Assembly (NCBI GenBank): GCA_029936815.1
Contig: JAPYRX010000004.1
Location: 20,423-84,422, forward strand
Reading direction: 5' to 3'
Origin: Dehalococcoidia bacterium
GTDB taxonomy: Bacteria; Chloroflexota; Dehalococcoidia; Lucifugimonadales; GCA-002694895
Length of the DNA stretch: 64,000 nucleotides
The notes below the pieces were generated by a model that had not been told where the DNA came from, searched no databases, and saw only the letters and a list, made by a program, of their open reading frames with translations. Positions 1 to 64,000 of the stretch are shown here, in pieces. Positions within the stretch are counted from its first letter, which is position 1. The number at the start of each line of letters is the position of its first letter. The translations under genes were made by a program, and so were the position numbers.

Positions 1-1433
1 CTACTTTCGTTTGGAGAAATAAGATCATCTATGTAACCTTTTTCAGCTAACACGTAAGGTGACATCACTTCGTCCTTATATTTTTTTAATAACTCTTCTT
101 GAAGTTTTTTTGAGTTTTTCGATTTTGAAAGCTCTTTTTTGTGAATTAATTTAATTGCAGCTTCTGGTCCCATTACAGCAACTTCAGCAGTTGGCCATGC
201 ATAATTCAAATCACTTAATAAATTTTTACTGCTCATCACTATATAAGCCCCACCATATGCTTTCCTTATTATGATAGAAATTTTCGGAACCGTAGCTTCG
301 GCATAAGCATATAATAACTTTGCACCTCTTCTAATTATCCCGTTATGCTCCTGGTCAGTTCCTGGTAAAAATCCTGGTACATCAACTAAGCTTAAGATAG
401 GAATATTAAAGGCATCACAAAACCTGATATATCTAGCGGCTTTTTCTGAAGCTTTTATATCTAATGCTCCAGCCAAATGATTTGGTTGTTGTGCGATAAT
501 TCCTAAGTTTTTACCATTCAATTTCGAAAATCCTATAATTATATTTTTTGCATACTCATTTTGCACTTCTAAGAATGATTGATTATCTACAATATTTTTA
601 ATTATATTTTTCATATCGTATGACATGTTTGGATTTTCAGGGAGAATAGTAGAGAGATCATCCTTGTATTCTGGGTTTTTGGAATCAATGTCAGAAACAA
701 TTTCACTGTTATTTTGTGGAATATAATTTAATAATTTTCTGACATTTTCGTAACATTCTTTCTCAGTGTTATATACAAAATGTGCTACTCCACTTTTAGT
801 CATGTGAGATATACTTCCGCCTAATTCTTCGTGTGTTGTTTCTTCTCCTGTAACTTCTCTTACTACATCTGGTCCGGTAATGTACATTTGTCCAATATCT
901 TTAACCATAAATATAAAATCGGTAATTGCAGGAGAATATGTGGCACCACCTGCTGATGGGCCAACAATAATTGATATTTGTGGAACAACACCAGAGCTTC
1001 TAACATTTTTTGTGAATATTTTTCCATATCCAGCTAAGCTGTTAACTCCTTCTTGAATTCTTGCTCCTCCAGAGTCTATTATTCCTATTACCGGACATCC
1101 TGTGGAAATAGCAATATCCATGATTTTACAAATCTTGTTAGCAGAAGTAAGAGATAAAGATCCACCCATAACTGTGAAGTTCTGAGAATAAACACAAATG
1201 TTTTTACCATTGATTTTTCCTGTTCCTGTTACAACTGAATCTCCATGGATGTTTACATTTTCATCCATGGTAAATCTATCGATTTCATTAAATGAATCAC
1301 CATCTAAAAGTAATTTTATCCTTTCTAGCGAAGTTAGTTTTCCTTTTTTATGCTGAGCCTCAATTTTCTCTTTACCTCCACCTAATGAAGCTTTGTCTCG
1401 CAAATCATTTAATTTATTTATATTTTCTTGCAT
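1..1433 (-). CDS. Acyl-CoA carboxylase carboxyltransferase (beta) subunit, PccB/AccD5/methylmalonyl-CoA carboxyltransferase family; 3' end runs off the window
   Basis: Absent from the ORF track because it is truncated by the window edge. My minus-strand translation from the ATG at 1433..1431 reads MQENINKLNDLRDKASLGGGKEKIEAQHKKGKLTSLERIKLLLDGDSFNEIDRF...VMGGSLSLTSANKICKIMD...IIDSGGARIQEG...GPSAGGATYSPAITDFIFMV. This is the classic N-terminal carboxyltransferase domain. Confidence 0.85.
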   Translation of the reverse strand, partial: MQENINKLNDLRDKASLGGGKEKIEAQHKKGKLTSLERIKLLLDGDSFNEIDRFTMDENVNIHGDSVVTGTGKINGKNICVYSQNFTVMGGSLSLTSANKICKIMDIAISTGCPVIGIIDSGGARIQEGVNSLAGYGKIFTKNVRSSGVVPQISIIVGPSAGGATYSPAITDFIFMVKDIGQMYITGPDVVREVTGEETTHEELGGSISHMTKSGVAHFVYNTEKECYENVRKLLNYIPQNNSEIVSDIDSKNPEYKDDLSTILPENPNMSYDMKNIIKNIVDNQSFLEVQNEYAKNIIIGFSKLNGKNLGIIAQQPNHLAGALDIKASEKAARYIRFCDAFNIPILSLVDVPGFLPGTDQEHNGIIRRGAKLLYAYAEATVPKISIIIRKAYGGAYIVMSSKNLLSDLNYAWPTAEVAVMGPEAAIKLIHKKELSKSKNSKKLQEELLKKYKDEVMSPYVLAEKGYIDDLISPNES

Positions 1434-1437
1434 ATAA

Positions 1438-1617
1438 TTATTTAGGAGGAAGTAAGTTGGGTATTCCGTCTTTTATAGGAAATTTCAGATTACACGTTTT
1501 GTTTTGACATATTAATTCACCATCTATAACATCATCTTTTTCTTCAAGATTTATTGTTAGCAACAAATCTGATTTGCAAATAGGACAGGCTAAAATGTCA
1601 TTTAATTCTTTTTTCAT
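1438..1617 (-). CDS. Trm112/UPF0434 (YcaR-like) small zinc-ribbon protein, 59 aa
   Basis: The ORF is below the track's length cutoff. It reads MKKELNDILACPICKSDLLLTINLEEKDDVIDGELICQNKTCNLKFPIKDGIPNLLPPK, with CPxC...CxxxxC cysteines and an FPIxDGIPxLL tail. Its ATG at 1617..1615 abuts the stop of the upstream gene, and its TAA stop at 1440..1438 lies 4 nt before the carboxyltransferase start. Confidence 0.7.
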   Translation of the reverse strand: MKKELNDILACPICKSDLLLTINLEEKDDVIDGELICQNKTCNLKFPIKDGIPNLLPPK

Positions 1618-2070
1618 TTAGATTCTTAAAATATTTAATAATTCTGATAACAAAAATATAATTATAGTCATTGGAAAAATCAATTTAGATTGTAGCACTA
1701 ATTTAAAGATTTTATGATAAATAGTAGGTTTATTTAAATATATTGTTTTAAACCTACTCAAATATATTATTAACATTATCCAAATAAAAAGAAATAATTT
1801 TATTAATAATACACATATGTAAAACATTGAATTATCATTAATTTGTGCAAGATTGTTGAGAATTAAAATAACGCCTGTGATTACCAAGCTAGAAATTATA
1901 ATATTTGTCCAATCAATAAATTGTTTTGAGATTAAAGAAAAACCTTCATTGATTTTTACCAAATGGTTTATGTTTAATGATATTAATGATCCTGCAAACC
2001 AAGTGGATGCTGCGATTATGTGAATGAAACTAATTAAAAATTTTGTGATTTCAAGAATTTGATTAGTCAT
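1618..2070 (-). CDS. CopD-like integral membrane protein (about 4 TM)
   Basis: 150 aa and strongly hydrophobic. The N-terminal helix motif HIIAASTWFAGSL resembles the CopD-family H..AA..W.G signature. It overlaps the upstream TlpA-like gene by 8 nt. Confidence 0.45.
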   Translation of the reverse strand: MTNQILEITKFLISFIHIIAASTWFAGSLISLNINHLVKINEGFSLISKQFIDWTNIIISSLVITGVILILNNLAQINDNSMFYICVLLIKLFLFIWIMLIIYLSRFKTIYLNKPTIYHKIFKLVLQSKLIFPMTIIIFLLSELLNILRI

Positions 2071-2569
2071 TATATTCAGAATCTTCTATAAGTTTGATGG
2101 TGTTTTCAACCAAATCTTCATATTTTATATAACCGTCCCAAATAATGATTTCATCATTGATTTTTGAAACGAATAATGTGGTTGGAAATGAATTGATATT
2201 ATATTTCCTTATTGTTGAATTATCAGCATTGTATCCAAGTTTAAAAGACAAATTTAATTTTTTTGAAAATTTGATTCCTTCATCTATGTCGTCTATACCG
2301 ATCATTTGTATACCTATTATTTCCACATTGTCTTGATATTCTTTATATAATTTTTCAAAATGCGGAAGTTCTTTTGCACAAGGAGCACAAGAAGGAAACC
2401 AGAAGTTCAAAATATAAAAATCTTCAGTTATATCTTTACTTGTATAATTTTTTTGATCTGGTTGATATAGATCGATGTTAAAATTAATTTCCTTGCCAAT
2501 ATTAGTACACATGATAAGAGATAAGGAGATGCAAGTTGTTATTATTATCAATTTTATATGTTTAATCAT
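2063..2569 (-). CDS. TlpA/ResA-family thiol:disulfide oxidoreductase, probable lipoprotein
   Basis: There is an N-terminal signal with Cys (IIITTCISLSLIMC). The thioredoxin fold carries the motif WFPSCAPC (CxxC) and a conserved cis-Pro region (SFPTTLFV). Confidence 0.75.
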   Translation of the reverse strand: MIKHIKLIIITTCISLSLIMCTNIGKEINFNIDLYQPDQKNYTSKDITEDFYILNFWFPSCAPCAKELPHFEKLYKEYQDNVEIIGIQMIGIDDIDEGIKFSKKLNLSFKLGYNADNSTIRKYNINSFPTTLFVSKINDEIIIWDGYIKYEDLVENTIKLIEDSEYND

Positions 2570-3815
2570 TTTCTAATTCGTATTCACTAATAATTTCTTT
2601 ACCAAATTCTAATAAATCTTTTTTTCGTTTATCATCAATATCTTTGAAATTTTCTAAATATTTTTCAAATGTTTCAATGATTCCTAGATCTTCAGATAAT
2701 TTCACTTCATGTGTTTCTTTTTCTGTTATAAATGAGGGAATTATTGAAACTACGTTTTTAGCAGTAGATAATATTTTGTTGATCTCGGTGTTATTTATAC
2801 TTTCGAAATGTTCTCTTGTAGCTTCTATTTCAATTCTAATTATAGAATCTTTAATATATTCAGAAGATAATTTTTCTTGAATATATTTGTCAGGATATAT
2901 TTCGTTTTTAGGGATATGAATTTTTATTTCATTGAACGTACGAGCAGAGACTTTGATCTTTTTGTAATTAATCAATCTTTCTCCTTGTTTTTTATTTGTA
3001 TCTAATTCACATATATAAAATCCTTTTTCATCGTCTTTTTCACCGAAATCAACTCTTTCTAAACTTCCTGAATAAATCACTGGAGGGTTTTCATTAAGAA
3101 TTTGATCTTTATGTATGTGTCCAAGTCCTACATATTCAAATTCAGGTCTTATAAAAAACTGAGTTGATAATAGTGGATCATTTGTAATAGACATTAATGT
3201 TTCAGTACTTGTTTTTGCTTCCATCACACTTAAATGCCCTGAAAATATGCATGGTATATCTTTATTTAATTTTTCTAATTCGATTTTAATGCTAGAATCA
3301 AACATATTTACAATTGTTTGTGTGATTTCCTCTACTTTCATATTGGGATCATTTTTTCTAATACTTGAAGTGAAAGTTCCAAATCTGGGCCATGGCAACC
3401 CAATGATTTGTATTGGCCCACTATTTTTAGTATCAATTGTATAAAGTTTCAATTTATCTATTACTGTAACCTTATCTATATTCATAGTAGGGAAAATGTC
3501 TAGTGATGTTGCCCTTTGTTTTACCGCAGGAATATCATGATTACCCACTACTAATACAACAGGAATATTATTGTTTGTTAATTTTAATAACCTTTTGGAA
3601 AATTCTCTCAAATGAGTAGGAGTTGGGTTTCTCGTCTTGAATGCATCTCCAGCAAATAAAACTAAATCTACATCTTCTTCTATAGCGTAATTAATTAATT
3701 CATCGAATACATTTAGAAAGTCTACAATCCTATCATCTAATCCAGTTTCTAAATCAGTCGTTTTAGAATATCTTTCATACCCAATATGTAAATCGGAAAA
3801 GTGTAATACTTTCAA
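2562..3815 (-). CDS. sbcD: SbcD/Mre11-type metallophosphoesterase nuclease
   Basis: Calcineurin-like motifs appear in order: FSDLHIG, AGDAF, GNHD, SGH, GLGHIH. The length of 417 aa includes a C-terminal capping or dimerisation extension. Confidence 0.8.
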   Translation of the reverse strand: MKVLHFSDLHIGYERYSKTTDLETGLDDRIVDFLNVFDELINYAIEEDVDLVLFAGDAFKTRNPTPTHLREFSKRLLKLTNNNIPVVLVVGNHDIPAVKQRATSLDIFPTMNIDKVTVIDKLKLYTIDTKNSGPIQIIGLPWPRFGTFTSSIRKNDPNMKVEEITQTIVNMFDSSIKIELEKLNKDIPCIFSGHLSVMEAKTSTETLMSITNDPLLSTQFFIRPEFEYVGLGHIHKDQILNENPPVIYSGSLERVDFGEKDDEKGFYICELDTNKKQGERLINYKKIKVSARTFNEIKIHIPKNEIYPDKYIQEKLSSEYIKDSIIRIEIEATREHFESINNTEINKILSTAKNVVSIIPSFITEKETHEVKLSEDLGIIETFEKYLENFKDIDDKRKKDLLEFGKEIISEYELEND

Positions 3816-3840
3816 AAATGATTACCTTTTAAAATTGAAA

Positions 3841-5172
3841 TTAATAATCCTTTATTTCTTTAATAAGAGTGGAATGTAGTGAGTCTAAATTTACTCTTTC
3901 TTGAAGCATAGTATCTCTATTTCTTATAGTTACTTTATTATCTTCTAAAGAATCGAAATCTATAGTAATACATAAAGGTGTACCGATTTCATCTTGCCTA
4001 CGATATCTTCTTCCTATACTTTGAGTTTCATCATACTCAATTTTCCCTAAATCCCCTTTGGACAATAAATCCCTTTGTATTTTTTTTGATAATTCTGAAA
4101 GTTTTTGATCTTTGCTTAAAGGCAGTATTGCAACTTTTACAGGTGATATTTTAGGAGATAATTTCAATACAGTTCTAGTTTCATTATTAGACTCAACTTT
4201 TTCTTCATTGTAAGCATCTAGTAATGTTATTAATAATAGTCTGTCAACGCCAATTGATGGCTCTATAACATAAGGAGTATATCTTGTCTTTGTTGGTTCT
4301 TCAAATATACTAAAATTTTTCGAAGCAGATTTTGAATGTGAATCTAAATCAAAACTCCCACGATTTGCTATGCCTTGTAATTCTGCCCAACTCCAAGGGA
4401 ATTTGTATTCGATATCAGTAGTACCTTTGGAATAATGAGAAAGATCTTCTTGTTCATGTTCTCTCAATCTAAGATTAGACTTATCAATATTTAAACTCAG
4501 AATAAATTCCATACTATTATTAATCCATTCTTTATAATATTTTTCACTATCTTGAGGTTTAACAAAATACTCTATTTCCATCATTTCAAATTCTCGAGTT
4601 CTAAAAATGAAATTACCTGTGGTTATTTCATTTCTAAAAACTTTACCTATCTGAGCAACTCCAAAAGGAATTTTTTTTCTCGAAGTATTAATGATATTTT
4701 CGAAATTAACAAATATTCCTTGAGCTGTTTCAGGTCTTAAATATATTTCACTACTATCTGATACGACGGGGCCTATATTTGTTTTGAACATCATATTAAA
4801 TTCTCTTGGGTCATCAAATGAAGTATTTGAACATTTAAGGGTAGGGCATACACCCTTTGATATTTCTAGAGCATCTGATCTGAATCTAGCATTACAATCT
4901 TTACATTCTATTAAAGGATCCGAAAAATTTTGTACGTGCCCACTAGTTTCCCAAACTTTATTTAAAGACAAGATAGATGAATCTAGAGCTACAATGTCGT
5001 CTCTCATGTGAACATAATGATTCCACCAATAGTCTTTAATATTTTTTTTTAACTCTGCTCCTATTGGGCCATAATCCCAAGTGCTTGCTAATCCGCCGTA
5101 TATTTCACTGTTTTGAAATATAAAGCCTCGCCTTTTTGAAAGAGATGTTAGTTTATCTATTATTGATTCCAA
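3841..5172 (-). CDS. glyQS: Glycine--tRNA ligase, single-chain alpha2 type
   Basis: 443 aa. Class II motifs are present (FRNEITTGNFIFRTREFEMMEIEYF, GVDRLLL) and the N-terminus KRRGFIFQNSEIYGG is typical of GlyQS. Confidence 0.95.
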   Translation of the reverse strand: MESIIDKLTSLSKRRGFIFQNSEIYGGLASTWDYGPIGAELKKNIKDYWWNHYVHMRDDIVALDSSILSLNKVWETSGHVQNFSDPLIECKDCNARFRSDALEISKGVCPTLKCSNTSFDDPREFNMMFKTNIGPVVSDSSEIYLRPETAQGIFVNFENIINTSRKKIPFGVAQIGKVFRNEITTGNFIFRTREFEMMEIEYFVKPQDSEKYYKEWINNSMEFILSLNIDKSNLRLREHEQEDLSHYSKGTTDIEYKFPWSWAELQGIANRGSFDLDSHSKSASKNFSIFEEPTKTRYTPYVIEPSIGVDRLLLITLLDAYNEEKVESNNETRTVLKLSPKISPVKVAILPLSKDQKLSELSKKIQRDLLSKGDLGKIEYDETQSIGRRYRRQDEIGTPLCITIDFDSLEDNKVTIRNRDTMLQERVNLDSLHSTLIKEIKDY

Positions 5173-5181
5173 TATTAATCC

Positions 5182-7215
5182 TTACAAGAATAAAGGAGCA
5201 AAAACTACAGAAATAATAGTCATAAGTTTTATTAAAATATTAAGAGCAGGGCCTGAAGTGTCTTTGAAGGGGTCTCCTACAGTATCACCAACAACTGCAG
5301 CAGAATGTGCATCAGATCCTTTTCCGCCTAACTTTCCTGATTCTATATATTTTTTAGCATTATCCCAAGCACCACCAGAGTTAGCCATCATTATCGCTAA
5401 TAAAAATCCTGATGCTATTGCGCCAGCTAGCATTGCCCCAAGAGCTTCTTTCCCTATGATAAATCCAGTTGCTATAGGAACTATAATTGCCAGTAATCCT
5501 GGAAGAATCATTGCTTTTAGTGAACCATCTGTACTTATCTCAACGGCTCTTGCATAATCAGCAACCGCTTTACCTTCCAGTAATCCTTCAATTTCTCTGA
5601 ATTGGCGTCTTACTTCATTAACCATATCTATAGCCGCAGATCCTACAGCTTGCATTGTTAGGGCAGAAAAAATAAATGGCATAAGAGCTCCAATTATTAA
5701 CCCAATTAAAACTTTTATTTCTAATAAATTAATGGCCTTAATGTCTGCAATGAGTGCATAAGAAAACAATAGCGCTCCAGCAGTTAGTACCGCTGAACCA
5801 ATTGCAAATCCCTTTCCTGTTGCAGCTGTGGTATTACCTAAAGAATCTAATGCATCAGTTCTTTCTCTTACTTCAGGATTTAGTTTTGCTTGCTCAGCAA
5901 TTCCTCCTGCATTATCTGCCACAGGTCCATACGCATCTGTAGCAAGAGTTATTCCTAGTGTAGATAACATTCCTACAGCGGCAAGGGCTATTCCATAATA
6001 ACCACCAAGCATATGTGCGATAAACATGGAAATAATAATAACAATTGTTGGAATTATTGTGCTTATCATCCCTAGTCCTAATCCCCCTATTATTATGGTT
6101 GCTGCACCAGTTTTAGCTTGTTCTGCGAGGTTTCTAGTGTACTTATATTCATATGAAGTAGTTATTTCTGAAGCAGTACCGATAATCACTCCTGCAATTA
6201 AACCTGTAAGAATAATTAAAAATACTTCCATAGGAAACACATCAGTTATCGACATTACTAATGTACTAGCCAATACAATTAGTCCTGCTGAAAAAATTCC
6301 CGTTCTAAGTGACCATAATAAACTTCCCATACTAGCGCCATCTTTGGTTCTTACTAAAAATGTGCCGATAATTGAACTTATTATCCCTACAGATGCTATA
6401 AAGAAAGGTAGTAATGTAGCTGATTGATCTGAAATAGTAAAAGTGACCGCAGATACTAAGGTCATGGTAGCAATTATAGAACCTACATAAGATTCAAACA
6501 AATCAGCTCCCATGCCAGCAACATCGCCAACATTGTCACCAACATTGTCTGCTATGGTTGCTGGGTTTCTTGGATCATCTTCAGGAATCCCTGCTTCTAG
6601 TTTCCCCACTAAATCTGCACCTACATCAGCTGCTTTTGTATAAATGCCTCCTCCAACTCTAGCAAATAAAGCTATTGTTGAAGCACCAAATCCAAATCCT
6701 GCGGCAGCACTTGGATTATCAAATAATAAATGTATTAAAGTAATTCCTAATAATCCGATTGATACAACAGAAATTCCCATTACCGCACCACTGTTAAAAG
6801 CTATTCTCAGTGCAGGGTTTAATCCCTTCATTGCTTGTACGGTCGTTCTATAGTTCGCTCTTACGGCTATTGACATACCTACAAATCCTGCAATGGCTGA
6901 ACCCACTGCCCCGATAACATAAGATATAGCAATTGGGGTTACTGCACTTGATTCTGTGGAAGAATCTATCTTATTTAATAAATCAAGATCTAAAACTAAA
7001 GCTATAATTGTTGATACTAATAAAACAACAACACTTAAGACTCTATACTCTTTAGAAATAAATGCCATAGCGCCTTCCTTGATGGCATTTCCAATAAATT
7101 GTACATCTTTATTCCCTTCATCCTGTTTTATTATTTTGTATGATAAATAGCATGCAAATATTAATCCAATTACAGGAATGATTATAGACATCATTAATAT
7201 TATATTTTCATTCAT
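5182..7215 (-). CDS. hppA: Membrane-integral ion-translocating pyrophosphatase (K+-dependent-type signature)
   Basis: 677 aa and polytopic. Motifs seen are DNVGDNVGDVAGMGADLFESY, GNTTAATGKGFAIGSA and VGDTVGDPFKDTSGPALNILIKLM. Confidence 0.95.
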   Translation of the reverse strand: MNENIILMMSIIIPVIGLIFACYLSYKIIKQDEGNKDVQFIGNAIKEGAMAFISKEYRVLSVVVLLVSTIIALVLDLDLLNKIDSSTESSAVTPIAISYVIGAVGSAIAGFVGMSIAVRANYRTTVQAMKGLNPALRIAFNSGAVMGISVVSIGLLGITLIHLLFDNPSAAAGFGFGASTIALFARVGGGIYTKAADVGADLVGKLEAGIPEDDPRNPATIADNVGDNVGDVAGMGADLFESYVGSIIATMTLVSAVTFTISDQSATLLPFFIASVGIISSIIGTFLVRTKDGASMGSLLWSLRTGIFSAGLIVLASTLVMSITDVFPMEVFLIILTGLIAGVIIGTASEITTSYEYKYTRNLAEQAKTGAATIIIGGLGLGMISTIIPTIVIIISMFIAHMLGGYYGIALAAVGMLSTLGITLATDAYGPVADNAGGIAEQAKLNPEVRERTDALDSLGNTTAATGKGFAIGSAVLTAGALLFSYALIADIKAINLLEIKVLIGLIIGALMPFIFSALTMQAVGSAAIDMVNEVRRQFREIEGLLEGKAVADYARAVEISTDGSLKAMILPGLLAIIVPIATGFIIGKEALGAMLAGAIASGFLLAIMMANSGGAWDNAKKYIESGKLGGKGSDAHSAAVVGDTVGDPFKDTSGPALNILIKLMTIISVVFAPLFL

Positions 7216-7264
7216 GTTTATTACCTCGGTATTATTTTTTTTTATTATATTACTAAATTAAAAT

Positions 7265-7891
7265 TCAATTGTTCAATATTTCGTTAAATTTATTCAATGA
7301 ATCTATAGGGTTTTGTGATTTAATTATTGCAGAAACAACACATATTGAATCAGCTCCTGAATCTATCACAGATGAAGCGTTATCAATATTTATTCCACCT
7401 ATGCCAACAATTGGAATATCAGATAATTTGTGAGCTTCTTTAATCAGATTTAACCCTACAATATTTCTATCTAATTTACCCATTGTGCTTGTTTCAAAAA
7501 CTTTACCTATAGCCATATAATTTACTCCTTGAGTAATTGAAGCATTGATTTCATTAATATTATTATTTGAAGTTCCAATTATTTGATTTGTATTCATTAT
7601 TGTCTTGCAGTATTCAATTGAATTATCATTTTGTCCAATATGGACTCCATCTGCTTTTACTTCTTTGGCTAAAATTGGAGAATCATTAACGATAAATGTA
7701 ATATTATATTTATCACATATTAATTTAATATTTTTAGATATAGTCACTTTATCTTCGAAATTATTTTTCTTATCTCTATATTGGATTATACTTATGCCTG
7801 ATTTTGCTAGGTCAGAGCATAATTTAAATATATTATTTGTTTCACCAGGGTCAACAATTGTATAAATCCCTTTTATTATTTTATCATTCAT
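7265..7891 (-). CDS. thiE: Thiamine-phosphate synthase
   Basis: 208 aa with TIM-barrel ThiE patterns (IIQYRDK, ADGVHIGQND, VGIGGI). It ends in TGA. Its start overlaps rnhB by 8 nt. Confidence 0.85.
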   Translation of the reverse strand: MNDKIIKGIYTIVDPGETNNIFKLCSDLAKSGISIIQYRDKKNNFEDKVTISKNIKLICDKYNITFIVNDSPILAKEVKADGVHIGQNDNSIEYCKTIMNTNQIIGTSNNNINEINASITQGVNYMAIGKVFETSTMGKLDRNIVGLNLIKEAHKLSDIPIVGIGGINIDNASSVIDSGADSICVVSAIIKSQNPIDSLNKFNEILNN

Positions 7892-8519
7892 TTATATAGT
7901 CAACTCCCTTGATTTTAAAACTTTTTCTGTGGTGATTTGTTTTACCATGTAATTTTATAGATTCAATATGTTTTTTTGTACCATATCCTTTATTGTTTTT
8001 CAAATCATATATCTCATTGTTTTTATTTAAATTTATCATATAGTTATCACGTTCTACTTTAGCAATTATGGACCCAGAAGCTATAGATAATGACTTTTGA
8101 TCCCCTTTGATTATATTTGTTTGTTCATATTTGGAATCTTTTAACGTTATTGCATCTATTAATAAATGATCAGGATCAGTTATTAAATCTCCTAATGACC
8201 TTTTTATCGCTAATTCGATCGATTGATTAATCCCTAATTTATCTATTTCTTCAACAGATGCCCATCCAGTACTATAGGAAACTGCAATTTTGACTAATAT
8301 TTCATATAAATATAATCGTTTTTTCCCTGACAATTTTTTACTGTCATTTATTCCAATATCAATTAAATATTGTTCTGTTTTGTTATTTATATCAAATATA
8401 ATTGACCCTACTACTACAGGGCCTGCTAATGTTCCTCTTCCTACCTCGTCGATGCCAACAATATACTTGGCTCCTTGATTCGATATTGATTTCTCATAAC
8501 GAAAATCAGGATGAGACAT
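7884..8519 (-). CDS. rnhB: Ribonuclease HII
   Basis: GIDEVGRGTLAGPVV is the catalytic DE motif. DSKKLS and GSIIAK are also conserved. Confidence 0.9.
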   Translation of the reverse strand: MSHPDFRYEKSISNQGAKYIVGIDEVGRGTLAGPVVVGSIIFDINNKTEQYLIDIGINDSKKLSGKKRLYLYEILVKIAVSYSTGWASVEEIDKLGINQSIELAIKRSLGDLITDPDHLLIDAITLKDSKYEQTNIIKGDQKSLSIASGSIIAKVERDNYMINLNKNNEIYDLKNNKGYGTKKHIESIKLHGKTNHHRKSFKIKGVDYINE

Positions 8520-9630
8520 TGACTGGTTTTAGATTTGTACTCATAACTTCATCTATAATCCCACCACCAATAACTTCTTCCCCTTCTGATTTTATGTCAT
8601 AAAAAACAACTGCTTGCCCAGGAGTAATAGCTCTTTGTGGTTCCTCAAATATAATATTAGCAGTATTATTAGAAGTTAATTTTACTTTAGCTTTAAACAA
8701 CTTTGATTTATATCTGATTTTTACATATGCAGAAAAGTCTTTCTTTATCATCGCAGTGTCTTGAATGTTTATATATATTACACTAAATTCGTTTTGAAAA
8801 AGAAAATCATGTGGCCCAACAATTACTGAATTATCCTCTTTAGAAATTTTAATAACAAAATATGGAATTTTCCCGTTTGAATCTAAACCAAGTTTTCGTC
8901 TTTGACCTATTGTAAAAGACTGAATTCCGTCATGGTTTCCCAAAAAATTACCATTAATATCTATTATTTTACCTGGAGTAGGATTGGTTCTTTCCATTAT
9001 GAATTGCCTATAATTTCCATTTGGGATGAAACATATGTCTTGACTATCAGGTTTGTTGGCAACAGGTAAATTGTACTTCTCCGCAATTTCTCTTATTTTA
9101 TCTTTTCCGTATTCCCCTACAGGAAGTAATAAATTCTTTAATTCTTTTTGTTTTAATGTAAAAAGAACATAAGATTGATCTTTATTCCCATCTAAGCCTT
9201 TTAGTAGTTTATATGTATCATTTTGTTTTTTTATTCTTGCATAATGCCCAGTAGCAATCAGTTCTGAACCCAAATTCTGTGCTCTACCAAACAAAAAATC
9301 AAATTTAATTTTATCGTTACAAGCTAGGCATGGATGAGGAGTTTTGCCTTCTACATAAGAATTGACAAAATAATCTACAACATATTTTTGAAATTCTTCT
9401 TCAAAATTCAAATGATAATGTTTGATTCCTAGAATATCACATACTCTTCTTGCATCTTCTACATCCTCTACTGAACAACATCTTTTATTATTCTTTGGAG
9501 CATTACCATCATCTTTAGACCATAATCTCATAGTAACACCTACAACGTCATAACCTTGTTCTTTTAACAAAACTGCAGCAACAGATGAATCAACACCTCC
9601 ACTCATTGCCACTACTACTCTTTTTTTCAT
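8506..9630 (-). CDS. mnmA: tRNA-specific 2-thiouridylase
   Basis: VAMSGGVDSSVAA is the PP-loop. Also present are CCSVEDVEDARRVC, ATGHYAR and the C-terminal beta-barrel region. Confidence 0.95.
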   Translation of the reverse strand: MKKRVVVAMSGGVDSSVAAVLLKEQGYDVVGVTMRLWSKDDGNAPKNNKRCCSVEDVEDARRVCDILGIKHYHLNFEEEFQKYVVDYFVNSYVEGKTPHPCLACNDKIKFDFLFGRAQNLGSELIATGHYARIKKQNDTYKLLKGLDGNKDQSYVLFTLKQKELKNLLLPVGEYGKDKIREIAEKYNLPVANKPDSQDICFIPNGNYRQFIMERTNPTPGKIIDINGNFLGNHDGIQSFTIGQRRKLGLDSNGKIPYFVIKISKEDNSVIVGPHDFLFQNEFSVIYINIQDTAMIKKDFSAYVKIRYKSKLFKAKVKLTSNNTANIIFEEPQRAITPGQAVVFYDIKSEGEEVIGGGIIDEVMSTNLKPVNVSS

Positions 9631-9756
9631 AATTTTTCTTATTTAAAGGGATTTACAATTTCAGATTACGATCATATCATTATATTGATAATACTTTAAA
9701 CATATTTATTATCTGTTTTTATTAAATTATTTTAATGATTCTAAAAATTAATTATT

Positions 9757-10107
9757 ATGTTGAAAATTAACAACCCTGCAGTAGAATCGATTTTGGATGT
9801 GGCTGATGCTAAACAAGCTTCAGACATAATTGTACTCGATGTTAGTAATGAATGTGATTTCACAGATCTATTTATTATTATGTCTGCAGAGACCAAAAGG
9901 CAAATAAAATCCATAGTAAACGAATTGATATCAGAACTTAAATTGGAAGGTTATGAAAAAATTCGTGTAGATGGAAATGATAATTTGGAATGGGTAGTTG
10001 TAGATTATGGAGACTTTATAGTTCATGTTTTTGATGAACAAAACAGAGAAAAATATTTATTAGAGCATGTCTGGGGAAACTCAAAACAAATTATAAGAAT
10101 TCACTAA
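9757..10107 (+). CDS. rsfS: Ribosome silencing factor RsfS
   Basis: 116 aa. [27 protein letters not shown] and [14 protein letters not shown] match the RsfS/Iojap family. Confidence 0.85.
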
Positions 10108-10126
10108 GTTTTTAAAGGAAAAAATT

Positions 10127-10330
10127 ATGGCTTCAGGTAAAGTAAAATGGTTCAATAGTACAAAAGGTTATGGTTTCATCGATCAGGATGATTCTGACAA
10201 AGATATCTTTGTTCATATAACTGCATTAAAAGATGCAGGTATTGATAATCTAGAAGATGGAGAATCAGTTTCTTACGACGTTGGCGAAAACAACGGTAAA
10301 GAGAATGCAATTAATATTAAGAAAGGTTAA
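10127..10330 (+). CDS. cspA: Cold-shock domain protein
   Basis: [15 protein letters not shown] (RNP1) and DIFVHITAL (RNP2) are present in a 67-aa protein. An AAGGA Shine-Dalgarno sequence lies upstream. Confidence 0.95.
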
Positions 10331-10335
10331 TTTCT

Positions 10336-10354
10336 TAATATTAAATTAATATTA
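10336..10354. terminator. AT-only palindrome between convergent csp and ndk (possible weak bidirectional terminator)
   Basis: taatattaa-a-ttaatatta has 9-nt arms that are exact reverse complements. It contains no G/C pairs, so stability is low. Confidence 0.2.
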
Positions 10355-10392
10355 TAGTATCCAATTATCTATAATTACAGTATCCAATTATC
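10352..10392. repeat. Tandem direct duplication (23-nt period) of the ndk 3' end
   Basis: ttaYagtatccaattatc occurs at 10352..10369 and again at 10375..10392, matching 17 of 18 nt. On the minus strand both copies read GATAATTGGATACT(G/A)TAA, which is DNWIL-stop. Confidence 0.8.
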
Positions 10393-10821
10393 AATATCTT
10401 TTTCGTACGAATATAATTCGGTTTCGTTAAAAAATATTTTTAATTCTCTACTTGCAGAATCTACAGAATCAGATCCGTGTATTAAATTCATTGATAAAGA
10501 GACTCCATAGTCTCCTCTGATAGTACCAGGATCTGATTCTGAAGGATTTGTTTTACCCATTATTGATCTCATTTTCGAAACACAGTTTGGCCCTTCTATA
10601 GCTAAAGCTATTAGCGGCCCTGAAGTGATAAATGATACTAAGTCATTGAAAAATGGCTTGGAAACATGTTCTTTATAATGCTCTTTTGCTTTAGATTCAG
10701 TCAAAATCATAAATTTCATACCTATGATTTTATATCCTGTTTGTTCTATTTTATTTATTATTTGTCCTGATAAATTACGTTGAATACTATCAGGTTTTAA
10801 CAATATTAATGTTTTTTCCAA
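10375..10821 (-). CDS. ndk: Nucleoside-diphosphate kinase
   Basis: TLILLKPD, GPLIALAIEG, TIRGDYG and the active-site NLIHGSDS are all present. Confidence 0.95.
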   Translation of the reverse strand: MEKTLILLKPDSIQRNLSGQIINKIEQTGYKIIGMKFMILTESKAKEHYKEHVSKPFFNDLVSFITSGPLIALAIEGPNCVSKMRSIMGKTNPSESDPGTIRGDYGVSLSMNLIHGSDSVDSASRELKIFFNETELYSYEKDIDNWIL

Positions 10822-11531
10822 TTTTTAACTCCTTTGTTTTTAAGTTTTATTGCTGATGAAATTTGCCCTGAATTTGCATATATAGGATTAATATTTGTTG
10901 GTTTGTTAAAATTGTATTTCTCATCAAATATTTTACCTATATGCATTATAGATTCTATTTTATTTGTAGTCTTAATTATATTTTTATCTAGTTTTATATC
11001 ATTATTATTATAAATAAGATCATAGTCATAAGAAATTATCATATAATTTTGATCTATATATGAATGTATTTTATTTATTTCTACAACTTCGAACGACGAA
11101 TATTCTTTTTCAGAAATAATTTTATTTATTGTTAAATTCGAATAATCTTTCAAATAATATGTCGATTTTGAGCATTTAATAATTGATACGTATTTTTTGC
11201 TAGACTTTATTAATTCATAAGCCGCTACTAACAAAGAAGGAATTGGAATTAGTTTTATTGATTTCGTTATCGCAATACTTTTTGCCGTACTTAATCCTAT
11301 TCTAAGTGAACTAAATCCCCCTGGTCCTATAGTTGTCAAAATACAATTTATTGAATCTAAGTTCAAATTATTTTTGATTAGTAATTTATCTAAATTTAAA
11401 AGCAATGTTTTAGATTCATTTTTATTTGAAACCCATGAATGATCATCAATAATCTTGTCTTCATTACTTATAGCTAATAATGTCTCAGCAGTAGATGTAT
11501 CAATGATTAAATTATGTGTTGGATTTTTCAT
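10806..11531 (-). CDS. tsaB: tRNA t6A37 biosynthesis protein TsaB (YeaZ)
   Basis: LIIDTSTAETLLAI and TIGPGGFSSLRIGLSTAK match the TsaB family. The gene is adjacent to and overlaps tsaE. Confidence 0.75.
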   Translation of the reverse strand: MKNPTHNLIIDTSTAETLLAISNEDKIIDDHSWVSNKNESKTLLLNLDKLLIKNNLNLDSINCILTTIGPGGFSSLRIGLSTAKSIAITKSIKLIPIPSLLVAAYELIKSSKKYVSIIKCSKSTYYLKDYSNLTINKIISEKEYSSFEVVEINKIHSYIDQNYMIISYDYDLIYNNNDIKLDKNIIKTTNKIESIMHIGKIFDEKYNFNKPTNINPIYANSGQISSAIKLKNKGVKNWKKH

Positions 11532-11983
11532 AGATTATTAATTATATATGAATTATTTATGTTGTTGAATTTTATTTCTATTTCTCTCTCGATTTTATTA
11601 ATTTTATTTATTGTTATTAATATATGGTTATTACCATATAAATCCATTCCAATTTCTGGCCATTCTATAATTTTAATTGAGTCATCATCTAAATATTCTT
11701 CAATCCCTAAACTAATTAGCTCAGTAATATCATTTAATCTGTAAAAATCCATGTGTTTCACATTATGTATCAATGAATATTCATTGATTAATACAAATGT
11801 TGGACTACGCCCCCATCCTTTGTAACCTAATCCTTTTAAAATTCCTTGAGTAAAAGTTGTTTTACCAGCTCCTAATTCTCCAATTAATAAAATTAATTCT
11901 AACCCTTTTAAATTTTCGGATATAATTTGCCCAATTTTTAAAGTTTCTTTTTCGGATTTACTTTTGATTTTAAACGAATTCAT
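11528..11983 (-). CDS. tsaE: tRNA t6A37 biosynthesis ATPase TsaE
   Basis: A Walker A motif GELGAGKTTFTQG is present, plus SPTFVLINEY and HMDFYRL. Confidence 0.85.
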   Translation of the reverse strand: MNSFKIKSKSEKETLKIGQIISENLKGLELILLIGELGAGKTTFTQGILKGLGYKGWGRSPTFVLINEYSLIHNVKHMDFYRLNDITELISLGIEEYLDDDSIKIIEWPEIGMDLYGNNHILITINKINKIEREIEIKFNNINNSYIINNL

Positions 11984-12021
11984 TTATTATAATTTAAATA
12001 TTAGTATTAAAATTATATTTT

Positions 12022-12690
12022 ATGAATAATTTGTTATATATCCAAGACACCGAAGTGTTAATTTGCAATCTTGATTCGAATAATGACTCTAAACAAGATA
12101 TAGTTATTTTTCTTCATGGATTTGGTGCTAATAAAGAAGATTTAACATTTGTAAATACAATGCATCCATTTAAAAATACTATTAATATTTTCCCTCAAGG
12201 TTTTATAAAACTAAACAATCCTTATTCTAGTAATTCATATGGTTGGGGAAATTATTCTAACCAAGATAATAAAGAATATTGTGATGAAATGTCCTTAAGT
12301 GCTAAAAAAATCAAATTACTAATTGATGATTTGATATCTACAAACCAAAATCTTGAGAACAAACAAATTTCAATTGTTGGTTTTTCACAAGGCGGCATGA
12401 TTGCTCAATTACTTGCTTTCAAACATTTTTCAAATATTAACAACTTAATTTTATTATCTACAACACTACCTCCTACTACAAAAAATCATTCTCTAAATAC
12501 ATATATTAATAAAATTTTTATTGGGCACGGGATTCATGATGATATTATAAAGATCTCTTCTGCTGACGAAATTTATGAGTTATATAAAAAACATAATTAT
12601 AATATTGATTTAATTAAATATAATATTAATCATACTATTGATATTAAATTATTTGAAGATTTATCAACTTATATATTTAAAAGAGATTGA
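12022..12690 (+). CDS. Alpha/beta hydrolase, phospholipase/carboxylesterase family
   Basis: VIFLHGFGANKEDL, the nucleophile elbow GFSQGG, and a late GHGIHDD..I motif are present. It ends in TGA. Confidence 0.7.
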   Translation: MNNLLYIQDTEVLICNLDSNNDSKQDIVIFLHGFGANKEDLTFVNTMHPFKNTINIFPQGFIKLNNPYSSNSYGWGNYSNQDNKEYCDEMSLSAKKIKLLIDDLISTNQNLENKQISIVGFSQGGMIAQLLAFKHFSNINNLILLSTTLPPTTKNHSLNTYINKIFIGHGIHDDIIKISSADEIYELYKKHNYNIDLIKYNINHTIDIKLFEDLSTYIFKRD

Positions 12691-12691
12691 A

Positions 12692-13417
12692 ATGAGAAAT
12701 TATATAAAAAAATTAAATTCAGAAAATAAAATTGCCAAAGGCTGTACATTGGTTTACCCCTCTCCTGATGTAGTTGAAATGCTTGGTATGTCTGGATATG
12801 ATTACATAAGACTTGATGGTGAACACGGTGCATTTAGCCCTGAATCGATTGATGATATGGTTAGAGTTGCTGAAAGTGTCGGATTATATGTATTAGCAAG
12901 AGTTCCTAGCATTGAGCCTCATGTTATCAATAATTATTTAGATCGTGGTATAAAAGGAATCATGGGCCCTCACATTGAAAATGCAGAAAATGCACAACAA
13001 TTAGTTGATTCATGTAGATTTTATCCTAATGGCAAAAGAAGTTGGGGAGGAGGAAGAGGAAATTTTTATCATAATATTACAATTTTAGATAAAAAATTTG
13101 GAGGAAAATCTAAATTTGTTGATATAGCTTCAGATAGTATATTTATCGAAGCTCAAATCGAGACACAAGCATCTATTAATAACTTAAATGAAATATTATC
13201 TGTGGATGGGATAGATGCGTTTACATTTGGCCCTAATGATCTTGCTCAATCCATTAAATTACCAGGCCAACCCGAACATAAAGATGTACAAAAACTAATG
13301 AATCATGCAACTCAAACAATTGAAGAATCAGGGAAATTTATGTCTTCTAAATTTTTAACCTCGATAACTCTTGCTGACTTAATCATTGATGGATCAAAAA
13401 ATTATTTAAAGGAATAA
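12692..13417 (+). CDS. HpcH/HpaI-family 2-keto-3-deoxy-acid aldolase
   Basis: The family pattern includes YDYIRLDGEHGAF, ARVPS, GIKGIMGPHIENAENAQ and FGPNDLAQS. I prefer the ATG at 12692 (MRNYIKKLN...) over the track start at 12638, which would overlap the preceding gene by 53 nt. Confidence 0.8.
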   Translation: MRNYIKKLNSENKIAKGCTLVYPSPDVVEMLGMSGYDYIRLDGEHGAFSPESIDDMVRVAESVGLYVLARVPSIEPHVINNYLDRGIKGIMGPHIENAENAQQLVDSCRFYPNGKRSWGGGRGNFYHNITILDKKFGGKSKFVDIASDSIFIEAQIETQASINNLNEILSVDGIDAFTFGPNDLAQSIKLPGQPEHKDVQKLMNHATQTIEESGKFMSSKFLTSITLADLIIDGSKNYLKE

Positions 13418-13421
13418 ATTT

Positions 13422-14459
13422 ATGAAAGCTGGTATCTATAACGGATCTAACATTGAATTAAAAGAAATTGTTCAACCAAAATTAGAAAAACCTGATGATG
13501 TTTTGATTGAAGTAAAGACAACCGGAATTTGCGGAAGTGATTTGCGAATATTACATGGAATTGATGAACCTCAAGTTTTACCTATTGGACATGAATTATC
13601 AGGATTGGTTGTTGAAGTAAATGATTCTAGATTTGAAAATTTACTAGGAAAAAAAGTTGCTGTTGATACTGTTTCAGCCGGAAAAGCTTGTGGTACTTGC
13701 CGACATTGCATGAATGGGCAATACACTTACTGTATAAATAAAGATCTTGATTCGGGAGGAGCGTATGCAGAATATATAAAAAGAAGAGTAAAAGGCTGTT
13801 TTGAAATTAGAGATGATATGAATTTTGATGATGGTGCTTTAGTTGAACCATTAGCAGTTGCAGTTCATGCTTTACGTAAACTTAGCCCTTCTATAGGTGA
13901 CAATTTACTTATTTTAGGTTCAGGAACCATTGGCTTGATGTGCTTATATGTCTCTAGACAAATGAATTTTAATAAAATTTTTATTACCTCCAAATATAAA
14001 CATCAAAAAAATATGGCAAATTATTTAGGAGCAGATTATATATTGGATTATAAGGATCCGGATATTCATGACATTATATTATCAAATACTGATGGATATG
14101 GATTTGATATGTCTTTAGAAACTGTTGGATCTTATTCGTCTCAAATTCAAACATTGACTGACGCAGTTCAGATGACAAAAAATGGGGGGAAAATTGGAGT
14201 TGTTGGAGGATTTAGAGTTCCAGTTGAATTTGACTTTTTAGTACCCTATATGAAAGGTCAATCATTGATTTTTCCTATATGTTACAATCTTTCAGAAAAC
14301 AAACATGATTTTGAGGTCGCTATAAATTTATATAATAAAACTAACATAGATATCTCAAAACTTGTAACCAAAACTTTTAAATTCAATGATATAGAAAATG
14401 CTTTTAATTATGTTGTGAACGAACGAGAAGAAGCAATTAAAGTACACTTGAAAAAATAA
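13422..14459 (+). CDS. Zinc-dependent alcohol/polyol dehydrogenase (MDR family; threonine/sorbitol dehydrogenase-like)
   Basis: GICGSDL and GHELSG carry the catalytic Zn ligands. CGTCRHCMNGQYTYC is the structural Zn site. GSGTIGL is the Rossmann motif. Confidence 0.85.
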   Translation: MKAGIYNGSNIELKEIVQPKLEKPDDVLIEVKTTGICGSDLRILHGIDEPQVLPIGHELSGLVVEVNDSRFENLLGKKVAVDTVSAGKACGTCRHCMNGQYTYCINKDLDSGGAYAEYIKRRVKGCFEIRDDMNFDDGALVEPLAVAVHALRKLSPSIGDNLLILGSGTIGLMCLYVSRQMNFNKIFITSKYKHQKNMANYLGADYILDYKDPDIHDIILSNTDGYGFDMSLETVGSYSSQIQTLTDAVQMTKNGGKIGVVGGFRVPVEFDFLVPYMKGQSLIFPICYNLSENKHDFEVAINLYNKTNIDISKLVTKTFKFNDIENAFNYVVNEREEAIKVHLKK

Positions 14460-14482
14460 TGATATCTAGATAATATATTCAA

Positions 14483-15799
14483 GTGAATTTACTCAGATCC
14501 AAAAACAAGACTAAAATACCTCCTTTAATTGTAAGAAATACTCTGTTGTTTGCTATTTCGCAAGCTTTTCAAGGTATTCCAATGCAAATGGCAGTAACAA
14601 CAGGTGCGTCTATGGTTGCGTATTTAACAGGATCTAAAGCTTTAGCAGGTATCCCAGGTATGCTAATTAGTGGTAGTAGATTTATTGTTGCTTTTCCAAC
14701 AGGATTCATAACTGATAAGTATGGTCGAAAGAAAGGTATGTATATAAGCCTAACACTTGGATTGATTGCTTGTTCTATTTTATCTTTTTCTACCTCAGCA
14801 TCTTCTATACCTTTGATGTTTTTTGGATTCGTCTTACTTGGACTAGGATTTGGAGCAAATACTCAATTGAGAGTAGCTGCTGGTGATATGTATCCAGTTA
14901 AACTAAGAGCGTCAGGTATAGGAACTGTATTAACTTTTTCAGTTTTCGGAGCATTTTTATCTCCATTACTGATATCTCTTGTTAATTTAGATTGTATAAA
15001 TTTATTCGTTTTCGATATTTGTTTAACAGATCTTAACTTGGAAAAATTTGATGAATTGACTATGATTTGGGGATTCATTCCATTTTTTCTATTACCTATA
15101 TTTCTTTTTATTTTCTATATTAAGCCTGATCCCATAGATATAGCTAAAAATATAGATAAATATTGGGGCAACGAATTTAAAACAAATGAAAAACTAAAAC
15201 AATCAAGTGACACAACTTTTCAATTAAAAAAAATCATTACTGACAAAGTAAATTTAGCTGCGTTTTTTAGTTATAGTATTGCTCAAAGTATGATGGTAAT
15301 GGTTATGTTTTTAACTTCATTAATTATGGTTGATAAAGGATATGACTATTTAGCTGTATCACTTACTGTATCAATTCATGTCGTAGGTATGTTTGCTTTC
15401 TCAAGTTTGATTGGTATATTCACAGATATGCTAGGCAGAAAACGTGTTTTGATTTTTGGAATGATAACCTTAGCACTTGGATGTTTTATAACTCCATTAA
15501 CATCAAATTATTTTGTTATAACACTTGGACTGTTTCTTATTGGATTAGGATGGTCAGGAGCTAATGTGGCATCTTCATCTATTATTGCTGACAGAAATCC
15601 TGTAGAACAGAGGGGAAGAGTCACCGGATTAAATGATATGACATCAGGTGCTTTTTCCGTTATTTTCACACTGTTTGGGCCTATAATTGCTAATCTTACC
15701 AGTTTGTCTATTGTCTGTTATATTGCTACAATTATATCTTTAGTTCCAATAATTTTATTGCTTTCATTAAATGAAATTAAACCTGGACAATTCAAATAA
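14483..15799 (+). CDS. MFS transporter
   Basis: 438 aa with about 12 TM segments. MFS loop motifs are present (TDKYGRKKG; DMLGRKR). The start is GTG. Confidence 0.8.
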   Translation: MNLLRSKNKTKIPPLIVRNTLLFAISQAFQGIPMQMAVTTGASMVAYLTGSKALAGIPGMLISGSRFIVAFPTGFITDKYGRKKGMYISLTLGLIACSILSFSTSASSIPLMFFGFVLLGLGFGANTQLRVAAGDMYPVKLRASGIGTVLTFSVFGAFLSPLLISLVNLDCINLFVFDICLTDLNLEKFDELTMIWGFIPFFLLPIFLFIFYIKPDPIDIAKNIDKYWGNEFKTNEKLKQSSDTTFQLKKIITDKVNLAAFFSYSIAQSMMVMVMFLTSLIMVDKGYDYLAVSLTVSIHVVGMFAFSSLIGIFTDMLGRKRVLIFGMITLALGCFITPLTSNYFVITLGLFLIGLGWSGANVASSSIIADRNPVEQRGRVTGLNDMTSGAFSVIFTLFGPIIANLTSLSIVCYIATIISLVPIILLLSLNEIKPGQFK

Positions 15800-15810
15800 A
15801 AAGGAAAAAT

Positions 15811-16422
15811 ATGAAAGTTAATTTTTGGTTCGATCCAACCTGTCCTTGGTGTTATATTACATCTAGATGGTATACCAAAGTATCCGACGAATTAAATATA
15901 CCTACTACTTGGGAAATATTTTCTTTATCAATTAAAAATAGTTCTCAAAATCTATCTGATGAAATGAAAGCGAAACATTATCGTTCACTAAGAGTAATAA
16001 GAGTTATACAAGCTGTGAAAAACAATTTAACTAATGAACATGTATATAGTATGTATGCTTCTATTGGTAAACAATTTCATTCAGATAAACTACCGATAGA
16101 CCACAATTTAGAAACAATATTAGATAATTGTGATATAGATAAATCTTTTATGAAATATATGGACGATGATTCATTAGATAAAGAAATTAAATTGTCTACC
16201 GATAATGCCGTTAAGGTTTGTGGTAATGATGTAGGAGTGCCTATTATTCTTTTGGATAATGGAACTAAACAGAAAGCAATATTTGGCCCTGTTATAAGCG
16301 AAATTCCTAACCTTAAAGATTCTTTAGAAATGTGGGAGCATTTCAAATATATTTGTTTTAATGAAAATATATCAGAATTAAAAAGACATAGAACTATCCC
16401 TTATAATCCAGTGGAACTTTAA
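15811..16422 (+). CDS. DsbA-family thiol oxidoreductase/isomerase-like protein
   Basis: The N-terminus WFDPTCPWCYITSRW carries a CPWC motif on a DsbA-like fold. Length is 203 aa and there is no signal peptide. Confidence 0.65.
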   Translation: MKVNFWFDPTCPWCYITSRWYTKVSDELNIPTTWEIFSLSIKNSSQNLSDEMKAKHYRSLRVIRVIQAVKNNLTNEHVYSMYASIGKQFHSDKLPIDHNLETILDNCDIDKSFMKYMDDDSLDKEIKLSTDNAVKVCGNDVGVPIILLDNGTKQKAIFGPVISEIPNLKDSLEMWEHFKYICFNENISELKRHRTIPYNPVEL

Positions 16423-17057
16423 GGATTTGTCGTTGTAGGATTCATAAGGCTATTGAGTTCTTCGCCTAACCAATTTTTCAGTTCATTTATAATTTTTGTA
16501 GAAACATAAAAAACTTCTACATCTTTTGAAAATTGTAGCCCATGGTCTTCTCTCATGAGTAATATTCCATTAGATCCTGATTTTAATTCATCGTTAATTT
16601 TGCTTACCAAATGATCGTTTCGTTTTTGAATACTTGACGAATATTCTTTTCTACTTATCTCATTTGCATTTTGAGAAAGAAGGCCGATTGATGATATTCT
16701 TTGCCAATCCATAGTTTCAGCTATAAGTTCATCATCTTCAAATTCAGATATTTTAGATCCAGAATTATGTAAGATTTTAATGTAATCTATTCCTGATGGA
16801 TTTAAACTTTCTATAATATCGACGCCTTCTTGATTCTCTTTAGAGTTCATTTCATGAAAAACAATATCAATTTTTCCTAATGATAATTCTAATTTTCCTA
16901 TAGCTTCAGAGACTTCACTCCAATATTGCTTAAATAAATGTTGAGTGTCTTTTTCATATAATGATGAAGGGATAATAAATATTGGTACAAAAATAAGTTT
17001 CTTTTTGTTTTCGTATCTTTCTTTGGAAGGTTTTGTTATTTTTCCTAATTCTGGCAT
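16419..17057 (-). CDS. Hypothetical protein (no domain recognised)
   Basis: A 212-aa ORF that fills the gap exactly. It overlaps the convergent DsbA-like gene by 4 nt. I recognise no motif. Confidence 0.5.
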   Translation of the reverse strand: MPELGKITKPSKERYENKKKLIFVPIFIIPSSLYEKDTQHLFKQYWSEVSEAIGKLELSLGKIDIVFHEMNSKENQEGVDIIESLNPSGIDYIKILHNSGSKISEFEDDELIAETMDWQRISSIGLLSQNANEISRKEYSSSIQKRNDHLVSKINDELKSGSNGILLMREDHGLQFSKDVEVFYVSTKIINELKNWLGEELNSLMNPTTTNP

Positions 17058-17103
17058 AGTTTTATTTTGATTTATTACTAATATATATATATAATTTTAC
17101 ATT

Positions 17104-17217
17104 ATGGGAATTATTGATAATCCACTATTTGTAGGCTTCTTTGATTTAATACCAGTTATTATCATATTATCTGCGATAGTTTATATTGTTAGAAAAAAAT
17201 CTAAACAAAATAAATAA
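17104..17217 (+). CDS. Possible 37-aa single-pass membrane peptide
   Basis: MGIIDNPLFVGFFDLIPVIIILSAIVYIVRKKSKQNK has a hydrophobic helix followed by a basic tail. It is the only ORF in a 174-nt gap. No Shine-Dalgarno sequence is seen. Confidence 0.2.
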   Translation: MGIIDNPLFVGFFDLIPVIIILSAIVYIVRKKSKQNK

Positions 17218-17231
17218 TATAATTTATTTTG

Positions 17232-17918
17232 TTATTTTAAATATTTATGCTTGTCAAATTTTTTATTTTTCTGATCATAATTTATTAGGATAGGCTTGCC
17301 AGTTGGTATCTCAATCTTTGATATATCATCATCAGAAATATTTTCAGTTATCTTTAGCAAAGCTCTTATACTATTGCCATGTGCTGCAATAATTATATTA
17401 TTATTATTGTTTAAGTTTTTTATTAATGAATGTTCAATGAATGGTTGAATTCTAATAACGGTGTCTTCTAATGACTCAGATCTCGGTAATGAATTAATTT
17501 CAGCATATTTTTTATTGGCTTTCAATGACAAATCAAATTCATTATTAGATTCAGGAGGTCTTGTTTTATAACTTCGTCTCCATTTTTGGACTTGATCTAT
17601 ACCATGTATATTTGCTGTCTCTTCTTTATTTAGTCCTGTTAAACCACCATAATGTCTTTCATTTAGTCTAAAAGTTTTGTGAACTGGAATCCACATCAAA
17701 TCATTTTGCTCTAGGATATACCACATAGTTTTAATTGCGCGTTTCAAAACTGATGTGAAAGCAATATTGAAAACTATATTTTGGTTTTTAATTAATTCAC
17801 CTGCAGTCATTGCTTCTTTTATTCCATCTGCAGTTAAATCTATATCTTTCCATCCTGTAAATCTATTTTCAAGATTCCATTTACTTTGGCCATGTCTTAC
17901 GAGTACTATTTTTTGCAT
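17232..17918 (-). CDS. gpmA: 2,3-bisphosphoglycerate-dependent phosphoglycerate mutase
   Basis: The active site LVRHGQSKWNLENRFTGW is present, plus RLNERHYGGLTGLNK and AAHGNSIRAL. Confidence 0.9.
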   Translation of the reverse strand: MQKIVLVRHGQSKWNLENRFTGWKDIDLTADGIKEAMTAGELIKNQNIVFNIAFTSVLKRAIKTMWYILEQNDLMWIPVHKTFRLNERHYGGLTGLNKEETANIHGIDQVQKWRRSYKTRPPESNNEFDLSLKANKKYAEINSLPRSESLEDTVIRIQPFIEHSLIKNLNNNNNIIIAAHGNSIRALLKITENISDDDISKIEIPTGKPILINYDQKNKKFDKHKYLK

Positions 17919-18020
17919 AATATATTGTAATTGTTTGTATTAATTCAGATTTTAGTTTTTTATAATATTTGATGCAATAGATTTGTTAAAATTAAATATA
18001 GATTTACAAGGAAATTAATT

Positions 18021-18293
18021 ATGTCTCAAAATAATTACAATTTAAAAATATCTGATGATATGAATTTATTAGAACTTTCCACTAAACATTTAAGTGGCAA
18101 TTTGTATTTTGTTAAAACTGATAAAAACTGGGTTTCTGATAATGACTCTATTTATTTACATTCTTTAATCGGATTTTTTTCAGAAATAAATGACCTTGAT
18201 GATTCAGAGTCAAAAGATATTATGAATAAATGGGGAATTTCTTTTAGACCAAATACTTTAAATCCTGATTATAATGAGGGTGTAAATGATTAA
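18021..18293 (+). CDS. Hypothetical acidic 90-aa protein
   Basis: The ORF has an AAGGA-like Shine-Dalgarno sequence upstream. It overlaps the pepP start by 8 nt, which suggests translational coupling. No motif recognised. Confidence 0.4.
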   Translation: MSQNNYNLKISDDMNLLELSTKHLSGNLYFVKTDKNWVSDNDSIYLHSLIGFFSEINDLDDSESKDIMNKWGISFRPNTLNPDYNEGVND

Positions 18294-19599
18294 TATATCT
18301 CAAAATGAATTTTCGAAAAGAAGAAATCAACTCTCCAAATATATAGATAACGGAGTACTGATATTACCTGGAAATAAATCATTTGTGCGAAATCATGATG
18401 TTAATTTTGATTTCAGACAAAATTCAGACTTTTGGTACCTTTCAGGATTTAATGAACCTAACTCAATATTAATAATACTTTTCAAACCCGAAATTGAATA
18501 CATAATATTTGTCGAACCATATGACGTTCACCACCATATATGGGAAGGTTATAGGGCAGGAATAGAAGGTGCAGAAAATACTTTCAAAGCTAATAAATCT
18601 TATCCAATAAGTGAGATTCAAAATATACTTCCAGAAATAATGTCTGAATATGATGATATATATTATAGAATTGGTTCTGATGATATAGTAGATGATATTA
18701 TAACTTCCTTTTATTCAACACAACTTAGACAAGTGACTGGTAAAAGGGGCAATTATAATATTAATTCAAATTTGAATCATGGATCTGTAAGCATAATAGA
18801 CCCAATCCCATTTATTTCAAATTTGAGAATGATTAAAAGTGAAAATGAAATTAAATTAATTGATGAAGCAATTAATATTACTTCTAAAGGGTTTAATCAT
18901 ATTCATTCTCTATTAGATACTTCAATGACTGAATATGAAGTTCAAGTTGAAATAGAATATTTGTTTAGAAAAAATGGCTCAAGATATAATGCCTATCCAT
19001 CTATCGTGGCCGGAGGAAAAAATGCTTGTGTTTTACATTATATTGACAACAATCAAAATTTAAATAACGCTGACTTTTTATTGATAGATGCTGGCGCTGA
19101 ATTCGAATATTATGCCTCTGATATAACAAGGACATACAAAGTATCTAAAAATATTCACTCATTGAAACTTGAAGCTTATAATATTGTTTTAGACGCGCAA
19201 CAAAATGCAATAAAATCTGTAAGACCAGGTAGAACGCTCAAAGATATTCATAAAACTGCGTTAGATATTCTGATTGATGGATTAAAAGATTTGAAATTTC
19301 TTGATGCTTCTTATCAGGATATTATAGAAAACAACTTATATTCCGAATACTATATGCATGGGACATCACATTGGTTAGGATTAGATGTACATGATTCTTC
19401 TCCGTACACCATAAATAAAACCGATGTTATTCTTGAACCTGGAATGATATTTACTGTAGAACCTGGCTTGTATTTTTCTAGCAGATCTTCATTTACTACT
19501 CATAATAAAAATCTTGAAGGCACCGGAATAAGAATTGAAGATAATATACTAGTTACGAAAGATGGTTATAGAAATATGTCTGATCAAATTAAATATTAA
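18286..19599 (+). CDS. pepP: Xaa-Pro aminopeptidase (M24B)
   Basis: An N-terminal creatinase-like domain is present (FRQNSDFWYLSGF). The metal ligands follow the pattern DAGAEFEYYASDITRT, HGTSHWLGLDVHD, EPG and RIED. Confidence 0.9.
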   Translation: MINISQNEFSKRRNQLSKYIDNGVLILPGNKSFVRNHDVNFDFRQNSDFWYLSGFNEPNSILIILFKPEIEYIIFVEPYDVHHHIWEGYRAGIEGAENTFKANKSYPISEIQNILPEIMSEYDDIYYRIGSDDIVDDIITSFYSTQLRQVTGKRGNYNINSNLNHGSVSIIDPIPFISNLRMIKSENEIKLIDEAINITSKGFNHIHSLLDTSMTEYEVQVEIEYLFRKNGSRYNAYPSIVAGGKNACVLHYIDNNQNLNNADFLLIDAGAEFEYYASDITRTYKVSKNIHSLKLEAYNIVLDAQQNAIKSVRPGRTLKDIHKTALDILIDGLKDLKFLDASYQDIIENNLYSEYYMHGTSHWLGLDVHDSSPYTINKTDVILEPGMIFTVEPGLYFSSRSSFTTHNKNLEGTGIRIEDNILVTKDGYRNMSDQIKY

Positions 19600-19606
19600 A
19601 TTAATT

Positions 19607-21535
19607 TTATTTGACGGCATTTTTAACTAAATCATCTACAACTTCAGGTTCTGCAAGAGTAGATGTATCTCCGATATTGTCCAAATCTTTTTCGGCTATT
19701 TTTCTAAGAATTCTTCTCATAATTTTACCACTTCGAGTTTTAGGAAGTCCTGGAGCCCATTGTACTGTGTCTATTGTTGCTATTGGGCCAATTTGAGTTC
19801 TAACTTGTTGAATCAACTCTTTTTTTAATTTATCAGAAGCTTCTACTCCTTGATTAAGTGTAATATAAGCATAAATTCCTTGACCTTTAATTTCATGAGG
19901 AAATCCTACAACTGCTGATTCTGCTACATTTTTATGAAGAACTAATGCAGACTCTATCTCTGCTGTCCCTAATCTATGCCCAGAAACATTGATAACATCG
20001 TCAACTCTACCAGTTATCCAATAATATCCGTCCTCATCTCTTCTGCATCCATCTCCAGTAAAGTAATATCCTTTATAGGTTGTAAAATATGTATTGTAAA
20101 ACCTATCTGTATCACCATATACTCCTCTCATTTGACCAGGCCATGATGATTTGATACATAAATTACCACTCGTTGCACCTTCTAGTTCATTTCCTTCATT
20201 ATCAACTAATACAGGTTCAATCCCGAATAAAGGTTTTGTTGCTGAACCCGGTTTTAGTTTAGTTGCTCCGGGTAAAGGTGATATAAGGATTCCTCCAGTC
20301 TCTGTTTGCCACCATGTATCTACAATAGGTAATTTGCCTTTACCAATGACATTATAATACCAAAGCCATGCTTCAGGGTTAATTGGTTCACCTACAGTAC
20401 CTAATAGCTTTAAAGAATCTAATTTTCTTTTGGAAACATGGTGATCACCCATCCTAGCTATAGCTCTGATTGCAGTAGGAGCAGTGTAAAAAATATTTAC
20501 TTTATGCTTATCTATAACATCCCAAAATCGTCCCCAATCCGGATATTGTGGAACACCTTCAAACATTACTGTAGTAGCTCCGTTTGCTAGTGGACCATAA
20601 ATTATATAAGAATGTCCAGTAATCCATCCTATATCGGCAGTGCACCAAAATATATCACCATCTTTATAATCAAATACATATTTATGAGTTAGTGATGTGT
20701 AAACAATATAACCTCCGGTAGTATGAAGAACTCCTTTAGGTTTTCCTGTAGAACCTGAGGTATAAAGTATAAAAAGTGGATCTTCAGCATCCATTTCTTC
20801 TGGAGGGCACTCATCGCTTATTGAAGAGTCATTTACTTCTTCATCCCACCAAAAATCTCTTCCTGATAACATGTATGTTTCTTCTCCTGTTCTTTTTACC
20901 ACAATACATTTTTCAACGTCTGTTCCGTCCATAGCAATATCTGCATTAGATTTAGACGGTACTGATTTACTACCTCTAACACCTCTATCAGCACAAATTA
21001 TAAGCTTTGGTTTACAATCTAAAATTCGGCTATTTAATGAATCTGAACTAAATCCCCCAAATACTACTGAATGGATTGCCCCTATTCGAGCACATGCCAA
21101 AACAGCTATAGCAAGTTCAGGAATCATTGGCATGTAAATGATTACAACATCACCTTTTACAACACCATGCTTTTTTAATACGTTAGAAAACCTTGATACT
21201 TCCTTATGGAGTTCATTGTATGTATATTTTTTTTCAAGATTTGGATCATCTGATTCCCAAATAATTGCTGTTTGATCACCTCTTTTTTCTAAATGTCTAT
21301 CAATACAATTGTATGAAACATTTAGTTTTCCCCCAGTATACCAACTTATATCTGCAGTATTGAAATCGTAATCCATGACTTTATCCCATTTTTTAAACCA
21401 ATCAATATCATTTGCTTGATCAGCCCAAAATTTCTCGGGATTATCAATTGATTCTTTGTACATTTCATCATATCTTTTCGGATTTATATAAGCATTTGTT
21501 TTAAATTCGTCTTTTATATCAATTATTTCACTCAT
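19607..21535 (-). CDS. acs: Acetyl-CoA synthetase
   Basis: 642 aa with motifs [42 protein letters not shown] and [11 protein letters not shown]. Confidence 0.95.
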
Positions 21536-21621
21536 ATATCACTCCATTATTATTAATCAGATAAATTACAATAAGTTTAAGCTATACTTTTTATCATGAC
21601 AACTTTATAAGGAAGTAATTT

Positions 21622-22392
21622 ATGAAATATACTATGATTAGCTGGAATGTTAATGGAATTCGAGCGATATATAAAAAAGGATTTTCAGATTGGTTATTAA
21701 AAGAAAACCCGGATGTTTTTTGTGCTCAAGAAACAAAAGCTCAAAAAGCGCAGCTATCAGATGAAATAATTAATATTGGAGACTATAAATCTTATTTTCA
21801 TTCCGCAGAAAAAAAAGGTTATAGTGGCGTCGCTACTTATACAAAAATCAAACCTAAATCTGTTAACTATGGTTTTGGAGATGATTATTTCAATAATGAA
21901 GGAAGAACAATTTTAACCGATTTTGAAGATTTCAAATTATTTAATATATATTTCCCCAATGGACAACGATCGGAAGAAAGACTTCAATACAAATTACATT
22001 TTTACGACTCTTTTTTAAAAATATTAAAAAAATTAAATGATAATAATGAAAAAATTATTATTTGTGGAGACGTCAATACCGCTCATAAAGAAATTGATTT
22101 AGCAAGACCAAAAGAAAACTCCAAAGTATCAGGATTTCTTGATATAGAAAGAGAGTGGGTAGGCCAATTAATTGATAATAGTTTTATCGATTCATTTAGA
22201 CTTTTTAACTTGTCACCTGATAATTATACTTGGTGGAATATGAGAACTAGAGCTAGAGATAGAAATGTTGGATGGAGGATTGATTACTTTTTTGTTTCTG
22301 AAAATTTAATTGAAAATATTGAACATGCGACTATCTTAAATGAGATTACGGGTTCGGACCATTGTCCAATTAAATTAGAAATGAATTTTTAA
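21622..22392 (+). CDS. xth: Exodeoxyribonuclease III
   Basis: ISWNVNG, CAQETK, GDVNTAH, WRIDY and the C-terminal SDHCP are present. Confidence 0.9.
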   Translation: MKYTMISWNVNGIRAIYKKGFSDWLLKENPDVFCAQETKAQKAQLSDEIINIGDYKSYFHSAEKKGYSGVATYTKIKPKSVNYGFGDDYFNNEGRTILTDFEDFKLFNIYFPNGQRSEERLQYKLHFYDSFLKILKKLNDNNEKIIICGDVNTAHKEIDLARPKENSKVSGFLDIEREWVGQLIDNSFIDSFRLFNLSPDNYTWWNMRTRARDRNVGWRIDYFFVSENLIENIEHATILNEITGSDHCPIKLEMNF

Positions 22393-22640
22393 CCAAGGGA
22401 TTTTATTTTATTTAATACTTCATTTGGTTTTGGATTTACTTGATGATCATTGTCAGAATATACAAGCATTGGAATTGTTCTTCCTCCATTCTGATATTTA
22501 TATAAATCATCAATATACTGAGGATCTTGATCGATATTGATAGATTCGTATTCAATATTACTTCTATCCATAAACGATTTCAAACTGTGACAATAGCCAC
22601 ACCAAGCTGCTGTATAAAATTGTATTTTAGTTTTATCCAT
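22389..22640 (-). CDS. Mycoredoxin-type glutaredoxin (CGYC active site)
   Basis: 83 aa. It reads FYTAAWCGYCHSLKSF...NGGRTIPMLVY...VNP. The CGYC motif plus NGG.RT(V/I)P is the mycoredoxin-1 pattern. Confidence 0.7.
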   Translation of the reverse strand: MDKTKIQFYTAAWCGYCHSLKSFMDRSNIEYESINIDQDPQYIDDLYKYQNGGRTIPMLVYSDNDHQVNPKPNEVLNKIKSLG

Positions 22641-22726
22641 ATAATTATTATAATGACTTAATACTTATTAGTAAATCAGTAAGTATTAGGTTAAAATAAT
22701 TTATTATAAATATTTATTTTTAACTT

Positions 22727-23470
22727 ATGACATTTCGAAATAAAATAGCTATTGTGACTGGTGGTTCATCTGGGATAGGTGAATCAACAATTAGTCAATT
22801 GTTATCTCAAAATACCACTGTAATAAACTTAGACATTTCTAGCCCTAATATTACGAACAAACTTTTAAAGTTTATTGAAATAGATGTTACAGATGAAGAA
22901 TCAGTTATTGAAACTATAAAAAATTTATATAAAGAATTTGATCAGATTGATTTTTTAATTAACAGTGCTGGTGTAACAGCAAGAAATGCTTTGGCAAATG
23001 AATTTTCCGATTATGAATTATGGAAACGTGTTTTAGACGTAAATCTAAATGGAACATATTTAGTAAGTAGAGAAGTTGTTAAATATATGATTTTGAAAAA
23101 ATCAGGAAGTATAGTTAATTTGTCTTCTATAATGGGTAGGGTAGTTTATCCTCAAATTCTTAATTCACTGACAAGTCCATATCCAATTTCAAAAGGTGGA
23201 ATTGTCCAATACACAAAAAATTTGGCTTCATATGTTGCTGATAAAGGAATACGTGTAAATTGTGTTTCCCCTGCATTTATTATTACTGATTTAACAAAAA
23301 ATATACTTGAAGACGAAGTTATTGGAAATGAATTGAAATCTAGAACACCTATGAAAAGATTTGGAACACCTGAAGAAGTTGCAAATGTCATAAATTTTTT
23401 GTGCTCTGATAAATCATCATATATAACAGGGATTGATATACCGGTTGACGGAGGTTATTTAATATTATAA
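22727..23470 (+). CDS. SDR-family oxidoreductase (FabG-like)
   Basis: TGGSSGIG, NSAG, the catalytic SS...Y..SK pattern (YPISKGG) and the C-terminal ITGIDIPVDGG are present. Confidence 0.85.
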   Translation: MTFRNKIAIVTGGSSGIGESTISQLLSQNTTVINLDISSPNITNKLLKFIEIDVTDEESVIETIKNLYKEFDQIDFLINSAGVTARNALANEFSDYELWKRVLDVNLNGTYLVSREVVKYMILKKSGSIVNLSSIMGRVVYPQILNSLTSPYPISKGGIVQYTKNLASYVADKGIRVNCVSPAFIITDLTKNILEDEVIGNELKSRTPMKRFGTPEEVANVINFLCSDKSSYITGIDIPVDGGYLIL

Positions 23471-23973
23471 TGGCTAGTAGAAGAACTCCTATTGTATTAT
23501 TCAATTTTATTAAATCTTTTGGAAAAAGTATTTTTGATATTACCCATATAGATGAAAATATATACCTTTCAGGAGAATATAATAAATATGATTTGTTACA
23601 CATAAAAAAATTAGGTATCAAATGTGTTTTAGATATGCGAAGTGAAATCAAATTTGAAAAACATGAATTTGATTCTATAGGAATTGACTACTTTAATATT
23701 CCCGTAGATAATTTTTATCCTCCAAATAAAAAACAAACACTTGATGCAATAAATATTATTGATACATACATTAAATCTAATCAAAAAATCTTAATTCACT
23801 GTAAGGAAGGCGTAGGAAGAAGCCCATTTATTCTAATCGCTTATTACATAACAAAAAGGGAAGATTTATATGAAAGTATTAAATTGATCAAATCAAAAAG
23901 ATGGGGAGTCAATTTAAATAAGATTCAATTAACACATATAAAAAAATTTTACGAAAAGTTCACTTTTAATTAA
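23470..23973 (+). CDS. Dual-specificity / Cys-based protein phosphatase
   Basis: The HCX5R P-loop IHCKEGVGRS is present. The start ATG shares one base with the SDR stop (TAATG). Confidence 0.75.
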   Translation: MASRRTPIVLFNFIKSFGKSIFDITHIDENIYLSGEYNKYDLLHIKKLGIKCVLDMRSEIKFEKHEFDSIGIDYFNIPVDNFYPPNKKQTLDAINIIDTYIKSNQKILIHCKEGVGRSPFILIAYYITKREDLYESIKLIKSKRWGVNLNKIQLTHIKKFYEKFTFN

Positions 23974-23974
23974 A

Positions 23975-24760
23975 TTAAATATTTTTATTTATATATTCTG
24001 TAATTTGAGCACTAAGATTTGATTTTACATCATATCCTCCTGGATTCATATTTGTATCTAATTTAGAGACAGAAATATAACCTTTTTGAATCGCTTCCAT
24101 ATCTGATTCTTCAGGATAATTAGCTTCTTCTTTGAGATCCAACCTTAGAAAATAATAATCTCCTCTAGGTCGAGTTTCTTTAATTAAAACTTCATCTTCT
24201 ACTCTTGGTCCTATAAAAGTATTTTTGGCACCATTAAATTTAGAGCTTTCTATATTTGGAAAATTAATATTGATAACTTCTGGTTTTGATATTTTATTAT
24301 CACTTATAAATTTACATATCATGCCAGAATATTTAACAGCTTTTGTTATATCAGTTTGAACGGCATCAAGGGATGCTATAGATAGAGCAATAGACAATGT
24401 TCCGCCTAAATAACCATGAATCGCAGCACCTACTGTACCTGAAACAAATACATCAGCTCCCATATTTGCGCCATAATTTATACCAGATACTACTAAATCA
24501 AATGGTTTGTCAGCTATTTCTTTTCTGGCCATAATCACACTATCTGCAGGAGTTCCTTCTACAGCATAAAAATCAATATTTGTTCCAAAATCAATTTTAT
24601 TAAATCTCAAAACATCCCTTAGAGTTATGCTTGCACCTTTGCCTGAACTATCTCTATCAGGAGCAACTACAGTTACATTTCCATATTTGTTTAATTCTTT
24701 TGCTAATTTGACTAGAGCGGGTGAGTTAATCCCATCATCGTTAGTTAATAATATTTCCAT
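23975..24760 (-). CDS. surE: 5'/3'-nucleotidase SurE
   Basis: The N-terminus is ILLTNDDGINSPAL. GINYGAN and SGTVGAA are also present. Confidence 0.9.
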   Translation of the reverse strand: MEILLTNDDGINSPALVKLAKELNKYGNVTVVAPDRDSSGKGASITLRDVLRFNKIDFGTNIDFYAVEGTPADSVIMARKEIADKPFDLVVSGINYGANMGADVFVSGTVGAAIHGYLGGTLSIALSIASLDAVQTDITKAVKYSGMICKFISDNKISKPEVININFPNIESSKFNGAKNTFIGPRVEDEVLIKETRPRGDYYFLRLDLKEEANYPEESDMEAIQKGYISVSKLDTNMNPGGYDVKSNLSAQITEYINKNI

Positions 24761-24864
24761 ATAATTTCCTTAATAAATAAATAAAAGGGGGTTAATTTGA
24801 ATTATACTTTAGATATAATACTTCAGCAATTTATTATCAAACTTTAAAGTTAAAGGTTAATATT

Positions 24865-26013
24865 ATGAATTCTCAAAGAGAAATGTTTCACATTCCACGA
24901 GATATTGCCTATTTGAATACTGCTTATTTTGGTTGTTTTACTAACAAAACGACTGAAGAGGCAATTAAAGGTGCAAAAATCAAATCTAACCCTTGGAATA
25001 TTACAATCCCAGATTTTTTTAAGGAAGCTGATATTGCTAGAAACCTGTTTGCTAAATTAATTAATACAGAATCAAATAATATAGCACTTATACCTTCTGC
25101 AAGTTATGGATTTGCTTTGGCTGCTAAAAATATAACTATTTCTAAAACCGATACTATTATGATTTTATCCGAACAATTTCCTTCTAACTATTATGTATGG
25201 GAAGAAATTTCAAAAGATACTGGTGCTACATTATCTATTGTTCCAAGACCTGAAGACGATGACTGGACAACTAATATTATTAATCAAATAGACAATGATA
25301 AATCCATAAAAGTTATATCCTTGGAAAACATTCATTGGACTGACGGTGGAATGATTGATTTGAAAACAATTTCAAATCATATAAAAGATAAAAATATTAA
25401 ATTACTTATAGACGGAACTCAATCTGTTGGAGCGTTCCCAACTGATATAAAGGAAATCAATCCTGATTTCTTAATTGTATCTGGGTATAAGTGGTTGTTG
25501 GGGCCATATAATTTAGGTTTTTGTTATATATCTCCAGATTATCATGAATCTGGATCGCCATTAGAATATTGGTGGGGAGGTAGAGTAGGCTCTGATAATG
25601 TCACATCATTAACAAATTACCCACAAGAATTTCTTCCAGGTGCCTCGAAATTCGATTTTGCTCATAAAGGAAATTTTCATTTATTACCCCCTATGATTAA
25701 AGCTCTTGAACAATTACTTGAATGGGGAATTGATAATATTTATGAATATATTAACTCTGTTAATAATAAAATTATTGATTCTGTATCATCACTAGGTATT
25801 ATACCCATAGAAAAACAATATAGAGCAAAACATTATTTAGGATTAAGATTTCCAAGAGAAATTCCAAAAGATTTTACTCAATATTTAGCAGATAATGACG
25901 TACATGTAAGTGTAAGAGGTAAAAATTCAGTTAGAGTTACTCCTCATGTTTGGGTTGATGATAATGACATAGATAAATTCATCGATAGTATCAAATCATA
26001 TTTAAGTAAATAA
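24865..26013 (+). CDS. Class V aminotransferase-fold PLP enzyme (cysteine desulfurase/selenocysteine lyase-like superfamily)
   Basis: The region around the PLP lysine reads VSGYKWLLGPYNLGFCY. A DGTQSVGAFP motif is present. Substrate cannot be assigned. Confidence 0.7.
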   Translation: MNSQREMFHIPRDIAYLNTAYFGCFTNKTTEEAIKGAKIKSNPWNITIPDFFKEADIARNLFAKLINTESNNIALIPSASYGFALAAKNITISKTDTIMILSEQFPSNYYVWEEISKDTGATLSIVPRPEDDDWTTNIINQIDNDKSIKVISLENIHWTDGGMIDLKTISNHIKDKNIKLLIDGTQSVGAFPTDIKEINPDFLIVSGYKWLLGPYNLGFCYISPDYHESGSPLEYWWGGRVGSDNVTSLTNYPQEFLPGASKFDFAHKGNFHLLPPMIKALEQLLEWGIDNIYEYINSVNNKIIDSVSSLGIIPIEKQYRAKHYLGLRFPREIPKDFTQYLADNDVHVSVRGKNSVRVTPHVWVDDNDIDKFIDSIKSYLSK

Positions 26014-26015
26014 TA

Positions 26016-26924
26016 TTGAATACAGATTATATTCATCATAATAGTTACAGGATTGCATATCGTACATGGAATGAATACGATCCAAAAAAACCGACTTTAG
26101 TTTTTGCACATGCATCTGGATTTCATTCAATGATATGGAATGAAATAATTCAAAATCTTTCACCCTATCATTGTATTGCAATAGATTTTTCAGCTCACGG
26201 ATTAAGTGACAATCCTGATGTAGATTATAAATGGAATCAGTTTTCAAATGAACTTAAAGCATTAATTACAGAATTGAATTTAAGTAATATTATTGGAATT
26301 GGGCATTCATTAGGTGCTTACGCTATAACACATAGTACTGCCACATTGAATGAAAGATATGATGGATTAATTTTATTTGATCCTTCGATTTTCACGAAAG
26401 ATAAATATTTAAACAAAATAAGTAAAAATATTAGTGCACAAGGCATTGATAAATCTAAGCCGCATCCAATAAGTAAAAGAAATAATGTTTGGGAATCTAA
26501 AAGTGAAATGTTTAATCGATTTAAAGATCGATATCCATTCATATACTGGGATAAATCTGTACTCTTAGATTATTGCGAATATGGATTGAATTATAATTCT
26601 GTAGATAAAGTATTTAATTTGTCATGTCCTCCTTGGGCAGAAGGGAGAATGATGTACGGAAGTGCAGAATACGGAATATTCGACATTATTAACTCTTTCA
26701 AAAAAGATGTATTAATAATCCGATCTGGCGGAATAAAAGCAAATAAAAACGATGATTTATTTTCTAGATCAGTTACGGATCCTGATTTGCACAAAATATT
26801 TTTAAAATCTAAAGATATACTTATAGATGAAGTGACACATTTTATTCCTCAAGAAAAAACAGAGCTATGTGCTAAAATAATAAATAATTATCTGAAAACT
26901 TTAATTAAAGGAATTACATATTGA
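26016..26924 (+). CDS. Alpha/beta hydrolase
   Basis: The nucleophile elbow is GHSLGA and the oxyanion region is FAHASGFHS. A late H (EVTHFIPQE) is present. The start is TTG. Confidence 0.75.
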   Translation: MNTDYIHHNSYRIAYRTWNEYDPKKPTLVFAHASGFHSMIWNEIIQNLSPYHCIAIDFSAHGLSDNPDVDYKWNQFSNELKALITELNLSNIIGIGHSLGAYAITHSTATLNERYDGLILFDPSIFTKDKYLNKISKNISAQGIDKSKPHPISKRNNVWESKSEMFNRFKDRYPFIYWDKSVLLDYCEYGLNYNSVDKVFNLSCPPWAEGRMMYGSAEYGIFDIINSFKKDVLIIRSGGIKANKNDDLFSRSVTDPDLHKIFLKSKDILIDEVTHFIPQEKTELCAKIINNYLKTLIKGITY

Positions 26925-27613
26925 AATATGATGCAATTATATTTGATTTAGATGGAACATTAATTGATTATGATCACTCTCAATATTTAACTTTAAACAA
27001 ATTATTGGAATCATTATCTTGGAAATCTAATACTAAGCCTTCAATTATAGAAGCTTTTCAGCTTTGGTATAAAGAAAAACTTGAAATTTATAATCGCCCA
27101 GATTCCAATGATATTGGTTTTTATGATCAACAAAAAATTATATTAGAAAACTTTCTCGCTCATTATGGTATTATTACTAATTCAACCAAATTAGCTGAAA
27201 ACCTTATTGAACATTATAAATCTTCTTGGAGATTGTATCCCGATGTATTAGAGTGTTTGTTTCAATACGAAGATATACCGATGCATATAATTTCTAATGG
27301 TAATAGTGAATTTCAAAGATTGAAATTAACAAATACTGGGATAGATAAATATTTTGACGAAGTTCTTATTTCTGGAGATATAGGAATAAAAAAACCCGAT
27401 ATTAGAATTTTTCAAACTCTATCTGAAAAAATCAATGTAAATACAGACAAGCTCATATATATTGGAGATAGAATTGAAGTCGATGCTAAAGCTTCTTCAG
27501 ATTCTGGCATGTTAGGTATATGGATAAATAGAAAACGAATTTCTGTTGATAAGGCACCAAAATTGATCAAACAAATTTTTTCTTTAAATGAGTTGGATGA
27601 AATAATAAAATAA
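26921..27613 (+). CDS. HAD-superfamily hydrolase (subfamily IA)
   Basis: Motif I is IIFDLDGTLIDY, motif II is ISNG, and motifs III/IV are KKPD...IGDRIEVD. The start is TTG and overlaps the upstream stop by 4 nt. Confidence 0.8.
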   Translation: MKYDAIIFDLDGTLIDYDHSQYLTLNKLLESLSWKSNTKPSIIEAFQLWYKEKLEIYNRPDSNDIGFYDQQKIILENFLAHYGIITNSTKLAENLIEHYKSSWRLYPDVLECLFQYEDIPMHIISNGNSEFQRLKLTNTGIDKYFDEVLISGDIGIKKPDIRIFQTLSEKINVNTDKLIYIGDRIEVDAKASSDSGMLGIWINRKRISVDKAPKLIKQIFSLNELDEIIK

Positions 27614-27676
27614 TGAATTGATCTTTTTATATTATCAATATATATTAATTCAGTTATCATCAATAATTAAATTCAC

Positions 27677-28930
27677 TTGAAACAATCTGAAATAGATCGA
27701 ACGTCCAACAACGATAGATGGATTCTCGCTACGTTGATTTTAATTGGACACACTGTTAAACATATCTACATATCAGCCTTGTCAGTTATATTATTACCTA
27801 ATATCAAACAATCATTAAATTTATCTTCCACTACCTATGGTAGTTTATCTTTAGCAGGAAGAATCACAGGTACTATCACTACTTTCTTCTCAGGCTTTTT
27901 AGGAGATAAATATGCAAGAAGATCTGGTACATTATTAGGTATATCTTTACTTATAACTGGGATCTCTTATTTATTCTTAAGTTATTCAGATACTATATTT
28001 TTGTTAACAATTTCAATGTTAATCACTGGAATTGGACCATCTATGTATCATGCCCCAGCTTTAGCTACTTTAGCCAAAAAATTTCCTGAAAAACAAGCTT
28101 TTGCATTGTCTTTGCACGGAACAGGAGGTAGCCTAGGTGAAACTTTAGGCCCATTAATTTTCGGCTCCTTTTTGATAGCAACACTTGCTGTAGGTTGGGA
28201 ACAAGCTATGCGTGTCTCTTCTATAATTCCTATTTTGATAGGAGTTATCGGAGGATTTGGTATAAATTATTTTTTAAGAAATGATATATCAAAAAAAGTT
28301 AGTCTTACTAATTATTATTCTGGATTACAAATTATATTCACAAACAAACCCTTATTGATTCTTATAACTGCCGCTGCAATAAGAGGTATGGGAGAATCTG
28401 CACTAGAAGCATTTTTACCAGTATTTTTTCTTGAGAATTGGAAATATTCTGTTAACAGAATTGCGATTTATAAATCTTTGATGAGAGCTAGTGGTACAAT
28501 CACACAACCTCTACTTGGAATATTTACTGACAAATATTCACCCTTAACATTATTAATCCCAAGCTTATTATTTCTAGGGCTTTTGTGTCTTACTATTCCT
28601 TTCTCTAATGATATTACAATATTTTCTATTCCTCTCATTCCAATTACATTGTTAGTAATGGGGATATTTGAATTTTCTTTACAAACTATTTTTGTTTCAC
28701 TAGGCTTAGACTTAACTAAAATCAACAAAAAAGAATCTGAAGATATGAAATCAACTATTGTTGCATTAATGTGGGGTGCAATGTCATTAGGATTAGTCTC
28801 ACCTGTCATTGGAGGCATTATTGCTGATACCATAGGAATGAATTATACAATTATTTATTCTGGTATTTTAATTTTGATATCCGCATTAGCTCTGATTTTT
28901 CTTAAACTTAATATATCAAAACAAGTTTAA
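27677..28930 (+). CDS. MFS transporter
   Basis: 417 aa with about 12 TM segments. The loop motif GFLGDKYARRSG is present. The start is TTG. Confidence 0.75.
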   Translation: MKQSEIDRTSNNDRWILATLILIGHTVKHIYISALSVILLPNIKQSLNLSSTTYGSLSLAGRITGTITTFFSGFLGDKYARRSGTLLGISLLITGISYLFLSYSDTIFLLTISMLITGIGPSMYHAPALATLAKKFPEKQAFALSLHGTGGSLGETLGPLIFGSFLIATLAVGWEQAMRVSSIIPILIGVIGGFGINYFLRNDISKKVSLTNYYSGLQIIFTNKPLLILITAAAIRGMGESALEAFLPVFFLENWKYSVNRIAIYKSLMRASGTITQPLLGIFTDKYSPLTLLIPSLLFLGLLCLTIPFSNDITIFSIPLIPITLLVMGIFEFSLQTIFVSLGLDLTKINKKESEDMKSTIVALMWGAMSLGLVSPVIGGIIADTIGMNYTIIYSGILILISALALIFLKLNISKQV

Positions 28931-28954
28931 ATTCATATTCTTTATGTTAAAATA

Positions 28955-29045
28955 TTAACGCGTGATGGAGAGTAGAATTAAACTCGGCAACCTTTTACCT
29001 TTCAAGGTGCTTTGTACGTGGCTTTAAATAGCAAAGAGGTATTGC
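28955..29045 (+). promoter_or_regulatory. Candidate SAM riboswitch of the SAM-I/SAM-IV clan in the metH leader
   Basis: CGGCAACC (28985..28992) and AAGGUGC (29004..29010) flank a P3 stem GCAACCUU/AAGGUGC with the bulged A, as in S-box P3. GAGAG precedes a short P2 (GAGU 28970..73 / ACUC 28982..85). A possible P1 is CGCGUG (28959..64) paired with UACGUG (29015..20). The P3 loop UACCU (28996..29000) can pair with AGGUA (29037..41), a SAM-IV-style pseudoknot. Confidence 0.45.
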
Positions 29046-29085
29046 ATTTATTCTTCCTCAATTTATTAATTAAATAGTTTGTATA

Positions 29086-32000
29086 TTGATAAATAATAAT
29101 AAAATTACAATTATTGATGGAGCAATGGGTACATCAATACAAAACCTCAATTTAGAATCTGCAGACTTTAATGGTGATGAATATGAAGGGTGTAACGAAT
29201 ACCTTAATATCACAAGTCCTCAAAATATAGAATTAGTTCATCAATCTTTCATTAACGTCGGAGCGGATATTATTGAAACCAATTCATTTGGTGGAACTCC
29301 TATGGTTTTGGATGAATATGGATTGTCCGATAAAGCTGAAGAAATTAATTACCTAGCTTCCAAAATTGCTAAACGAGTCGCAAACAAATCTTCGAATATA
29401 TTAGTTGCTGGAAGTATGGGGCCTACAACTAAATTATTAGGACTAACACAAATTAAAACTGCAGATATTACATTTGATTATTTAATTGAAAACTACAGAG
29501 TCCAGGCTAGAGGATTAATAGATGGAGGTGCTGACTTATTATTGATTGAAACATCTCAAGACATATTAAATGTTAAAGCGGCAATAGAAGGTATTAATCA
29601 CGCTAAATCTGATTTATCTATTAAATCCATTCCCTTTGCTGTTCAATGTACTATAGAAAATATGGGAACAACATTGTCTGGGCAAGATATTGAAACTTTT
29701 TATTTAACTATTAGACATCATGACATGTTATGGGTAGGAATGAATTGTGCAACAGGCCCTAAATTTATGCGAGAGCACCTTAGAACTTTAAACCAAATTT
29801 CTACGCACCCTATAGCCCTAATTCCAAATGCTGGATTACCTGATGAAACAGGTACTTATAATGAATTACCAAAGGAATTTTCTAAAACAATTAAAGAATA
29901 CATAGATTATGGATGGGTAAATATCATTGGAGGTTGTTGTGGGACAGAACCTGCTCATATAAACGAGTTGAAAAATATTACTAAAGACAGTAATTCTGTT
30001 TTTGACGTTAATACCAATATTGATAAAATGAAAACCTCTCATTACACTACAGGGTTAGATACTTTATATGTTGATGAAGATTCAAAACCAATTTTAGTTG
30101 GTGAAAGAACTAATGTATTAGGATCAAGAAAATTTAAAAGATTAATTGAAAATGATGATTTTGATCAAGCATCAGAAATTGGGAAATTACAAATAACTTC
30201 AGGCGCTAATGTACTTGATGTATGTTTGCAAAATACTGACCGGAATGAGATTGAGGATATTAGAATTTTCCTTGAAAAATTAACATCTAAAATTAAAGCA
30301 CCTATAATGATTGACTCCACTGACCCTGAAGTTATAAAAGAATCATTAAAACTATGCCCAGGGAAAATCATAATTAATAGTATTAACTTAGAAGATGGAG
30401 AAGAAAAATTTCAAAATATTATTCCATATGCTAAAAAATTTGGAGCTTTAATAATTATAGGCTGTATAGATGAAGATAAAGAACAGGCACAAGCTATTAC
30501 TAAGCAAAGAAAACTAGAAATTGCGAAACGATCTTATGATTTATTAGTGAACAAATATCAATTCCCAGGGAATCATATTATATTTGATCCATTAACTTTC
30601 CCAATTGGAACTGGAGATGTGAATTATATGGATTCTGCGAAAGAAACAATTGAAGGAATCAGGCTAATTAATGAACAATTACCCTTAGCAAAAACTATCC
30701 TTGGTATTTCAAATGTTTCTTTTGGATTGCCAAGTAATGGAAGAGAAGTTTTAAACTCTGTTATGTTAAATCATTGTTTGAATGCCGGATTAGACTATGC
30801 AATTGTAAATACACAAAGTTTAAAGAGATTTAATAGCTTGTCTAAAGATGAGATCGATTTCTCTAATAACTTAATCTATAAAAATTCACAAAATTCTTTA
30901 GATATATTTGTAGATCACTTTAGAACTAAACCTAAACAAGTTATCACTAAAAAAAATATCCCATGGGATCAATTTCTCACTGAATCTATAATCACTGGAT
31001 CTAAAAATGAAATAATTCAAAATTTAGATAAAGGATTAAAGGAATACAAACCTCTAGAAATTATTAACGACGCATTAATGAAAGGTATGGATGTTGTATC
31101 TGAACTATTTGGAAATAATGAACTCATAGTTGCTGAAGTTTTACAATCTGCTGAAGTGATGAAAGCCTCTGTAACTTATCTTGAACAATTTATGGAAAAA
31201 TCAGATAGTTTTAACAAAGGAACTGTGATTCTTGCTACAGTTAAAGGTGACGTACATGATATTGGTAAAAATCTTGTTGATATAATTCTTTCAAATAATG
31301 GTTATAAAATTATTAATCTAGGTATCAAAATCACATCTCAAGAATTGATTCAATCATACAAAGAGCATAAACCTGATTTCATTGGTTTGTCTGGCCTTTT
31401 AGTCAAATCTGCTCAAATGATGGTAGAAACAGTAGAAGACCTTAATAAAGAACAAATATCAATTCCTATATTAGTAGGGGGAGCAGCTCTTACTGAAAAA
31501 TTTACATACTTGAAAATTTTCCCTTCATACAAAAATACTGTAATTTATGCTACTGATGCAATGTCGGGATTAAATATTATTAATTCCCTTAATGATAATG
31601 ATAAAAAAGATGCCTTATTTGAAAGAATTGATAATAAAATTAAATCATTTAAAGATAATATGATTATCAACAAAATAAAAACTAATAAATCCACTTCTTC
31701 AAAACCTAAAACTAAATTATCTGCTATATCTAATGTCCCACAACCCCCAGATTTAAAAGTAAATACATTAAAATTACCATTAGAACAAGTTTGGGACCTA
31801 ATTAATCCTGTCATGTTATTTAATCGCCATCTCGGATACAGAGGCAATTTCACAAATGATTTGAATGATAAAAATGAAAAAGCTATGAATTTGAATGATA
31901 GTGTTAAAAATGTTAAAAAAAATCTATTAGAGTCTAATGATTTTAGTGCAAATGTCGTATATAAATTTTTCAAAGCACAATCTGATAATGATGATATTGT

Positions 32001-32562
32001 TATATTTGAATCTGATAAAGAAATCGAAAGATTTAAATTCGGTAGGCAATCGGAGAAAGATCAACTTTGCTTATCAGATTATCTTAATCCGATTGATTCT
32101 AAAACAGATGATTACATTTCTATGTTTGTGACAACATTTGGCCCAAATATTAGAGAATTATCTGATTTTCACTCAAATAAAGGCGAATTTTTAACTTCAC
32201 ATATAATTTTATCTTTAGCTTTAGAAACTGCAGAATCATCAGCCGAATATATTCACAAAAATATCAGAAAAATGTGGGGAATTCCTGATCCCATAAATAT
32301 TCCAAATACAGATATCTTTAAAGCAAAATATATTGGCAAAAGATTTTCGTTTGGATATCCAGCATGCCCTAGATTAGAGGATCAATCTAAATTATGGAAA
32401 TTATTAAAGCCTGATGAAAATATTGGTGTTAATTTGACTGAAGAATATATGATGGATCCAGAAGGTTCAGTAAGTGCAATTGTTTTCCATCATCCTGAAG
32501 CTAAGTATTTCAACTTAGACTCAGAAAGTATTTATAATTTAAATAACAAATTAAATGTTTAA
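29086..32562 (+). CDS. metH: Cobalamin-dependent methionine synthase, full length (Hcy, pterin, B12 and AdoMet-activation domains)
   Basis: 1158 aa. Motifs are IIDGAMGT, GGCCGT, the B12-binding GDVHDIGKN, and a C-terminal reactivation domain (FGYPACP). Only a TTG at 29086 is available as a start, because the frame opens at 29074 after a TAA. Confidence 0.95.
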   Translation: MINNNKITIIDGAMGTSIQNLNLESADFNGDEYEGCNEYLNITSPQNIELVHQSFINVGADIIETNSFGGTPMVLDEYGLSDKAEEINYLASKIAKRVANKSSNILVAGSMGPTTKLLGLTQIKTADITFDYLIENYRVQARGLIDGGADLLLIETSQDILNVKAAIEGINHAKSDLSIKSIPFAVQCTIENMGTTLSGQDIETFYLTIRHHDMLWVGMNCATGPKFMREHLRTLNQISTHPIALIPNAGLPDETGTYNELPKEFSKTIKEYIDYGWVNIIGGCCGTEPAHINELKNITKDSNSVFDVNTNIDKMKTSHYTTGLDTLYVDEDSKPILVGERTNVLGSRKFKRLIENDDFDQASEIGKLQITSGANVLDVCLQNTDRNEIEDIRIFLEKLTSKIKAPIMIDSTDPEVIKESLKLCPGKIIINSINLEDGEEKFQNIIPYAKKFGALIIIGCIDEDKEQAQAITKQRKLEIAKRSYDLLVNKYQFPGNHIIFDPLTFPIGTGDVNYMDSAKETIEGIRLINEQLPLAKTILGISNVSFGLPSNGREVLNSVMLNHCLNAGLDYAIVNTQSLKRFNSLSKDEIDFSNNLIYKNSQNSLDIFVDHFRTKPKQVITKKNIPWDQFLTESIITGSKNEIIQNLDKGLKEYKPLEIINDALMKGMDVVSELFGNNELIVAEVLQSAEVMKASVTYLEQFMEKSDSFNKGTVILATVKGDVHDIGKNLVDIILSNNGYKIINLGIKITSQELIQSYKEHKPDFIGLSGLLVKSAQMMVETVEDLNKEQISIPILVGGAALTEKFTYLKIFPSYKNTVIYATDAMSGLNIINSLNDNDKKDALFERIDNKIKSFKDNMIINKIKTNKSTSSKPKTKLSAISNVPQPPDLKVNTLKLPLEQVWDLINPVMLFNRHLGYRGNFTNDLNDKNEKAMNLNDSVKNVKKNLLESNDFSANVVYKFFKAQSDNDDIVIFESDKEIERFKFGRQSEKDQLCLSDYLNPIDSKTDDYISMFVTTFGPNIRELSDFHSNKGEFLTSHIILSLALETAESSAEYIHKNIRKMWGIPDPINIPNTDIFKAKYIGKRFSFGYPACPRLEDQSKLWKLLKPDENIGVNLTEEYMMDPEGSVSAIVFHHPEAKYFNLDSESIYNLNNKLNV

Positions 32563-33721
32563 TATAAATAATAATATATTAAACGTTGACTCTCCTCCTA
32601 TCGACTATTTCAATAATTTACTTTCAAAAAACTCTAACCCAAATTATAATCCAATATCTTTTGGGCATGGTATTCCCAGGTTTACTCCAATTGATTATTT
32701 TGATTTTAATAATAACCCCATTTTCGAACCTTCTTCTTATAAATATAGTGAAATTAGAGGACACGTAAAAATACGTCAATTTATATCAAACAAATTAAAT
32801 TTGAAATTAAATGTCAAAGCTGACTTGGATAATTTTATTATTACATCAGGTGCGAACAGTGCATTATTTAAAGCCCTGTTTTTAAAATTAGAACAAGGAG
32901 ATGAAGTTATTGTTCCTAGCCCTGTATATTTTAATCATATTATGGCAATTCAAATGATTGGCGCTATCACAGTTGAAATTGATTCCATTGAAAAAAATGG
33001 GTTTCAACTAAATATTCCTGGAATAATCAATCAAATTAATGATAAAACTAAAGTTATCATTTTAAACTCCCCGAATAATCCTACAGGAGCTATTTATGAT
33101 ATTAATGACATTAAACATTTGTCAGAAATTTGTTTAAAGAAAAACATTACAATTATTCTTGATTATACTTATGAAGATTATATTTATGGAACAGATTATA
33201 ACCCTCTTCAAATTTTCAATTCTTTTGAAAATTTGATTATAGTAGGAAGCTTTTCAAAAACATTCGGTATTACTGGCTTAAGAATCGGTTACATATGTGC
33301 TGATCCACACCTAATCGATAATCTTTGCAAAATTCAAGATACTATTTCAATTTGCGCTCCTGTGATTTCTCAAAATATATTATTAGAGTTAATTCAATCT
33401 GAATCTAAGGCTATAAATAAAAACAAATTATCAGCAGAATTTTCCCGTAATAAATTGATTGAATTAATCAAAACCATCCCACAACTAGAATGGATCACAA
33501 CTAAGGGGGCATTTTATGCATTCCTTAAACTACCAAAAGAAATGAATTCTTGGGAATTTACTAGAGACTTAATTGTTAATAAATCTGTTTTAGTATTACC
33601 AGGTACTATATTTGGAGAAACGTGGAAATCATATATTAGAATTGCTTATGGAGCTGTAGACTCAGATGAAATTGATGAAGGTATTCATCGTATTAAAAAC
33701 TATTTAGAGGAAACTACATAA
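32555..33721 (+). CDS. Class I/II PLP-dependent aminotransferase
   Basis: NSPNNPTG and the PLP lysine motif SFSKTFGITGLRIGY are present, plus the C-terminal RIAYG. It overlaps the metH stop by 8 nt. Confidence 0.85.
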   Translation: MFNINNNILNVDSPPIDYFNNLLSKNSNPNYNPISFGHGIPRFTPIDYFDFNNNPIFEPSSYKYSEIRGHVKIRQFISNKLNLKLNVKADLDNFIITSGANSALFKALFLKLEQGDEVIVPSPVYFNHIMAIQMIGAITVEIDSIEKNGFQLNIPGIINQINDKTKVIILNSPNNPTGAIYDINDIKHLSEICLKKNITIILDYTYEDYIYGTDYNPLQIFNSFENLIIVGSFSKTFGITGLRIGYICADPHLIDNLCKIQDTISICAPVISQNILLELIQSESKAINKNKLSAEFSRNKLIELIKTIPQLEWITTKGAFYAFLKLPKEMNSWEFTRDLIVNKSVLVLPGTIFGETWKSYIRIAYGAVDSDEIDEGIHRIKNYLEETT

Positions 33722-33752
33722 TTCCTTAATTATTTATTATGATAATTAGATC

Positions 33753-34442
33753 ATGTCAAAAAACATTTTAGTAGTAGAAGACGACGAAAATGTTGCTAAT
33801 TTAGTAACAACATATTTTAAAAATGAAAAATGGAATGTTTCCAAAGTTTTCAATGGTGAAGAAGCTTTAGAAATCGCATATGAAAATTCGTATGATTTAA
33901 TAATTTTAGATTTGATGCTCCCAAAATTATCTGGATTAGAATTTATTAAAGAATATAGAAAAGAATTTAATACGCCTGTGATAATGCTAACTGCTAAAAT
34001 TACTGAACAAGATATAATTCAAGGATTAGATTTGGGTGCAGACGATTATGTCACCAAACCTTTTAGTCCCAAAGAGCTTGTTTCACGAGCTAAAGCTGTT
34101 TTCCGCAGAATTGATAAACAAAATATTTTTGCAGAAAAGAAGATTTTATCCATCAAAAATCTTCAAATCGATGTTAATCTTAAAATAGTATTGATAGATA
34201 ATAAGAACGTGAAATTAACGCCTAAAGAGTTTTCAATTTTACAAAACTTGTGTTCTTATCCTGGTAAAATATATTCTCGTCAAGAAATCATAGATACTGT
34301 GTTCGGATTCGATTTCGATGGTTTTGATAGAACAATAGATACTCATATTGCAAATTTAAGAAAAAAACTTAAAATTGCTGATCCTCAGAATGAATATGTT
34401 GAATCTGTATATGGTTTAGGGTACAGGTTGGTTGATGCATAA
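33753..34442 (+). CDS. OmpR/PhoB-family response regulator
   Basis: The receiver domain shows ILVVEDD, the phospho-acceptor DLIILDLMLP, and LTAK. The winged-helix domain shows LTPKEFSIL and GLGYRL. Confidence 0.9.
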   Translation: MSKNILVVEDDENVANLVTTYFKNEKWNVSKVFNGEEALEIAYENSYDLIILDLMLPKLSGLEFIKEYRKEFNTPVIMLTAKITEQDIIQGLDLGADDYVTKPFSPKELVSRAKAVFRRIDKQNIFAEKKILSIKNLQIDVNLKIVLIDNKNVKLTPKEFSILQNLCSYPGKIYSRQEIIDTVFGFDFDGFDRTIDTHIANLRKKLKIADPQNEYVESVYGLGYRLVDA

Positions 34443-35856
34443 ACATATTGTTAAATTTGTTAAATTTGTTAATAGTCTTATTTTCAAAATTACATTTTCT
34501 TTTACCATTGTTTTAGTAGGTTGCTTATTATCTCTAGGATTTTATGTTCGATATATTGCCAATGTCGAATCTCAAAATTTGCAAAATGAATATAATACTA
34601 TCAAAGTGAAAAGGATTGAAAATTTGATAGATTCTATATCTTTGGACCCTAATACTAATTTAAATGCAGTTCAAAGAAAATTAATGGATTACTCACAAAT
34701 ATCCGGTACATTCATTACCTTGTATGATCAAAACAATAAAAAAATATTTGACTCCTCAAAAGGTTTTTATTATAACAAGTCTATTGCTAATCCCGTTTTT
34801 CAAGTTATTCCAACAAGAAATGGAAATATGGTAGTAGAAGTTGATTTGAAATCTACTAATAATTCTTCTAATAGTGTTCTAGCTATACAATCATTGTCTG
34901 TTACTGATTCTGAGTCTAACCAATTACTAATTGATCCACCAATTACAAATATTGCTACACAAATCATTAAATCTTTAACGCTCATTGGTCTTCTTGCATT
35001 AATAACATCTGTGTTTATTACCTGGATGATATCAAAAACTACTTTAACACCTCTTATTAGTGTGATTGATAGATCTAAGAGATTAAGTAGAGGTGATTTT
35101 TCGAATAGAATTACTGTTAAGGCTCAAGGAGAGGTAGGTGAACTTATAGAAGCATTTAATTATATGGCAGATGAATTAGAAAGTATTGATAAACAAAGAA
35201 AAATTATGATAGCTGATATTGCCCATGAATTGAGAACTCCTATAACAAACCTTAAAGGTTATATTGAAGGATGGTCTGATGGAGTAATTAAACCTAACAA
35301 TGAAACTTTAGAGATTCTTAATTTACAAGTAGTTAATCTCTCTAAACTGATTGAAGACTTAAGTACCTTATCTTTGGCTGAATCAGGGATGTTAAAAATG
35401 GATATTACGGAATTTAATTTATATTTTGAAATCAATAATATTGTTAATTTATTTAAACCAAGATTTTATGATAATGATATTACGGTAATTAATAAGGTAG
35501 GCAAAACAGTAGCTATAAAATATGACCTGCAACGTTTCACACAAATTATCACAAATCTTTTGAATAATTCTTTGTTAGCAATGGATGAAAACAAAGGAAG
35601 TATTTCTTTTGAATCAGATATAAAATATAGTAAGGTTTACCTTACTATAACTGATACTGGGAAAGGAATTTCAAGTGATCATTTACCACATATCTTCGAA
35701 AGATTTTATAGAGTAGATAATTCTAGAGATAGGAAATCAGGAGGTAGTGGGTTGGGACTTTCTATTGTTAAAAATCTTATTGAATCTCATAGTGGGAAAA
35801 TCAATATTACTAGTGAAATAAATGAAGGCACATCAGTTATTATAGAAATCAAGTAA
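34432..35856 (+). CDS. Sensor histidine kinase (TM-periplasmic-TM-HAMP-HisKA-HATPase)
   Basis: The H-box is IADIAHELRTPIT, the N-box is LLNNSL, and the G-boxes are DTGKGI and GGSGLGLSIV. It overlaps the regulator gene by 11 nt. Confidence 0.9.
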   Translation: MMHKHIVKFVKFVNSLIFKITFSFTIVLVGCLLSLGFYVRYIANVESQNLQNEYNTIKVKRIENLIDSISLDPNTNLNAVQRKLMDYSQISGTFITLYDQNNKKIFDSSKGFYYNKSIANPVFQVIPTRNGNMVVEVDLKSTNNSSNSVLAIQSLSVTDSESNQLLIDPPITNIATQIIKSLTLIGLLALITSVFITWMISKTTLTPLISVIDRSKRLSRGDFSNRITVKAQGEVGELIEAFNYMADELESIDKQRKIMIADIAHELRTPITNLKGYIEGWSDGVIKPNNETLEILNLQVVNLSKLIEDLSTLSLAESGMLKMDITEFNLYFEINNIVNLFKPRFYDNDITVINKVGKTVAIKYDLQRFTQIITNLLNNSLLAMDENKGSISFESDIKYSKVYLTITDTGKGISSDHLPHIFERFYRVDNSRDRKSGGSGLGLSIVKNLIESHSGKINITSEINEGTSVIIEIK

Positions 35857-35875
35857 TTTCATTAAATTACTTGAT
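35848..35875. terminator. Perfect 12-bp inverted repeat spanning both stop codons of convergent genes (candidate bidirectional terminator)
   Basis: atcaagtaattt (35848..59), loop catt, then aaattacttgat (35864..75). The arms are exact reverse complements. The hairpin includes the kinase TAA (35854..56) and the dehydrogenase stop (35862..64). Confidence 0.4.
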
Positions 35876-36836
35876 GTAATAAATTGTCATCGTTGTTTTT
35901 CAAACGTTTAATATTTTCAACAATTATCTCAGGCACAACTGTCTCATAATTTGGAGTTTCACCAGCAGTATGTGGAGTTATTATTACATTTTCGTAATTC
36001 CATAGAGGATTGTTAATATCTAAAGGTTCTGTAGAGAGATGATCTAATGCGGCGCCCTTAATTTGTTTGTTCTCTAAAGCCTGAATTAAATCTTCTTCAT
36101 TTACACAACCACCTCTTGCAACATTAATTAAATAGGATTCATCTTTCATATTATCAAAGATGTTTTTATTAATGACTTTTTCAGTTTCGTTGTTTAAAGA
36201 TGAACTGATGATTAAATAATCAGCTTCTTTAGCAGCATTTACCAACTCACTTGTATGAACTAATGAATCAGTGTATTCCGATTTGACATCCAAGTTTCTT
36301 TTAACACCAATTACGTACATATCAAAACTTTTACAAAATTTTGCTATCGTATTTCCTATATCACCTAATCCAAAAATTACTGCAGTTTTACCATTTATTT
36401 CAGCTTGTCTTTCTTTTGGATCTGAAATGAAAGGGGCCCAAAACTTTTTACTTTGGTTATCTCTAGCTATATGAAGGAATCTTGATAGTGAAAGAATTAA
36501 ACTCATTGTGTGTTCTGCTACAACTATTTTATTTAACCCAACTGCATTACATAATTTGATATTTCTATCTTTTAATTTATTTAAATCAAACGCGTCATAT
36601 CCTACGCCTGTTAATTGAATGTAGTTCAAATTTGTAGCTAAATCTATTAGGTCATTATTCCATATCCCCGAAACACACAACACATCAACATTGGAAATAT
36701 TTTTTCTTAAATCTTCATATGTATAAACCTGGTTAGATTTCTGTAATTGATTAAGAGCTTTAAATCCTTTATCTAATTGATAACTCCCGTGTGCAAATAA
36801 TATAGAAATATCTTTATCGTTAATGTATTTATTCAT
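35862..36836 (-). CDS. D-isomer-specific 2-hydroxyacid dehydrogenase (NAD-binding)
   Basis: The Rossmann motif is FGLGDIGN. The catalytic R...E...H pattern is seen in INVARGGCVNEEDL and ITPHTAG. Confidence 0.85.
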   Translation of the reverse strand: MNKYINDKDISILFAHGSYQLDKGFKALNQLQKSNQVYTYEDLRKNISNVDVLCVSGIWNNDLIDLATNLNYIQLTGVGYDAFDLNKLKDRNIKLCNAVGLNKIVVAEHTMSLILSLSRFLHIARDNQSKKFWAPFISDPKERQAEINGKTAVIFGLGDIGNTIAKFCKSFDMYVIGVKRNLDVKSEYTDSLVHTSELVNAAKEADYLIISSSLNNETEKVINKNIFDNMKDESYLINVARGGCVNEEDLIQALENKQIKGAALDHLSTEPLDINNPLWNYENVIITPHTAGETPNYETVVPEIIVENIKRLKNNDDNLLHQVI

Positions 36837-37659
36837 AATTTTCTTTGAAAACCTTTTTTAAATTTAGATAAACTGGTAGATCTATTATATTATTTTTAAA
36901 TATAAATGAACCAACACCTTTCTTGGATAATGATTCATATTTTATTATAATTTTTATTATATCTTTTTCATCGTATATAACTTTATTAAAAACATCATTT
37001 ATTATTTCTAATTGATCAGGATGAACCGCTAGTTTAGCTTTAAATCCCATTGATTTCGAAGTCAAACATGATTCTTTAAATAATTTTGTGTTGTTTAAAT
37101 TTAATTCGGGAGTATCGATTGGATAGCATTTATTAATCAGAGCATTTAGAACAAATTTTTGTTTTATATGATTTATAAGATAATTTTGTTCCTCAGGATC
37201 AATATTCAATTCTAAACTAAAATCATATTTACCAAATGAAATAAATTTTAAATCGTTTTGTTTTATTAAATTTTGCATGTTATCTATTCCATTCATAGAT
37301 TCAATAAGAGGAATAATTTCTAAAGTATCATTAATTGATTTAATATATTGGATTAACTTTGAAAAATAGTTGAAATCATTAGTAAATGGGATCATAAGAC
37401 CATGAATGTTTAGCTTGCTTAGTTCATCAACCTGTGTGTTATTCCATTCATAATTAGAAGAATTATGAATTCTAGGATAAATATACTTATTATTGGAATT
37501 ATTATTGTTAATTATATTAATTATATTTTGTAGAGCACCTGATTTACTTTTGTCAGGGACTGAATCTTCAAGATCAGGAATTATGGCGTAAGCTTTGCTA
37601 TTTAATCCATTAATTAAGTATTTACTTACATTGGCAGGACAGAATAAATATGAACTCAT
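36829..37659 (-). CDS. CitE-like (citryl/malyl-CoA lyase beta-subunit family) HpcH/HpaI-fold lyase
   Basis: The N-terminus is LFCPANVSKYL...IIPDLEDSVP and is characteristic of CitE-like lyases. PLIES and AVHPDQ motifs are present. Confidence 0.65.
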   Translation of the reverse strand: MSSYLFCPANVSKYLINGLNSKAYAIIPDLEDSVPDKSKSGALQNIINIINNNNSNNKYIYPRIHNSSNYEWNNTQVDELSKLNIHGLMIPFTNDFNYFSKLIQYIKSINDTLEIIPLIESMNGIDNMQNLIKQNDLKFISFGKYDFSLELNIDPEEQNYLINHIKQKFVLNALINKCYPIDTPELNLNNTKLFKESCLTSKSMGFKAKLAVHPDQLEIINDVFNKVIYDEKDIIKIIIKYESLSKKGVGSFIFKNNIIDLPVYLNLKKVFKENYE

Positions 37660-37694
37660 AATGTTATAATATTTGTGTTTAAATTAGGTGTACT

Positions 37695-39200
37695 TTGTAT
37701 AGTAGTAGAATTTCCAACATTGATCAAATAATAAAACTATATTCTAAACAAAACCCAAATAAAATTTGTTTAATATATGAAAATATAGATTTAGGTTATT
37801 CAGAGCAATTAACCTACAAAGAATTTGATAAATATATATCGAAAGCTTCTAATTTTTTAATTGCAAAAAAATTGAAATTAAAATCTAAGTTGATGATTTC
37901 TTTACCTAATTCATTGGTACATTTGATATTTTTGTTTGCATGCTTCAGATCTGGAATCATTGCTGTTACAGTAAACCCAAATTTAACTGACCGTGAATTA
38001 AAATATCAATTTAACAAATCAAAATCAGATTTGATTATTTCGATTGATGATAAATCTCAAATTACTAAGAATAATATTTTACTAAATGATATTTCTCTAA
38101 ATTATTTAGACGATTTTTTAGATCGATTTGATTCAACTTATCCTGAAATTAAATTAAAAGGTGAAGATGAGGCATCAATTCTATTCACTTCTGGTACTAC
38201 TAATTTACCCAAAGGTGTTATATCCACTCAATATTCATACTTAAATAAAATTTTAAATGTGACAGCGCATTTGAAAATGAATTCAGAGGATAGGCATTAT
38301 TTAACGTTACCAATTTTTCATACTAATGGCCAATATTCATTGTTAGCTATCATGTCTGTAGGTGGATCAGCTTTAATCACATCTAAATTTTCAACCAGTA
38401 ATTATTTTAAACTTGCTAGAAAACATAAAGTTACTTTGAGCACATTGTTTGCTTCTACTATTCGTATGCTTCTTATGTATAAAAAATCAAAATATGATAA
38501 AGAACATAACATTAGGCTTATTATGTATGCTCAATCTGTTTCTCAACTAGAATTAGATGAATGGAATTCCAAATTTAATATAAATATAATTCAAATTTAT
38601 GGTATGAGTGAAACTACTGGAATGATTTCAGCAAATCCTCTCACTAACAATAGAAATTTGAGCATGGGAAAAGTTTTACCTATGTATGATTATAAAATTC
38701 TAAATAACCAAAGACAATTAACTAAATCTTATGAAATTGGAGAATTATTAATAAAAGGAGAAAAAGGAATTTCATTTATGAAAGGATATATAGACGATAA
38801 GGCGTCAACTAATGATGTAATTATAAATAATTATTTACATACAGGTGATATGGTTTACAAAGATGATGATGATTATATTTATTTTGTCGACAGAAAAAAT
38901 GATGTTATAAAGAGAAGCGGAGAAAATATCTCAACTGTTGAAATTGAAAATGTATTAATTAATTGTAAACATGTTAAAAATGTTTCTGTAGTGGGAATCC
39001 CAGATAAAATTATGGATTACACAATAGTTGCTTTTATTATTCCAAATGATACAAATATTGATATAAATGATATTAAAGAATTTTGTAGAATAAATTTAAT
39101 TCCATATAAAATACCAGAAAAGTTTTTGATTGTTGATTCATTTCCTACAACTTCAGTTGGAAAGATTCAAAAATATAAATTGATAGAGGAGTATTTGTAG
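37695..39200 (+). CDS. AMP-dependent acyl-CoA synthetase/ligase (ANL family)
   Basis: FTSGTTNLPKGV, YGMSETTG, TGDM, DRKNDVIKRSGENIS and the C-terminal GKIQKYKL are present. The start is TTG, 4 nt after AGGTG. Confidence 0.85.
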   Translation: MYSSRISNIDQIIKLYSKQNPNKICLIYENIDLGYSEQLTYKEFDKYISKASNFLIAKKLKLKSKLMISLPNSLVHLIFLFACFRSGIIAVTVNPNLTDRELKYQFNKSKSDLIISIDDKSQITKNNILLNDISLNYLDDFLDRFDSTYPEIKLKGEDEASILFTSGTTNLPKGVISTQYSYLNKILNVTAHLKMNSEDRHYLTLPIFHTNGQYSLLAIMSVGGSALITSKFSTSNYFKLARKHKVTLSTLFASTIRMLLMYKKSKYDKEHNIRLIMYAQSVSQLELDEWNSKFNINIIQIYGMSETTGMISANPLTNNRNLSMGKVLPMYDYKILNNQRQLTKSYEIGELLIKGEKGISFMKGYIDDKASTNDVIINNYLHTGDMVYKDDDDYIYFVDRKNDVIKRSGENISTVEIENVLINCKHVKNVSVVGIPDKIMDYTIVAFIIPNDTNIDINDIKEFCRINLIPYKIPEKFLIVDSFPTTSVGKIQKYKLIEEYL

Positions 39201-39809
39201 ATGTATTACGAAGTAAATGATGAAAATAAATGGTTAAAACATTATAAAAGCATAATTGTCCCGCGACCTATTGGTTGGATTACATCAAAAAACAAAAATG
39301 GAATAATTAATTTAGCTCCATATAGTTTCTATAATGCAATTTCTACAAACCCTCCAATGGTTGTAATTGGACCTGGAGGTTATAGTAAATCAGGTTCAAA
39401 TAAAGATACGTTACTCAATATTGAATTAAATAAAGAATTTGTGTGTAATTTTGTAAATTGGGATTTACGTGACATCATGAACTTATCTTCATACTCATAT
39501 AAAAATAATGAAAGTGAGGCTGACGAATTAAATATTGAATTAGAGGATTCTATTAATGTTGATATCCCTCGAGTAAAGTTATCACCTGCTCACTTTGAAT
39601 GCAAACTATATAAAATTGTAGAATTACCACCAGATTCAAGAGGACATCCAAATCATATTATTATTGGCTCGATTATGGGTATAAATATAAAAGATGAGAT
39701 AATGAATGATGGAAAAGTAGACATATCAAAATTGAAACCAATCTCAAGAATGGGATACGACGATTATGCGTTGATCAATACTATTTTTAAAATGGATAGA
39801 CCAAGATGA
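39201..39809 (+). CDS. Flavin reductase-like FMN-binding domain protein
   Basis: PRPIGWITS...NLAPYSFYNAISTNPPMVVIG matches the split-barrel flavin reductase family. The start follows immediately after the ligase stop. Confidence 0.7.
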   Translation: MYYEVNDENKWLKHYKSIIVPRPIGWITSKNKNGIINLAPYSFYNAISTNPPMVVIGPGGYSKSGSNKDTLLNIELNKEFVCNFVNWDLRDIMNLSSYSYKNNESEADELNIELEDSINVDIPRVKLSPAHFECKLYKIVELPPDSRGHPNHIIIGSIMGINIKDEIMNDGKVDISKLKPISRMGYDDYALINTIFKMDRPR

Positions 39810-40600
39810 ACGATGAATATAACTACAATAAACTTTTTGACTTAACAGGTAAAACTATAATAGTAATTGGTGCTGCTAACGGAATTGGAATGGAATCTTC
39901 AAAAGCAATTGCCGCACATAATGCGAATTTAATTTGTGCTGATATAAATTTTGATAAAACAAAATTATTGGCGACTAAATTATCTGATTTATATGATTCT
40001 AAAATCATATCCCATCAAATTGATATAACTGACAGAAATCAAATAGTTGATCTTATAAACTCAGTTGATACGCTAGATGGAATCGTATGTACTCCATCTA
40101 TAAATGTACGAAAATTAATTAAAGATTATACAGAATCTGATTTCGATAAAGTTTTAAATTTAAATTTGAAATCTACTTTCAATGTATTACAATTGGCTGC
40201 AAATAAAATGATTCCAAATAATAAAGGTAGTATTATTGCGTTTTCAAGTATTAGAGGCACAGTTGTAGAACCAGGGCAATCAGTATATGCAGCATCTAAA
40301 GCTGCTACAGAAAAAATTATAAATACTCTTGCCTCAGAAATTGGTGAATACAATGTAAGAGCCAACACAATTTCTCCAGGCCCTGTGAAAACTGATCTGA
40401 CAAATCAATTAAGATCAGATAAAAAATGGAATAATGCATATACAAATAAACCAGCATTAAAAAGATGGGCCGAACCATATGAATTAGCTGGTGGAATAGT
40501 TTATCTTTTATCAGATGCGTCTTCTTATGTTACGGGCAGTAATTTAAGAATTGATGGTGGTTGGACTTCGCACGATGGAAGATTTGATCCTAAAATATAG
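39806..40600 (+). CDS. SDR-family oxidoreductase
   Basis: GAANGIG and SSIRG...YAASKAA (the catalytic YxxxK) are present, plus the C-terminal YVTGSNLRIDGG. Confidence 0.85.
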   Translation: MNDEYNYNKLFDLTGKTIIVIGAANGIGMESSKAIAAHNANLICADINFDKTKLLATKLSDLYDSKIISHQIDITDRNQIVDLINSVDTLDGIVCTPSINVRKLIKDYTESDFDKVLNLNLKSTFNVLQLAANKMIPNNKGSIIAFSSIRGTVVEPGQSVYAASKAATEKIINTLASEIGEYNVRANTISPGPVKTDLTNQLRSDKKWNNAYTNKPALKRWAEPYELAGGIVYLLSDASSYVTGSNLRIDGGWTSHDGRFDPKI

Positions 40601-40607
40601 AGGTTTT

Positions 40608-41750
40608 ATGAAACAATTAAAAATCGGTTTTTTTGTAAATCCTGTCTCTGGAGTTGGAGGCCCATTAGGACTTAAAGGTTCTGATTCAGAAAATATATGG
40701 TCATATATTAATTCTGTTTCTGAATTATCATCTTTTCACCGAACATCTGATATGTTAGACAGAATTGATAGTAAGATATTTGATAAATTTACATTAATTA
40801 CATCTTCGGGCTATTTAGGTGAATATGTTATTAAGGACAAAAATTATGATTATGATATTGTTTATACACCTGAAATTAATCAAACCACTAAAAATGATAC
40901 TGTAAATTTATTACATAAATTTATCGAACACAATGTAGATTTAATTTTATATGCTGGAGGAGACGGGACTAGTGTTGTTGTTCAAAGTGTTATTAAAGAT
41001 ACAATACCTGTGATTGCTATTCCAGTTGGAGTTAAAATGTACTCAGGAATTTTCCCTCTTAGTCCTATTCATTCCGCAAATATTTTTAATGAATATATTA
41101 ATTCTTCAAATCGTGAATATATTTTAAGAGAAATATCTGATTTGGATGACACCTTAATATCTGAAGGACAACCAGGCACAAAATTTACGGGTTATTTGAA
41201 GACGCCATTGAATACCAATTTAGATTCAACATTACAAGAATCCAAAGGTGGAAGCATAGCTAGCGAAAAAGATGAATTAGAAAATTTGATTGAAGATTTC
41301 AACGATAAATATGATATGGATTCAGTCTATTTAATGGGTCCAGGGTCAACAATCAATAGTATTACAACTTCTAGAAATTTACCTGGGACATTACTTGGAT
41401 TTGATATCTTACACAAAAATAAAATAATTAAAAATGATTGTTCGGAAAATGATATATTTAAATATATAAACCATCATAAAAACAACATTTATTTAGTTGT
41501 TACAATTATAGGTAATCAAGGATTTTTATTTGGTAGAGGAAATCAACAAATAAGTCCACGAATCCTAGATTTGATCGACAATAATAACATTCTTATTTAC
41601 GCTACAAAATCAAAACTAGACTCCCTAGAATCTGATATTCTTATAGACATAGGTAACCGTGACACAAATAATCGGTTTGGTAAATATATTAATGTTATAA
41701 GCGGTTATAAATTTAGTGAATTAAAAAAGTGTAAATCAGTTTATTTTTAA
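40608..41750 (+). CDS. ATP-NAD kinase-fold protein (COG3199/AcoX-like)
   Basis: KIGFFVNPVSGVGGPLGLKGSD is at the N-terminus and a GGDGT motif (YAGGDGTS) is present. I prefer the ATG at 40608, which follows GAGG, over the track start at 40551, which lies inside the SDR gene. Confidence 0.6.
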   Translation: MKQLKIGFFVNPVSGVGGPLGLKGSDSENIWSYINSVSELSSFHRTSDMLDRIDSKIFDKFTLITSSGYLGEYVIKDKNYDYDIVYTPEINQTTKNDTVNLLHKFIEHNVDLILYAGGDGTSVVVQSVIKDTIPVIAIPVGVKMYSGIFPLSPIHSANIFNEYINSSNREYILREISDLDDTLISEGQPGTKFTGYLKTPLNTNLDSTLQESKGGSIASEKDELENLIEDFNDKYDMDSVYLMGPGSTINSITTSRNLPGTLLGFDILHKNKIIKNDCSENDIFKYINHHKNNIYLVVTIIGNQGFLFGRGNQQISPRILDLIDNNNILIYATKSKLDSLESDILIDIGNRDTNNRFGKYINVISGYKFSELKKCKSVYF

Positions 41751-42685
41751 TTTCCTAGAATTTCATTTACTTCATTTACTTCTATTTTTGACAATTTCCA
41801 TTTATGAGTTCGTGCATTTGAAACAACTTGCTCTTGCTTCGTTGCTCCAGCTATTACTGAACTCACTAGAGGATTTGCTAATAACCACGCAAATGCCAAA
41901 TCTAAAAGAGATTTATTCCTAGCTTTTGCAAAAATTTCTAATCTTTCTAATATAGAATAGGTTTCACTAGTTAGAATTTCATCCGCTCTTTCTTTATTTT
42001 CACTTAATCTTGTTCCTTCTGGCATATTTTCACCACGTTTGTATTTACCTGTAAGTACACCACTTGCTAATGGGAAATAAGGTAATATTCCAACATTGTA
42101 ATATTCACAAGCTGGAATTAATTCTTTTTCAATGTCTCTATTAAGCAAACTATATTCAGGTTGTACAGTAATAAATTTCTCCATATTTAAAGATTTTGCA
42201 ATTTCTTGGGACATAGAGAGTTGCCATGAAGTGAAATTTGAACAACCTATATAACGTACTTTTCCACTATCAATCAAATAATTCAAAGTTCTTAGAGTTT
42301 CTTCTATTGGAGTAGAATTGTCCCAAAAATGAATTTGATATAAATCTATATAATCTGTCTGTAATCTTTTAAGACTATTTTCTACCTCTCTTATGATATG
42401 AATTTTTCCTGCTCCCATATCATTTGGTCTATCTCCAATTTTTGAATATACCTTAGTTGCAAGTATAATATCTGATCTTTTGTTTTTTATTGCATTACCA
42501 ATATATTCTTCTGATAAAGTATCTCCATAACTATTACTTGTATCTAAAAAATTTATACCTTCATCTAGAGCAGTGTCAATAACTTTTTTTGTTTCAGAGG
42601 TATTTAATCTTCTTCCAAAATTATTTGTACCTAATCCAATTACAGAAACTTTTGTTCCTGACGATCCTAAATTTCTATATTCCAT
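41747..42685 (-). CDS. Aldo/keto reductase
   Basis: GLGTNNFG, FLDTSNSYG, DLYQIHFWD, IGCSNF and the C-terminal VIAGATK are present. Confidence 0.9.
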   Translation of the reverse strand: MEYRNLGSSGTKVSVIGLGTNNFGRRLNTSETKKVIDTALDEGINFLDTSNSYGDTLSEEYIGNAIKNKRSDIILATKVYSKIGDRPNDMGAGKIHIIREVENSLKRLQTDYIDLYQIHFWDNSTPIEETLRTLNYLIDSGKVRYIGCSNFTSWQLSMSQEIAKSLNMEKFITVQPEYSLLNRDIEKELIPACEYYNVGILPYFPLASGVLTGKYKRGENMPEGTRLSENKERADEILTSETYSILERLEIFAKARNKSLLDLAFAWLLANPLVSSVIAGATKQEQVVSNARTHKWKLSKIEVNEVNEILGN

Positions 42686-42695
42686 TATTCTACCT

Positions 42696-44618
42696 TTAGT
42701 TCAAATGTTTATTAAAAAAATTAACAGCTCTTGTCCAAAAATCTATTACCAACTTTGGAGGAGAACCACCTAGCATGCCATGATTACCACCGGGATATCT
42801 GATTAATTGAACATCATTCCCCATTCTTTTCAAGGTTACAAAATATTGTTCAGCTTGTTCTATAGGACATCTGTAATCTCGATCTCCAACTAAGATAATT
42901 GCCGGTGTTTTGACATTTTTAACATAAGTAAGTGGTGAATTGAATTGGTATTTTTCTATACTATCATATCTTAAGCCTCCCCATTGCTCTTCGCCAAATT
43001 TGATTCCTATATCTGAGGTACCTGACATTGAATTTAAATTTATACAGGGTGCTCCTATGACAGCAGCTTTAAATTTGTTTGTATGACCAATAATCCAAGA
43101 TGACATGAATCCGCCATAGCTATAACCATAAAGTCCAATTCTATCATTATCAATATATTTTTCTTCAGACAATTTGTTTACTGATTCTAATATATCTAAA
43201 TAATCTTCGCCGCCCCAATCATTATTTACTTCCATTCCAAAATCAGATCCATACGATGATGATCCACGTGGATTTACGGCTATTACTATAAATCCAGATT
43301 TAGTAAAAATTTCTTGATTTACAGCAATCTGATCTTCAAATCTGCCATGTGGTCCACCATGTATATCAACTATTAAAGGATAAGAATTGTTTTCATTGAA
43401 ATTAGAAGGATAATACACTCGAGATTCTATTTCATATTTATTTCGTTCTATAGTAATTTTTTTCATTAAGGAAGGTGAGTTTTCTTTGAAAAAAATTTTG
43501 TTTGGAGCAACTAATTCAATTGTTTTATTATTTGATTTGTCTAACATTTTAATTACATCATGACTATTTCTATTGTTTTCTATAAAAAATGTTTTAGAAT
43601 TAGAATCAAATATTTGAATAATTTTAGATTGATTTTCGTAAATTGAAGATTCATTTGTATTAGATAATTCAATGATTGCAGAAACTCCTTTTGAAGTAAC
43701 AGAAATTCTCAATGAATCATCTATAAATTTGAGATTAGATTGATCATTGTAAGCAGCGCCAGATGAATTTAAATTTGATATTGATTTATTGCTTACATTG
43801 ACTGAATACAATGACGAGTTTCTAGTGTCTCCTTCTTTATTGTCTGAAGTACCTATCACATATATTATTTCATCTGAGAGAGACCATGTTATTGAACCTA
43901 CGTTATTGAAAGAAGTAGATAGATGTGATCTGTTGTTAGTATTCATATTATATAGATGGAGGTTTTGTCTCCAATGATCATCTCTTGTAGGTCCTTCATC
44001 AGAAACAAATGCCAAAAACCTTCCGTCATTAGAAAACACAGGATGCGTGTCATCCCCACCAGTGTTTTCAATATTCAATGATTTTTTGCTTGTTAGTGAA
44101 TAAATGTCTATTTGATTTAAATCATCACCCAACCAACCTATAACGTCTTGTCTATATCTTATTCTATTTACCACATATGGTTCAGATTCATCGTCTCTTT
44201 CTTTTACATATCTAAATGTATATGCAATTTTGTTTGAATCAGAGTTCCAATTAAAAGATCCAGTCGAATCATATGCTGTTATGATTGTTTTATCATTTGT
44301 TGTAATTTGAATATCTTCATTTGTTTTTATATTTTTTATGTGTAACGAATTAAGAGTGATTTTGTCATTAATCTTACTTTTTTTAATGTATGCTAAATTT
44401 TCACCGTTTGGTGATATTTTAGGGATGGAATTATGTTCACCATCTATAGATAAAGATGTTTTATTATTATTCATATCTAATTCGTAAATATGAGACAATC
44501 TATTGTTTTTATTTGCGTCAATGCTATTTTGTTGATAAAACAATTTGTTGTTAATCTCATCGTATGAAATCCAAGAAATGTTTTTCAAGTCATTTATGTA
44601 ATTACTAATTATTTGCAT
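42696..44618 (-). CDS. S9-family serine peptidase (beta-propeller plus prolyl oligopeptidase/acylaminoacyl-peptidase catalytic domain)
   Basis: TolB-like propeller repeats occupy the N-terminal 380 aa. The nucleophile is GYSYGG, with later D (GDRDYRCP) and H (GGNHGM). No signal peptide is seen. Confidence 0.85.
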   Translation of the reverse strand: MQIISNYINDLKNISWISYDEINNKLFYQQNSIDANKNNRLSHIYELDMNNNKTSLSIDGEHNSIPKISPNGENLAYIKKSKINDKITLNSLHIKNIKTNEDIQITTNDKTIITAYDSTGSFNWNSDSNKIAYTFRYVKERDDESEPYVVNRIRYRQDVIGWLGDDLNQIDIYSLTSKKSLNIENTGGDDTHPVFSNDGRFLAFVSDEGPTRDDHWRQNLHLYNMNTNNRSHLSTSFNNVGSITWSLSDEIIYVIGTSDNKEGDTRNSSLYSVNVSNKSISNLNSSGAAYNDQSNLKFIDDSLRISVTSKGVSAIIELSNTNESSIYENQSKIIQIFDSNSKTFFIENNRNSHDVIKMLDKSNNKTIELVAPNKIFFKENSPSLMKKITIERNKYEIESRVYYPSNFNENNSYPLIVDIHGGPHGRFEDQIAVNQEIFTKSGFIVIAVNPRGSSSYGSDFGMEVNNDWGGEDYLDILESVNKLSEEKYIDNDRIGLYGYSYGGFMSSWIIGHTNKFKAAVIGAPCINLNSMSGTSDIGIKFGEEQWGGLRYDSIEKYQFNSPLTYVKNVKTPAIILVGDRDYRCPIEQAEQYFVTLKRMGNDVQLIRYPGGNHGMLGGSPPKLVIDFWTRAVNFFNKHLN

Positions 44619-44638
44619 TTATTAATCCTTTAATTTAT

Positions 44639-45058
44639 TTAAATTTCATATATTACAGGTTGTATACCTTCTTCTATAGCTCTTCTACCTAATTCTGGTA
44701 AATTTGTAGTATCTTTGATTGTTGCAAAATGATTTCCAGGATGTAGTCCTGCTTTACTTGCAAATACTACATGATCATATGGAATCAATAATTCTTTCAT
44801 TGATTCAAAACCAGGATAAAACATTAATTCACCTCTTGAAAAATGTATTGTGTTATTTTCAAATGGAACATCTTCAACCTCAATTTCTCCTAAATCTGAG
44901 AACACTCCAAATCCACTCCATTTGACGTGTACTAAATTAATTTCTAAAGGCATAAAGTTAATTAAAGCTTGGCAGGTTTTGGGTGCTAAATCCCAAAATA
45001 ATTCTGCTTCAAATTTTAAATCATTACTTGATATTCTCATTATTTTTTTGTTACTCAT
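44639..45058 (-). CDS. Small cyclophilin-like/DUF3830-like protein (tentative)
   Basis: 139 aa. The pattern FEAELFWDLAPKTCQAL...VHVKWSG resembles my recollection of the DUF3830 family. It lies 20 nt upstream of the S9 peptidase on the same strand. Confidence 0.4.
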   Translation of the reverse strand: MSNKKIMRISSNDLKFEAELFWDLAPKTCQALINFMPLEINLVHVKWSGFGVFSDLGEIEVEDVPFENNTIHFSRGELMFYPGFESMKELLIPYDHVVFASKAGLHPGNHFATIKDTTNLPELGRRAIEEGIQPVIYEI

Positions 45059-45101
45059 AATTACACCTCGCTAATAATTGTTTTATAGTATAATAATTAA
45101 C

Positions 45102-46328
45102 ATGAATGAGTCTATAATAAAATCCAAATTATCTAAATCAGCTTTAAATATTGGAGCCGGATCTCCAACGGATGCTGGTTTAAGTTTTAAAGGGAATTCA
45201 TCTCATACTAATCCTATACAACTCGCAGGTGGTATTCCAGATGAACCAAGTTTACCCATCAATGAATTTACAAATATGTTAAATATTGCTTCTAAAGAAC
45301 AATCTGCAGGAAGTTACAACTATGGTGGTTGGCTTGGATACGAAGGTCTTAGAGAAAATCTGGCTGTAAGGCAATCTAAATTTGACAAAAAAAATCTAAC
45401 TCTTGAAAATTTTATAATTCATAACGGAAGTTCTGGTGCATTAGAAAATGTTTGTAGAACTTTATTAGATCCTGATGATGTTGTTATTGTAGAACAACCA
45501 TCTTACTCTGGAACTGTTCGTGCTATACGAGGATTTAATTGCGATGTTGTAGAAGTTGAAATGGATGAAAATGGAATTGATATAGCTAAATTAAAACTAA
45601 CAATTGAAGATTTGAAAATCAAAGGTAAAAATATCAAATTTATTTATACAATCCCAGATTTTCATAATCCAACAGGCTTTTTAACTTCTGATGAAGTTAA
45701 AAATGAATTATGCAATATTGCCGAAAAAGAAGACATATTATTAGTAGAAGATGCAACATATTCTGAAATATATTTTGAAGACAAACAACCAACTCCTCTT
45801 TTTTCTTTAGACAACAATGACAGAGTTATCAAATTGGGAACTTTTAGTAAGATAATATCAACTGGGATTAGAGTAGGGTGGATTCAAGCACATAAGGATT
45901 TAATAAAAGCATTTTCTATCACAAGATTTGATATGGGTAATAGTCCTTTAATTCAGAGAGCACTTAGTTTATATATGTCCGAAGGTTTTATAGATCCACA
46001 CGTTGATATTGTTAGAAATATATATAAAAAGAAAATGGAAACACTAACGTCTAATTTAATTAAAAATTGTGAACCATATGTTGAATTTTACAAACCTAAA
46101 GGTGGCTTTTTTCTTTGGGTACGAATTAAAGGTGTTTCAAACAAAGAATTAACAAAAGAAGCATCTATAGACGGAGTATTGTTTCCTACAGGATCTTTGT
46201 TTTATGCTGACAGAGATGAATCAAAATGGACAACTCATGTAAGAATGGCATTTAGCAAATCTTCTGTTGATGAACTTGTTGAATCTACAGAAAGATTGAA
46301 AGATACTTTTTTAAGAATTGTAGATTGA
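45102..46328 (+). CDS. Class I/II PLP aminotransferase (2-aminoadipate/aromatic aminotransferase-like, MocR-type catalytic domain without HTH)
   Basis: The PLP lysine motif is TFSKIISTGIRVGW. IPDFHNPTG and the C-terminal RMAFS are present. The ATG at 45102 is preferred over the TTG at 45078. It ends in TGA. Confidence 0.8.
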   Translation: MNESIIKSKLSKSALNIGAGSPTDAGLSFKGNSSHTNPIQLAGGIPDEPSLPINEFTNMLNIASKEQSAGSYNYGGWLGYEGLRENLAVRQSKFDKKNLTLENFIIHNGSSGALENVCRTLLDPDDVVIVEQPSYSGTVRAIRGFNCDVVEVEMDENGIDIAKLKLTIEDLKIKGKNIKFIYTIPDFHNPTGFLTSDEVKNELCNIAEKEDILLVEDATYSEIYFEDKQPTPLFSLDNNDRVIKLGTFSKIISTGIRVGWIQAHKDLIKAFSITRFDMGNSPLIQRALSLYMSEGFIDPHVDIVRNIYKKKMETLTSNLIKNCEPYVEFYKPKGGFFLWVRIKGVSNKELTKEASIDGVLFPTGSLFYADRDESKWTTHVRMAFSKSSVDELVESTERLKDTFLRIVD

Positions 46329-46330
46329 AA

Positions 46331-47439
46331 TTAATTTGGAAATATAATAATTCCTCTTCCATCTTGTCCTTTAATTAAATCATCAAACACTTTGTTGATT
46401 TAATCTAATTTATATGTTCTTTCTATTAAACCTCTTATATCTATTTCACCTTTTTGATAATGTTTGATTACTTGATTAAAGCTTTCATGTGGTGAAATAG
46501 AACTATAAAAACTTCCGACTAATGTTTTTTGATTCCTGCATAAATCAATCATATCAACATTTACAGTATCTCCTGTTGATGATAAACCTACTATTACAGT
46601 TGTATCTTTTCGTTTTGTTGAATTTATTGCTTGATTAGTGACAGTCCCTCTTCCAAATGTATCTAGTGCCATATCTGCACCAGTATCTGTGATTTTTTTG
46701 ATTTCTTCTATTGGGTCCACTTTTGAAGAATTTATAGAATGTGTTGCACCGAATTTCATTGCGAATTCTAATTTGTGATCCATTATATCTACAGCTATAA
46801 TTTTATTGCTGTTTAATATTTTCGCACCCATTATTGCACTTAGTCCAACACCTCCTAATCCAAAAACAACGATATCAAGACCTGGTTTAGAAATTTCCTG
46901 ATTAATTACAGCACCAGTAGAAACACAACAGCCAATAAGAGCAGCTACATCTAAAGGAATATCGTCTGGAATTTTATATAATGACTGCTGTGGACAAATA
47001 AGATATTCAGAAAACAATCCCAATTTTTGCATTTGATGAATTTGTTCTTTATTATTATTTAATCTTAGTGTTCCATCATACTGTTTTGCCCCCAAATTTA
47101 AACTTGTTGTACATAAATTAATGTAACCACTAAGGCAATAAGTACAATTATTACAATCTGATATAAATGCGCAAATAACTCTGTCGCCTGGTATGAAATC
47201 AATTACTTCTGGACCATTGATTCCACAATTCCTGAACCATCATGATCTAATACAACGGGCATTGGCATAGGAAGATCTCCAACCATATAATGTAAATCGG
47301 ATGCACAAATTCCTGCTACGGAAACTTTAATTCGCACTTCATCATGTTTTGGTTCTTCCTGATTTAGAGTTTCTATTTGTAGAGGTTCATTAGATTTATA
47401 AAGAATAGCTGATTTTGTCTGGAACATATTAATCTGCAA
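46331..47439 (-). pseudogene. Zn-dependent alcohol dehydrogenase (class III/MDR-like) inactivated by a 1-nt deletion and an in-frame TAA
   Basis: Frame A reads ...GICASDLHYM...VLDHDGSGIVESMVQK-stop (stop at 47205..47203). Frame B continues G-PEVIDFIPGDRVICAFISDCNNCTYCLSGYINLC...VFGLGGVGLS...ERTYKLD. A TAA at 46402..46400 is followed in frame by INKVFDDLIKGQDGRGIIIFPN-stop (46333..46331). Repairing one base gives a 369-codon ADH. Confidence 0.75.
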
Positions 47440-48271
47440 TATTTATGAATTTATAATAAACTTTATTTTTATCAATATGTACTTCATAGTATCCAGATGG
47501 ATCATTCCCTAATGGGACTCCAACACTAGAAACAGAAATATTAAAAATATTTTGAAATTTAACAACTCTATTTTTATGTATATGCCCAGAAAATATATAT
47601 ACTTCATTCTGATGTTTTGTTAAAAGCTGGACAATAGTATTTCTTATATCTTTGTTAATATTCCATCCATTCAAATCTTCATCAATATTTTTATAAAACA
47701 ATGAATGATGCATAAATATAAATAATTTTTGTTCATAATTAATTAATGAATTTTTTAGTAAATCAATTTGATTTATACAATCTGATAAAAGGTTTTGATT
47801 ATTACGTAGAATTGTAGAATTTAAAAATAAAAATTTATATTTTAGATGTTTTTTTTCATAATAGTCTAATCCGAATCTTTTATTGTAAATAGATTTGGAT
47901 TTAAGGTCAGGTGGTTCATTCATGTCATGGTTACCTGGAATCAAATAGATATTATCCTTGTATTTACTTTCACTTATTAAACTACTGAATTTGAGATATT
48001 GATCTTCTGAATTATAATCGTTGATTAAATCTCCTAAGATTGTCATGAATGTGTATTCGTTATTATCAAATGAGGTGATTATTTTATCAAGATTATTTAT
48101 CTCATAATCATAGGATTTCGATGGTTTCATATTTTTGAAATCAAATTGACCAAGTATTTTTGAATTCCATCTTTTAGCAAGTGCGTCATTTGTAGTTTCA
48201 CTAAATTTGGAATATAAACCTAACTGTGTATCTGCTGCTACCAAAAATTTCATAACAATTATGAACTCCAA
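47429..48271 (-). CDS. Calcineurin-like metallophosphoesterase
   Basis: The motifs appear in order: VAADTQLG, GDLIND, GNHD, HH, GHIH. An alternative start is the M at 48253. The 3' end overlaps the ADH pseudogene start by 11 nt. Confidence 0.7.
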   Translation of the reverse strand: MEFIIVMKFLVAADTQLGLYSKFSETTNDALAKRWNSKILGQFDFKNMKPSKSYDYEINNLDKIITSFDNNEYTFMTILGDLINDYNSEDQYLKFSSLISESKYKDNIYLIPGNHDMNEPPDLKSKSIYNKRFGLDYYEKKHLKYKFLFLNSTILRNNQNLLSDCINQIDLLKNSLINYEQKLFIFMHHSLFYKNIDEDLNGWNINKDIRNTIVQLLTKHQNEVYIFSGHIHKNRVVKFQNIFNISVSSVGVPLGNDPSGYYEVHIDKNKVYYKFINIAD

Positions 48272-48332
48272 ATATATTGTATTTGTCGTATTTAAAGTTT
48301 AGCATTTCATTAAAATTAAAGTAAGGATATAT

Positions 48333-48548
48333 ATGTTAGATTTCGAATTTGATCGACCCAAGTATAGAGTTATTGCTATAGGACCAATGTATGATGATGA
48401 TGACTATCCGGAAGAGAGATTTGACAAAAAACTAGAACACTTACTTAATTGTGGTGATGATGCTGGTTATTCTTTAGATAAATTGATTACAGCAGATTTT
48501 CCTGAAGGCCCTTTTGGATACGCTATTTTGCAGAAAGAATCTGTCTAA
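48333..48548 (+). CDS. Hypothetical acidic 71-aa protein
   Basis: The ORF is preceded by AAGGA. It contains an Asp-rich run (PMYDDDDYPEE). No motif recognised. Confidence 0.4.
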   Translation: MLDFEFDRPKYRVIAIGPMYDDDDYPEERFDKKLEHLLNCGDDAGYSLDKLITADFPEGPFGYAILQKESV

Positions 48549-48596
48549 AATTATTTCTTTTTGTTATATTAATTATACAAATTTATAATTAATATA

Positions 48597-50894
48597 ATGA
48601 ATGTTAAATTATTAGAATCAATACAAGACAGAGTATTATGGCTTTCCATCCAATTGGTAAACCACGCTAATTCTGTAAGAACAAACAGAAGTGATTTAAA
48701 AGTAGGTGGCCACCAAACTTCTAGCAGTTCTGTAGTAACAATACTTACTTATTTGTATTTTGAATTCTTAGAAAAATATGATTTTGTATCAATAAAGCCA
48801 CATGCATCTCCCGTCTTTCACGCAATTCAATATTTATTAGGTAATTTAGATAAGAAATATCTGACAACATTAAGGCAATTACATGGACTACAGTCCTATC
48901 CAAGTAGAACAAAAGATCCTGACTTAGTAGACTTTTCAGGAGGATCAGTAGGAATTGGATCAATAGCTCCAAATTTCGCTGCTATGGCTCATCAGTATAT
49001 GTCAGATCATTCCATGTTTGATAATAATGAACTAAATAATGCACGATTTATAAGCTTATTAGGCGATGCTGAGCTTGATGAAGGGACAATTTGGGAAGCG
49101 ATTGCTGATCCAACTATGCAAGGTATTAATAATTTAATTTGGATTGTAGATTTAAATAGACAAAGTTTAGATCGAATAATTCCAAACATTAGAGTCAAAA
49201 CTTGGAGACAAATGTTTGAGGCCAATGATTGGAATGTTGTAGATGCTAAATATGGAAAAAAATTAGATAATGTTTTCAATTTACCTAACGGAGAATTGAT
49301 GAAAAATGCCATTGATGATATGCCAAATGAATTGTACCAAAGATTGTTAAGAAAATCTGAAGCTTTAAGAGAATGGTTACCAAAAAGTGTAAAAAACTCA
49401 TCTGATATGGAAAAACTTATATCAGACTTTGATGAAAATGAATTGTATGATATTTTTAGCAACTTAGGTGGCCATGATTTTTATTCTTTAGATAAGGCTT
49501 TTAAAACCGCAATAAATTCGGATAAACCAACAGTTATATTTGCATATACATTAAAAGGATGGAATTTACCGTCAGTTGGAGATCCTCAAAATCATTCGGT
49601 TATACTTTCCGATTCTCAAATTGACGAACTATCCGAGAATTTAAATATTGACAAACATAATATATGGGAAGGTTTCCCCGACGAATCACCTGAAAATGAT
49701 AAATGTAATCAGATACAAATCAAATTAAAAAGAGATGTTTCAAAATTTTTATTAGATGACAATATACCAAATTCATTTGAATATGATTATAAAAACTTAA
49801 TGTCAACTCAACAGATATTTGGATTGATGATGACTGAAAACTCCAGGCTAGATAAGAATTTAAGAGATAGATTTGTTTCAATAAGCCCGGATGTTGCTAG
49901 TTCTACTAATTTAGGTGGATGGATAAATAAAATGAGTATTTGGCAATCTACTCAATCTACAGAATTACCGGAAGAAGACTTGATTCGAGCATTAAATTGG
50001 AAAAATTCAAAAACAGGTCAGCACATAGAGCTCGGTATATCTGAAAATAATCTATTCATGGCTTTGGGACAACTTGGATTAACTGAAGAATTATTTGGAA
50101 AAACTTTAATCCCTATAGGCACATTATATGATCCATTTGTTAGAAGAGGTTTAGACGCTTTGTTTTTCGGAATTTATTCCGGAGCAAAATTTATAATGAT
50201 TGGAACCCCTTCGGGAGTGTCACTGAGTCCTGAGGGAGGATTACACCAAAGTATGATCACTCCGTCAATTGGTATGGAAATGCCTGAATTAGATTATTTC
50301 GAACCTGCTTTTGGTAAAGAATTAGAATGGATATTTCTTAGTGGAATGAAAAATGTTATATCTAGAAAATCTTCTTTGTATTTAAGATTAACAACTTCTA
50401 AACTTGATCAAAATATATTTAATAAATATAATCTTAAAAAAGATTCTTCAAAATTACGAAGCGATGTATTAAAAGGAGCATATTTATTTAATTCAAATAT
50501 ATCTGATAACTCAATCCATAAAATTAATTTGTTCTCTCTTGGTGCTATTTTTAATGAAGTTTTAATTGCTCAAGAAGAATTATTTAAAGAAGGTATTTCA
50601 TCAAATTTGATAAATATAACTGGACCAGGCCCTTTGTATAGAGATTTTCAAATCAATGGCTCTAATAGCCATTTACATTCAATTTTACATGATTATCATG
50701 ACCTACCATCTCTTGGTATAATCGATGGACATCCACACTCAATCAGTTGGCTTGGCTCAGCTTTAGGTAATACATCTAATTCCATTGGTATTTCTGAATT
50801 TGGGCAATCAGGAGACCAAAAAGATTTGTATGAATATTATGGTATTGATAGCAATTCTATTCAAGAACAAGTTTATAAAATATTAAATCTATAA
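48597..50894 (+). CDS. AceE-type (homodimeric) 2-oxoacid dehydrogenase E1 / transketolase-like ThDP enzyme, short form
   Basis: The ThDP motif is GDAELDEGTIWEAI...NNLIWIVDLNRQSLD. GGHQTSSSS and YTLKGW are also present. At 765 aa it is shorter than the roughly 890 aa I recall for canonical AceE. The N-terminus begins near the first conserved helix. Confidence 0.75.
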   Translation: MNVKLLESIQDRVLWLSIQLVNHANSVRTNRSDLKVGGHQTSSSSVVTILTYLYFEFLEKYDFVSIKPHASPVFHAIQYLLGNLDKKYLTTLRQLHGLQSYPSRTKDPDLVDFSGGSVGIGSIAPNFAAMAHQYMSDHSMFDNNELNNARFISLLGDAELDEGTIWEAIADPTMQGINNLIWIVDLNRQSLDRIIPNIRVKTWRQMFEANDWNVVDAKYGKKLDNVFNLPNGELMKNAIDDMPNELYQRLLRKSEALREWLPKSVKNSSDMEKLISDFDENELYDIFSNLGGHDFYSLDKAFKTAINSDKPTVIFAYTLKGWNLPSVGDPQNHSVILSDSQIDELSENLNIDKHNIWEGFPDESPENDKCNQIQIKLKRDVSKFLLDDNIPNSFEYDYKNLMSTQQIFGLMMTENSRLDKNLRDRFVSISPDVASSTNLGGWINKMSIWQSTQSTELPEEDLIRALNWKNSKTGQHIELGISENNLFMALGQLGLTEELFGKTLIPIGTLYDPFVRRGLDALFFGIYSGAKFIMIGTPSGVSLSPEGGLHQSMITPSIGMEMPELDYFEPAFGKELEWIFLSGMKNVISRKSSLYLRLTTSKLDQNIFNKYNLKKDSSKLRSDVLKGAYLFNSNISDNSIHKINLFSLGAIFNEVLIAQEELFKEGISSNLINITGPGPLYRDFQINGSNSHLHSILHDYHDLPSLGIIDGHPHSISWLGSALGNTSNSIGISEFGQSGDQKDLYEYYGIDSNSIQEQVYKILNL

Positions 50895-50902
50895 GAAAAA
50901 AA

Positions 50903-51556
50903 ATGAATAATACAATTAAAGTGATTTTAACTAGTTTTGAACCATTTGGAAAATACAAATATAATCCTACAATTTCAGTAATGAATAACGTTCAATCATT
51001 TTTTGAAAACTCTGCAAATATCCAAATAACAACTAATATATTACAATGTAAATATTCAACTATTAAGAACGAAGTATATGATATATATATGGATAATCCT
51101 GACATTATTATTAGCTTAGGATTACGTGCTAATACTTCTTATTTAAATTTGGAATCCATTGCGCAAAATGAGTATAGCTCGATCACTCCTGACAATGATG
51201 GAATAACATTAAGCGGAAATAAGATAATAAATTCTAGTGAAAATTTAATCAGTACTTTAGATTTGGATAAATTACAAATATTGTCAGATAAATATGTTGA
51301 TTCTATTGTTTCAAAGAATGCAGGTAAATTTATGTGTAATGCAAATTTTTTTTGGAATCAATATAAACTTAACTCGGATAAAATAACTACTAAATATTTA
51401 TTTATTCATATCCCATTCACTGATAAATATATTGATTTAGAGCAAGAAATATCTAATAATAATTTACCTGTATTAAAAGAAGACAATATTGTACAGTCAA
51501 TAATTTCAATTATTAAAAATTTATCCAAAAGTGAGGAGAACAAACTTGAAATTTAA
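50903..51556 (+). CDS. pcp: Pyroglutamyl-peptidase I (C15)
   Basis: The N-terminus is VILTSFEPFG. The catalytic Cys context is AGKFMCN and the His context is LFIHIP. Confidence 0.8.
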   Translation: MNNTIKVILTSFEPFGKYKYNPTISVMNNVQSFFENSANIQITTNILQCKYSTIKNEVYDIYMDNPDIIISLGLRANTSYLNLESIAQNEYSSITPDNDGITLSGNKIINSSENLISTLDLDKLQILSDKYVDSIVSKNAGKFMCNANFFWNQYKLNSDKITTKYLFIHIPFTDKYIDLEQEISNNNLPVLKEDNIVQSIISIIKNLSKSEENKLEI

Positions 51557-53147
51557 TTCTAGAAGATCAAATGTATTATCTACACGTGGAACTGTAGCAA
51601 CTAGCCAACCTTTAGCAGCAGAAGCTGGAGCAAATATATTACGTAAAGGAGGTACAGCGGCCGATGCCGCCGTAGCCGCTGCAGCTGTTTTGAATGTTGT
51701 TGAACCAATGTCAACAGGGATAGGAGGAGATGTATTTGCATTATATTACCAGGCATCGGATAAAAAAATGTATGCTTTAAATTCAAGTGGACGAGCTCCA
51801 CAAAAAGCTGATCCTGAACAATTGATCAACATGGGATATGACAAAATTCCTCCTACATCTCCGTTTTCTGTATCCATACCAGGTGCAGTAATGGGTTGGG
51901 ATGAAATTGTAAACAAGTTTGGAAAATTGGATTTAAAAACAATAATTGAACCTGCATATGATTATGCTTCGAATGGCTTTCCTGTTAGTGAAGTAATTGC
52001 TGATGGGTGGAAATCTTCTACATCGAAAATTAAAGAAGACCCCAACTACCCTGAATTTCTAAATCCTGATGCTCCAAAATTCGGATCAATAAAAAAATTA
52101 CCCAATTTAGCAAATTCTTTGAAATTAATAATGGATAATGGCGTAGATGGTTTTTACAAGAGTGATATTGCAACTAAAATTTCAAGTCATATTCAAAAAC
52201 TCGGCGGTTGGATAGAAAAAAGTGATATCGAGAATCATAAGGCAGATTGGGTAGAACCTATAAATACGAATTATAGGGGACATACTGTGTGGCAATGCCC
52301 GCCAAACACCTGGGGATTAGTGGTACTGATGGCTTTAAATATATATGAAGGATTTTCAAAATCTGAAATTGGTGATCCAACAAAAGAATTACATTTGAAA
52401 ATCGAAACTATAAAAGCAGCATTTTCAGATGGATTATTTAATATTACGGATTTTGATGTTACTAAAAATGTTTTACCAAATTTATTATCCGATGAATATG
52501 CTAAAAATAAACGTGAACAAATCAACCATAATAAAGCTATAAGTTATGAACCAACAATCAGAGTTGATTCTAATAACACTGTATATATAACAACAGCAGA
52601 TAAATACGGAAATGCTTGTTCATTTATAAATAGTTTGTACATGGGATTTGGATCTGGAATTGTGGTTCCAAAAACCGGAATCGCTTTACAAAATAGAGGT
52701 GCCGGTTTTAGTTTAGATAAAAATCATCCGAATTACTTAGCTCCTAACAAACGTCCATTCCATACATTAATTCCTGGAATGGTAACAAAGAATGGTGAAT
52801 TAAAATATTCATATGGAGTTATGGGTGGAATGCAACAAGCGCAGGGACACTTTCAGGTTCTATCTAATCTCATAGATAAAAATCTCACACCACAAGAAGC
52901 TTTAAATGAACCTAGATTTAGTGTTGTACCATGGGATGATGATGAAAAAGATCAAAAAAAAGACTCAGTATTATTAGAAAGTATTTTTGATACTAAAGTT
53001 CTTTCACAAATTAAAAATTATGGACATAACATCATAATAAATGACCCATCACCAATGTTTGGAGGTGGTCAAGTTATTGAAATAAATGGTAAGATGATGA
53101 TAGCTGGATCTGAGCCTAGAAAAGATGGTCAGGCTGTAGGATTATAA
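51546..53147 (+). CDS. ggt: Gamma-glutamyltransferase-family Ntn hydrolase, no signal peptide (paralog 1)
   Basis: TVATSQPLAAEAGANILRKGGTAADAAVAAAAVLNVVEPMSTGIGGD, a Thr-rich autoprocessing region (NNTVYITTAD), and GVMGG are present. I prefer the TTG at 51546, 7 nt after GAGGAG. The track start is the GTG at 51531. Confidence 0.85.
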   Translation: MKFNSRRSNVLSTRGTVATSQPLAAEAGANILRKGGTAADAAVAAAAVLNVVEPMSTGIGGDVFALYYQASDKKMYALNSSGRAPQKADPEQLINMGYDKIPPTSPFSVSIPGAVMGWDEIVNKFGKLDLKTIIEPAYDYASNGFPVSEVIADGWKSSTSKIKEDPNYPEFLNPDAPKFGSIKKLPNLANSLKLIMDNGVDGFYKSDIATKISSHIQKLGGWIEKSDIENHKADWVEPINTNYRGHTVWQCPPNTWGLVVLMALNIYEGFSKSEIGDPTKELHLKIETIKAAFSDGLFNITDFDVTKNVLPNLLSDEYAKNKREQINHNKAISYEPTIRVDSNNTVYITTADKYGNACSFINSLYMGFGSGIVVPKTGIALQNRGAGFSLDKNHPNYLAPNKRPFHTLIPGMVTKNGELKYSYGVMGGMQQAQGHFQVLSNLIDKNLTPQEALNEPRFSVVPWDDDEKDQKKDSVLLESIFDTKVLSQIKNYGHNIIINDPSPMFGGGQVIEINGKMMIAGSEPRKDGQAVGL

Positions 53148-53172
53148 TATTCAAATGCGATAGGAGAAATTT

Positions 53173-56100
53173 ATGCAAAATCAAATAAAAGAACAAATTG
53201 TAAATAATCTTAACTGGAGAAATATTGGCCCTCCAAGAGGTGGTAGAACTGTAGCCGTTGCTGGGCATCCGACAAATATTAATGAATATTATTTTGGAGC
53301 ATGTGCAGGTGGCGTTTGGAAAACTGAGGATACAGGATTGAGTTGGAAAAATGTATCAGATGGATTTTTGAATACATCTTCTATTGGAGCTATAGCAATA
53401 GCTGAATCGGATCCAAATGTTATTTATGTTGGAACAGGAGAAGCATGTATTCGTGGAAACGTATCTCCTGGAGATGGTGTATATAAATCAACTGACGCTG
53501 GTAGAACATGGAGCCATGTTGGATTAACTGAAACTAAACATATATCAAGAGTTAGAATTGATCCTACAGATCACAATATTGTTTATGTTGCAGCACTTGG
53601 ACATGCTTTCGGTCCAAATGAAGAACGTGGAATATATAAATCGATTGATGGTGGCGAAAACTGGGAACATGTTTTATTTGTTAGTAAAGGAGCTGGAGCT
53701 GCTGACTTATCAATGGATACTGGTAATCCAAGAATATTAATTGCAACAATTTGGGAAGCACAAAGAACTTTTTGGAATTTAGAAAGTGGTGGCCCTGATT
53801 CCGGTATTTATATAACATTTGACGGTGGTGAAAACTGGGAAAACATTACCAAAAATCCTGGGTTACCTGATGGATTAAAAGGTAGAATGGGAGTTTCTAT
53901 TTCACCTGCTAAAGAAGGAAGAATGTGGGCTACTTTAGAATCTGAAATAGACACCGGAGTTTATAGAACTGAAGATTACGGTAAAACTTGGAACTTAGTT
54001 TCTGATAACCAAGATTTACAAGGCAGACCTTGGTATTATCAACATATTTTTGCTGATCCCTCAGATGAAAATACTGTATGGATTATGAATTATAGTTGTT
54101 TTAAATCGACTGACGGTGGAAAAACTTTTGAATTAGTAAATACACCACACGGTGATAACCATGATATATGGATAGATCCTAGTGATAGTAATCGTTTAAT
54201 TCAAGGTAATGACGGTGGCGCAAACGTATCATTAAATGGTGGGAATACTTGGTCATCAATATATAATCAAAAAACAGCACAATTTTATCATGTGCATACA
54301 GACAATCAATTCCCATATAGAGTCTATGGTACACAACAAGATAACTCAGCCATAAGCGTCCCATACAGAACTGAAAAAGGAGCAATAACTTGGGCTGATT
54401 GTTATATTACGGGGACATCAGAAAGTGGATATATTGTAACTGATCCTAATGATCCTAATATTGTTTATTCTGGCGCTATCGGAAGTTCTCCAGGTGGTGG
54501 CGGAAATATGTTGAGATATGACCATTCCACGGGGCAAGTTAGGATAGTAACAGTATGGCCTGTTGCTAATACAGGGAAAGGAGCTGATTCAATGAAATAT
54601 AGATTTCAATGGACATATCCCATCCAATTTTCACCTCATGATTCTAAGACTTTGTATGTTGCTGGTAATGTTGTGTTCAAATCAACAAACGAAGGGCAAA
54701 CATGGGAAGAAATTAGCCCAGATTTAACCAGAAATGACAAAACAAAACAAACTGTTTCAGGAGGTAAAATTACCAAAGATACTTCTGCGGCAGAAACTTA
54801 TTGTACTATATATTCATTTTTAGAGTCACCTCACGTAAAGGGATTAATGTGGGCTGGTAGTGATGATGGATTAATTCATATATCTACAGATAATGCAGCA
54901 AATTGGTCAAATGTTACTCCTAAAGATTTTCCTGAATGGGCTAGAGTTCATATGATTGAACTTTCACCGCATGATAAATCAACAGCTTATATTGCTGCGA
55001 CCAAAAATATGTTAGATGATTACAGGCCAATTTTGTATAAAACTACCGATAATGGTAATTCGTGGACAAGAATTGATAAATCATTCCCAACTGATGAAAT
55101 TACAAGGGCAATTAGAGTAGATAAAAACGATCCGAATATCTTGTACGTTGGAACTGAAACAGGTTTGTATGTTTCATTTGATGATGGTTCTAATTGGACT
55201 AAAATCAATTCGAATTTACCAGTAGTACCGATTTACGACATTGATATTAAAGATAGTAATATGATTTTAGCCACGCATGGAAGAGCATTTTGGATTCTAG
55301 ATGATATTTCAGCCATATCACAATTAAACAATGATATACATGATAAAAATTTCATATTAGACCCTGCTCCAACTTTCAGAATTCTACCTCCTTTTGGCTT
55401 TAGATTATTTGGAACTGGTCCAGATAATGGTAAATCTTATATGGCATCATTGGGTTCTCCTGTTTTGATTGAAAAATCAAAAGATCCTTCTGGCGAAATT
55501 AAAACAGAATATTTAGATTCGGGTGAAAATCCTCCTATGGGAGTAACAATAAGTTTCTATCTTGATAATAAACCTGAAAGTGCTGAATTAATTATTAAAG
55601 ATACAGATGGTGAAATAATAAGAACATTTAATACTGAAGAAATTGAAGTTAAAGAAACAAATGTAGTCAAAGCTTCTCTCCCATCAAAATCTACTTCTGT
55701 ATTAAAGGTTAACAAAGGATATAATAAATTCTTGTGGGATATGTATAGTGAATCACCTTATAAGTTAGAAGGTGAGAAACTCACAGCAGGACTATCCGGG
55801 CCAATGGTTGTACCTGGTAATTATAATGTAGAATTACAAATTACTAATAAATCTAAAACTACAACACTTAATACCTCTGTAAAACTTTTGAAAGATCCAA
55901 GAGTTTCAGCTACAGAGAATGATTTTGATGCTCAATATTCATTATTACAAAAAGTTAATGATAAGATTTCAGAATTACATAAGTCTGTAGAAACAATACG
56001 GAAAAACCAAACTGAAATTTCTGACTGGATATCTAGATCTGATAATTCAAGTAATTATGAAGAAATCAATGAAATTGGTACAAATTTAATTACTAAATTA

Positions 56101-56376
56101 AATGAAATTGAGAAACTACTTGTATTCACAGATTATAAAGGCGCAAGAGATAGATTAAATAATCCAGTTGTATTAAATGTCAAACTTGCCAGTCTTATTC
56201 CCGTAATTGACAGCGCAGACTTTAAACCTACAGATCAATCTTATGGTGTATATACTGAAGTTAGCGAAGAAATTGATCAACAACTTGATAAACTAAAATC
56301 TATGCAGGAATCTGACTTAGTAGACTTTCAAGATTTAGTTTCTAAAAATAATATTCCAGGACTAAAAAGCTTGTAA
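53173..56376 (+). CDS. Large BNR/Asp-box repeat protein with sortilin/VPS10-like double propeller (often annotated 'glycosyl hydrolase, BNR repeat')
   Basis: 1067 aa with at least 10 Asp-box motifs (S/T-x-D-x-G-x-T/N-W): STDAGRTW, SIDGGENW, TFDGGENW, TEDYGKTW, STDGGKTF, STNEGQTW, TTDNGNSW, SFDDGSNW and others. No N-terminal signal peptide is seen. Confidence 0.8.
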   Translation: MQNQIKEQIVNNLNWRNIGPPRGGRTVAVAGHPTNINEYYFGACAGGVWKTEDTGLSWKNVSDGFLNTSSIGAIAIAESDPNVIYVGTGEACIRGNVSPGDGVYKSTDAGRTWSHVGLTETKHISRVRIDPTDHNIVYVAALGHAFGPNEERGIYKSIDGGENWEHVLFVSKGAGAADLSMDTGNPRILIATIWEAQRTFWNLESGGPDSGIYITFDGGENWENITKNPGLPDGLKGRMGVSISPAKEGRMWATLESEIDTGVYRTEDYGKTWNLVSDNQDLQGRPWYYQHIFADPSDENTVWIMNYSCFKSTDGGKTFELVNTPHGDNHDIWIDPSDSNRLIQGNDGGANVSLNGGNTWSSIYNQKTAQFYHVHTDNQFPYRVYGTQQDNSAISVPYRTEKGAITWADCYITGTSESGYIVTDPNDPNIVYSGAIGSSPGGGGNMLRYDHSTGQVRIVTVWPVANTGKGADSMKYRFQWTYPIQFSPHDSKTLYVAGNVVFKSTNEGQTWEEISPDLTRNDKTKQTVSGGKITKDTSAAETYCTIYSFLESPHVKGLMWAGSDDGLIHISTDNAANWSNVTPKDFPEWARVHMIELSPHDKSTAYIAATKNMLDDYRPILYKTTDNGNSWTRIDKSFPTDEITRAIRVDKNDPNILYVGTETGLYVSFDDGSNWTKINSNLPVVPIYDIDIKDSNMILATHGRAFWILDDISAISQLNNDIHDKNFILDPAPTFRILPPFGFRLFGTGPDNGKSYMASLGSPVLIEKSKDPSGEIKTEYLDSGENPPMGVTISFYLDNKPESAELIIKDTDGEIIRTFNTEEIEVKETNVVKASLPSKSTSVLKVNKGYNKFLWDMYSESPYKLEGEKLTAGLSGPMVVPGNYNVELQITNKSKTTTLNTSVKLLKDPRVSATENDFDAQYSLLQKVNDKISELHKSVETIRKNQTEISDWISRSDNSSNYEEINEIGTNLITKLNEIEKLLVFTDYKGARDRLNNPVVLNVKLASLIPVIDSADFKPTDQSYGVYTEVSEEIDQQLDKLKSMQESDLVDFQDLVSKNNIPGLKSL

Positions 56377-56404
56377 TTAAAATTAATTATTAATTAATTT
56401 TAAT
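56376..56404. terminator. 14-bp perfect AT-only inverted repeat between convergent genes (possible bidirectional terminator)
   Basis: attaaaattaatta (56376..89), then t, then taattaattttaat (56391..404). It overlaps the stop codons of the BNR gene (56374..76) and the Trx-like gene (56383..85). Confidence 0.3.
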
Positions 56405-56871
56405 AATTCATTAAGTTGTGGAACTCTGTTCCAACGGTTTATGATTGTACCCTTATGATTTAATAAGAACATACTAGGTACAGATTTATAATTAAATTTT
56501 TCTATAAAGTCAGTTCCTTCATTGGTGCTGATTTCATATTGGATGAAGTTAATAGGATAATTATTAACCGCTATACTTAACTGCTTCACGAGCGGTTTAT
56601 ATGCCATGCAAGCCACTCAGTAATTACTATATAGATATACAATTGTATTATCATATTTATTTAATTCAACTGAAATATAATCATATGATGAATCAGTAAC
56701 TTTGTTTAATTTTGTGTATGATACAAAAGCGATATTCACTATTAATAACGATATTGAGATGAATATAAGAAATTTACTTCTATATAGAAATGAAAATAAA
56801 AATAATGAGATTAAAATCAGTAAAACACAAATTATTAAGCTATTGTAATTTATAATCTGAAATAATTTCAT
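56383..56871 (-). CDS. Membrane-anchored thioredoxin-fold protein with in-frame TGA at the first CxxC position (candidate selenoprotein, U-V-A-C); alternatively a nonsense pseudogene
   Basis: Track ORFs 56617..56916 and 56383..56616 are in the same frame and contiguous, separated only by the TGA at 56619..56617. The joined product reads ...DNTIVYLYSNY-[TGA]-VACMAYKPLVKQL...INFIQYEI...KSVPSMFLL..KGTIINRW. This runs beta1, redox motif, alpha1 and the cis-Pro loop of a Trx fold. The likely start is the ATG at 56871..56869, 1 nt after the GGT stop. Two N-terminal TM helices are predicted. Confidence 0.55.
56566..56597 (-). promoter_or_regulatory. SECIS-like hairpin candidate 19 nt downstream of the in-frame UGA
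   Basis: On the mRNA, AACCGCU (56597..91) pairs perfectly with AGCGGUU (56572..66) around an 18-nt loop, CGUGAAGCAGUUAAGUAU. The loop can add G.U, U-A and G.U pairs. The stem is built from G/C-ending codons (CCG, CTC, GCG) that look rare elsewhere in this window. Confidence 0.35.
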
Positions 56872-56872
56872 A

Positions 56873-58507
56873 TTAAACTTTATATACTGATCCGCCACCT
56901 CTAGGATCACTACCACCGTCTAAAGTGTTATTTTCAGGATTATATGAAACAACTTGCGCTCTAGCCATCATAGGATTATAAGGATAATCTTCTTGTACTA
57001 CATCAAAACCCAAATCAATTAGTTTATCTTTAAAATCAGTTCTGATTCTAGATTCCAAATAAACTTTTCCACTTTCTGTATGTATTCTTGGAGCAGATAC
57101 TGCCTCAGTTGGGCTCATGTCATAGTTAATCATATTTAATAACGATTGAAATACTGCACTCACTATTACAGCGCCTCCTGGTGCACCACATATAATGACC
57201 GGGTTACCTTCTTTTAAAACAATAGTGGGTACCATATTTGATCCTCTGGCTTTTCCTGGAGCTATAGAATTCAAATTTCCTGGTCTAGGATCGGCTAAAT
57301 TCATGCCATTATTATAAATAAAACCTAACCCAGGTGTAATCACACCTGACGCCCAACCCAAAGTATGTGTGATTCCAATCCAGTTACCTTCAGTGTCTAC
57401 TGAATTCACATGTGTTGTATGGCCAGATGATGAATTACCAATTTCAGGTATGATATTATTTCTAATGTCATTAATTTTATTATTAATACGATCCTCATTT
57501 AACACAATTTCATCTACTGGAATATCAACAAATTTAGGATCAGCATTATAATCTAATCTGTCTTGGTGTGATATTGACATAACATTTGCAATAATCTTTA
57601 AATATTCATAAGAAGAATGATTTTTGATTTCGGTTTGAAAAGGTTCAATCAATTTAAACATTTGTAAAACAGACATACCAGTATTTGGTGGAGGAGGAGA
57701 AGAAATTTGATAATTCAAATAATTTGTTATTAATGGATCTACAAAATCAGGTTTAGAATTTTTCAAATCATCTTGTGTTACAAATCCACCATTTTTTTGA
57801 ATATCATTGATAATAATTTTAGACAAATCACCTTCGTAGAATTCTTTCGCGCCGTTTTTTGCAATTATTTCTAGAGTATCTGCGTAATCTTTCATATTAA
57901 TTATTTCACCAGTATCATAAACTGATCCATCAGATTTTAGGTATTTTTCTTTACAACCATCAGATGCAGAAATTCTTTGATAAGTATTCGGCTGAAGTGG
58001 ATTAATATTAGACCTTAATGCGTATCCAGTTTTGAAATATTCACCCAAACGGGAATCTACAGTTAATCCTTTTTTGGCATGTTCTATACTTGGTTGAATT
58101 AATTCAGCCCAAGGCATACTACAATATCTTTTATGAATTTCATTAAATGCAGACAAAGTATTTGGAGTCATTATTGATTTATAACCAATCTCACTTCTGT
58201 AATCATCAAATTGAAATAGATTTGATACATCACTTCTTGTCACTTTATCATTAGCCCACATTTCTTCTGTACATTTACTACCAGCGGTACCAGCAAAATT
58301 AATTGCAATAGTTTTATTTAATTTTTTATCATAAATTTGAGCTATGCCCATTCCTCCTAATCCAGTCATAAAAGGATCTACAATCCATTGCATAAATGCT
58401 ACTGCCAACGCTGCATCAAACGCATTTCCACCCTCTTCGAATATTCTTGCCCCAGCTTCTCCGGCAATTGTTTGAGGGCAGGTGATAATACCTTTGTTGA
58501 CAGACAT
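56873..58507 (-). CDS. ggt: Gamma-glutamyltransferase-family Ntn hydrolase, no signal peptide (paralog 2)
   Basis: TIAGEAGARIFEEGGNAFDAALAVAFMQ...TGLGGMG is present, with the autoprocessing nucleophile region SSGHTTHVNSVD, plus PGGAVI and a C-terminal DPRGGGS. Confidence 0.85.
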   Translation of the reverse strand: MSVNKGIITCPQTIAGEAGARIFEEGGNAFDAALAVAFMQWIVDPFMTGLGGMGIAQIYDKKLNKTIAINFAGTAGSKCTEEMWANDKVTRSDVSNLFQFDDYRSEIGYKSIMTPNTLSAFNEIHKRYCSMPWAELIQPSIEHAKKGLTVDSRLGEYFKTGYALRSNINPLQPNTYQRISASDGCKEKYLKSDGSVYDTGEIINMKDYADTLEIIAKNGAKEFYEGDLSKIIINDIQKNGGFVTQDDLKNSKPDFVDPLITNYLNYQISSPPPPNTGMSVLQMFKLIEPFQTEIKNHSSYEYLKIIANVMSISHQDRLDYNADPKFVDIPVDEIVLNEDRINNKINDIRNNIIPEIGNSSSGHTTHVNSVDTEGNWIGITHTLGWASGVITPGLGFIYNNGMNLADPRPGNLNSIAPGKARGSNMVPTIVLKEGNPVIICGAPGGAVIVSAVFQSLLNMINYDMSPTEAVSAPRIHTESGKVYLESRIRTDFKDKLIDLGFDVVQEDYPYNPMMARAQVVSYNPENNTLDGGSDPRGGGSVYKV

Positions 58508-58539
58508 ATTGTTACCTCTAAATTTCTAAAAATTGATTA

Positions 58540-60834
58540 TTATAATGTTTTCTCAATTCTATAAACTAAATTTCTTGTTGAATCTATACTGTCAGGACTA
58601 ACTGATACAGATGTAATACCCCATTTGACTAATTTTTCTGTAAGATCGGGGAAAAAAGAAGGAGCTTGCCCGCATATTGAAGATGTTATACCTTGTTTAT
58701 TAGCTGCTGTAATAACTCTTTCTAAAGCCCACAAGATAGATGGGTCACGTTCATCAAAAGATGATTCTAATCTTTCGTTATCTCTGTCGACACCTAAAGT
58801 TAATTCAGTTAAATCGTTTGATCCTATTGAAACTCCAGTTATGCCTTCATTAATAAATTGATTGATTAAAATAACGTTGGAAGGTATTTCAACCATCATC
58901 CAAATCTTATGTCCTTTGGTTGCTGATATTTCATATCGTTCTAGTATATTCAAAACTTGTCTTAATTCATGAGGTGTTCTTACAAATGGGACCATTATAA
59001 TTAGATTGTCATATTTCTTTAAAACATCCTTAATAGCATTAATTTCCATTTCGAAAACCTCAGGATCGTTTATATATCTTATAGCTCCTCTGTATCCCAT
59101 CATAGGATTACTTTCAACATCTTCAAATTGTTCACCGCCTCTCAAGTTTTTGTATTCATTAGTTTTGAAATCAGTTAATCTGTAGACGACAGGTCTATTC
59201 GCAAAACTTTCGCAAAAAATAGAAATATTATCTGATAATTGTTTAGACCATTCATCAGAGGTATTATTTTTAATTGCATGTTTTGGGTGTTCGCCAATGT
59301 TAGCAATGATAAATTCAGCTCTTAATAATCCAATTCCATCTACATTTCTTTGAGATATTTTTGGCGCTGAGATTGGGTCAGCAAGGTTTACATAAACTTT
59401 AGTATTTGTTGAAAATTGTGATTCTTCAACTACAGGTTTTTCAGGGATTTTAATTATACCTTCATACACATGCCCACTGGTTCCATCTATTGTTACTTCA
59501 TCATTTGAAATAATTTCAGTTGTTGCTGATTTCCCACTTTTAGGATCATAAGTTCCAACAACGCATGGTACTCCTAATTCTCTACTTACTATTGCAGCAT
59601 GGCAAGTACGACCACCTTTATCCGTAATAATACCAGAAACCATTCTCATTATCGGAACAAAATCTGGGGTTGTCATTTCGGTAATTAGAACATCACCTTC
59701 TTTAACTTTATCTAAATCATTAAGATCTTTAATTATTATTGCATTACCAGATCCAAATCCTGGGCTAGCGCCTGATCCTTTTATAATCATTGTTGCATTT
59801 GAAATATCAAGGTTAACTTGGTTAGTATCTAAAACTCCTCGTGAATAATTTGTTACAGGTCTACTTTGTAATAGATATATAATTCCATCTTTTACTGCAA
59901 ATTCTATATCCTGAGGATAATCATAGTGTTCTTCAATTAGTAAACCTTGTTCAGTTAATTTTTTCAAATCATTAATATTAAGTTTTGGTCTAATACTTTC
60001 TTCTGGTGTAAGTGGAATATTAATGTTTTGATTTTCAATATCAGTAGGGAATATGCCTTCATTATTGGTTTCCTCATTAAGAGCGATTTTATAAACCTGT
60101 TGGACATTTTTTTGTCTTAATACAGTTTGTGTAGATTTATCAATAACATAATAATCAGGAGTAACTATGCCAGAAACAACAGCTTCTCCAAGGCCAAAAG
60201 CTGCCTCGATTACAATTTTTTCAGCATCAAGTGTGGTTGGTTCTAAAGTAAACATAACGCCACTCACATCTGGTTGAACCATTGTTTGTATGACTACTGA
60301 CATCCCTGAGTCAAAATGAGGAAGATTTTGACTGTTTCTATAAAAAATTGCCCTAGCTTCAAAAACGGAAGCCCAACAGGATTTAACAGCTTCTAGTAAT
60401 GAAGAGAGTCCAATTATATTTAAATACGTATTTTGTTGCCCGGCAAAAGACGCTTCCATTGAATCTTCAGATGTTGCAGAAGATCGAACAGCTACTCTAG
60501 GTGATCCTAATTCTTTGTAAAATGTTGATATATCTTGTATGACTGTAATGTCAATATCGGCTTTATCGATTAAATTTTTGATTTTGATAGAGGTTTTTTG
60601 TAATTCAGATATTCCCATTTGGTCGGAATTTTCTAAAAAATTTAATATTGTATCTTTCATATTTGCATTATTTATAAAATCAAAATATATATTAGTGCTT
60701 AATGCAAAACCTGGTGGAACATTAATTCCAGATTGGATTAATTCACCTAAATTGGCGGCTTTTCCGCCAAATTCAGAAGTGGAATTAGAATTTAAATTAG
60801 AAAGTTTATTAACAAATAGATTATTGGAACTCAT
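58540..60834 (-). CDS. ppsA: Phosphoenolpyruvate synthase (pyruvate, water dikinase)
   Basis: 764 aa. ATP-grasp elements are FGGKAANLGEL and VAVRSSATSEDS. The phosphohistidine domain is GGRTCHAAIVSRELGVPCVVG. The PEP-utilising TIM barrel is GIGLLRAEF and SIGSNDLTE. Confidence 0.9.
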   Translation of the reverse strand: MSSNNLFVNKLSNLNSNSTSEFGGKAANLGELIQSGINVPPGFALSTNIYFDFINNANMKDTILNFLENSDQMGISELQKTSIKIKNLIDKADIDITVIQDISTFYKELGSPRVAVRSSATSEDSMEASFAGQQNTYLNIIGLSSLLEAVKSCWASVFEARAIFYRNSQNLPHFDSGMSVVIQTMVQPDVSGVMFTLEPTTLDAEKIVIEAAFGLGEAVVSGIVTPDYYVIDKSTQTVLRQKNVQQVYKIALNEETNNEGIFPTDIENQNINIPLTPEESIRPKLNINDLKKLTEQGLLIEEHYDYPQDIEFAVKDGIIYLLQSRPVTNYSRGVLDTNQVNLDISNATMIIKGSGASPGFGSGNAIIIKDLNDLDKVKEGDVLITEMTTPDFVPIMRMVSGIITDKGGRTCHAAIVSRELGVPCVVGTYDPKSGKSATTEIISNDEVTIDGTSGHVYEGIIKIPEKPVVEESQFSTNTKVYVNLADPISAPKISQRNVDGIGLLRAEFIIANIGEHPKHAIKNNTSDEWSKQLSDNISIFCESFANRPVVYRLTDFKTNEYKNLRGGEQFEDVESNPMMGYRGAIRYINDPEVFEMEINAIKDVLKKYDNLIIMVPFVRTPHELRQVLNILERYEISATKGHKIWMMVEIPSNVILINQFINEGITGVSIGSNDLTELTLGVDRDNERLESSFDERDPSILWALERVITAANKQGITSSICGQAPSFFPDLTEKLVKWGITSVSVSPDSIDSTRNLVYRIEKTL

Positions 60835-60939
60835 AAAAGAAATTCTATATTAAACATAACTAATCTGTAAAGAATAAAAACTGATTGATGATGTTGATTT
60901 GATACGTTATTATCATATTTATTTATCAATAAATATAAT

Positions 60940-62829
60940 ATGAACATTTATAACGTATCAATACAACAAAATATTAAAATTAAAACTAGAGACGGAATTA
61001 ATTTATATACAGATATTTACTTTCCTTCAGATGATAAATATCAATACATAAAAGATTTGCCAATACTATTAGAAAGAACCCCGTATGATAAAAAAGCATT
61101 AAATTTAACCCAAAGATATAATTATTTTTGCGAAAGAGGTTACATAGTTGTAGCTCAAGATTGCAGAGGTTGTTATGCATCTGAAGGTGAAATATATTTT
61201 CTTACACAAGAAGCAGAAGATGGTTTTGACACATTGCAATGGTTAGAAAATCAAAATTGGTACTCTGATAATATTGGTACATTTGGAACATCTTATCAAG
61301 CATGGACACAGAGTGCTGCTGCAACACAAAACCCGAAATCTTTAAGTGCTATGATCGTTAATATGGGAGGAAGTAATGCTTTCACATCTTCTGTAAGACA
61401 GGGTGGGGCAATGGAATTAAGATTTATTGCTTGGGCATATTGGCATTCCTCTCTCAATACTAATTCAGATTTAAAGGATTTGAATTCAGATTTTGTTTTA
61501 AATAATTTTAGTTTTGAAAAAACATTAAGTAATTGGCCAATCAAAAAAGGATTAACACCATTAAGTTTAGTTCCTAATTATGAACAATGGGCATTCGATA
61601 TATTGACGAATTCTAAATACGATGAATATTGGAAGCACCCAGGATTTGCAATTGATGAATATTATGACGATCATCCTGATATACCTATGATTTATGTTGG
61701 CGGGTGGTATGATTCGTATACAAGAGCAACTATTGAAAATTTTGACAATTTATCTAAATTAAAAAAGTCAGAAGTTAAATTGATGATTGGCCCATGGACT
61801 CATGGAACAGCACAGCCTGAATTAACTTACTCTGGTGATTTAGAATTTGGCCCCGATGCTACGATTGGTAGTTTTAGTGACTTTCATTTGGCTTGGTATG
61901 ATAAATGGTTCAAAAACCAAAAATCTGATAATTATTTATTTGAATCTCCAATTAAAATTTTTGTTATGGGAACAGGAGATGGTTCGAAAACAAAAGATGG
62001 AAGGCTATTTCATGGAGGATATTGGAGAGAGGAAGATACTTGGCCATTAAAAGATACTAAATTTATAAATTATTATTTTTCATCTGATAATCAATTGCTA
62101 GATGAATCAAACAAACAACAATTAATTGATAATTTTTCACTTACTTATATTTATGATCCATCCAATCCAGTTCCTACTATTGGTGCAAACATATCATCAT
62201 TGTCAGGTTTGAAACCAGTCCCAACTACTATCAAATCACCTTCTGATGTTCCTGCTCAAAGTAGAAGATATAATATTGTGGAACCGGGTGGTTTTAATCA
62301 AGTACAAGAAAAACGATTTTATGGAACTAGGGAGCCATACGCACCTTTATCTGCAAGAAACGATATACTTTCATTCCAATCAGAAATTATAAATAATGAC
62401 ACTGAAGTAACCGGCCCTATTACTGTAAATTTGTTTGTTTCTTCCGACTCTCCTGATACTGATTTTACTGCAAAATTAATTGATGTATATCCAGCTTCAA
62501 AGGATTTTCCACAAGGATTTGCATTCAATTTAACTGACGGTATATTGCGAATGAGATTCAGAGAAAGTTTCACTGAAGAAAAATTTATGAATGAAAATGA
62601 AATATATCGAATAGAAGTAGTATTATATCCTACAAGTAATGTATTTAAGAAAGGACACAGAATAAGAGTGGATTTATCCAGTTCGAATTTTCCTAAATTT
62701 GATTATAACCCAAACACTGGTGAACCTATTGGCTTAAATACAACGGAACAAGTGGCCAAAAACACTATCCATTTATCAAATGAATATCAATCTTTTATAA
62801 CATTACCGATTATTAACAGACAAAAATAA
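60940..62829 (+). CDS. CocE/NonD-family (S15, X-Pro dipeptidyl-peptidase-like) hydrolase
   Basis: ERTPYDK is near the N-terminus and the nucleophile region is GTFGTSYQAW. A C-terminal jelly-roll domain is indicated by PIKIFVMG, GPITVNLFVSSDSPDTDFTAKLIDVYP and SSSNFPKFD. Confidence 0.85.
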   Translation: MNIYNVSIQQNIKIKTRDGINLYTDIYFPSDDKYQYIKDLPILLERTPYDKKALNLTQRYNYFCERGYIVVAQDCRGCYASEGEIYFLTQEAEDGFDTLQWLENQNWYSDNIGTFGTSYQAWTQSAAATQNPKSLSAMIVNMGGSNAFTSSVRQGGAMELRFIAWAYWHSSLNTNSDLKDLNSDFVLNNFSFEKTLSNWPIKKGLTPLSLVPNYEQWAFDILTNSKYDEYWKHPGFAIDEYYDDHPDIPMIYVGGWYDSYTRATIENFDNLSKLKKSEVKLMIGPWTHGTAQPELTYSGDLEFGPDATIGSFSDFHLAWYDKWFKNQKSDNYLFESPIKIFVMGTGDGSKTKDGRLFHGGYWREEDTWPLKDTKFINYYFSSDNQLLDESNKQQLIDNFSLTYIYDPSNPVPTIGANISSLSGLKPVPTTIKSPSDVPAQSRRYNIVEPGGFNQVQEKRFYGTREPYAPLSARNDILSFQSEIINNDTEVTGPITVNLFVSSDSPDTDFTAKLIDVYPASKDFPQGFAFNLTDGILRMRFRESFTEEKFMNENEIYRIEVVLYPTSNVFKKGHRIRVDLSSSNFPKFDYNPNTGEPIGLNTTEQVAKNTIHLSNEYQSFITLPIINRQK

Positions 62830-62840
62830 AGGGAATTATT

Positions 62841-64000
62841 ATGCCATATAGATCAAAACCAGAATTAAGTAAAGAAGAAGCAATTGAATTGCATAATTCA
62901 TCTTTAGTAATTGATGCTCAACAACCACCGATAACGTCTGGAGGATTATTTACTGATAATATGAGAAAAGCATTGGATGATTGGTTCAAAGAAGGAGTTA
63001 CAAGAGGTGAAGCCAAGGGTTTGTTATCTAACATGATGGCTGATGAAATCCAAAATAACCAGGATGCAAGAAATGAATATGTAGAACTATGGGAAAAATC
63101 TGGAGTAAATGTTGCCAGTGGAACTTATGCTGGTCCTTCGAAAATCGAAGAAGCATACGAAATATCAGTTAACAGTATATCCAATGCATTAGCAATAATT
63201 AATGCCATACCAGAAAAATTAATGTTAGTTACCAAAGGTGAACATATAAAAGAAACTCATGAAAGTAATAAACATGGAGTTATATTTGATTTTCAAGACA
63301 CTCTATCGTTTGGTACTGATTTGTCAAAAGTTGATTTTTTCTATAATTTAGGACTTAGAGTAGTACAATTAACTTATAATCTAAGGAACTTAGTAGGTGA
63401 TGGGTGTACAGAATATTATCAAAGTGGTTTAACTTACTTTGGAAGAGAATTGGTTTCCAAGCTTAATGAATCAAATATATTAGTTGATGTTAGTCATTGT
63501 AGTGAACAAGTAGGGTGGGATGCTATAGAAACTTCAAAATCACCTGTTGTTATAACTCATTCAGCTAGCTCATCTGTATTTGCACATGATAGAGGTAAAT
63601 CCGATCAATTAGCAAAAGATATTGCAGATAATGGAGGCTTTTTTGGAGTCGTAATAATTCCAGGATTTATTCAAAGTACCAACACTGGAAATCTAGATCA
63701 TTGGGCAGAACATATCGAACATTTAGTAAATGTAATGGGTATTGATCATGTATGTATAGGTACGGATAAAATGGGCCCCGGACCTGGGACTGAATCATTA
63801 TTTGAATATCCTACTGAAATGCTTTTTTATAAAAAATCTGAATTCTCATGGCAAGGTTGGCAAGATAAACATAGGGTGAATGGACCTTCTGCGAAACATA
63901 TTAAATTAGAAGGATATAATGATTTTGCAGATTGGCCTAACTTAACTATTAAATTGGCTGAAAGAGGTTTCAATGATGTTGAAATAAAGAAAATGTTAGG
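62841..64000 (+). CDS. Membrane/renal-type dipeptidase family protein (M19); 3' end runs off the window
   Basis: Absent from the ORF track because it has no stop in the window. Translation from the ATG at 62841 (8 nt after GGGAAT) gives MPYRSKPELSKEEAIELHNSSLVIDAQQPP...VQLTYNLRNLVGDGC...VDVSHCSEQ...VVITHSASS...GFFGVVIIPGFI...HVCIGTDKMG, which is the M19 pattern. Confidence 0.8.
   Translation, partial: MPYRSKPELSKEEAIELHNSSLVIDAQQPPITSGGLFTDNMRKALDDWFKEGVTRGEAKGLLSNMMADEIQNNQDARNEYVELWEKSGVNVASGTYAGPSKIEEAYEISVNSISNALAIINAIPEKLMLVTKGEHIKETHESNKHGVIFDFQDTLSFGTDLSKVDFFYNLGLRVVQLTYNLRNLVGDGCTEYYQSGLTYFGRELVSKLNESNILVDVSHCSEQVGWDAIETSKSPVVITHSASSSVFAHDRGKSDQLAKDIADNGGFFGVVIIPGFIQSTNTGNLDHWAEHIEHLVNVMGIDHVCIGTDKMGPGPGTESLFEYPTEMLFYKKSEFSWQGWQDKHRVNGPSAKHIKLEGYNDFADWPNLTIKLAERGFNDVEIKKML

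Follow-up and report, generated by a model that had tools for sequence, protein, structure and literature searches.

A probable SAM-I/IV-family aptamer of compact form in the metH leader of a low-GC marine Chloroflexota clade

The leader of metH (about 28955–29048) in the 64-kb window, i.e. the whole stretch of DNA analysed here, is in all likelihood a compact aptamer of the SAM-I/IV family (RF01725) that controls metH (probability about 0.8). This leader matches the family in sequence and in structure, it is conserved and covaries among related loci, and in one subclade (group D, see below) it is followed by a terminator and its competing antiterminator. SAM is the presumed ligand, which fits both the setting at metH and the OFF logic seen in group D. 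The copy in the window is, on balance, probably an active switch, with OFF as its presumed sense; any particular output mechanism for this copy is doubtful at best.

A marine low-GC clade of Chloroflexota would then control metH through a SAM-I/IV riboswitch (with SAM as putative ligand) that goes unreported at the curated Rfam threshold. The SAM-I/IV family and its compact form devoid of P4 were known already, and the catalogue of riboswitch kinds is unchanged. For specialists the points of interest are the clade-wide G-C pair at the U88 position, the fact that Rfam by default misses every clade copy found, and the turnover of the expression platform, with a terminator in one subclade only.

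Covariance-model scans of the metH leader

The G+C content of the window is about 29%. The ORF at 29086–32562 (+), with a TTG start and 1158 codons for amino acids, is the gene under control: it matches the profile of MetH, the cobalamin-dependent methionine synthase (TIGR02082), at 1097.5 bits, above the cutoff of 1010.85. The MFS transporter gene upstream ends at 28930. In the leader between the two, the initial annotation had recognized the core of the SAM-I/SAM-IV clan with its P3, and had proposed a covariance-model scan and a comparison of orthologous metH leaders; both were carried out. The strings that it quoted were all found at their positions by direct check of the window.

With the Rfam gathering scores (41.1 bits for SAM-I/IV), no match was obtained in the whole window and 14 related loci. 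The permissive Rfam scan of 28880–29140 gave one credible match, to SAM-I/IV, at 28955–29048 (+), aligned to model positions 1–99 of 99 with 30.1 bits (E = 0.0034 for that search). Since cmscan suppresses overlapping members of a clan, SAM-I/IV scores better here than SAM-I or SAM-IV; the clan core is borne out, with SAM-I/IV as its best family. The orthologous leaders tested against Rfam match RF01725 as well, over its full length and at 31.8–36.7 bits, all below 41.1. As scores of 30–37 bits lie under the gathering score, the significance of the match comes from the combined evidence and not from the score by itself. The alignment recovers P1, P2, P3 and the hairpin after P1, and it sets the AGAGG tail at the position of the family's pseudoknot strand. 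The cobalamin riboswitch (RF00174) gave no match in 28880–29140, either at the gathering score or up to an E of 10, in agreement with the lack of a B12 element that had been read from the sequence.

The window contains GCAACC...AAGGTGC at a single place. The clade model R1, run on the whole window with filters off, gave 97 bits for the metH leader and 19 bits for the next match, which is coding; no second copy of the element was found in the window by this search. The next match (7624–7708, minus strand; 19.1 bits, rough E = 0.02) lies inside a 208-aa ORF (7265–7891, minus strand) and does not have the GCAACC...AAGGTGC core, and for these reasons was taken as noise. The weak Rfam match of Staphylococcus sRNA S774 at 28909–28975 (+), with 19.9 bits for a gathering score of 48 and E = 2.8, was taken as a chance match because it rests on the shared string CGCGxGAUGGAG. 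The pattern scan of viral_contigs (GCAACCTT...AAGGTGCTT) returned 111 stretches, and the 80 loci searched contained no real copy (best R1 score 22 bits).

Architecture of the aptamer

All the elements lie on the plus strand. P1 is formed by CGCGUG (28959–28964) and UACGUG (29015–29020), with the pairs C-G, G.U, C-G, G-C, U-A and G.U. In its 3' strand C29017 stands at the position of U88 of SAM-I, the model alignment placing gAUGc opposite UACGU. J1/2, AUGGA (28965–28969), is the AAGA of the family with one extra nucleotide, which appears in the model alignment as a single insertion within J1/2, and it carries the equivalent of the G-A of SAM-I (G11-A12); the variants of J1/2 in the clade are AUGGA, AAUGA, AAGGA and AAGAA. 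P2 (28970–28985) is a GAGU/ACUC hairpin with the loop AGAAUUAA, without internal loop and without K-turn; GGAGAGU is found at 28967–28973 and ACUC at 28982–28985.

P3 (28986–29011), by family the SAM-binding helix of the clan, pairs GGCAACCUU with AAGGUGCU and has a conserved unpaired A; CGGCAACC stands at 28985–28992 and AAGGUGC at 29004–29010. The P3 loop, UUACCUUUC (28995–29003), contains the 5' strand of the pseudoknot PK-2, UACCUUU (28996–29002), which pairs with AGAGGUA at 29035–29041. This 3' strand is Shine-Dalgarno-like, and AGAGGTA recurs as such a motif ahead of the window gene starting at 58507. From the end of GAGG in the PK-2 strand to the TTG start of metH (29086) the distance is 47 nt, as originally given. 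With 3 nt only, J3/1 (UUG, 29012–29014) leaves no room for a junction helix P4. The hairpin 3' of P1, GCU-UUAAAU-AGC (29021–29032), belongs to the PK-2 subdomain as its external hairpin. Further downstream, the pyrimidine-rich patch AUUUAUUCUUCCUCAA (29046–29061) is complementary to P1 5', J1/2 and P2 5' (28962–28977). With its 4-bp P2 hairpin and its 3-nt J3/1, the window aptamer has no PK-1, no K-turn and no P4.

Conservation of the leader upstream of metH

Searches with the N-terminus of MetH provided two species genomes (MAGs of marine Chloroflexota bacterium) and 15 metagenome loci, to which 7 further contigs of the clade were added through protein look-ups. The leader is present upstream of every metH ortholog of 71–97% amino-acid identity whose locus includes the upstream region. 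It occurs there in one copy per locus and on the same strand, between the same MFS gene and metH, which it immediately precedes. The conservation set consists of 20 loci with 13 distinct aptamer variants. The ortholog loci with the leader are all low-GC marine contigs, and the two named MAGs are Chloroflexota. Across the clade the position of the metH start is kept, with TTG or, in L004, ATG.

The leader, and any other Rfam match, is absent from L014, L018 and L020, whose MetH identities are 54, 59 and 53% respectively; L018 and L020 have 57–60% G+C. As these three loci have no riboswitch upstream, the sequence diversity is not widenable through metH. A single low-GC marine clade carries the element, which Rfam misses at its default threshold; adding the clade sequences would improve the SAM-I/IV family model for AT-rich genomes.

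We sorted the 13 aptamers into group A (the window and L012), group B (L003), group C (L004, L005 and L019) and group D (the rest). Across groups A, B and C, which are terminator-less, MetH identity is 76–97%. The window and L012 (97% identical) differ at 4 of the 155 leader positions, while their third codon positions differ by 8.1% in metH and by 9.5% in the MFS gene. Their sole two aptamer differences are in J1/2, and the 44 nt after the aptamer contain one difference. The leader thus has fewer differences than the third codon positions, which points to purifying selection on the whole of it, including the 44 nt that follow the aptamer.

Covariation

Alignment A3 contains the 13 distinct aptamer sequences with the structure P1/P2/P3/hairpin/PK-2. 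Standard pairs fill 91.2% of its cells, compared with 34–50% when the 3' partners are slid by 1–3 columns; the shuffle control is inflated by the relatedness of the clade sequences. Of the five helices, three (P1, PK-2 and the 3' hairpin) contain one pair apiece with two-sided changes.

The P1, the short P2 and the P3-loop pseudoknot of the initial annotation are all retained in this alignment. P1, also recovered by the family model, has a compensatory pair, 15–75 (GU in 6 variants, UA in 4, AU in 1 and unpaired in 2); its three central pairs are invariant and its top pair is mostly mismatched. The seven pairs of PK-2 are 100% paired in the 13 variants, and the terminal pair 52–98 (AU 10, UA 3) has changed on both sides, i.e. 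UACCU/AGGUA vs AACCU/AGGUU, so that the pairing foreseen between the P3 loop and the strand after the small hairpin covaries. In the 3' hairpin, the stem of which reaches 5 bp in group D, pair 78–88 is compensatory (UA 7, CG 6).

P2, which the model alignment recovers too, has four invariant pairs in the 13 variants and a fifth pair in group D only (GAGU(A)/(U)ACUC). In P3 8 of 8 pairs are 100% paired, and pair 41–67 varies one-sidedly (G.U 6, A-U 7). As they display no compensatory variation, P2 and P3 neither support nor contradict the structure. The covariation is therefore real but thin, given the narrowness of the clade and a shuffle control inflated by relatedness.

Comparison with known SAM riboswitches

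Weinberg et al. 2010 described the SAM-I-IV-variant from 473 sequences of several phyla and marine metagenomes, and defined it by the core shared by SAM-I and SAM-IV and by a P2 without internal loop. In the SAM-IV cryo-EM paper, SAM-I/IV has no PK-1, an undivided P2 and a PK-2. The window aptamer possesses the clan core, with a P3 of the form GCAACC...GGUGC with its unpaired A and a P1 closing a multi-helix junction, as well as the structural traits of SAM-I/IV: P2 has neither internal loop nor K-turn, PK-1 is absent, and PK-2 comes with a post-P1 hairpin. Its score stays below the 41.1 bits of the family, which is a threshold and not a structural trait.

The junction helix P4, which env87 and many other members possess, is missing from the window, but it is not universal in SAM-I/IV: in the founding alignment many of the compact marine sequences have no P4, with a J3/1 of UUU, CAA or AA, and the junction in the Rfam consensus of RF01725 has only 6 nt. 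One example from the founding alignment reads GCAU-AAAGAG-AGG-GAAA-CCU-CAGCAACCUAGU-UGCCA-ACUAAGGUGCUU-UUU-GAUGUGG-UU-UAAC-AGC-AAAAA-UGGCA. Compact SAM-I/IV members (e.g. JCVI_SCAF_1096627343486/670-772) and the window RNA have the same order of elements: P1, J1/2 (xxGAG), a short loop-free P2, P3 (CAGCAACC...AAGGUGCUU), a 2–3-nt J3/1, the P1 3' strand, a single G, a small hairpin, a linker rich in A and the PK-2 strand, complementary to the P3 loop. The setting is also the same, that of low-GC marine sequences upstream of Met/SAM genes. Since compact, P4-less and AU-rich members were already in the 2010 founding alignment, the architecture of the window aptamer is not new, and its compactness and AU-richness are not the oddities that the initial annotation had taken them for.

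Differences with the family nevertheless appear. The P1 3' strand is ACG[U/A]GG in the clade and AUG[U/C]GG in the family. J1/2 of the clade has one more nucleotide in its variable 5' part, or is AAGAAG; in the founding alignment J1/2 is xxGAG, its first positions being variable, and CAAGAAG occurs in one member. CAACCU is followed by U in the clade, so that the fourth P3 pair is U-A; in the founding alignment this base is G in 281 cases, A in 65 and in no case U. Finally, PK-2 of the window has 7 bp and its AGAGGU lies far from any start codon. In the founding alignment the 3' strand of PK-2 often carries GGAGG or AUG itself.

The crystal structure of the env87 aptamer of SAM-I/IV is PDB 4L81 (Trausch et al. 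2014). The env87 sequence (PMC5393176) has the same P3 core, GGCAACC / AAGGUGCU, as well as a simple P2 hairpin and a post-P1 hairpin, and its P3-loop pseudoknot likewise uses nearly the whole loop (ACGGAC/GUCCGU vs UACCUUU/AGAGGUA in the window). It differs by the presence of P4 (CACCG-GAGA-CGGUG), absent from the window RNA, and by the top of P1, which is canonical A-U / U-A / C-G in env87 and G-C / U-A / G.U in the window.

SAM-IV (RF00634) has in common with the window RNA a three-way core without junction P4, a post-P1 hairpin and a PK-2 between P3 loop and 3' tail. It differs by the internal loop between P2a and P2b and by PK-1, which joins the tip of P2 to the junction 3' of P3; the window P2 is unable to form either. 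Membership of SAM-IV was rejected on the 4-bp P2 hairpin and the 3-nt J3/1 of the window, the clan competition of cmscan having kept SAM-I/IV. Membership of SAM-I (RF00162) was rejected too: this family (S-box) has a four-way junction, a P2 K-turn and PK-1 and no PK-2, and the window has no four-way junction P4, no K-turn and no PK-1.

Expression platform of group D

In group D the aptamer is followed by an intrinsic terminator, GTCCTTCATTTTATTATAAATGAAGGAT and then seven T's (L006 2462–2489, 11-bp stem). The 5' arm of this terminator and a few bases upstream are complementary to P1 5', J1/2 and P2 5'. The resulting antiterminator, CGUGAAGGAGAGUAAU x AUUGUUGUCCUUCAUU, has an energy of -14 to -17 kcal/mol, with z = -4 to -6 relative to shuffles. 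In near-identical leaders the MFE corresponds to alternative forms, the aptamer plus terminator in L006 and the antiterminator in L010. SAM-I normally uses the 3' side of the aptamer for its antiterminator, whereas group D uses the 5' half. Since ligand-stabilised P1 and J1/2 release the terminator arm, the logic of group D is that of an OFF switch.

We propose that SAM, in a pocket formed by P3 and P1, would stabilise P1, J1/2 and PK-2. The 5' half of the stabilised aptamer (P1 5', J1/2, P2 5') would be withdrawn from pairing with the downstream pyrimidine patch. In group D the freed patch would act as terminator 5' arm, SAM thereby leading to termination and to metH OFF, i.e. a feedback repression of methionine/SAM synthesis. 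The leaders of groups A–C would still be SAM-OFF switches, with an output step other than an intrinsic terminator.

Some leaders of group D have a weakened terminator, namely L007/L008 (about 494–640 in L007) and L025/L026: substitutions of C to U or of CA to UG in the stem create G.U pairs, and L007 also has an interrupted U-tract (GGAUUUAUUAUAUUUUG). The expression platform may be drifting in this subclade too.

Output in the window lineage

No terminator with a U-tract had been seen at first reading. This holds for the window, where 28700–29300 contains no terminator-like site, and does not hold for the clade, group D having a clear one. Groups A–C keep a homologous pyrimidine patch, which in the window (29046–29061) corresponds to the terminator 5' arm of group D; the terminator 3' arm and the U-tract are absent. 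The patch of the window pairs with 28962–28977 at -12.3 kcal/mol (RNAduplex) with z = -1.4, 10% of the shuffles being as good. This helix is the MFE of the window leader, and the aptamer-constrained and free folds are nearly isoenergetic (-26.0 vs -26.5 kcal/mol).

No Shine-Dalgarno-like motif is found within 22 nt upstream of metH. About half of the long ORFs of the window have an AAGG/AGGA/GAGG motif starting 10–13 nt upstream and the rest have none, so initiation without a Shine-Dalgarno sequence seems to be common in this genome. Among the predicted start codons of the window, TTG is frequent.

The aptamer might be real and yet a relic in the window lineage, the regulation of metH having been lost together with the terminator 3' arm. 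The window has neither terminator nor Shine-Dalgarno sequence, its competing helix is statistically weak, and the two aptamer differences with L012 both fall in J1/2, a ligand-contact region, all of which is in line with such a loss. We nevertheless judge it unlikely, since the terminator-less groups A, B and C keep the aptamer almost unchanged, with compensatory changes, and the whole leader, including the 44 nt post-aptamer with their 1 difference, has changed less than the third codon positions. This conservation argues that there would be an output step in the window lineage. One orthologous leader presents coexisting terminator-bearing and terminator-less platforms, a compact system in which to follow platform turnover around a fixed aptamer.

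The output could alternatively be translational, with AGAGGU driving a short upstream ORF coupled to the metH start and SAM hiding AGAGGU in the pseudoknot. A Shine-Dalgarno sequence or the AUG is frequent in the PK-2 3' strand of family members, and AAGG/GAGG-type Shine-Dalgarno motifs are used by about half of the window genes. Candidate ORFs follow GAGG in group C (AUG at 5 nt, 7–9 codons), in group B (GUG at 4 or 6 nt) and in the window, where a frame runs from UUG at 29042 to UAG at 29077 and ends 8 nt before the metH TTG. However, the window leaves a spacing of just 2 nt, group D has no ORF at a usable spacing, and the peptide is not conserved, an indel shifting the frame between L004 and L019. 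The upstream-ORF idea fits groups B and C and fits neither the window nor group D, and we kept it only as an explanation of low probability.

Several other candidates for the output were discarded. Start-codon occlusion is unsupported: folding with the aptamer forced and the pseudoknot bases blocked changes the accessibility of the start codon only from 0.15 to 0.29, the wrong direction for an OFF switch. A Rho loading site at the G-free tract 29045–29076 was set aside, the plus strand of the window having 137 G-free runs of at least 28 nt. The octamer UGAUGGAG is present twice, at 28963–28970 (end of P1 and J1/2) and at 29114–29121 (metH codons 10–12, I-D-G-A), so that the part of the patch at 29054–29061 can pair with either copy. 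Pairing of the patch with the coding-region UUGAUGGAG (29113–29121) does appear in the constrained MFE; by inspection groups B and C have not kept this pairing, and it was rejected. Pairing with the second octamer copy is probably a coincidence.

The SAM pocket

CAAC and UGC, the equivalents of C44–C47 and U57–C59 of SAM-I, are invariant in the 13 variants. The equivalent of U7-A87 is invariant in the clade, and that of G11-A12 is kept, under an alignment anchored on P2. The equivalent of A6-U88, which in the window is G28962-C29017, is for its part G-C in 13 of the 13 clade variants (ACG in the P1 3' strand). In the founding alignment the P1 3' strand is AUG[UC]GG 361 times and ACG[UC]GG once (ACGCGG). 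The A-U to G-C change is a compensatory swap that keeps the P1 helix. In SAM-I the carbonyls of the uridines U88 and U7 face the sulfonium of SAM; a clade-wide G-C in place of the sulfonium-contacting A-U is a natural test of the weight of this contact in SAM recognition.

This G-C variant of the pocket might sense a different or broader ligand, e.g. SAH in addition to SAM. Of the two uridines with a carbonyl facing the sulfonium, the one at U88 is replaced by C throughout the clade, a state with a single instance among about 362 sequences of the founding alignment, and metH is reportedly a classical target of SAH riboswitches. Another ligand is very improbable all the same: the swap keeps the helix and was found once in an accepted family member, all the other pocket residues are kept, and the platform of group D is ligand-OFF. 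SAH riboswitches activate their target genes, and the OFF logic of group D therefore fits SAM and not SAH.

A joint reading would make the clade a distinct sub-lineage in which U88 to C goes with an altered SAM/SAH selectivity, and in which the window copy has an output without terminator or metH Shine-Dalgarno sequence. We give it a small chance. The candidate outputs in this case could be Rho-dependent termination after release of the patch, or coupling via the upstream ORF of the pseudoknot strand.

Thermodynamic folding

The folding of 28931–29100 gives z = -0.30 and an MFE that differs from the aptamer; thermodynamic folding alone is uninformative for such AU-rich RNA. A chance resemblance in an AT-rich intergenic region, with no structured RNA, would agree with this z value and with the sub-threshold model score, and is hardly credible in view of the retention of the element in every orthologous leader, three of its helices showing compensatory changes, the full-length match to exactly the family predicted beforehand, and the matching terminator/antiterminator of group D.

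Promoter and gene context

A consensus scan picked out a promoter-like site at 28926–28953 (+), TTTAAA and a TG-extended TAAAAT separated by a 16-nt spacer, which shares nucleotides with the stop codon of the MFS gene upstream. An equivalent site is present in L004 at 2350–2377, and TGNTAAAAT is also visible in the leaders of group D. The promoter predicted at 28926–28953 would start the transcript a few nucleotides before P1.

Gene order is shared by the contigs of the clade (window 26921–33721; L021–L024): a HAD-type hydrolase comes first, followed by the MFS transporter, the riboswitch and metH. An aminotransferase gene of the window begins at 32555, and its 8-nt overlap with the metH stop suggests that it is co-transcribed with metH under the same leader. 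In the high-GC loci L018 (2501–5936) and L020 (2501–5970), of 53–59% identity, the methionine synthase is split into two adjacent genes, one homocysteine-binding (with or without the pterin-binding part) and the other B12-binding/activation, whereas in the window clade it is a single 1158-aa protein.

Follow-up and report, generated by a model that had tools for sequence, protein, structure and literature searches.

We identified, in a 64-kb stretch of DNA (the window) from an AT-rich marine member of the Chloroflexota, a gene on the minus strand that very probably encodes a 162-residue membrane-anchored thioredoxin-fold oxidoreductase, in which the UGA at codon 85 is predicted to be decoded as selenocysteine. 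The coding sequence occupies 56383..56871 and, read from 56871 to 56383, comprises 84 codons, the TGA, a further 77 codons and a terminal TAA. The TGA (56617..56619, minus strand) provides residue 1 of the redox motif U-V-A-C, and a TGC at 56608..56610 on the same strand encodes Cys88, the predicted resolving cysteine of this UxxC pair.

An earlier note on this DNA had described two adjoining ORFs in one frame with the TGA at 56619..56617 as their sole separator. These ORFs span 56916..56617 and 56616..56383 on the minus strand, and the joined frame indeed gives 162 residues. The note had also considered the downstream half unlikely to be a gene of its own. If translation stopped at the TGA, the product would be a membrane peptide of 84 residues with two helices, and the thioredoxin part beyond the TGA would either be untranslated or be made as a separate small protein. 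In the window sequence, GTG is the codon next to the TGA and ATG follows three codons further on, and on long contigs the public gene callers give only a downstream "hypothetical protein" of 68-74 residues. However, neither codon is conserved as a start: most orthologs have an Ala codon (GCN) immediately behind the TGA, and ACN, ATH or GTN in place of the downstream ATG. The lack of conservation of the GTG strengthens the earlier point. Moreover, a downstream fragment would be devoid of beta1 and of the first redox residue, whereas homologs with Cys at the site are single uninterrupted proteins of equal length. Together with the selection acting equally on both halves, described next, these observations make termination at the TGA very improbable.

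Orthologs were searched for by peptide patterns away from the site, which introduces no bias towards TGA. The 27 orthologous copies represent 25 distinct sequences in three clades, with 48-90% amino-acid identity, and their hosts are low-GC marine Chloroflexota/Dehalococcoidia. All 27 carry TGA at the site, and it is also present at the same site in four distant lineages. Apart from the TGA every orthologous copy is intact, with no further stop or frameshift in any of the 27, and Cys88 is invariant among them. The dN/dS ratio is 0.07-0.3 on either side of the TGA, and the C-terminal half (0.07-0.30) resembles the N-terminal half. Purifying selection on both sides of the TGA indicates that the C-terminal half is translated in frame.

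The same data bear on whether the gene is a pseudogene, or whether a sequencing or assembly error has turned TGY or TGG into TGA. One real frameshifted gene, a Zn-ADH at 46400..47427, does occur in the same genome. Nevertheless, the same gene sequence, TGA included, is found in six independent assemblies, and the TGA persists in 25 distinct orthologs spanning dS >1 without a second lesion, which refutes decay or error and leaves it a negligible probability. Both checks that the earlier note had proposed here, TGA or TGY in the orthologs and sequencing error at the site, thus came out in favor of the selenoprotein reading.

The wider family consists of ~160-residue proteins in which the architecture of a two-helix anchor followed by a thioredoxin domain recurs. 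Of 124 related proteins, 85 have Cys in the column of the TGA, 21 have "W" and 4 have Ser. All seven "W"-called proteins inspected at the DNA level (P0001, P0002, P0003, P0008, P0009, P0011 and P0014) have TGA, and the four Cys forms verified in DNA use TGT or TGC. The column also aligns with the first Cys of WCGPC in PDB thioredoxins, and Cys88 with the second Cys of CGPC. The placement of the TGA on the first redox cysteine, as claimed from the single sequence, is therefore borne out by the family.

On short AT-rich contigs the callers picked code 4 and wrote W at the site, as would be expected if TGA encoded an amino acid throughout the genome (code 4 or 25). Stops of long ORFs in the window are TAA in 40 cases, TGA in 9 and TAG in 2. 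Of the nine ORFs closed by TGA, one overlaps another and is spurious, but the remaining eight are genuine long ORFs, with the next stop only 0-12 codons beyond. In addition, table 11 leaves ORFs as long as 1158 codons uninterrupted, with Trp encoded by TGG, and no in-frame TGA was found in other conserved genes of the window or its flanks. Since ORFs of more than 1000 codons remain open under table 11, and TGA serves as a stop, including at all three places that the earlier note had cited, genome-wide reassignment is refuted, with hardly any probability remaining. The public annotation almost certainly truncates or miscalls a genuine gene. It offers a clear example of a real gene that is mis-annotated, with the wrong code putting Trp at the active site.

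The joined protein, with Cys substituted at the site, matches Pfam Thioredoxin (PF00085) over residues 69-160 with 26.5 bits, where the cut-off is 23.5. Pfam, AlphaFold and Foldseek place the thioredoxin-fold domain at about residues 64-162 (56386..56682, minus strand). In the AlphaFold model, two N-terminal helices (2-29 and 33-57) precede a beta-alpha-beta-alpha-beta-beta-alpha domain with a pLDDT of 75-84, and its secondary structure matches the thioredoxin-fold elements assigned earlier from the sequence. The best Foldseek matches are thioredoxins, with E ~1e-5 and a TM-score of ~0.7 on the target. The active-site motif is Y/F-U-[AV]-[AT]-C, and the cis-Pro loop VPS (Pro132, 56478..56476, minus strand) is conserved. 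Ahead of the domain, the hydropathy scan and the AlphaFold helices agree with the earlier suggestion of two N-terminal transmembrane helices. This predicted membrane anchor (56716..56844, minus strand) consists of two hydrophobic helices at about residues 10-29 and 33-52 with a short basic loop, YRSK, between them. The positive-inside count is ambiguous for topology, with a K+R value of 2.1 in the inter-helix loop versus 0.8 + 1.4 on the other side.

Membership of canonical thioredoxin TrxA was considered and rejected: the equivalog model NCBIfam TIGR01068 scores 21.8-24.9 bits, far under its cut-off of 96.8, and the motif likewise differs from WCGPC. The curated NCBIfam selenoprotein families, such as SaoT (NF040730), HUIPC (NF047660), GOS_C (NF045500) and PDO_seleno_TRX (TIGR02187), gave no match above cut-off; sub-threshold scores were 14 bits versus 185 for TIGR02187 and 19 bits versus 805 for TsoB.

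Downstream of the TGA lies a candidate minimal bacterial SECIS, AACCGCU-CGUGA-AGCAGUU (56579..56597, minus strand), within codons K92-L98. It starts 19 nt past the UGA and has a 7-bp stem, with one C.A mismatch in the window sequence, and a 5-nt loop NGUNN. RNAalifold independently predicts this hairpin. All 20 distinct TGA forms keep it in a fixed register with at least six of the seven pairs, and the TGA form in L039 retains the pairing with a wholly different stem sequence, AAAUUCAU/AUGAAUUU. By comparison, the four Cys forms have 2/7, 1/7, 4/7 and a weak 6/7 pairs, the last folding at 0 kcal/mol. Compensatory double changes occur in six of the seven core pairs (eight pairs were counted). 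The covariation score is 0.445, versus 0.133+-0.029 in shuffles (reached in 0/500) and at most 0.118 for slid partners, and the stem forms 6.58 pairs, versus 4.66+-0.22 under synonymous-codon resampling (reached in 0/2000), although such shuffle statistics overstate independence because the sequences share ancestry.

Short and AU-rich, the hairpin folds at -1.9 to -10.4 kcal/mol, and at -3.1 in the window. Single-sequence folding 3' of the UGA gave inconsistent structures with no significant energy, and the fold z-score of the window sequence, 0.35, is not above chance. A descriptor scan of the window returned 2 matches among 2837 TGA triplets, versus 0.96 expected, and the other match, at 13508..13510, is not in frame and does not exceed chance. 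Nor did a second selenoprotein candidate emerge among split ORFs joined by TGA in the window and loci L005-L007. The significance of the hairpin therefore comes only from the comparison with relatives. No Rfam family matches the region at the gathering threshold, nor when E values as high as 10 are admitted, and neither a conserved bulged U nor a lower stem was detected in the hairpin. The search for a SECIS suggested in the earlier note thus yielded a covarying hairpin downstream of the UGA, but not one that stands out in a single sequence or in Rfam. An invariant Val codon has the loop G-U as its bases 1 and 2, which makes protein constraint a confounder of the G-U conservation. Synonymous differences per codon are 0.30 over the hairpin versus 0.23 elsewhere; the missing dip is uninformative because changes in the hairpin are compensatory rather than absent. 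Amino-acid changes on the two sides of the stem are coupled and keep it paired, as where Gln CAA faces Leu UUG, or in Phe...Glu-Phe. A second 4-bp hairpin straight after the UGA (alignment columns 19-22/29-32) is present among close orthologs, was judged by eye to be apparently missing from the distant TGA forms, and was set aside. Taken as a whole, the comparative data show that the 7-bp hairpin fits a minimal bacterial SECIS.

We propose that SelB would recognize this 7-bp hairpin, whose 5-nt loop has G-U at positions 2-3, and would outcompete release factor 2 at the UGA, so that selenium is inserted as selenocysteine. From the chemistry of the thioredoxin fold, the U-x-x-C redox center would sit at the N-terminus of helix alpha1, with Sec as the exposed attacking nucleophile, and Cys88 would resolve the intermediate by forming a selenenylsulfide.

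The UGA might instead be recoded to a residue other than Sec, either by hairpin-stimulated near-cognate read-through (Trp, Cys or Arg) or by a SelB-like factor with a Cys-charged tRNA(Sec)-like tRNA. Delivery of the latter kind is known from a few bacteria. The conserved TGA, the translated downstream half and the hairpin demand recoding but not a given residue. Furthermore, no selA, selB or selD was found in the 64-kb window or its flanks (Pfam, including SelA, SelB and SelD, on ~50 window ORFs), and tRNA searches covering the window and 18 loci gave no tRNA-Sec (selC). On the other hand, this column corresponds to the nucleophilic Cys of a CxxC, and redox function would be lost with Trp or Arg; Cys is available at no cost from TGY, which some relatives use; and the geometry, a hairpin with G-U in its loop at constant spacing, agrees with decoding by SelB. 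In addition, the class Dehalococcoidia includes Sec users, with MAGs rich in selenoproteins (PMC13326102). We consider insertion of another residue unlikely, and selenocysteine remains our preferred reading of codon 85.

The gene is the last of a co-directional ppsA-ggt-selenoprotein unit, as the earlier note had recognized. The unit begins with a phosphoenolpyruvate synthase-like gene (ppsA, 58540..60834, minus strand), assigned by Pfam and conserved synteny, and continues with a gamma-glutamyltransferase gene (ggt, 56873..58507, minus strand), assigned by Pfam and NCBIfam and without an evident signal peptide. The ggt stop (56875..56873) is separated by 1 nt from the ATG of the selenoprotein gene (56871), again as noted before, and the adjacency of the two genes is kept at every ortholog locus. 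Given the 1-nt spacing, ggt and the selenoprotein gene are likely to be translationally coupled. The products of these presumably co-transcribed genes may be functionally linked, and the selenoprotein might, for example, reduce glutathione-derived or cysteinyl disulfides.

A bolder proposal, to which we give a low probability, is that the protein is an obligate-Sec anchored oxidoreductase with its thioredoxin domain facing outward, working with the coupled gamma-glutamyltransferase in a conserved peptide/glutathione salvage cluster of a streamlined ocean bacterium. Alternatively, and within the same low probability, the minimal AU-rich hairpin may direct a non-canonical UGA recoding that is SelB-independent or inserts Cys. 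If the former were true, the lineage would possess a selenoenzyme specialized in the recovery of cysteine or glutathione sulfur.

With codon 85 read as selenocysteine, the selenoproteome of the abundant low-GC Chloroflexota of the sea would gain an obligate-Sec membrane-anchored thioredoxin-fold subfamily, and the gene would imply a selenium requirement for the lineage. The very small SECIS-like stem, maintained through coupled amino-acid changes, would represent compact dual RNA/protein coding. The understanding of how selenoproteins work is unchanged by these findings.

The candidate SECIS can be compared with that of E. coli fdhF, which is bound by SelB and is likewise a hairpin directly 3' of the UGA, inside the ORF, with an unpaired apical G-U. 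The window hairpin is shorter and AU-rich. Counting from the U of the UGA, its loop G-U is at +31/+32, whereas that of fdhF is at about +23/+24. At the protein level, the extracytoplasmic thiol-disulfide oxidoreductases TlpA, ResA, CcmG/DsbE and StoA also combine an N-terminal membrane anchor with a thioredoxin-fold CxxC. Similarity to them is weak, and membership of TlpA, ResA, DsbE or StoA was rejected (NCBIfam scores of 11-17 bits versus cut-offs of 123-210). The window protein differs from these families in having two helices instead of one, a minimal thioredoxin domain that lacks TlpA-type insertions, and predicted Sec where they use Cys.

The closest parallel is with the thioredoxin-like UxxC selenoproteins, which are common in marine metagenomes and among the commonest marine selenoprotein families (PMC2398784, PMC1088965). 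These bacterial Sec thioredoxins and their relatives (PF00085/COG0526; the Treponema denticola thioredoxin; Trx-like 1, 2 and 3 of the Sargasso Sea/GOS data) have a thioredoxin fold with Sec replacing the first Cys of CxxC (PMC1088965, PMC2398784, PMC13188914). GOS "Trx-like 3" is described in a table as a marine UxxC family with a weak cd02950 match and 212 Sec versus 183 Cys forms (PMC2398784), and our comparison with it draws on this table description. Judged by its sequence, the window gene belongs to this already well-known kind, that of UxxC thioredoxin-fold selenoproteins. It shares with them the existence of Cys homologs, a marine origin, and an intragenic SECIS (here a candidate) just past the UGA whose small apical loop contains a G. 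It differs from them in its two N-terminal membrane helices, in the motif Y/F-U-[AV]-[AT]-C instead of W-U-G-P-C, and in a thioredoxin equivalog score of 21.8 bits versus 96.8, and it is further set apart by its low-GC Chloroflexota lineage and its fixed place after ggt.

The predicted selenoprotein gene runs on the minus strand from an ATG at 56871, 1 nt downstream of the stop codon of ggt (gamma-glutamyltransferase), to a TAA at 56385..56383. As the earlier note had described, a single in-frame TGA (56619..56617; codon 85) is the only interruption of the joined 162-residue frame. Long open reading frames in the window (29.8% G+C) end in TAA (40), TGA (9) or TAG (2), the next stop lies within 0-12 codons of read-through beyond the genuine TGA stops, and table 11 keeps frames of more than 1000 codons open; TGA thus functions as a normal stop in this window. 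The three TGA stops that the earlier note cited are real, and codes 4 and 25, which read TGA as a sense codon, were excluded on this ground. After each of the eight genuine TGA stop codons in the window comes A or T; the base after the Sec TGA is G in the window and all close orthologs, whereas some distant forms have A or C.

A word-indexed protein search returned only three relatives, each full length and each with Trp ("W") at the TGA site. Their DNA has an in-frame stop at the site, so the Trp reflects the use of code 4 by gene callers for short AT-rich contigs. Peptide patterns placed away from the site were used in two collection scans, which thus favoured neither TGA nor TGY. Scanning of genomes recovered three species-representative MAGs of about 30% G+C, labelled Chloroflexota or Dehalococcoidia, and the metagenome scan recovered 19 marine contigs with the gene. 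TGA occupies the same codon in 27/27 copies (25 distinct sequences in three clades, with 48-90% amino-acid identity), and none of the 27 carries a further stop or frameshift, the additional damage that the earlier note had named as evidence against its reading. Moreover, six further independent assemblies (JGI, NCBI and Logan) contain a gene 100% identical to that of the window, TGA included. The dN/dS ratio is 0.07-0.3 on both sides of the TGA, so the sequence beyond the TGA is also translated in this frame. Taken together, the invariant TGA without a second lesion, the identical assemblies and the dN/dS values rule out a sequencing or assembly error or a pseudogene. Most orthologs have GCN right after the TGA, and the ATG that the window has at codon 89 is not kept among them. 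The downstream half therefore lacks its own start codon, which strengthens the earlier proposal that it is not a gene by itself.

The TGA site corresponds to the first Cys of the thioredoxin motif, since phmmer against PDB sequences aligned YLYSNY[U]VAC with VYFWAPWCGPC. With Cys at the site, the joined protein exceeded the Pfam Thioredoxin cut-off (26.5 versus 23.5 bits). The AlphaFold model (mean pLDDT 70.6; domain 75-84) consists of two long N-terminal helices followed by a thioredoxin-type domain (beta1 75-81, alpha1 87-102, beta2 107-113, alpha2 117-126, beta3 133-138, beta4 143-147 and alpha3 150-161), in agreement with the elements assigned in the earlier note, and its top Foldseek matches in the PDB are classical thioredoxins (E about 1e-5, TM-score about 0.7). 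An exhaustive search with a profile, covering 1.84 billion representatives, yielded 121 proteins, many of about 160 residues with the same two-helix-plus-Trx architecture. Among 124 relatives (these 121 plus the three from the word search), the column holds Cys in 85, "W" in 21 and Ser in 4; the orthologous copies all have TGA. All four "W" lineages of the profile search that were examined as DNA (proteins P0008, P0009, P0011 and P0014) have TGA, and in four Cys forms the codon is TGT or TGC. TGA in some members and Cys in others at one column constitute the classical Sec/Cys pair signature. The few SxxC members of the wider family (P0028, P0043 and P0070) are likely redox-inactive or monothiol variants.

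A candidate SECIS hairpin lies at 56597..56579 on the minus strand (AACCGCU CGUGA AGCAGUU, with one C.A mismatch in the window). It begins 19 nt past the UGA and comprises a 7-bp stem and a 5-nt N-G-U-N-N loop. This geometry fits bacterial SECIS elements as published, in which a stem-loop directly follows the UGA on its 3' side and has a G in its small apical loop (PMC1088965, PMC9312934). RNAalifold independently predicted the same hairpin. In a fixed register, at least 6/7 pairs form in all 20 distinct TGA-containing sequences, the stems of distant ones reading AAGCCUGU/AUAGGCUU, CCUAC/GUAGG and AAAUUCAU/AUGAAUUU; four Cys forms gave 2/7, 1/7, 4/7 and a weak 6/7 folding at 0 kcal/mol. Eight pairs, made up of the 7-bp core and one pair flanking it, were scored across 18 sequences; six of these pairs, each belonging to the core, changed on both sides. 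The covariation score was 0.445 versus 0.133+-0.029 in shuffles, 0/500 of which reached it, although the shuffles overstate independence because these sequences share ancestry; sliding the partners by 1-3 columns gave at most 0.118. When codons were drawn from this genome's usage with the amino-acid sequence fixed, 4.66+-0.22 pairs formed versus 6.58 observed (0/2000 reached this value). Amino acids co-vary with the pairing, e.g. Gln CAA opposite Leu UUG. A caveat is that the loop G-U also starts an invariant Val codon. The hairpin is weak (-1.9 to -10.4 kcal/mol), does not exceed chance in the window sequence alone and matched no Rfam model.

The conserved TGA, the Sec/Cys column, the selection and the covarying hairpin support the proposed selenoprotein. 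The 64-kb window and the flanking sequence that was fetched contain no selA, selB, selD or tRNA-Sec. Within the class Dehalococcoidia there are MAGs for which 46-49 selenoproteins have been predicted (PMC13326102); thus the Sec trait exists within the class, which is context and not proof for this lineage.

Public annotation of long contigs calls only a C-terminal "hypothetical protein" of 68-74 residues; one such entry, P0125, equals residues 89-162 of the window protein. On short AT-rich contigs (L001-L004, L027-L032 and L039), code 4 places Trp at the Sec codon (P0001-P0004, P0008-P0011 and others). Therefore, "W" at the first position of CxxC in metagenome protein sets may flag missed selenoproteins.

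Gene order is kept in every clade: pepX (opposite strand), ppsA (phosphoenolpyruvate synthase-like), ggt and the selenoprotein gene, then opposite-strand genes for a BNR/sortilin-like protein, a second GGT and a pyroglutamyl peptidase. The BNR/sortilin-Vps10-like repeat protein (53173..56376, plus strand; 1067 residues) is 77-80% identical across all clades, and its gene is convergent with that of the selenoprotein, their stop codons 6 nt apart. Between clades (contigs L005-L026 versus the window), the selenoprotein is 48-53% identical versus 70-85% for ggt, ppsA and the BNR protein, and by this comparison it diverges faster than its neighbours. Two ggt paralogs of about 27% identity flank the locus (51531..53147, plus; 56873..58507, minus), and neither product has an evident signal peptide. 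The peptide and glutathione catabolism cluster around the selenoprotein, to which they belong, is conserved. Distant Sec forms occupy other genomic contexts, so the ggt link is specific to this lineage. Other genes of the cluster encode the pyroglutamyl peptidase, an X-Pro dipeptidyl peptidase and an S9 peptidase, and an M19 dipeptidase lies just outside the window, as seen in assembly L040.

Elsewhere in the window, a zinc alcohol dehydrogenase gene (46400..47427, minus strand) has a frameshift near 47203..47240 and a GHE motif degraded to DHD. Three independent assemblies (L040, L041 and L043) share the lesion and relatives L005-L007 are intact, so the gene appears to be a true pseudogene of this strain.

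The selenoprotein is most likely a membrane-tethered thiol-disulfide oxidoreductase, in which nucleophilic attack would come from Sec85 and resolution from Cys88; its topology is ambiguous by the positive-inside rule. A Sec-containing thioredoxin has been characterised by experiment, according to work cited in PMC13188914. Among marine selenoproteins, the Trx-like UxxC families rank with the most abundant, with 321 sequences in Trx-like 1 and 212 in Trx-like 3 (PMC2398784). The protein described here fits none of the curated NCBIfam selenoprotein families and is no member of TlpA/ResA/DsbE; it belongs to the Pfam thioredoxin family but falls outside canonical TrxA, and it may represent the GOS "Trx-like 3" family.

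Follow-up and report, generated by a model that had tools for sequence, protein, structure and literature searches.

Locus and gene product

Our analysis of the window, a 64,000-nt stretch of DNA from a Dehalococcoidia bacterium, reveals a gene on the minus strand (56383..56871; 163 codons including the stop, 162 aa) that is interrupted at codon 85 by an in-frame UGA (56617..56619, minus strand), predicted to encode selenocysteine (Sec). The extent of the gene was defined from the two open-reading-frame (ORF) halves in the window and from continuous orthologs. The UGA is the first residue of a U-V-A-C motif (56619..56608, minus strand), equivalent to CxxC. A gamma-glutamyltransferase (GGT)-family gene lies upstream (56873..58507, minus strand); its stop is 1 nt before the ATG of the UGA-containing gene, so that the two genes probably form one operon. 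The arrangement GGT, Trx-like gene, and convergent gene for a BNR-repeat protein is retained across all clades, and the related metagenome-assembled genomes (MAGs) belong to Chloroflexota/Dehalococcoidia. A promoter and terminator scan around the gene revealed nothing above shuffled expectation. The gene is the only credible in-frame-TGA gene in the 64-kb window, and searches of the window and the orthologous loci for other selenoprotein genes, identifiable by an in-frame TGA with open flanks or by a TGA plus a perfect hairpin, found none.

The gene product has two N-terminal TM helices followed by a thioredoxin (Trx)-fold domain. In particular, PF00085 matches above its Pfam cutoff (E 6.7e-6; 26.5 bits versus 23.5), the AF2 model of an ortholog (P0001; pLDDT 85) shows TM helices at residues 9-30 and 33-54 plus a Trx fold, the top Foldseek matches of that model in the PDB are thioredoxins (TMt 0.68-0.76), and the cis-Pro loop is represented by P132, which, like S82 and C88, is invariant in the family alignment. 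Matches to NCBIfam comprise generic thioredoxin models, below their cutoffs, and weak matches to StoA, DsbE, and ResA (E 0.01-0.3); no selenoprotein-specific NCBIfam model matches. In the AF2 model, the UGA codon directly precedes helix 86-102, which is helix alpha-1 of the Trx fold. In a HMMER alignment, Y-[U]-V-A-C falls opposite W-A-E-P-C in the Trx-like domain of the monothiol glutaredoxin of PDB 3d6i; on this basis, we take the UGA to occupy the position of the first Cys of WCGPC, which is Ala in 3d6i. The product is thus likely to be a membrane-anchored thioredoxin-fold oxidoreductase with active site U-V-A-C, in which U is a predicted Sec.

Conservation of the UGA and exchange with Cys

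The UGA is conserved. TGA is present at the same codon in 26 of 26 orthologous loci (16 distinct sequences, 48-90% identity) and is kept in six more distant homologs of 28-35% identity (eight loci, L028-L035), and the family alignment has invariant residues on either side of it. Cys is aligned with the UGA in 11 of 24 family representatives and in L027, a high-GC MAG that carries a Cys homolog with the sequence SNY-C-VAC. The UGA therefore aligns with the N-terminal catalytic Cys of a CxxC motif for which Cys homologs exist. The conserved UGA, the Sec/Cys pairing, and the conservation of both halves of the protein bear out the preliminary description in its preference for a recoding site over a dead gene.

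Readings in which the UGA does not encode Sec were weighed against these observations. Under an alternative code, the codon would specify Trp (code 4) or Gly (code 25), and public gene callers do translate it as W. However, the 52 long ORFs of the window are intact under table 11, with 42 ending in TAA, 8 in TGA, and 2 in TAG, and Trp is encoded by TGG, at 210 codons; the W is a code-4 gene-calling artefact, the DNA shows TGA in every locus checked, and Trp or Gly at the position of the catalytic Cys would be inactive. A pseudogene or a pair of genes could be suggested by the GTG after the TGA in the window, a potential start codon of a 77-aa ORF. This reading was rejected, given a TGA at the same codon across orthologs and two conserved halves: conservation of both extends to 28% identity, and each half alone is an incomplete Trx fold. 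Moreover, most homologs follow the TGA with GCN, ATH, or CTA, and some with GTN; since ATH is outside the start set ATG/GTG/TTG, a second gene could not, in most homologs, begin in frame immediately downstream of the TGA. Bacteria are also known to recode UGA as Cys by means of tRNASec-like tRNAs, and a SelB-dependent variant of such recoding would be a further alternative, one that sequence alone does not distinguish from Sec insertion. We consider it very unlikely that any of these readings is correct.

The Sec machinery is not seen in the window, which could be taken to favor a non-Sec reading. Neither selA, selB, selD, nor a gene for tRNASec was found in the window or the fetched orthologous loci; in particular, ARAGORN detected no tRNASec in the window and 19 loci (the single tRNA detected was a tRNA-Glu in L027), and a scan of the ten large window ORFs gave no sel gene. 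Use of Sec is documented for both the phylum and the class (PMC1794560, PMC13326102): selenoproteins and tRNASec have been reported in Chloroflexi (PMC1794560, PMC5389517), and Dehalococcoidia MAGs have some of the largest known bacterial selenoproteomes (PMC13326102). Judged only by these relatives, the host would be Sec-competent.

A conserved mini-hairpin downstream of the UGA

The preliminary description had proposed a SECIS-like hairpin with AACCGCU as its 5' arm. We find that an element in this region does behave like a bacterial SECIS, but that the partner arm originally assigned was wrong, the conserved partner being the adjacent AGCAGUU. Specifically, a 19-nt mini-hairpin (56579..56597, minus strand) begins 19 nt after the UGA, inside the ORF, and comprises 5' arm AACCGCU (56597..56591), apical loop CGUGA (56590..56586), and 3' arm AGCAGUU (56585..56579), with a single C.A mismatch, at the fourth pair, in the window.

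Conservation of the stem through compensatory changes, which the preliminary description had named as a check in orthologs, is observed for the mini-hairpin. The covariation set comprised 20 distinct TGA-containing homologs (28-90% protein identity), which fall into few clades and hence represent a modest number of independent compensatory events. Across these sequences, 95.7% of cells are paired, as compared with 51-58% in controls slid by one column; compensatory double changes occur at 6 of the 7 pairs, one of which is seen as U-A, C-G, G-C, and A-U; and the covariation score is 0.576, versus 0.188 in shuffles (reached in 0 of 500). In L034, the CC/GG core of the hairpin is swapped for UU/AA. 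RNAalifold recovers the mini-hairpin unprompted, as the only structure in the consensus of the 20 sequences, and also recovers it on the 16 orthologs. On those 16 orthologs, RNAalifold also drew a small hairpin directly after the UGA (columns 10-13/20-23); this candidate was rejected, being explained by Ala..Ala codons and lost on the 20-sequence set. A covariance model run over the window matched only the known site, the next matches having E > 1, and the window contained no Rfam match at gathering thresholds.

The geometry of the mini-hairpin is constant. Each of the 20 sequences has an indel-free spacing of 26 nt (alignment columns 10-35) between the UGA and the loop; the stem is 7-8 bp, A-U rich, and has only 2-4 G-C pairs; and the loop is 5 nt, or 3 nt in clade C, with variants CGUGA, AGUUG, and GUU. 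G37 and U38 of the loop are invariant (20 of 20 sequences). The two bases are the first two of a conserved Val codon, which fixes them, so their invariance alone is no proof of selection at the RNA level.

Codon choice in the hairpin

The preliminary description had drawn attention to a patch of unusual codons. The 11 codons that start 18 nt past the TGA are, as it had read them, AAA CCG CTC GTG AAG CAG TTA AGT ATA GCG GTT, and six end in G or C. The patch exceeds what chance would produce: GC3 is 0.18 in the 52 long ORFs of the window, at least six G/C-ending codons occur in 0.43% of 11-codon windows, and, of 19,101 positions in the other 52 ORFs, just 2 have five consecutive G/C-ending codons. 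The five consecutive codons here (CCG CTC GTG AAG CAG; codons 93-97; 56581..56595, minus strand) provide the G-C pairs of the hairpin; in particular, pairs G33-C43, C34-G42, and C31-G45 use third or first positions of rare codons. The frequencies of CCG, CTC, GTG, AAG, CAG, and GCG in the window are 5%, 2%, 8%, 9%, 10%, and 7%, respectively.

The further proposal that these G/C-ending codons build an RNA stem under selection is upheld by recoding of the peptide, since synonymous recodings almost never form the hairpin: 0 of 5000 are as stable as the window mini-hairpin, and the corresponding p values in eight other orthologs are 0.0002-0.03. Elsewhere in the family, AGG, which accounts for 8% of Arg codons in the window genes, is used in 14 of 14 Sec forms that have Arg at the hairpin codon. 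Paired amino-acid replacements that keep the hairpin include Leu/Phe/Gln opposite Lys/Leu, and Pro..Arg replaced by Phe..Glu. The element is inside the reading frame, so its stem is kept by rare synonymous codons together with such paired replacements.

Cys forms L037 and L038, both low-GC, have no hairpin, and L038, which has the same K-P-L-V peptide, encodes it with other codons (AAA CCA TTA GTT); the preliminary description had suggested that use of the same G/C-ending codons by Cys homologs would point away from a SECIS, and L038 answers this in favor of one. Cys form L036, with 6 of 7 weak A-U/G.U pairs in register, is ambiguous, and the L027 Cys homolog is GC-rich and therefore uninformative on hairpin absence.

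The hairpin might instead be a by-product of the conserved helix alpha-1 peptide K-P-x-V-x-R-L and local composition, with read-through of the UGA independent of it. Consistent with this, Sec and Cys forms both retain K, P, V, and L of the hairpin segment, the loop G-U is supplied by a Val codon, A-U pairs come easily at a genomic GC content of 30%, and L036 retains its weak pairs. The pairs of the hairpin, however, covary on either side of the stem, through changes that alter the amino acid as well as through silent ones; the same peptides, when recoded synonymously, almost never fold into it; the rare codons are located exactly at pairing sites (CCG, CTC, AAG, and CAG here, AGG elsewhere); L037 and L038 have the same peptide pattern and no hairpin; and pairing drops when the arms are slid by one column. 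On this evidence, a by-product is extremely improbable, and we favor a hairpin under selection as an RNA element.

Competing structures in the window

In place of the mini-hairpin, the preliminary description had paired AACCGCU (56597..56591) with a distal 3' arm, AGCGGUU (56572..56566), across an 18-nt loop downstream of the TGA (56619..56617), with additional inner G.U, U-A, and G.U pairs. The two arms are indeed perfectly complementary, and the inner pairs are drawn by RNAfold of the UGA plus 60 nt. As a SECIS, the distal stem is not supported: it is private to the window sequence, and its apical loop (AAGCAGUUAAG, 11 nt, starting with AA) departs from the bacterial SECIS model in loop size and loop G. 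The distal arm (56566..56572, minus strand) is thus a window-specific alternative partner of AACCGCU (-7.7 kcal/mol), and, because the AACCGCU arm is common to both, the distal stem and the mini-hairpin are mutually exclusive.

The folding checks proposed for the distal stem gave divided results and do not place it beyond chance. The 86-nt segment has no folding advantage over dinucleotide shuffles (z = -0.8, 41/200), and its MFE structure contains neither the distal stem nor the mini-hairpin, which makes whole-segment MFE a poor test. The MFE of a 63-nt segment compared with synonymous recodings yields only p = 0.06. The synonymous-shuffle check was passed insofar as 1 of 5000 recodings matches the distal stem; the comparison is post hoc, the stem having been picked from the sequence itself. 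Across orthologs, 59-60% of distal-stem cells are paired. On the 16 orthologs, this is no better than with shuffled partners; on the 20 sequences, there is a modest excess over shuffles (0/500 for cells paired, 1/500 for covariation), and 14-15 of the 20 leave the two core C-G pairs open. In L001, the closest ortholog (89% identity), the distal arm reads AUCGAUU, and 2 of 7 pairs are broken; the stem there has an energy of -0.9 kcal/mol with all seven pairs imposed and +5.7 kcal/mol with the two mismatches open.

Two further structures compete for the same segment. A UGA-sequestering stem (56590..56618, minus strand; -7.2 kcal/mol) pairs GAGUGG (56618..56613) with CCGCUC (56595..56590); it is strengthened by a U-to-C change in L001 (-9.1 kcal/mol), has a naked-RNA probability of 0.25 in the window and 0.99 in L001, and is absent from other clades. 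An A+U-rich second hairpin, GGUUAAUA-AUUAUCC-UAUUAACU (56547..56569, minus strand), appears in MFE folds, overlaps the distal arm and so competes with the distal stem, and has a predicted counterpart only in L001.

The mini-hairpin itself is weak in the window (-3.1 kcal/mol alone, -4.4 kcal/mol with a short lower stem) and ranges from -1.7 to -8.3 kcal/mol in the nine orthologs computed. Its probability in the naked-RNA ensemble of the window (UGA plus 60 nt) is ~0.001. With the first 13 nt removed, as for a ribosome at the UGA, the mini-hairpin is the MFE element in 16 of 16 orthologs (P 0.55-1.0); in the window, with the ribosome footprint removed, mini-hairpin and distal stem are roughly even, the balance depending on the context chosen. 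Distal-stem occupancy swings from ~0 to 1 with folding context.

The distal stem could nevertheless be the functional SECIS of this organism, replacing or supplementing a weakened ancestral mini-hairpin. Among local structures in the window it has the lowest energy (-7.7 versus -3.1 kcal/mol); it is rarely matched by synonymous recodings, dominates the UGA-plus-60-nt ensemble (P = 0.71), and has P of 0.2-0.9 in many ribosome-at-UGA contexts; a structure compensating for the C.A mismatch of the window mini-hairpin is conceivable. Against this, L001 has an identical weak mini-hairpin and cannot form the distal stem, no other clade has it, its loop is at odds with the bacterial consensus (PMC13188914), and with at least 78 nt of downstream context its 3' arm is captured by another hairpin. 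We regard a functional distal stem as unlikely and assign the SECIS role to the mini-hairpin.

Discussion

The locus combines a conserved UGA, Sec/Cys pairing, a covarying hairpin, and biased codon choice, and we conclude with good confidence that the UGA encodes Sec in a UxxC thioredoxin-like protein, with recoding directed by a bacterial-type SECIS at 56597..56579. In our assessment, this is a bacterial selenoprotein gene of the ordinary sort, its SECIS is genuine, and the family is misannotated in public databases.

The mechanism we propose follows the E. coli and Moorella systems. The 19-nt hairpin AACCGCU / CGUGA / AGCAGUU would be the conserved core of the SECIS that directs recoding. 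When the UGA enters the A site of a ribosome, the first ~13 nt, including any UGA-sequestering stem, would be unwound, and the hairpin would then be positioned just outside the mRNA entry channel, where SelB.GTP.Sec-tRNASec could bind the hairpin loop and deliver Sec. Both SelB binding and actual Sec insertion are inferred here by analogy.

The bacterial SECIS (bSECIS) consensus (Zhang & Gladyshev 2005), as summarised in PMC13188914 (Fig. 2A), specifies an upper stem of 4-16 bp that carries an apical loop of 3-9 nt, G at loop position 1 or 2, usually followed by G or U, 16-37 nt from the UGA to the apical loop, and a predicted free energy of at most -7.5 kcal/mol. The mini-hairpin agrees with the consensus in placement (19 nt after the UGA, within the ORF), in loop and stem (5-nt loop; 7-8 bp, with one C.A mismatch in the window), in loop G (position 2, followed by U), and in spacing (26 nt). 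It is likewise conserved with compensatory changes and absent from Cys homologs L037 and L038. It falls short in energy, at -3.1 or -4.4 kcal/mol in the window; L009 alone passes the -7.5 kcal/mol cutoff, which is a search heuristic, applied here to family genomes of 23-39% GC.

The comparative evidence cleanly confirms a selenoprotein gene, together with its SECIS, in a marine Chloroflexota lineage that is uncultured and low in GC. In public protein collections, the family is represented by entries with Trp at the catalytic position (the code-4 artefact) or by truncated halves, and the active-site Sec is therefore hidden. Because the SECIS core is far below the usual energy strength, searches that filter by energy will probably overlook such genes where genomes are AT-rich. 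The locus also illustrates how an RNA element within an ORF shapes the protein, the replacement of Pro..Arg by Phe..Glu preserving two base pairs.

A more far-reaching interpretation is a distinct, minimal SECIS class of AT-rich marine Dehalococcoidia, comprising a 7-bp A-U-rich hairpin of -2 to -8 kcal/mol located 19 nt after the UGA, with the 5' arm in the window lineage shared with two mutually exclusive stems (GAGUGG/CCGCUC and the distal stem). If so, Sec insertion would depend on ribosome-driven refolding and could be tunable by conformer, and the standard bSECIS energy filter would systematically miss selenoprotein genes in such genomes. We consider a distinct class rather doubtful and retain the interpretation as an ordinary bacterial selenoprotein gene.

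Comparison with known systems

With the bSECIS, of which E. coli fdhF/fdnG is the prototype, the element shares a hairpin located within the ORF shortly after an in-frame UGA, a 5-nt apical loop with G then U in its first positions, a conserved upper stem-loop above a lower stem that is variable or optional and can include the UGA, and a stem whose upkeep constrains the encoded peptide. Unlike the bSECIS, the mini-hairpin is much weaker than the -7.5 kcal/mol cutoff, and, unlike fdhF, it has no bulged U such as fdhF U17. The minimal fdhF element has 11 nt from the UGA to the hairpin base, as compared with 19 nt here.

UxxC thioredoxin-like selenoproteins with a bacterial SECIS are well known. 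The Sargasso Sea and GOS selenoproteomes include thioredoxin and 'Trx-like' UxxC proteins (PMC1088965, Tables 1 and 3; PMC2398784). The family described here has in common with these marine metagenome proteins a thioredoxin fold, Sec in place of the N-terminal Cys of CxxC, many Cys homologs, a marine bacterial origin, and a bacterial-type SECIS. It differs from them in its two N-terminal TM helices, its YSN[YF]-U-x-x-C motif, its linkage to a GGT gene, its occurrence in low-GC marine Chloroflexota, and its lack of a selenoprotein-specific NCBIfam match. With the extracytoplasmic thiol-disulfide oxidoreductases ResA, CcmG(DsbE), TlpA, and StoA, it shares an N-terminal membrane anchor, a Trx-fold domain, and a CxxC-type motif; those proteins, however, have one TM helix, whereas the family here has two, and its domain is closest, in sequence and structure, to plain thioredoxins, without TlpA-type insertions.

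An in-frame UGA as a probable selenocysteine codon

The predicted selenoprotein gene extends on the minus strand from an ATG at 56871 to a TAA at 56385..56383, in a frame interrupted only by one TGA, at 56619..56617. The window uses the standard code (TGA is the stop codon in 8 of 52 ORFs, and the 210 Trp codons are TGG), and its other genes are bacterial, encoding MetH, AcsA, PpsA, a BaeS-like kinase, and a membrane pyrophosphatase. The TGA is retained in 26 of 26 orthologous loci, corresponding to 16 distinct sequences with 48–90% identity from MAGs whose record titles read Chloroflexota/Dehalococcoidia, and six homologs at a greater distance (28–35% identity) have it as well. The wider family of ~160-aa proteins has Cys at the UGA position in 11 of 24 representatives, as does L027 (SNY-C-VAC), a high-GC homolog. 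Three residues, S82, C88, and the cis-Pro P132, are invariant. At the sequence level, TGA in Sec forms versus Cys in relatives is the classical Sec/Cys pair signature, and it supports the proposal of the preliminary description that the UGA is recoded rather than the mark of a dead gene.

Public protein entries of the family carry W at the Sec position (P0001–P0004, P0007–P0009, P0012, P0015–P0017, P0022, and P0037) or are fragments. Specifically, P0031 (75 aa) breaks off directly ahead of the TGA, with ...YSNF as its last residues, while P0005 and P0006 (67–68 aa) match only the C-terminal part 3′ of the TGA. The DNA codon is TGA in 10 of 10 "W" representatives read (P0017, P0022, and P0037 being outside this count). 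Since the DNA has TGA in every locus read, the W is a gene-calling artefact, produced by gene callers that applied code 4 to AT-rich contigs. Separate translation of the downstream ORF from a start after the TGA was considered and rejected: the codon after the TGA is GTG, a possible start, in the window, but is mostly GCN, ATH, or CTA, and in few cases GTN, in the homologs, so that most homologs lack an in-frame start directly 3′ of the TGA.

A conserved hairpin downstream of the UGA

The 18 nt directly 3′ of the TGA (GTG GCT TGC ATG GCA TAT) are followed by the 11 codons AAA CCG CTC GTG AAG CAG TTA AGT ATA GCG GTT, exactly as previously read. This patch had been described as running against the genomic bias, and it is indeed unusual: GC3 is 0.18 in the 52 long ORFs of the window, where each of the six G/C-ending patch codons accounts for 2–10% of its amino acid's codons; 11-codon stretches with at least six G/C-ending codons make up 0.43% of all such stretches in window ORFs; and five consecutive G/C-ending codons occur at 2 of 19,101 positions. 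The preliminary description assigned the patch to a stem in which AACCGCU (56597..56591) pairs with a distal AGCGGUU (56572..56566), and this perfect complementarity, with 18 nt in between, is present in the sequence.

A gap-free alignment of the TGA regions of 16 orthologs reveals, in one fixed register in every sequence, pairing of the shared 5′ arm with the adjacent 3′ segment. In the window, this mini-hairpin (56597..56579, minus strand) comprises AACCGCU, loop CGUGA, and AGCAGUU; in Clade B it comprises AACCUUU, loop CGUGA, and AAAGGUU; and in Clade C a GUU loop is flanked by AACCUCAA and UUGAGGUU (L009) or by AACCUCAG and CUGAAGUU (L010). The register is kept in the distant Sec forms L028 (AAGCCUGU-AGUUG-AUAGGCUU), L031 (CCUAC-CGUGA-GUAGG), L034 (AAAAUUCAU-AGUUG-AUGAAUUU, with the CC/GG core changed to UU/AA), and L035 (AAAGUUCGU-AGUUG-ACGAGCUUU). 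Across 20 distinct sequences, 95.7% of cells are paired, 6 of 7 pairs have both-side changes, and the covariation score is 0.576 versus 0.188 in shuffles (0/500); pairing falls to 51–58% when the partner is shifted one column along, and RNAalifold, given no hint, returns the mini-hairpin alone. Orthologs conserve a stem through compensatory changes, which was one of the checks proposed earlier, and that stem is the mini-hairpin. Many compensations are non-synonymous (Leu/Phe/Gln opposite Lys/Leu; Pro..Arg to Phe..Glu), so the RNA structure is shaping the peptide. Synonymous freedom, where present, is exploited for the hairpin: among the Arg codons of genes in the window AGG makes up 8%, yet it is the codon used in 14 of 14 Sec forms that have Arg at this point of the hairpin.

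A C·A mismatch at alignment columns 32/44 (window 56594 and 56582) occurs in two separate clades, in the window and its 89%-identical ortholog L001 and in L010 and L015, and could be a tolerated, possibly protonated, pair or an independent weakening. Every other pair stays Watson-Crick or G·U.

The distal partner AGCGGUU, and hence its loop, is not conserved: L001, the closest relative, reads AUCGAUU there, other clades have unrelated sequence, and 14–15 of 20 sequences leave the two C-G pairs at the core of the stem unpaired. For the distal stem, 59.8% of cells pair in 16 orthologs, no better than with shuffled partners, and 58.6% pair in 20 sequences, modestly above shuffled partners (0/500 on cells paired). 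It is matched by 1 in 5000 synonymous recodings, a post hoc figure, as the stem was itself chosen by reading the sequence. The earlier interpretation is partly supported: it is right about recoding, about selection acting on RNA structure, and about the 5′ arm, and wrong about the 3′ partner and hence the loop.

A comparison with synonymous recodings had been proposed as a control. Of 5000 recodings sampled according to codon usage in the window, none matches the window's in-register hairpin in stability; in eight other orthologs tested, the frequency is 2 per 10,000 to 3 per 100. Since other clades supplied the register, this is a fair test for the window. Use of the same G/C-ending codons by Cys homologs would have spoken against a SECIS, by the earlier description; the low-GC Cys homologs L037 and L038 (K-P-L-V encoded by AAA CCA TTA GTT) have neither hairpin nor G/C-ending codons; a third, L036 (501–995), keeps a weak trace, 6 of 7 in-register A-U/G·U pairs 3′ of its TGT codon. 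This trace may be a remnant SECIS from Sec-to-Cys conversion, of a kind already described (PMC1794560).

Competing folds

The window contains three mutually exclusive stems with CCGCU in common: the mini-hairpin, the distal stem, and GAGUGG/CCGCUC, which takes in the GA of the UGA. In L001, a U-to-C change strengthens the GAGUGG/CCGCUC stem, which dominates the naked-RNA ensemble. When the first 13 nt are removed to mimic a ribosome with UGA in the A site, and the context is 78 nt, the MFE element in 16 of 16 orthologs is the mini-hairpin (P = 0.71 in the window). The balance between mini-hairpin and distal stem in the window ranges from about 0.2 to 0.8 with the chosen boundaries, so thermodynamics alone is indecisive in this sequence; comparative sequence evidence decides in favour of the mini-hairpin. 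An A+U-rich 8-bp hairpin at 56547..56569 (minus strand; GGUUAAUA-AUUAUCC-UAUUAACU; codons AAT AAT TAT CCT ATT AAC) overlaps the distal 3′ arm and matters only as its competitor; it is also predicted in L001 and in no other clade, and is thus probably compositional.

Predicted product and gene neighbourhood

Once Cys replaces the UGA, the product, 162 residues long, exceeds the gathering score of Pfam Thioredoxin (PF00085), and HMMER pairs Y-[U]-V-A-C with W-A-E-P-C in the Trx-like domain of a monothiol glutaredoxin (PDB 3d6i). This alignment places the UGA at the first-Cys position (Ala in 3d6i) of the thioredoxin WCGPC motif. The AlphaFold model of the 89%-identical ortholog (pLDDT 85) has two transmembrane helices (residues 9–30 and 33–54) and a canonical thioredoxin fold, with residue 85 directly before helix 86–102 and with thioredoxins as best PDB matches.

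Two gamma-glutamyltransferase-family (GGT) genes (51531..53147, plus strand, and 56873..58507, minus strand) lie within 7 kb and flank a 1067-aa BNR/sortilin-like repeat protein (53173..56376). Only 1 nt separates the stop of the second GGT gene from the ATG of the selenoprotein gene. The order GGT, Trx-like protein, convergent BNR-repeat protein is the same in all clades, and this arrangement suggests that the protein takes part, at the membrane, in thiol or glutathione-related redox chemistry. It diverges much faster than its neighbours (48–53% identity between clades, versus 69–77% for GGT and 69–80% for the BNR-repeat protein). Elsewhere in the window, a 59-aa ORF (1438..1617, minus strand) that directly adjoins the next gene has two Cys pairs (CPIC...CQNKTC) and appears Trm112/zinc-ribbon-like.

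Chloroflexi are on record as Sec users (PMC1794560, PMC5389517), and the selenoproteomes of Dehalococcoidia MAGs rank with the largest in bacteria (PMC13326102); these phylum and class records of relatives point indirectly to a Sec-competent host. No sel genes or tRNASec were seen within the window or the fetched loci, and the window has no further selenoprotein gene or second hairpin copy.

Proposed mechanism and comparison with known systems

In E. coli and Moorella, SelB·GTP·Sec-tRNASec binds the SECIS apical loop through the C-terminal winged-helix domains of SelB. By analogy, the ribosome would melt the upstream pairings and hold the UGA in the A site while SelB·GTP·Sec-tRNASec binds the mini-hairpin apical loop through the same domains, and the inserted Sec would serve as nucleophile in a U-x-x-C redox centre.

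The bacterial SECIS consensus specifies a 3–9 nt apical loop on a 4–16 bp stem, G at loop position 1 or 2, in most cases with G or U next to it on the 3′ side, a UGA-to-loop distance of 16–37 nt, and an MFE of −7.5 kcal/mol or lower (PMC13188914, Fig. 2A). The mini-hairpin agrees in its 5-nt loop, invariant G-U at loop positions 2–3, and 26-nt spacing, but most members fall short of the energy cutoff (the window hairpin scores −3.1 kcal/mol and the others −1.7 to −8.3); the distal stem agrees in spacing and energy, but not in loop size (11 nt) or loop G. The two-transmembrane UxxC subfamily matches no selenoprotein-specific NCBIfam model, and public protein sets carry it in mistranslated or truncated form; UxxC thioredoxin-like selenoproteins with a bacterial SECIS have been known from marine metagenomes since 2005–2008 (PMC1088965, PMC2398784).
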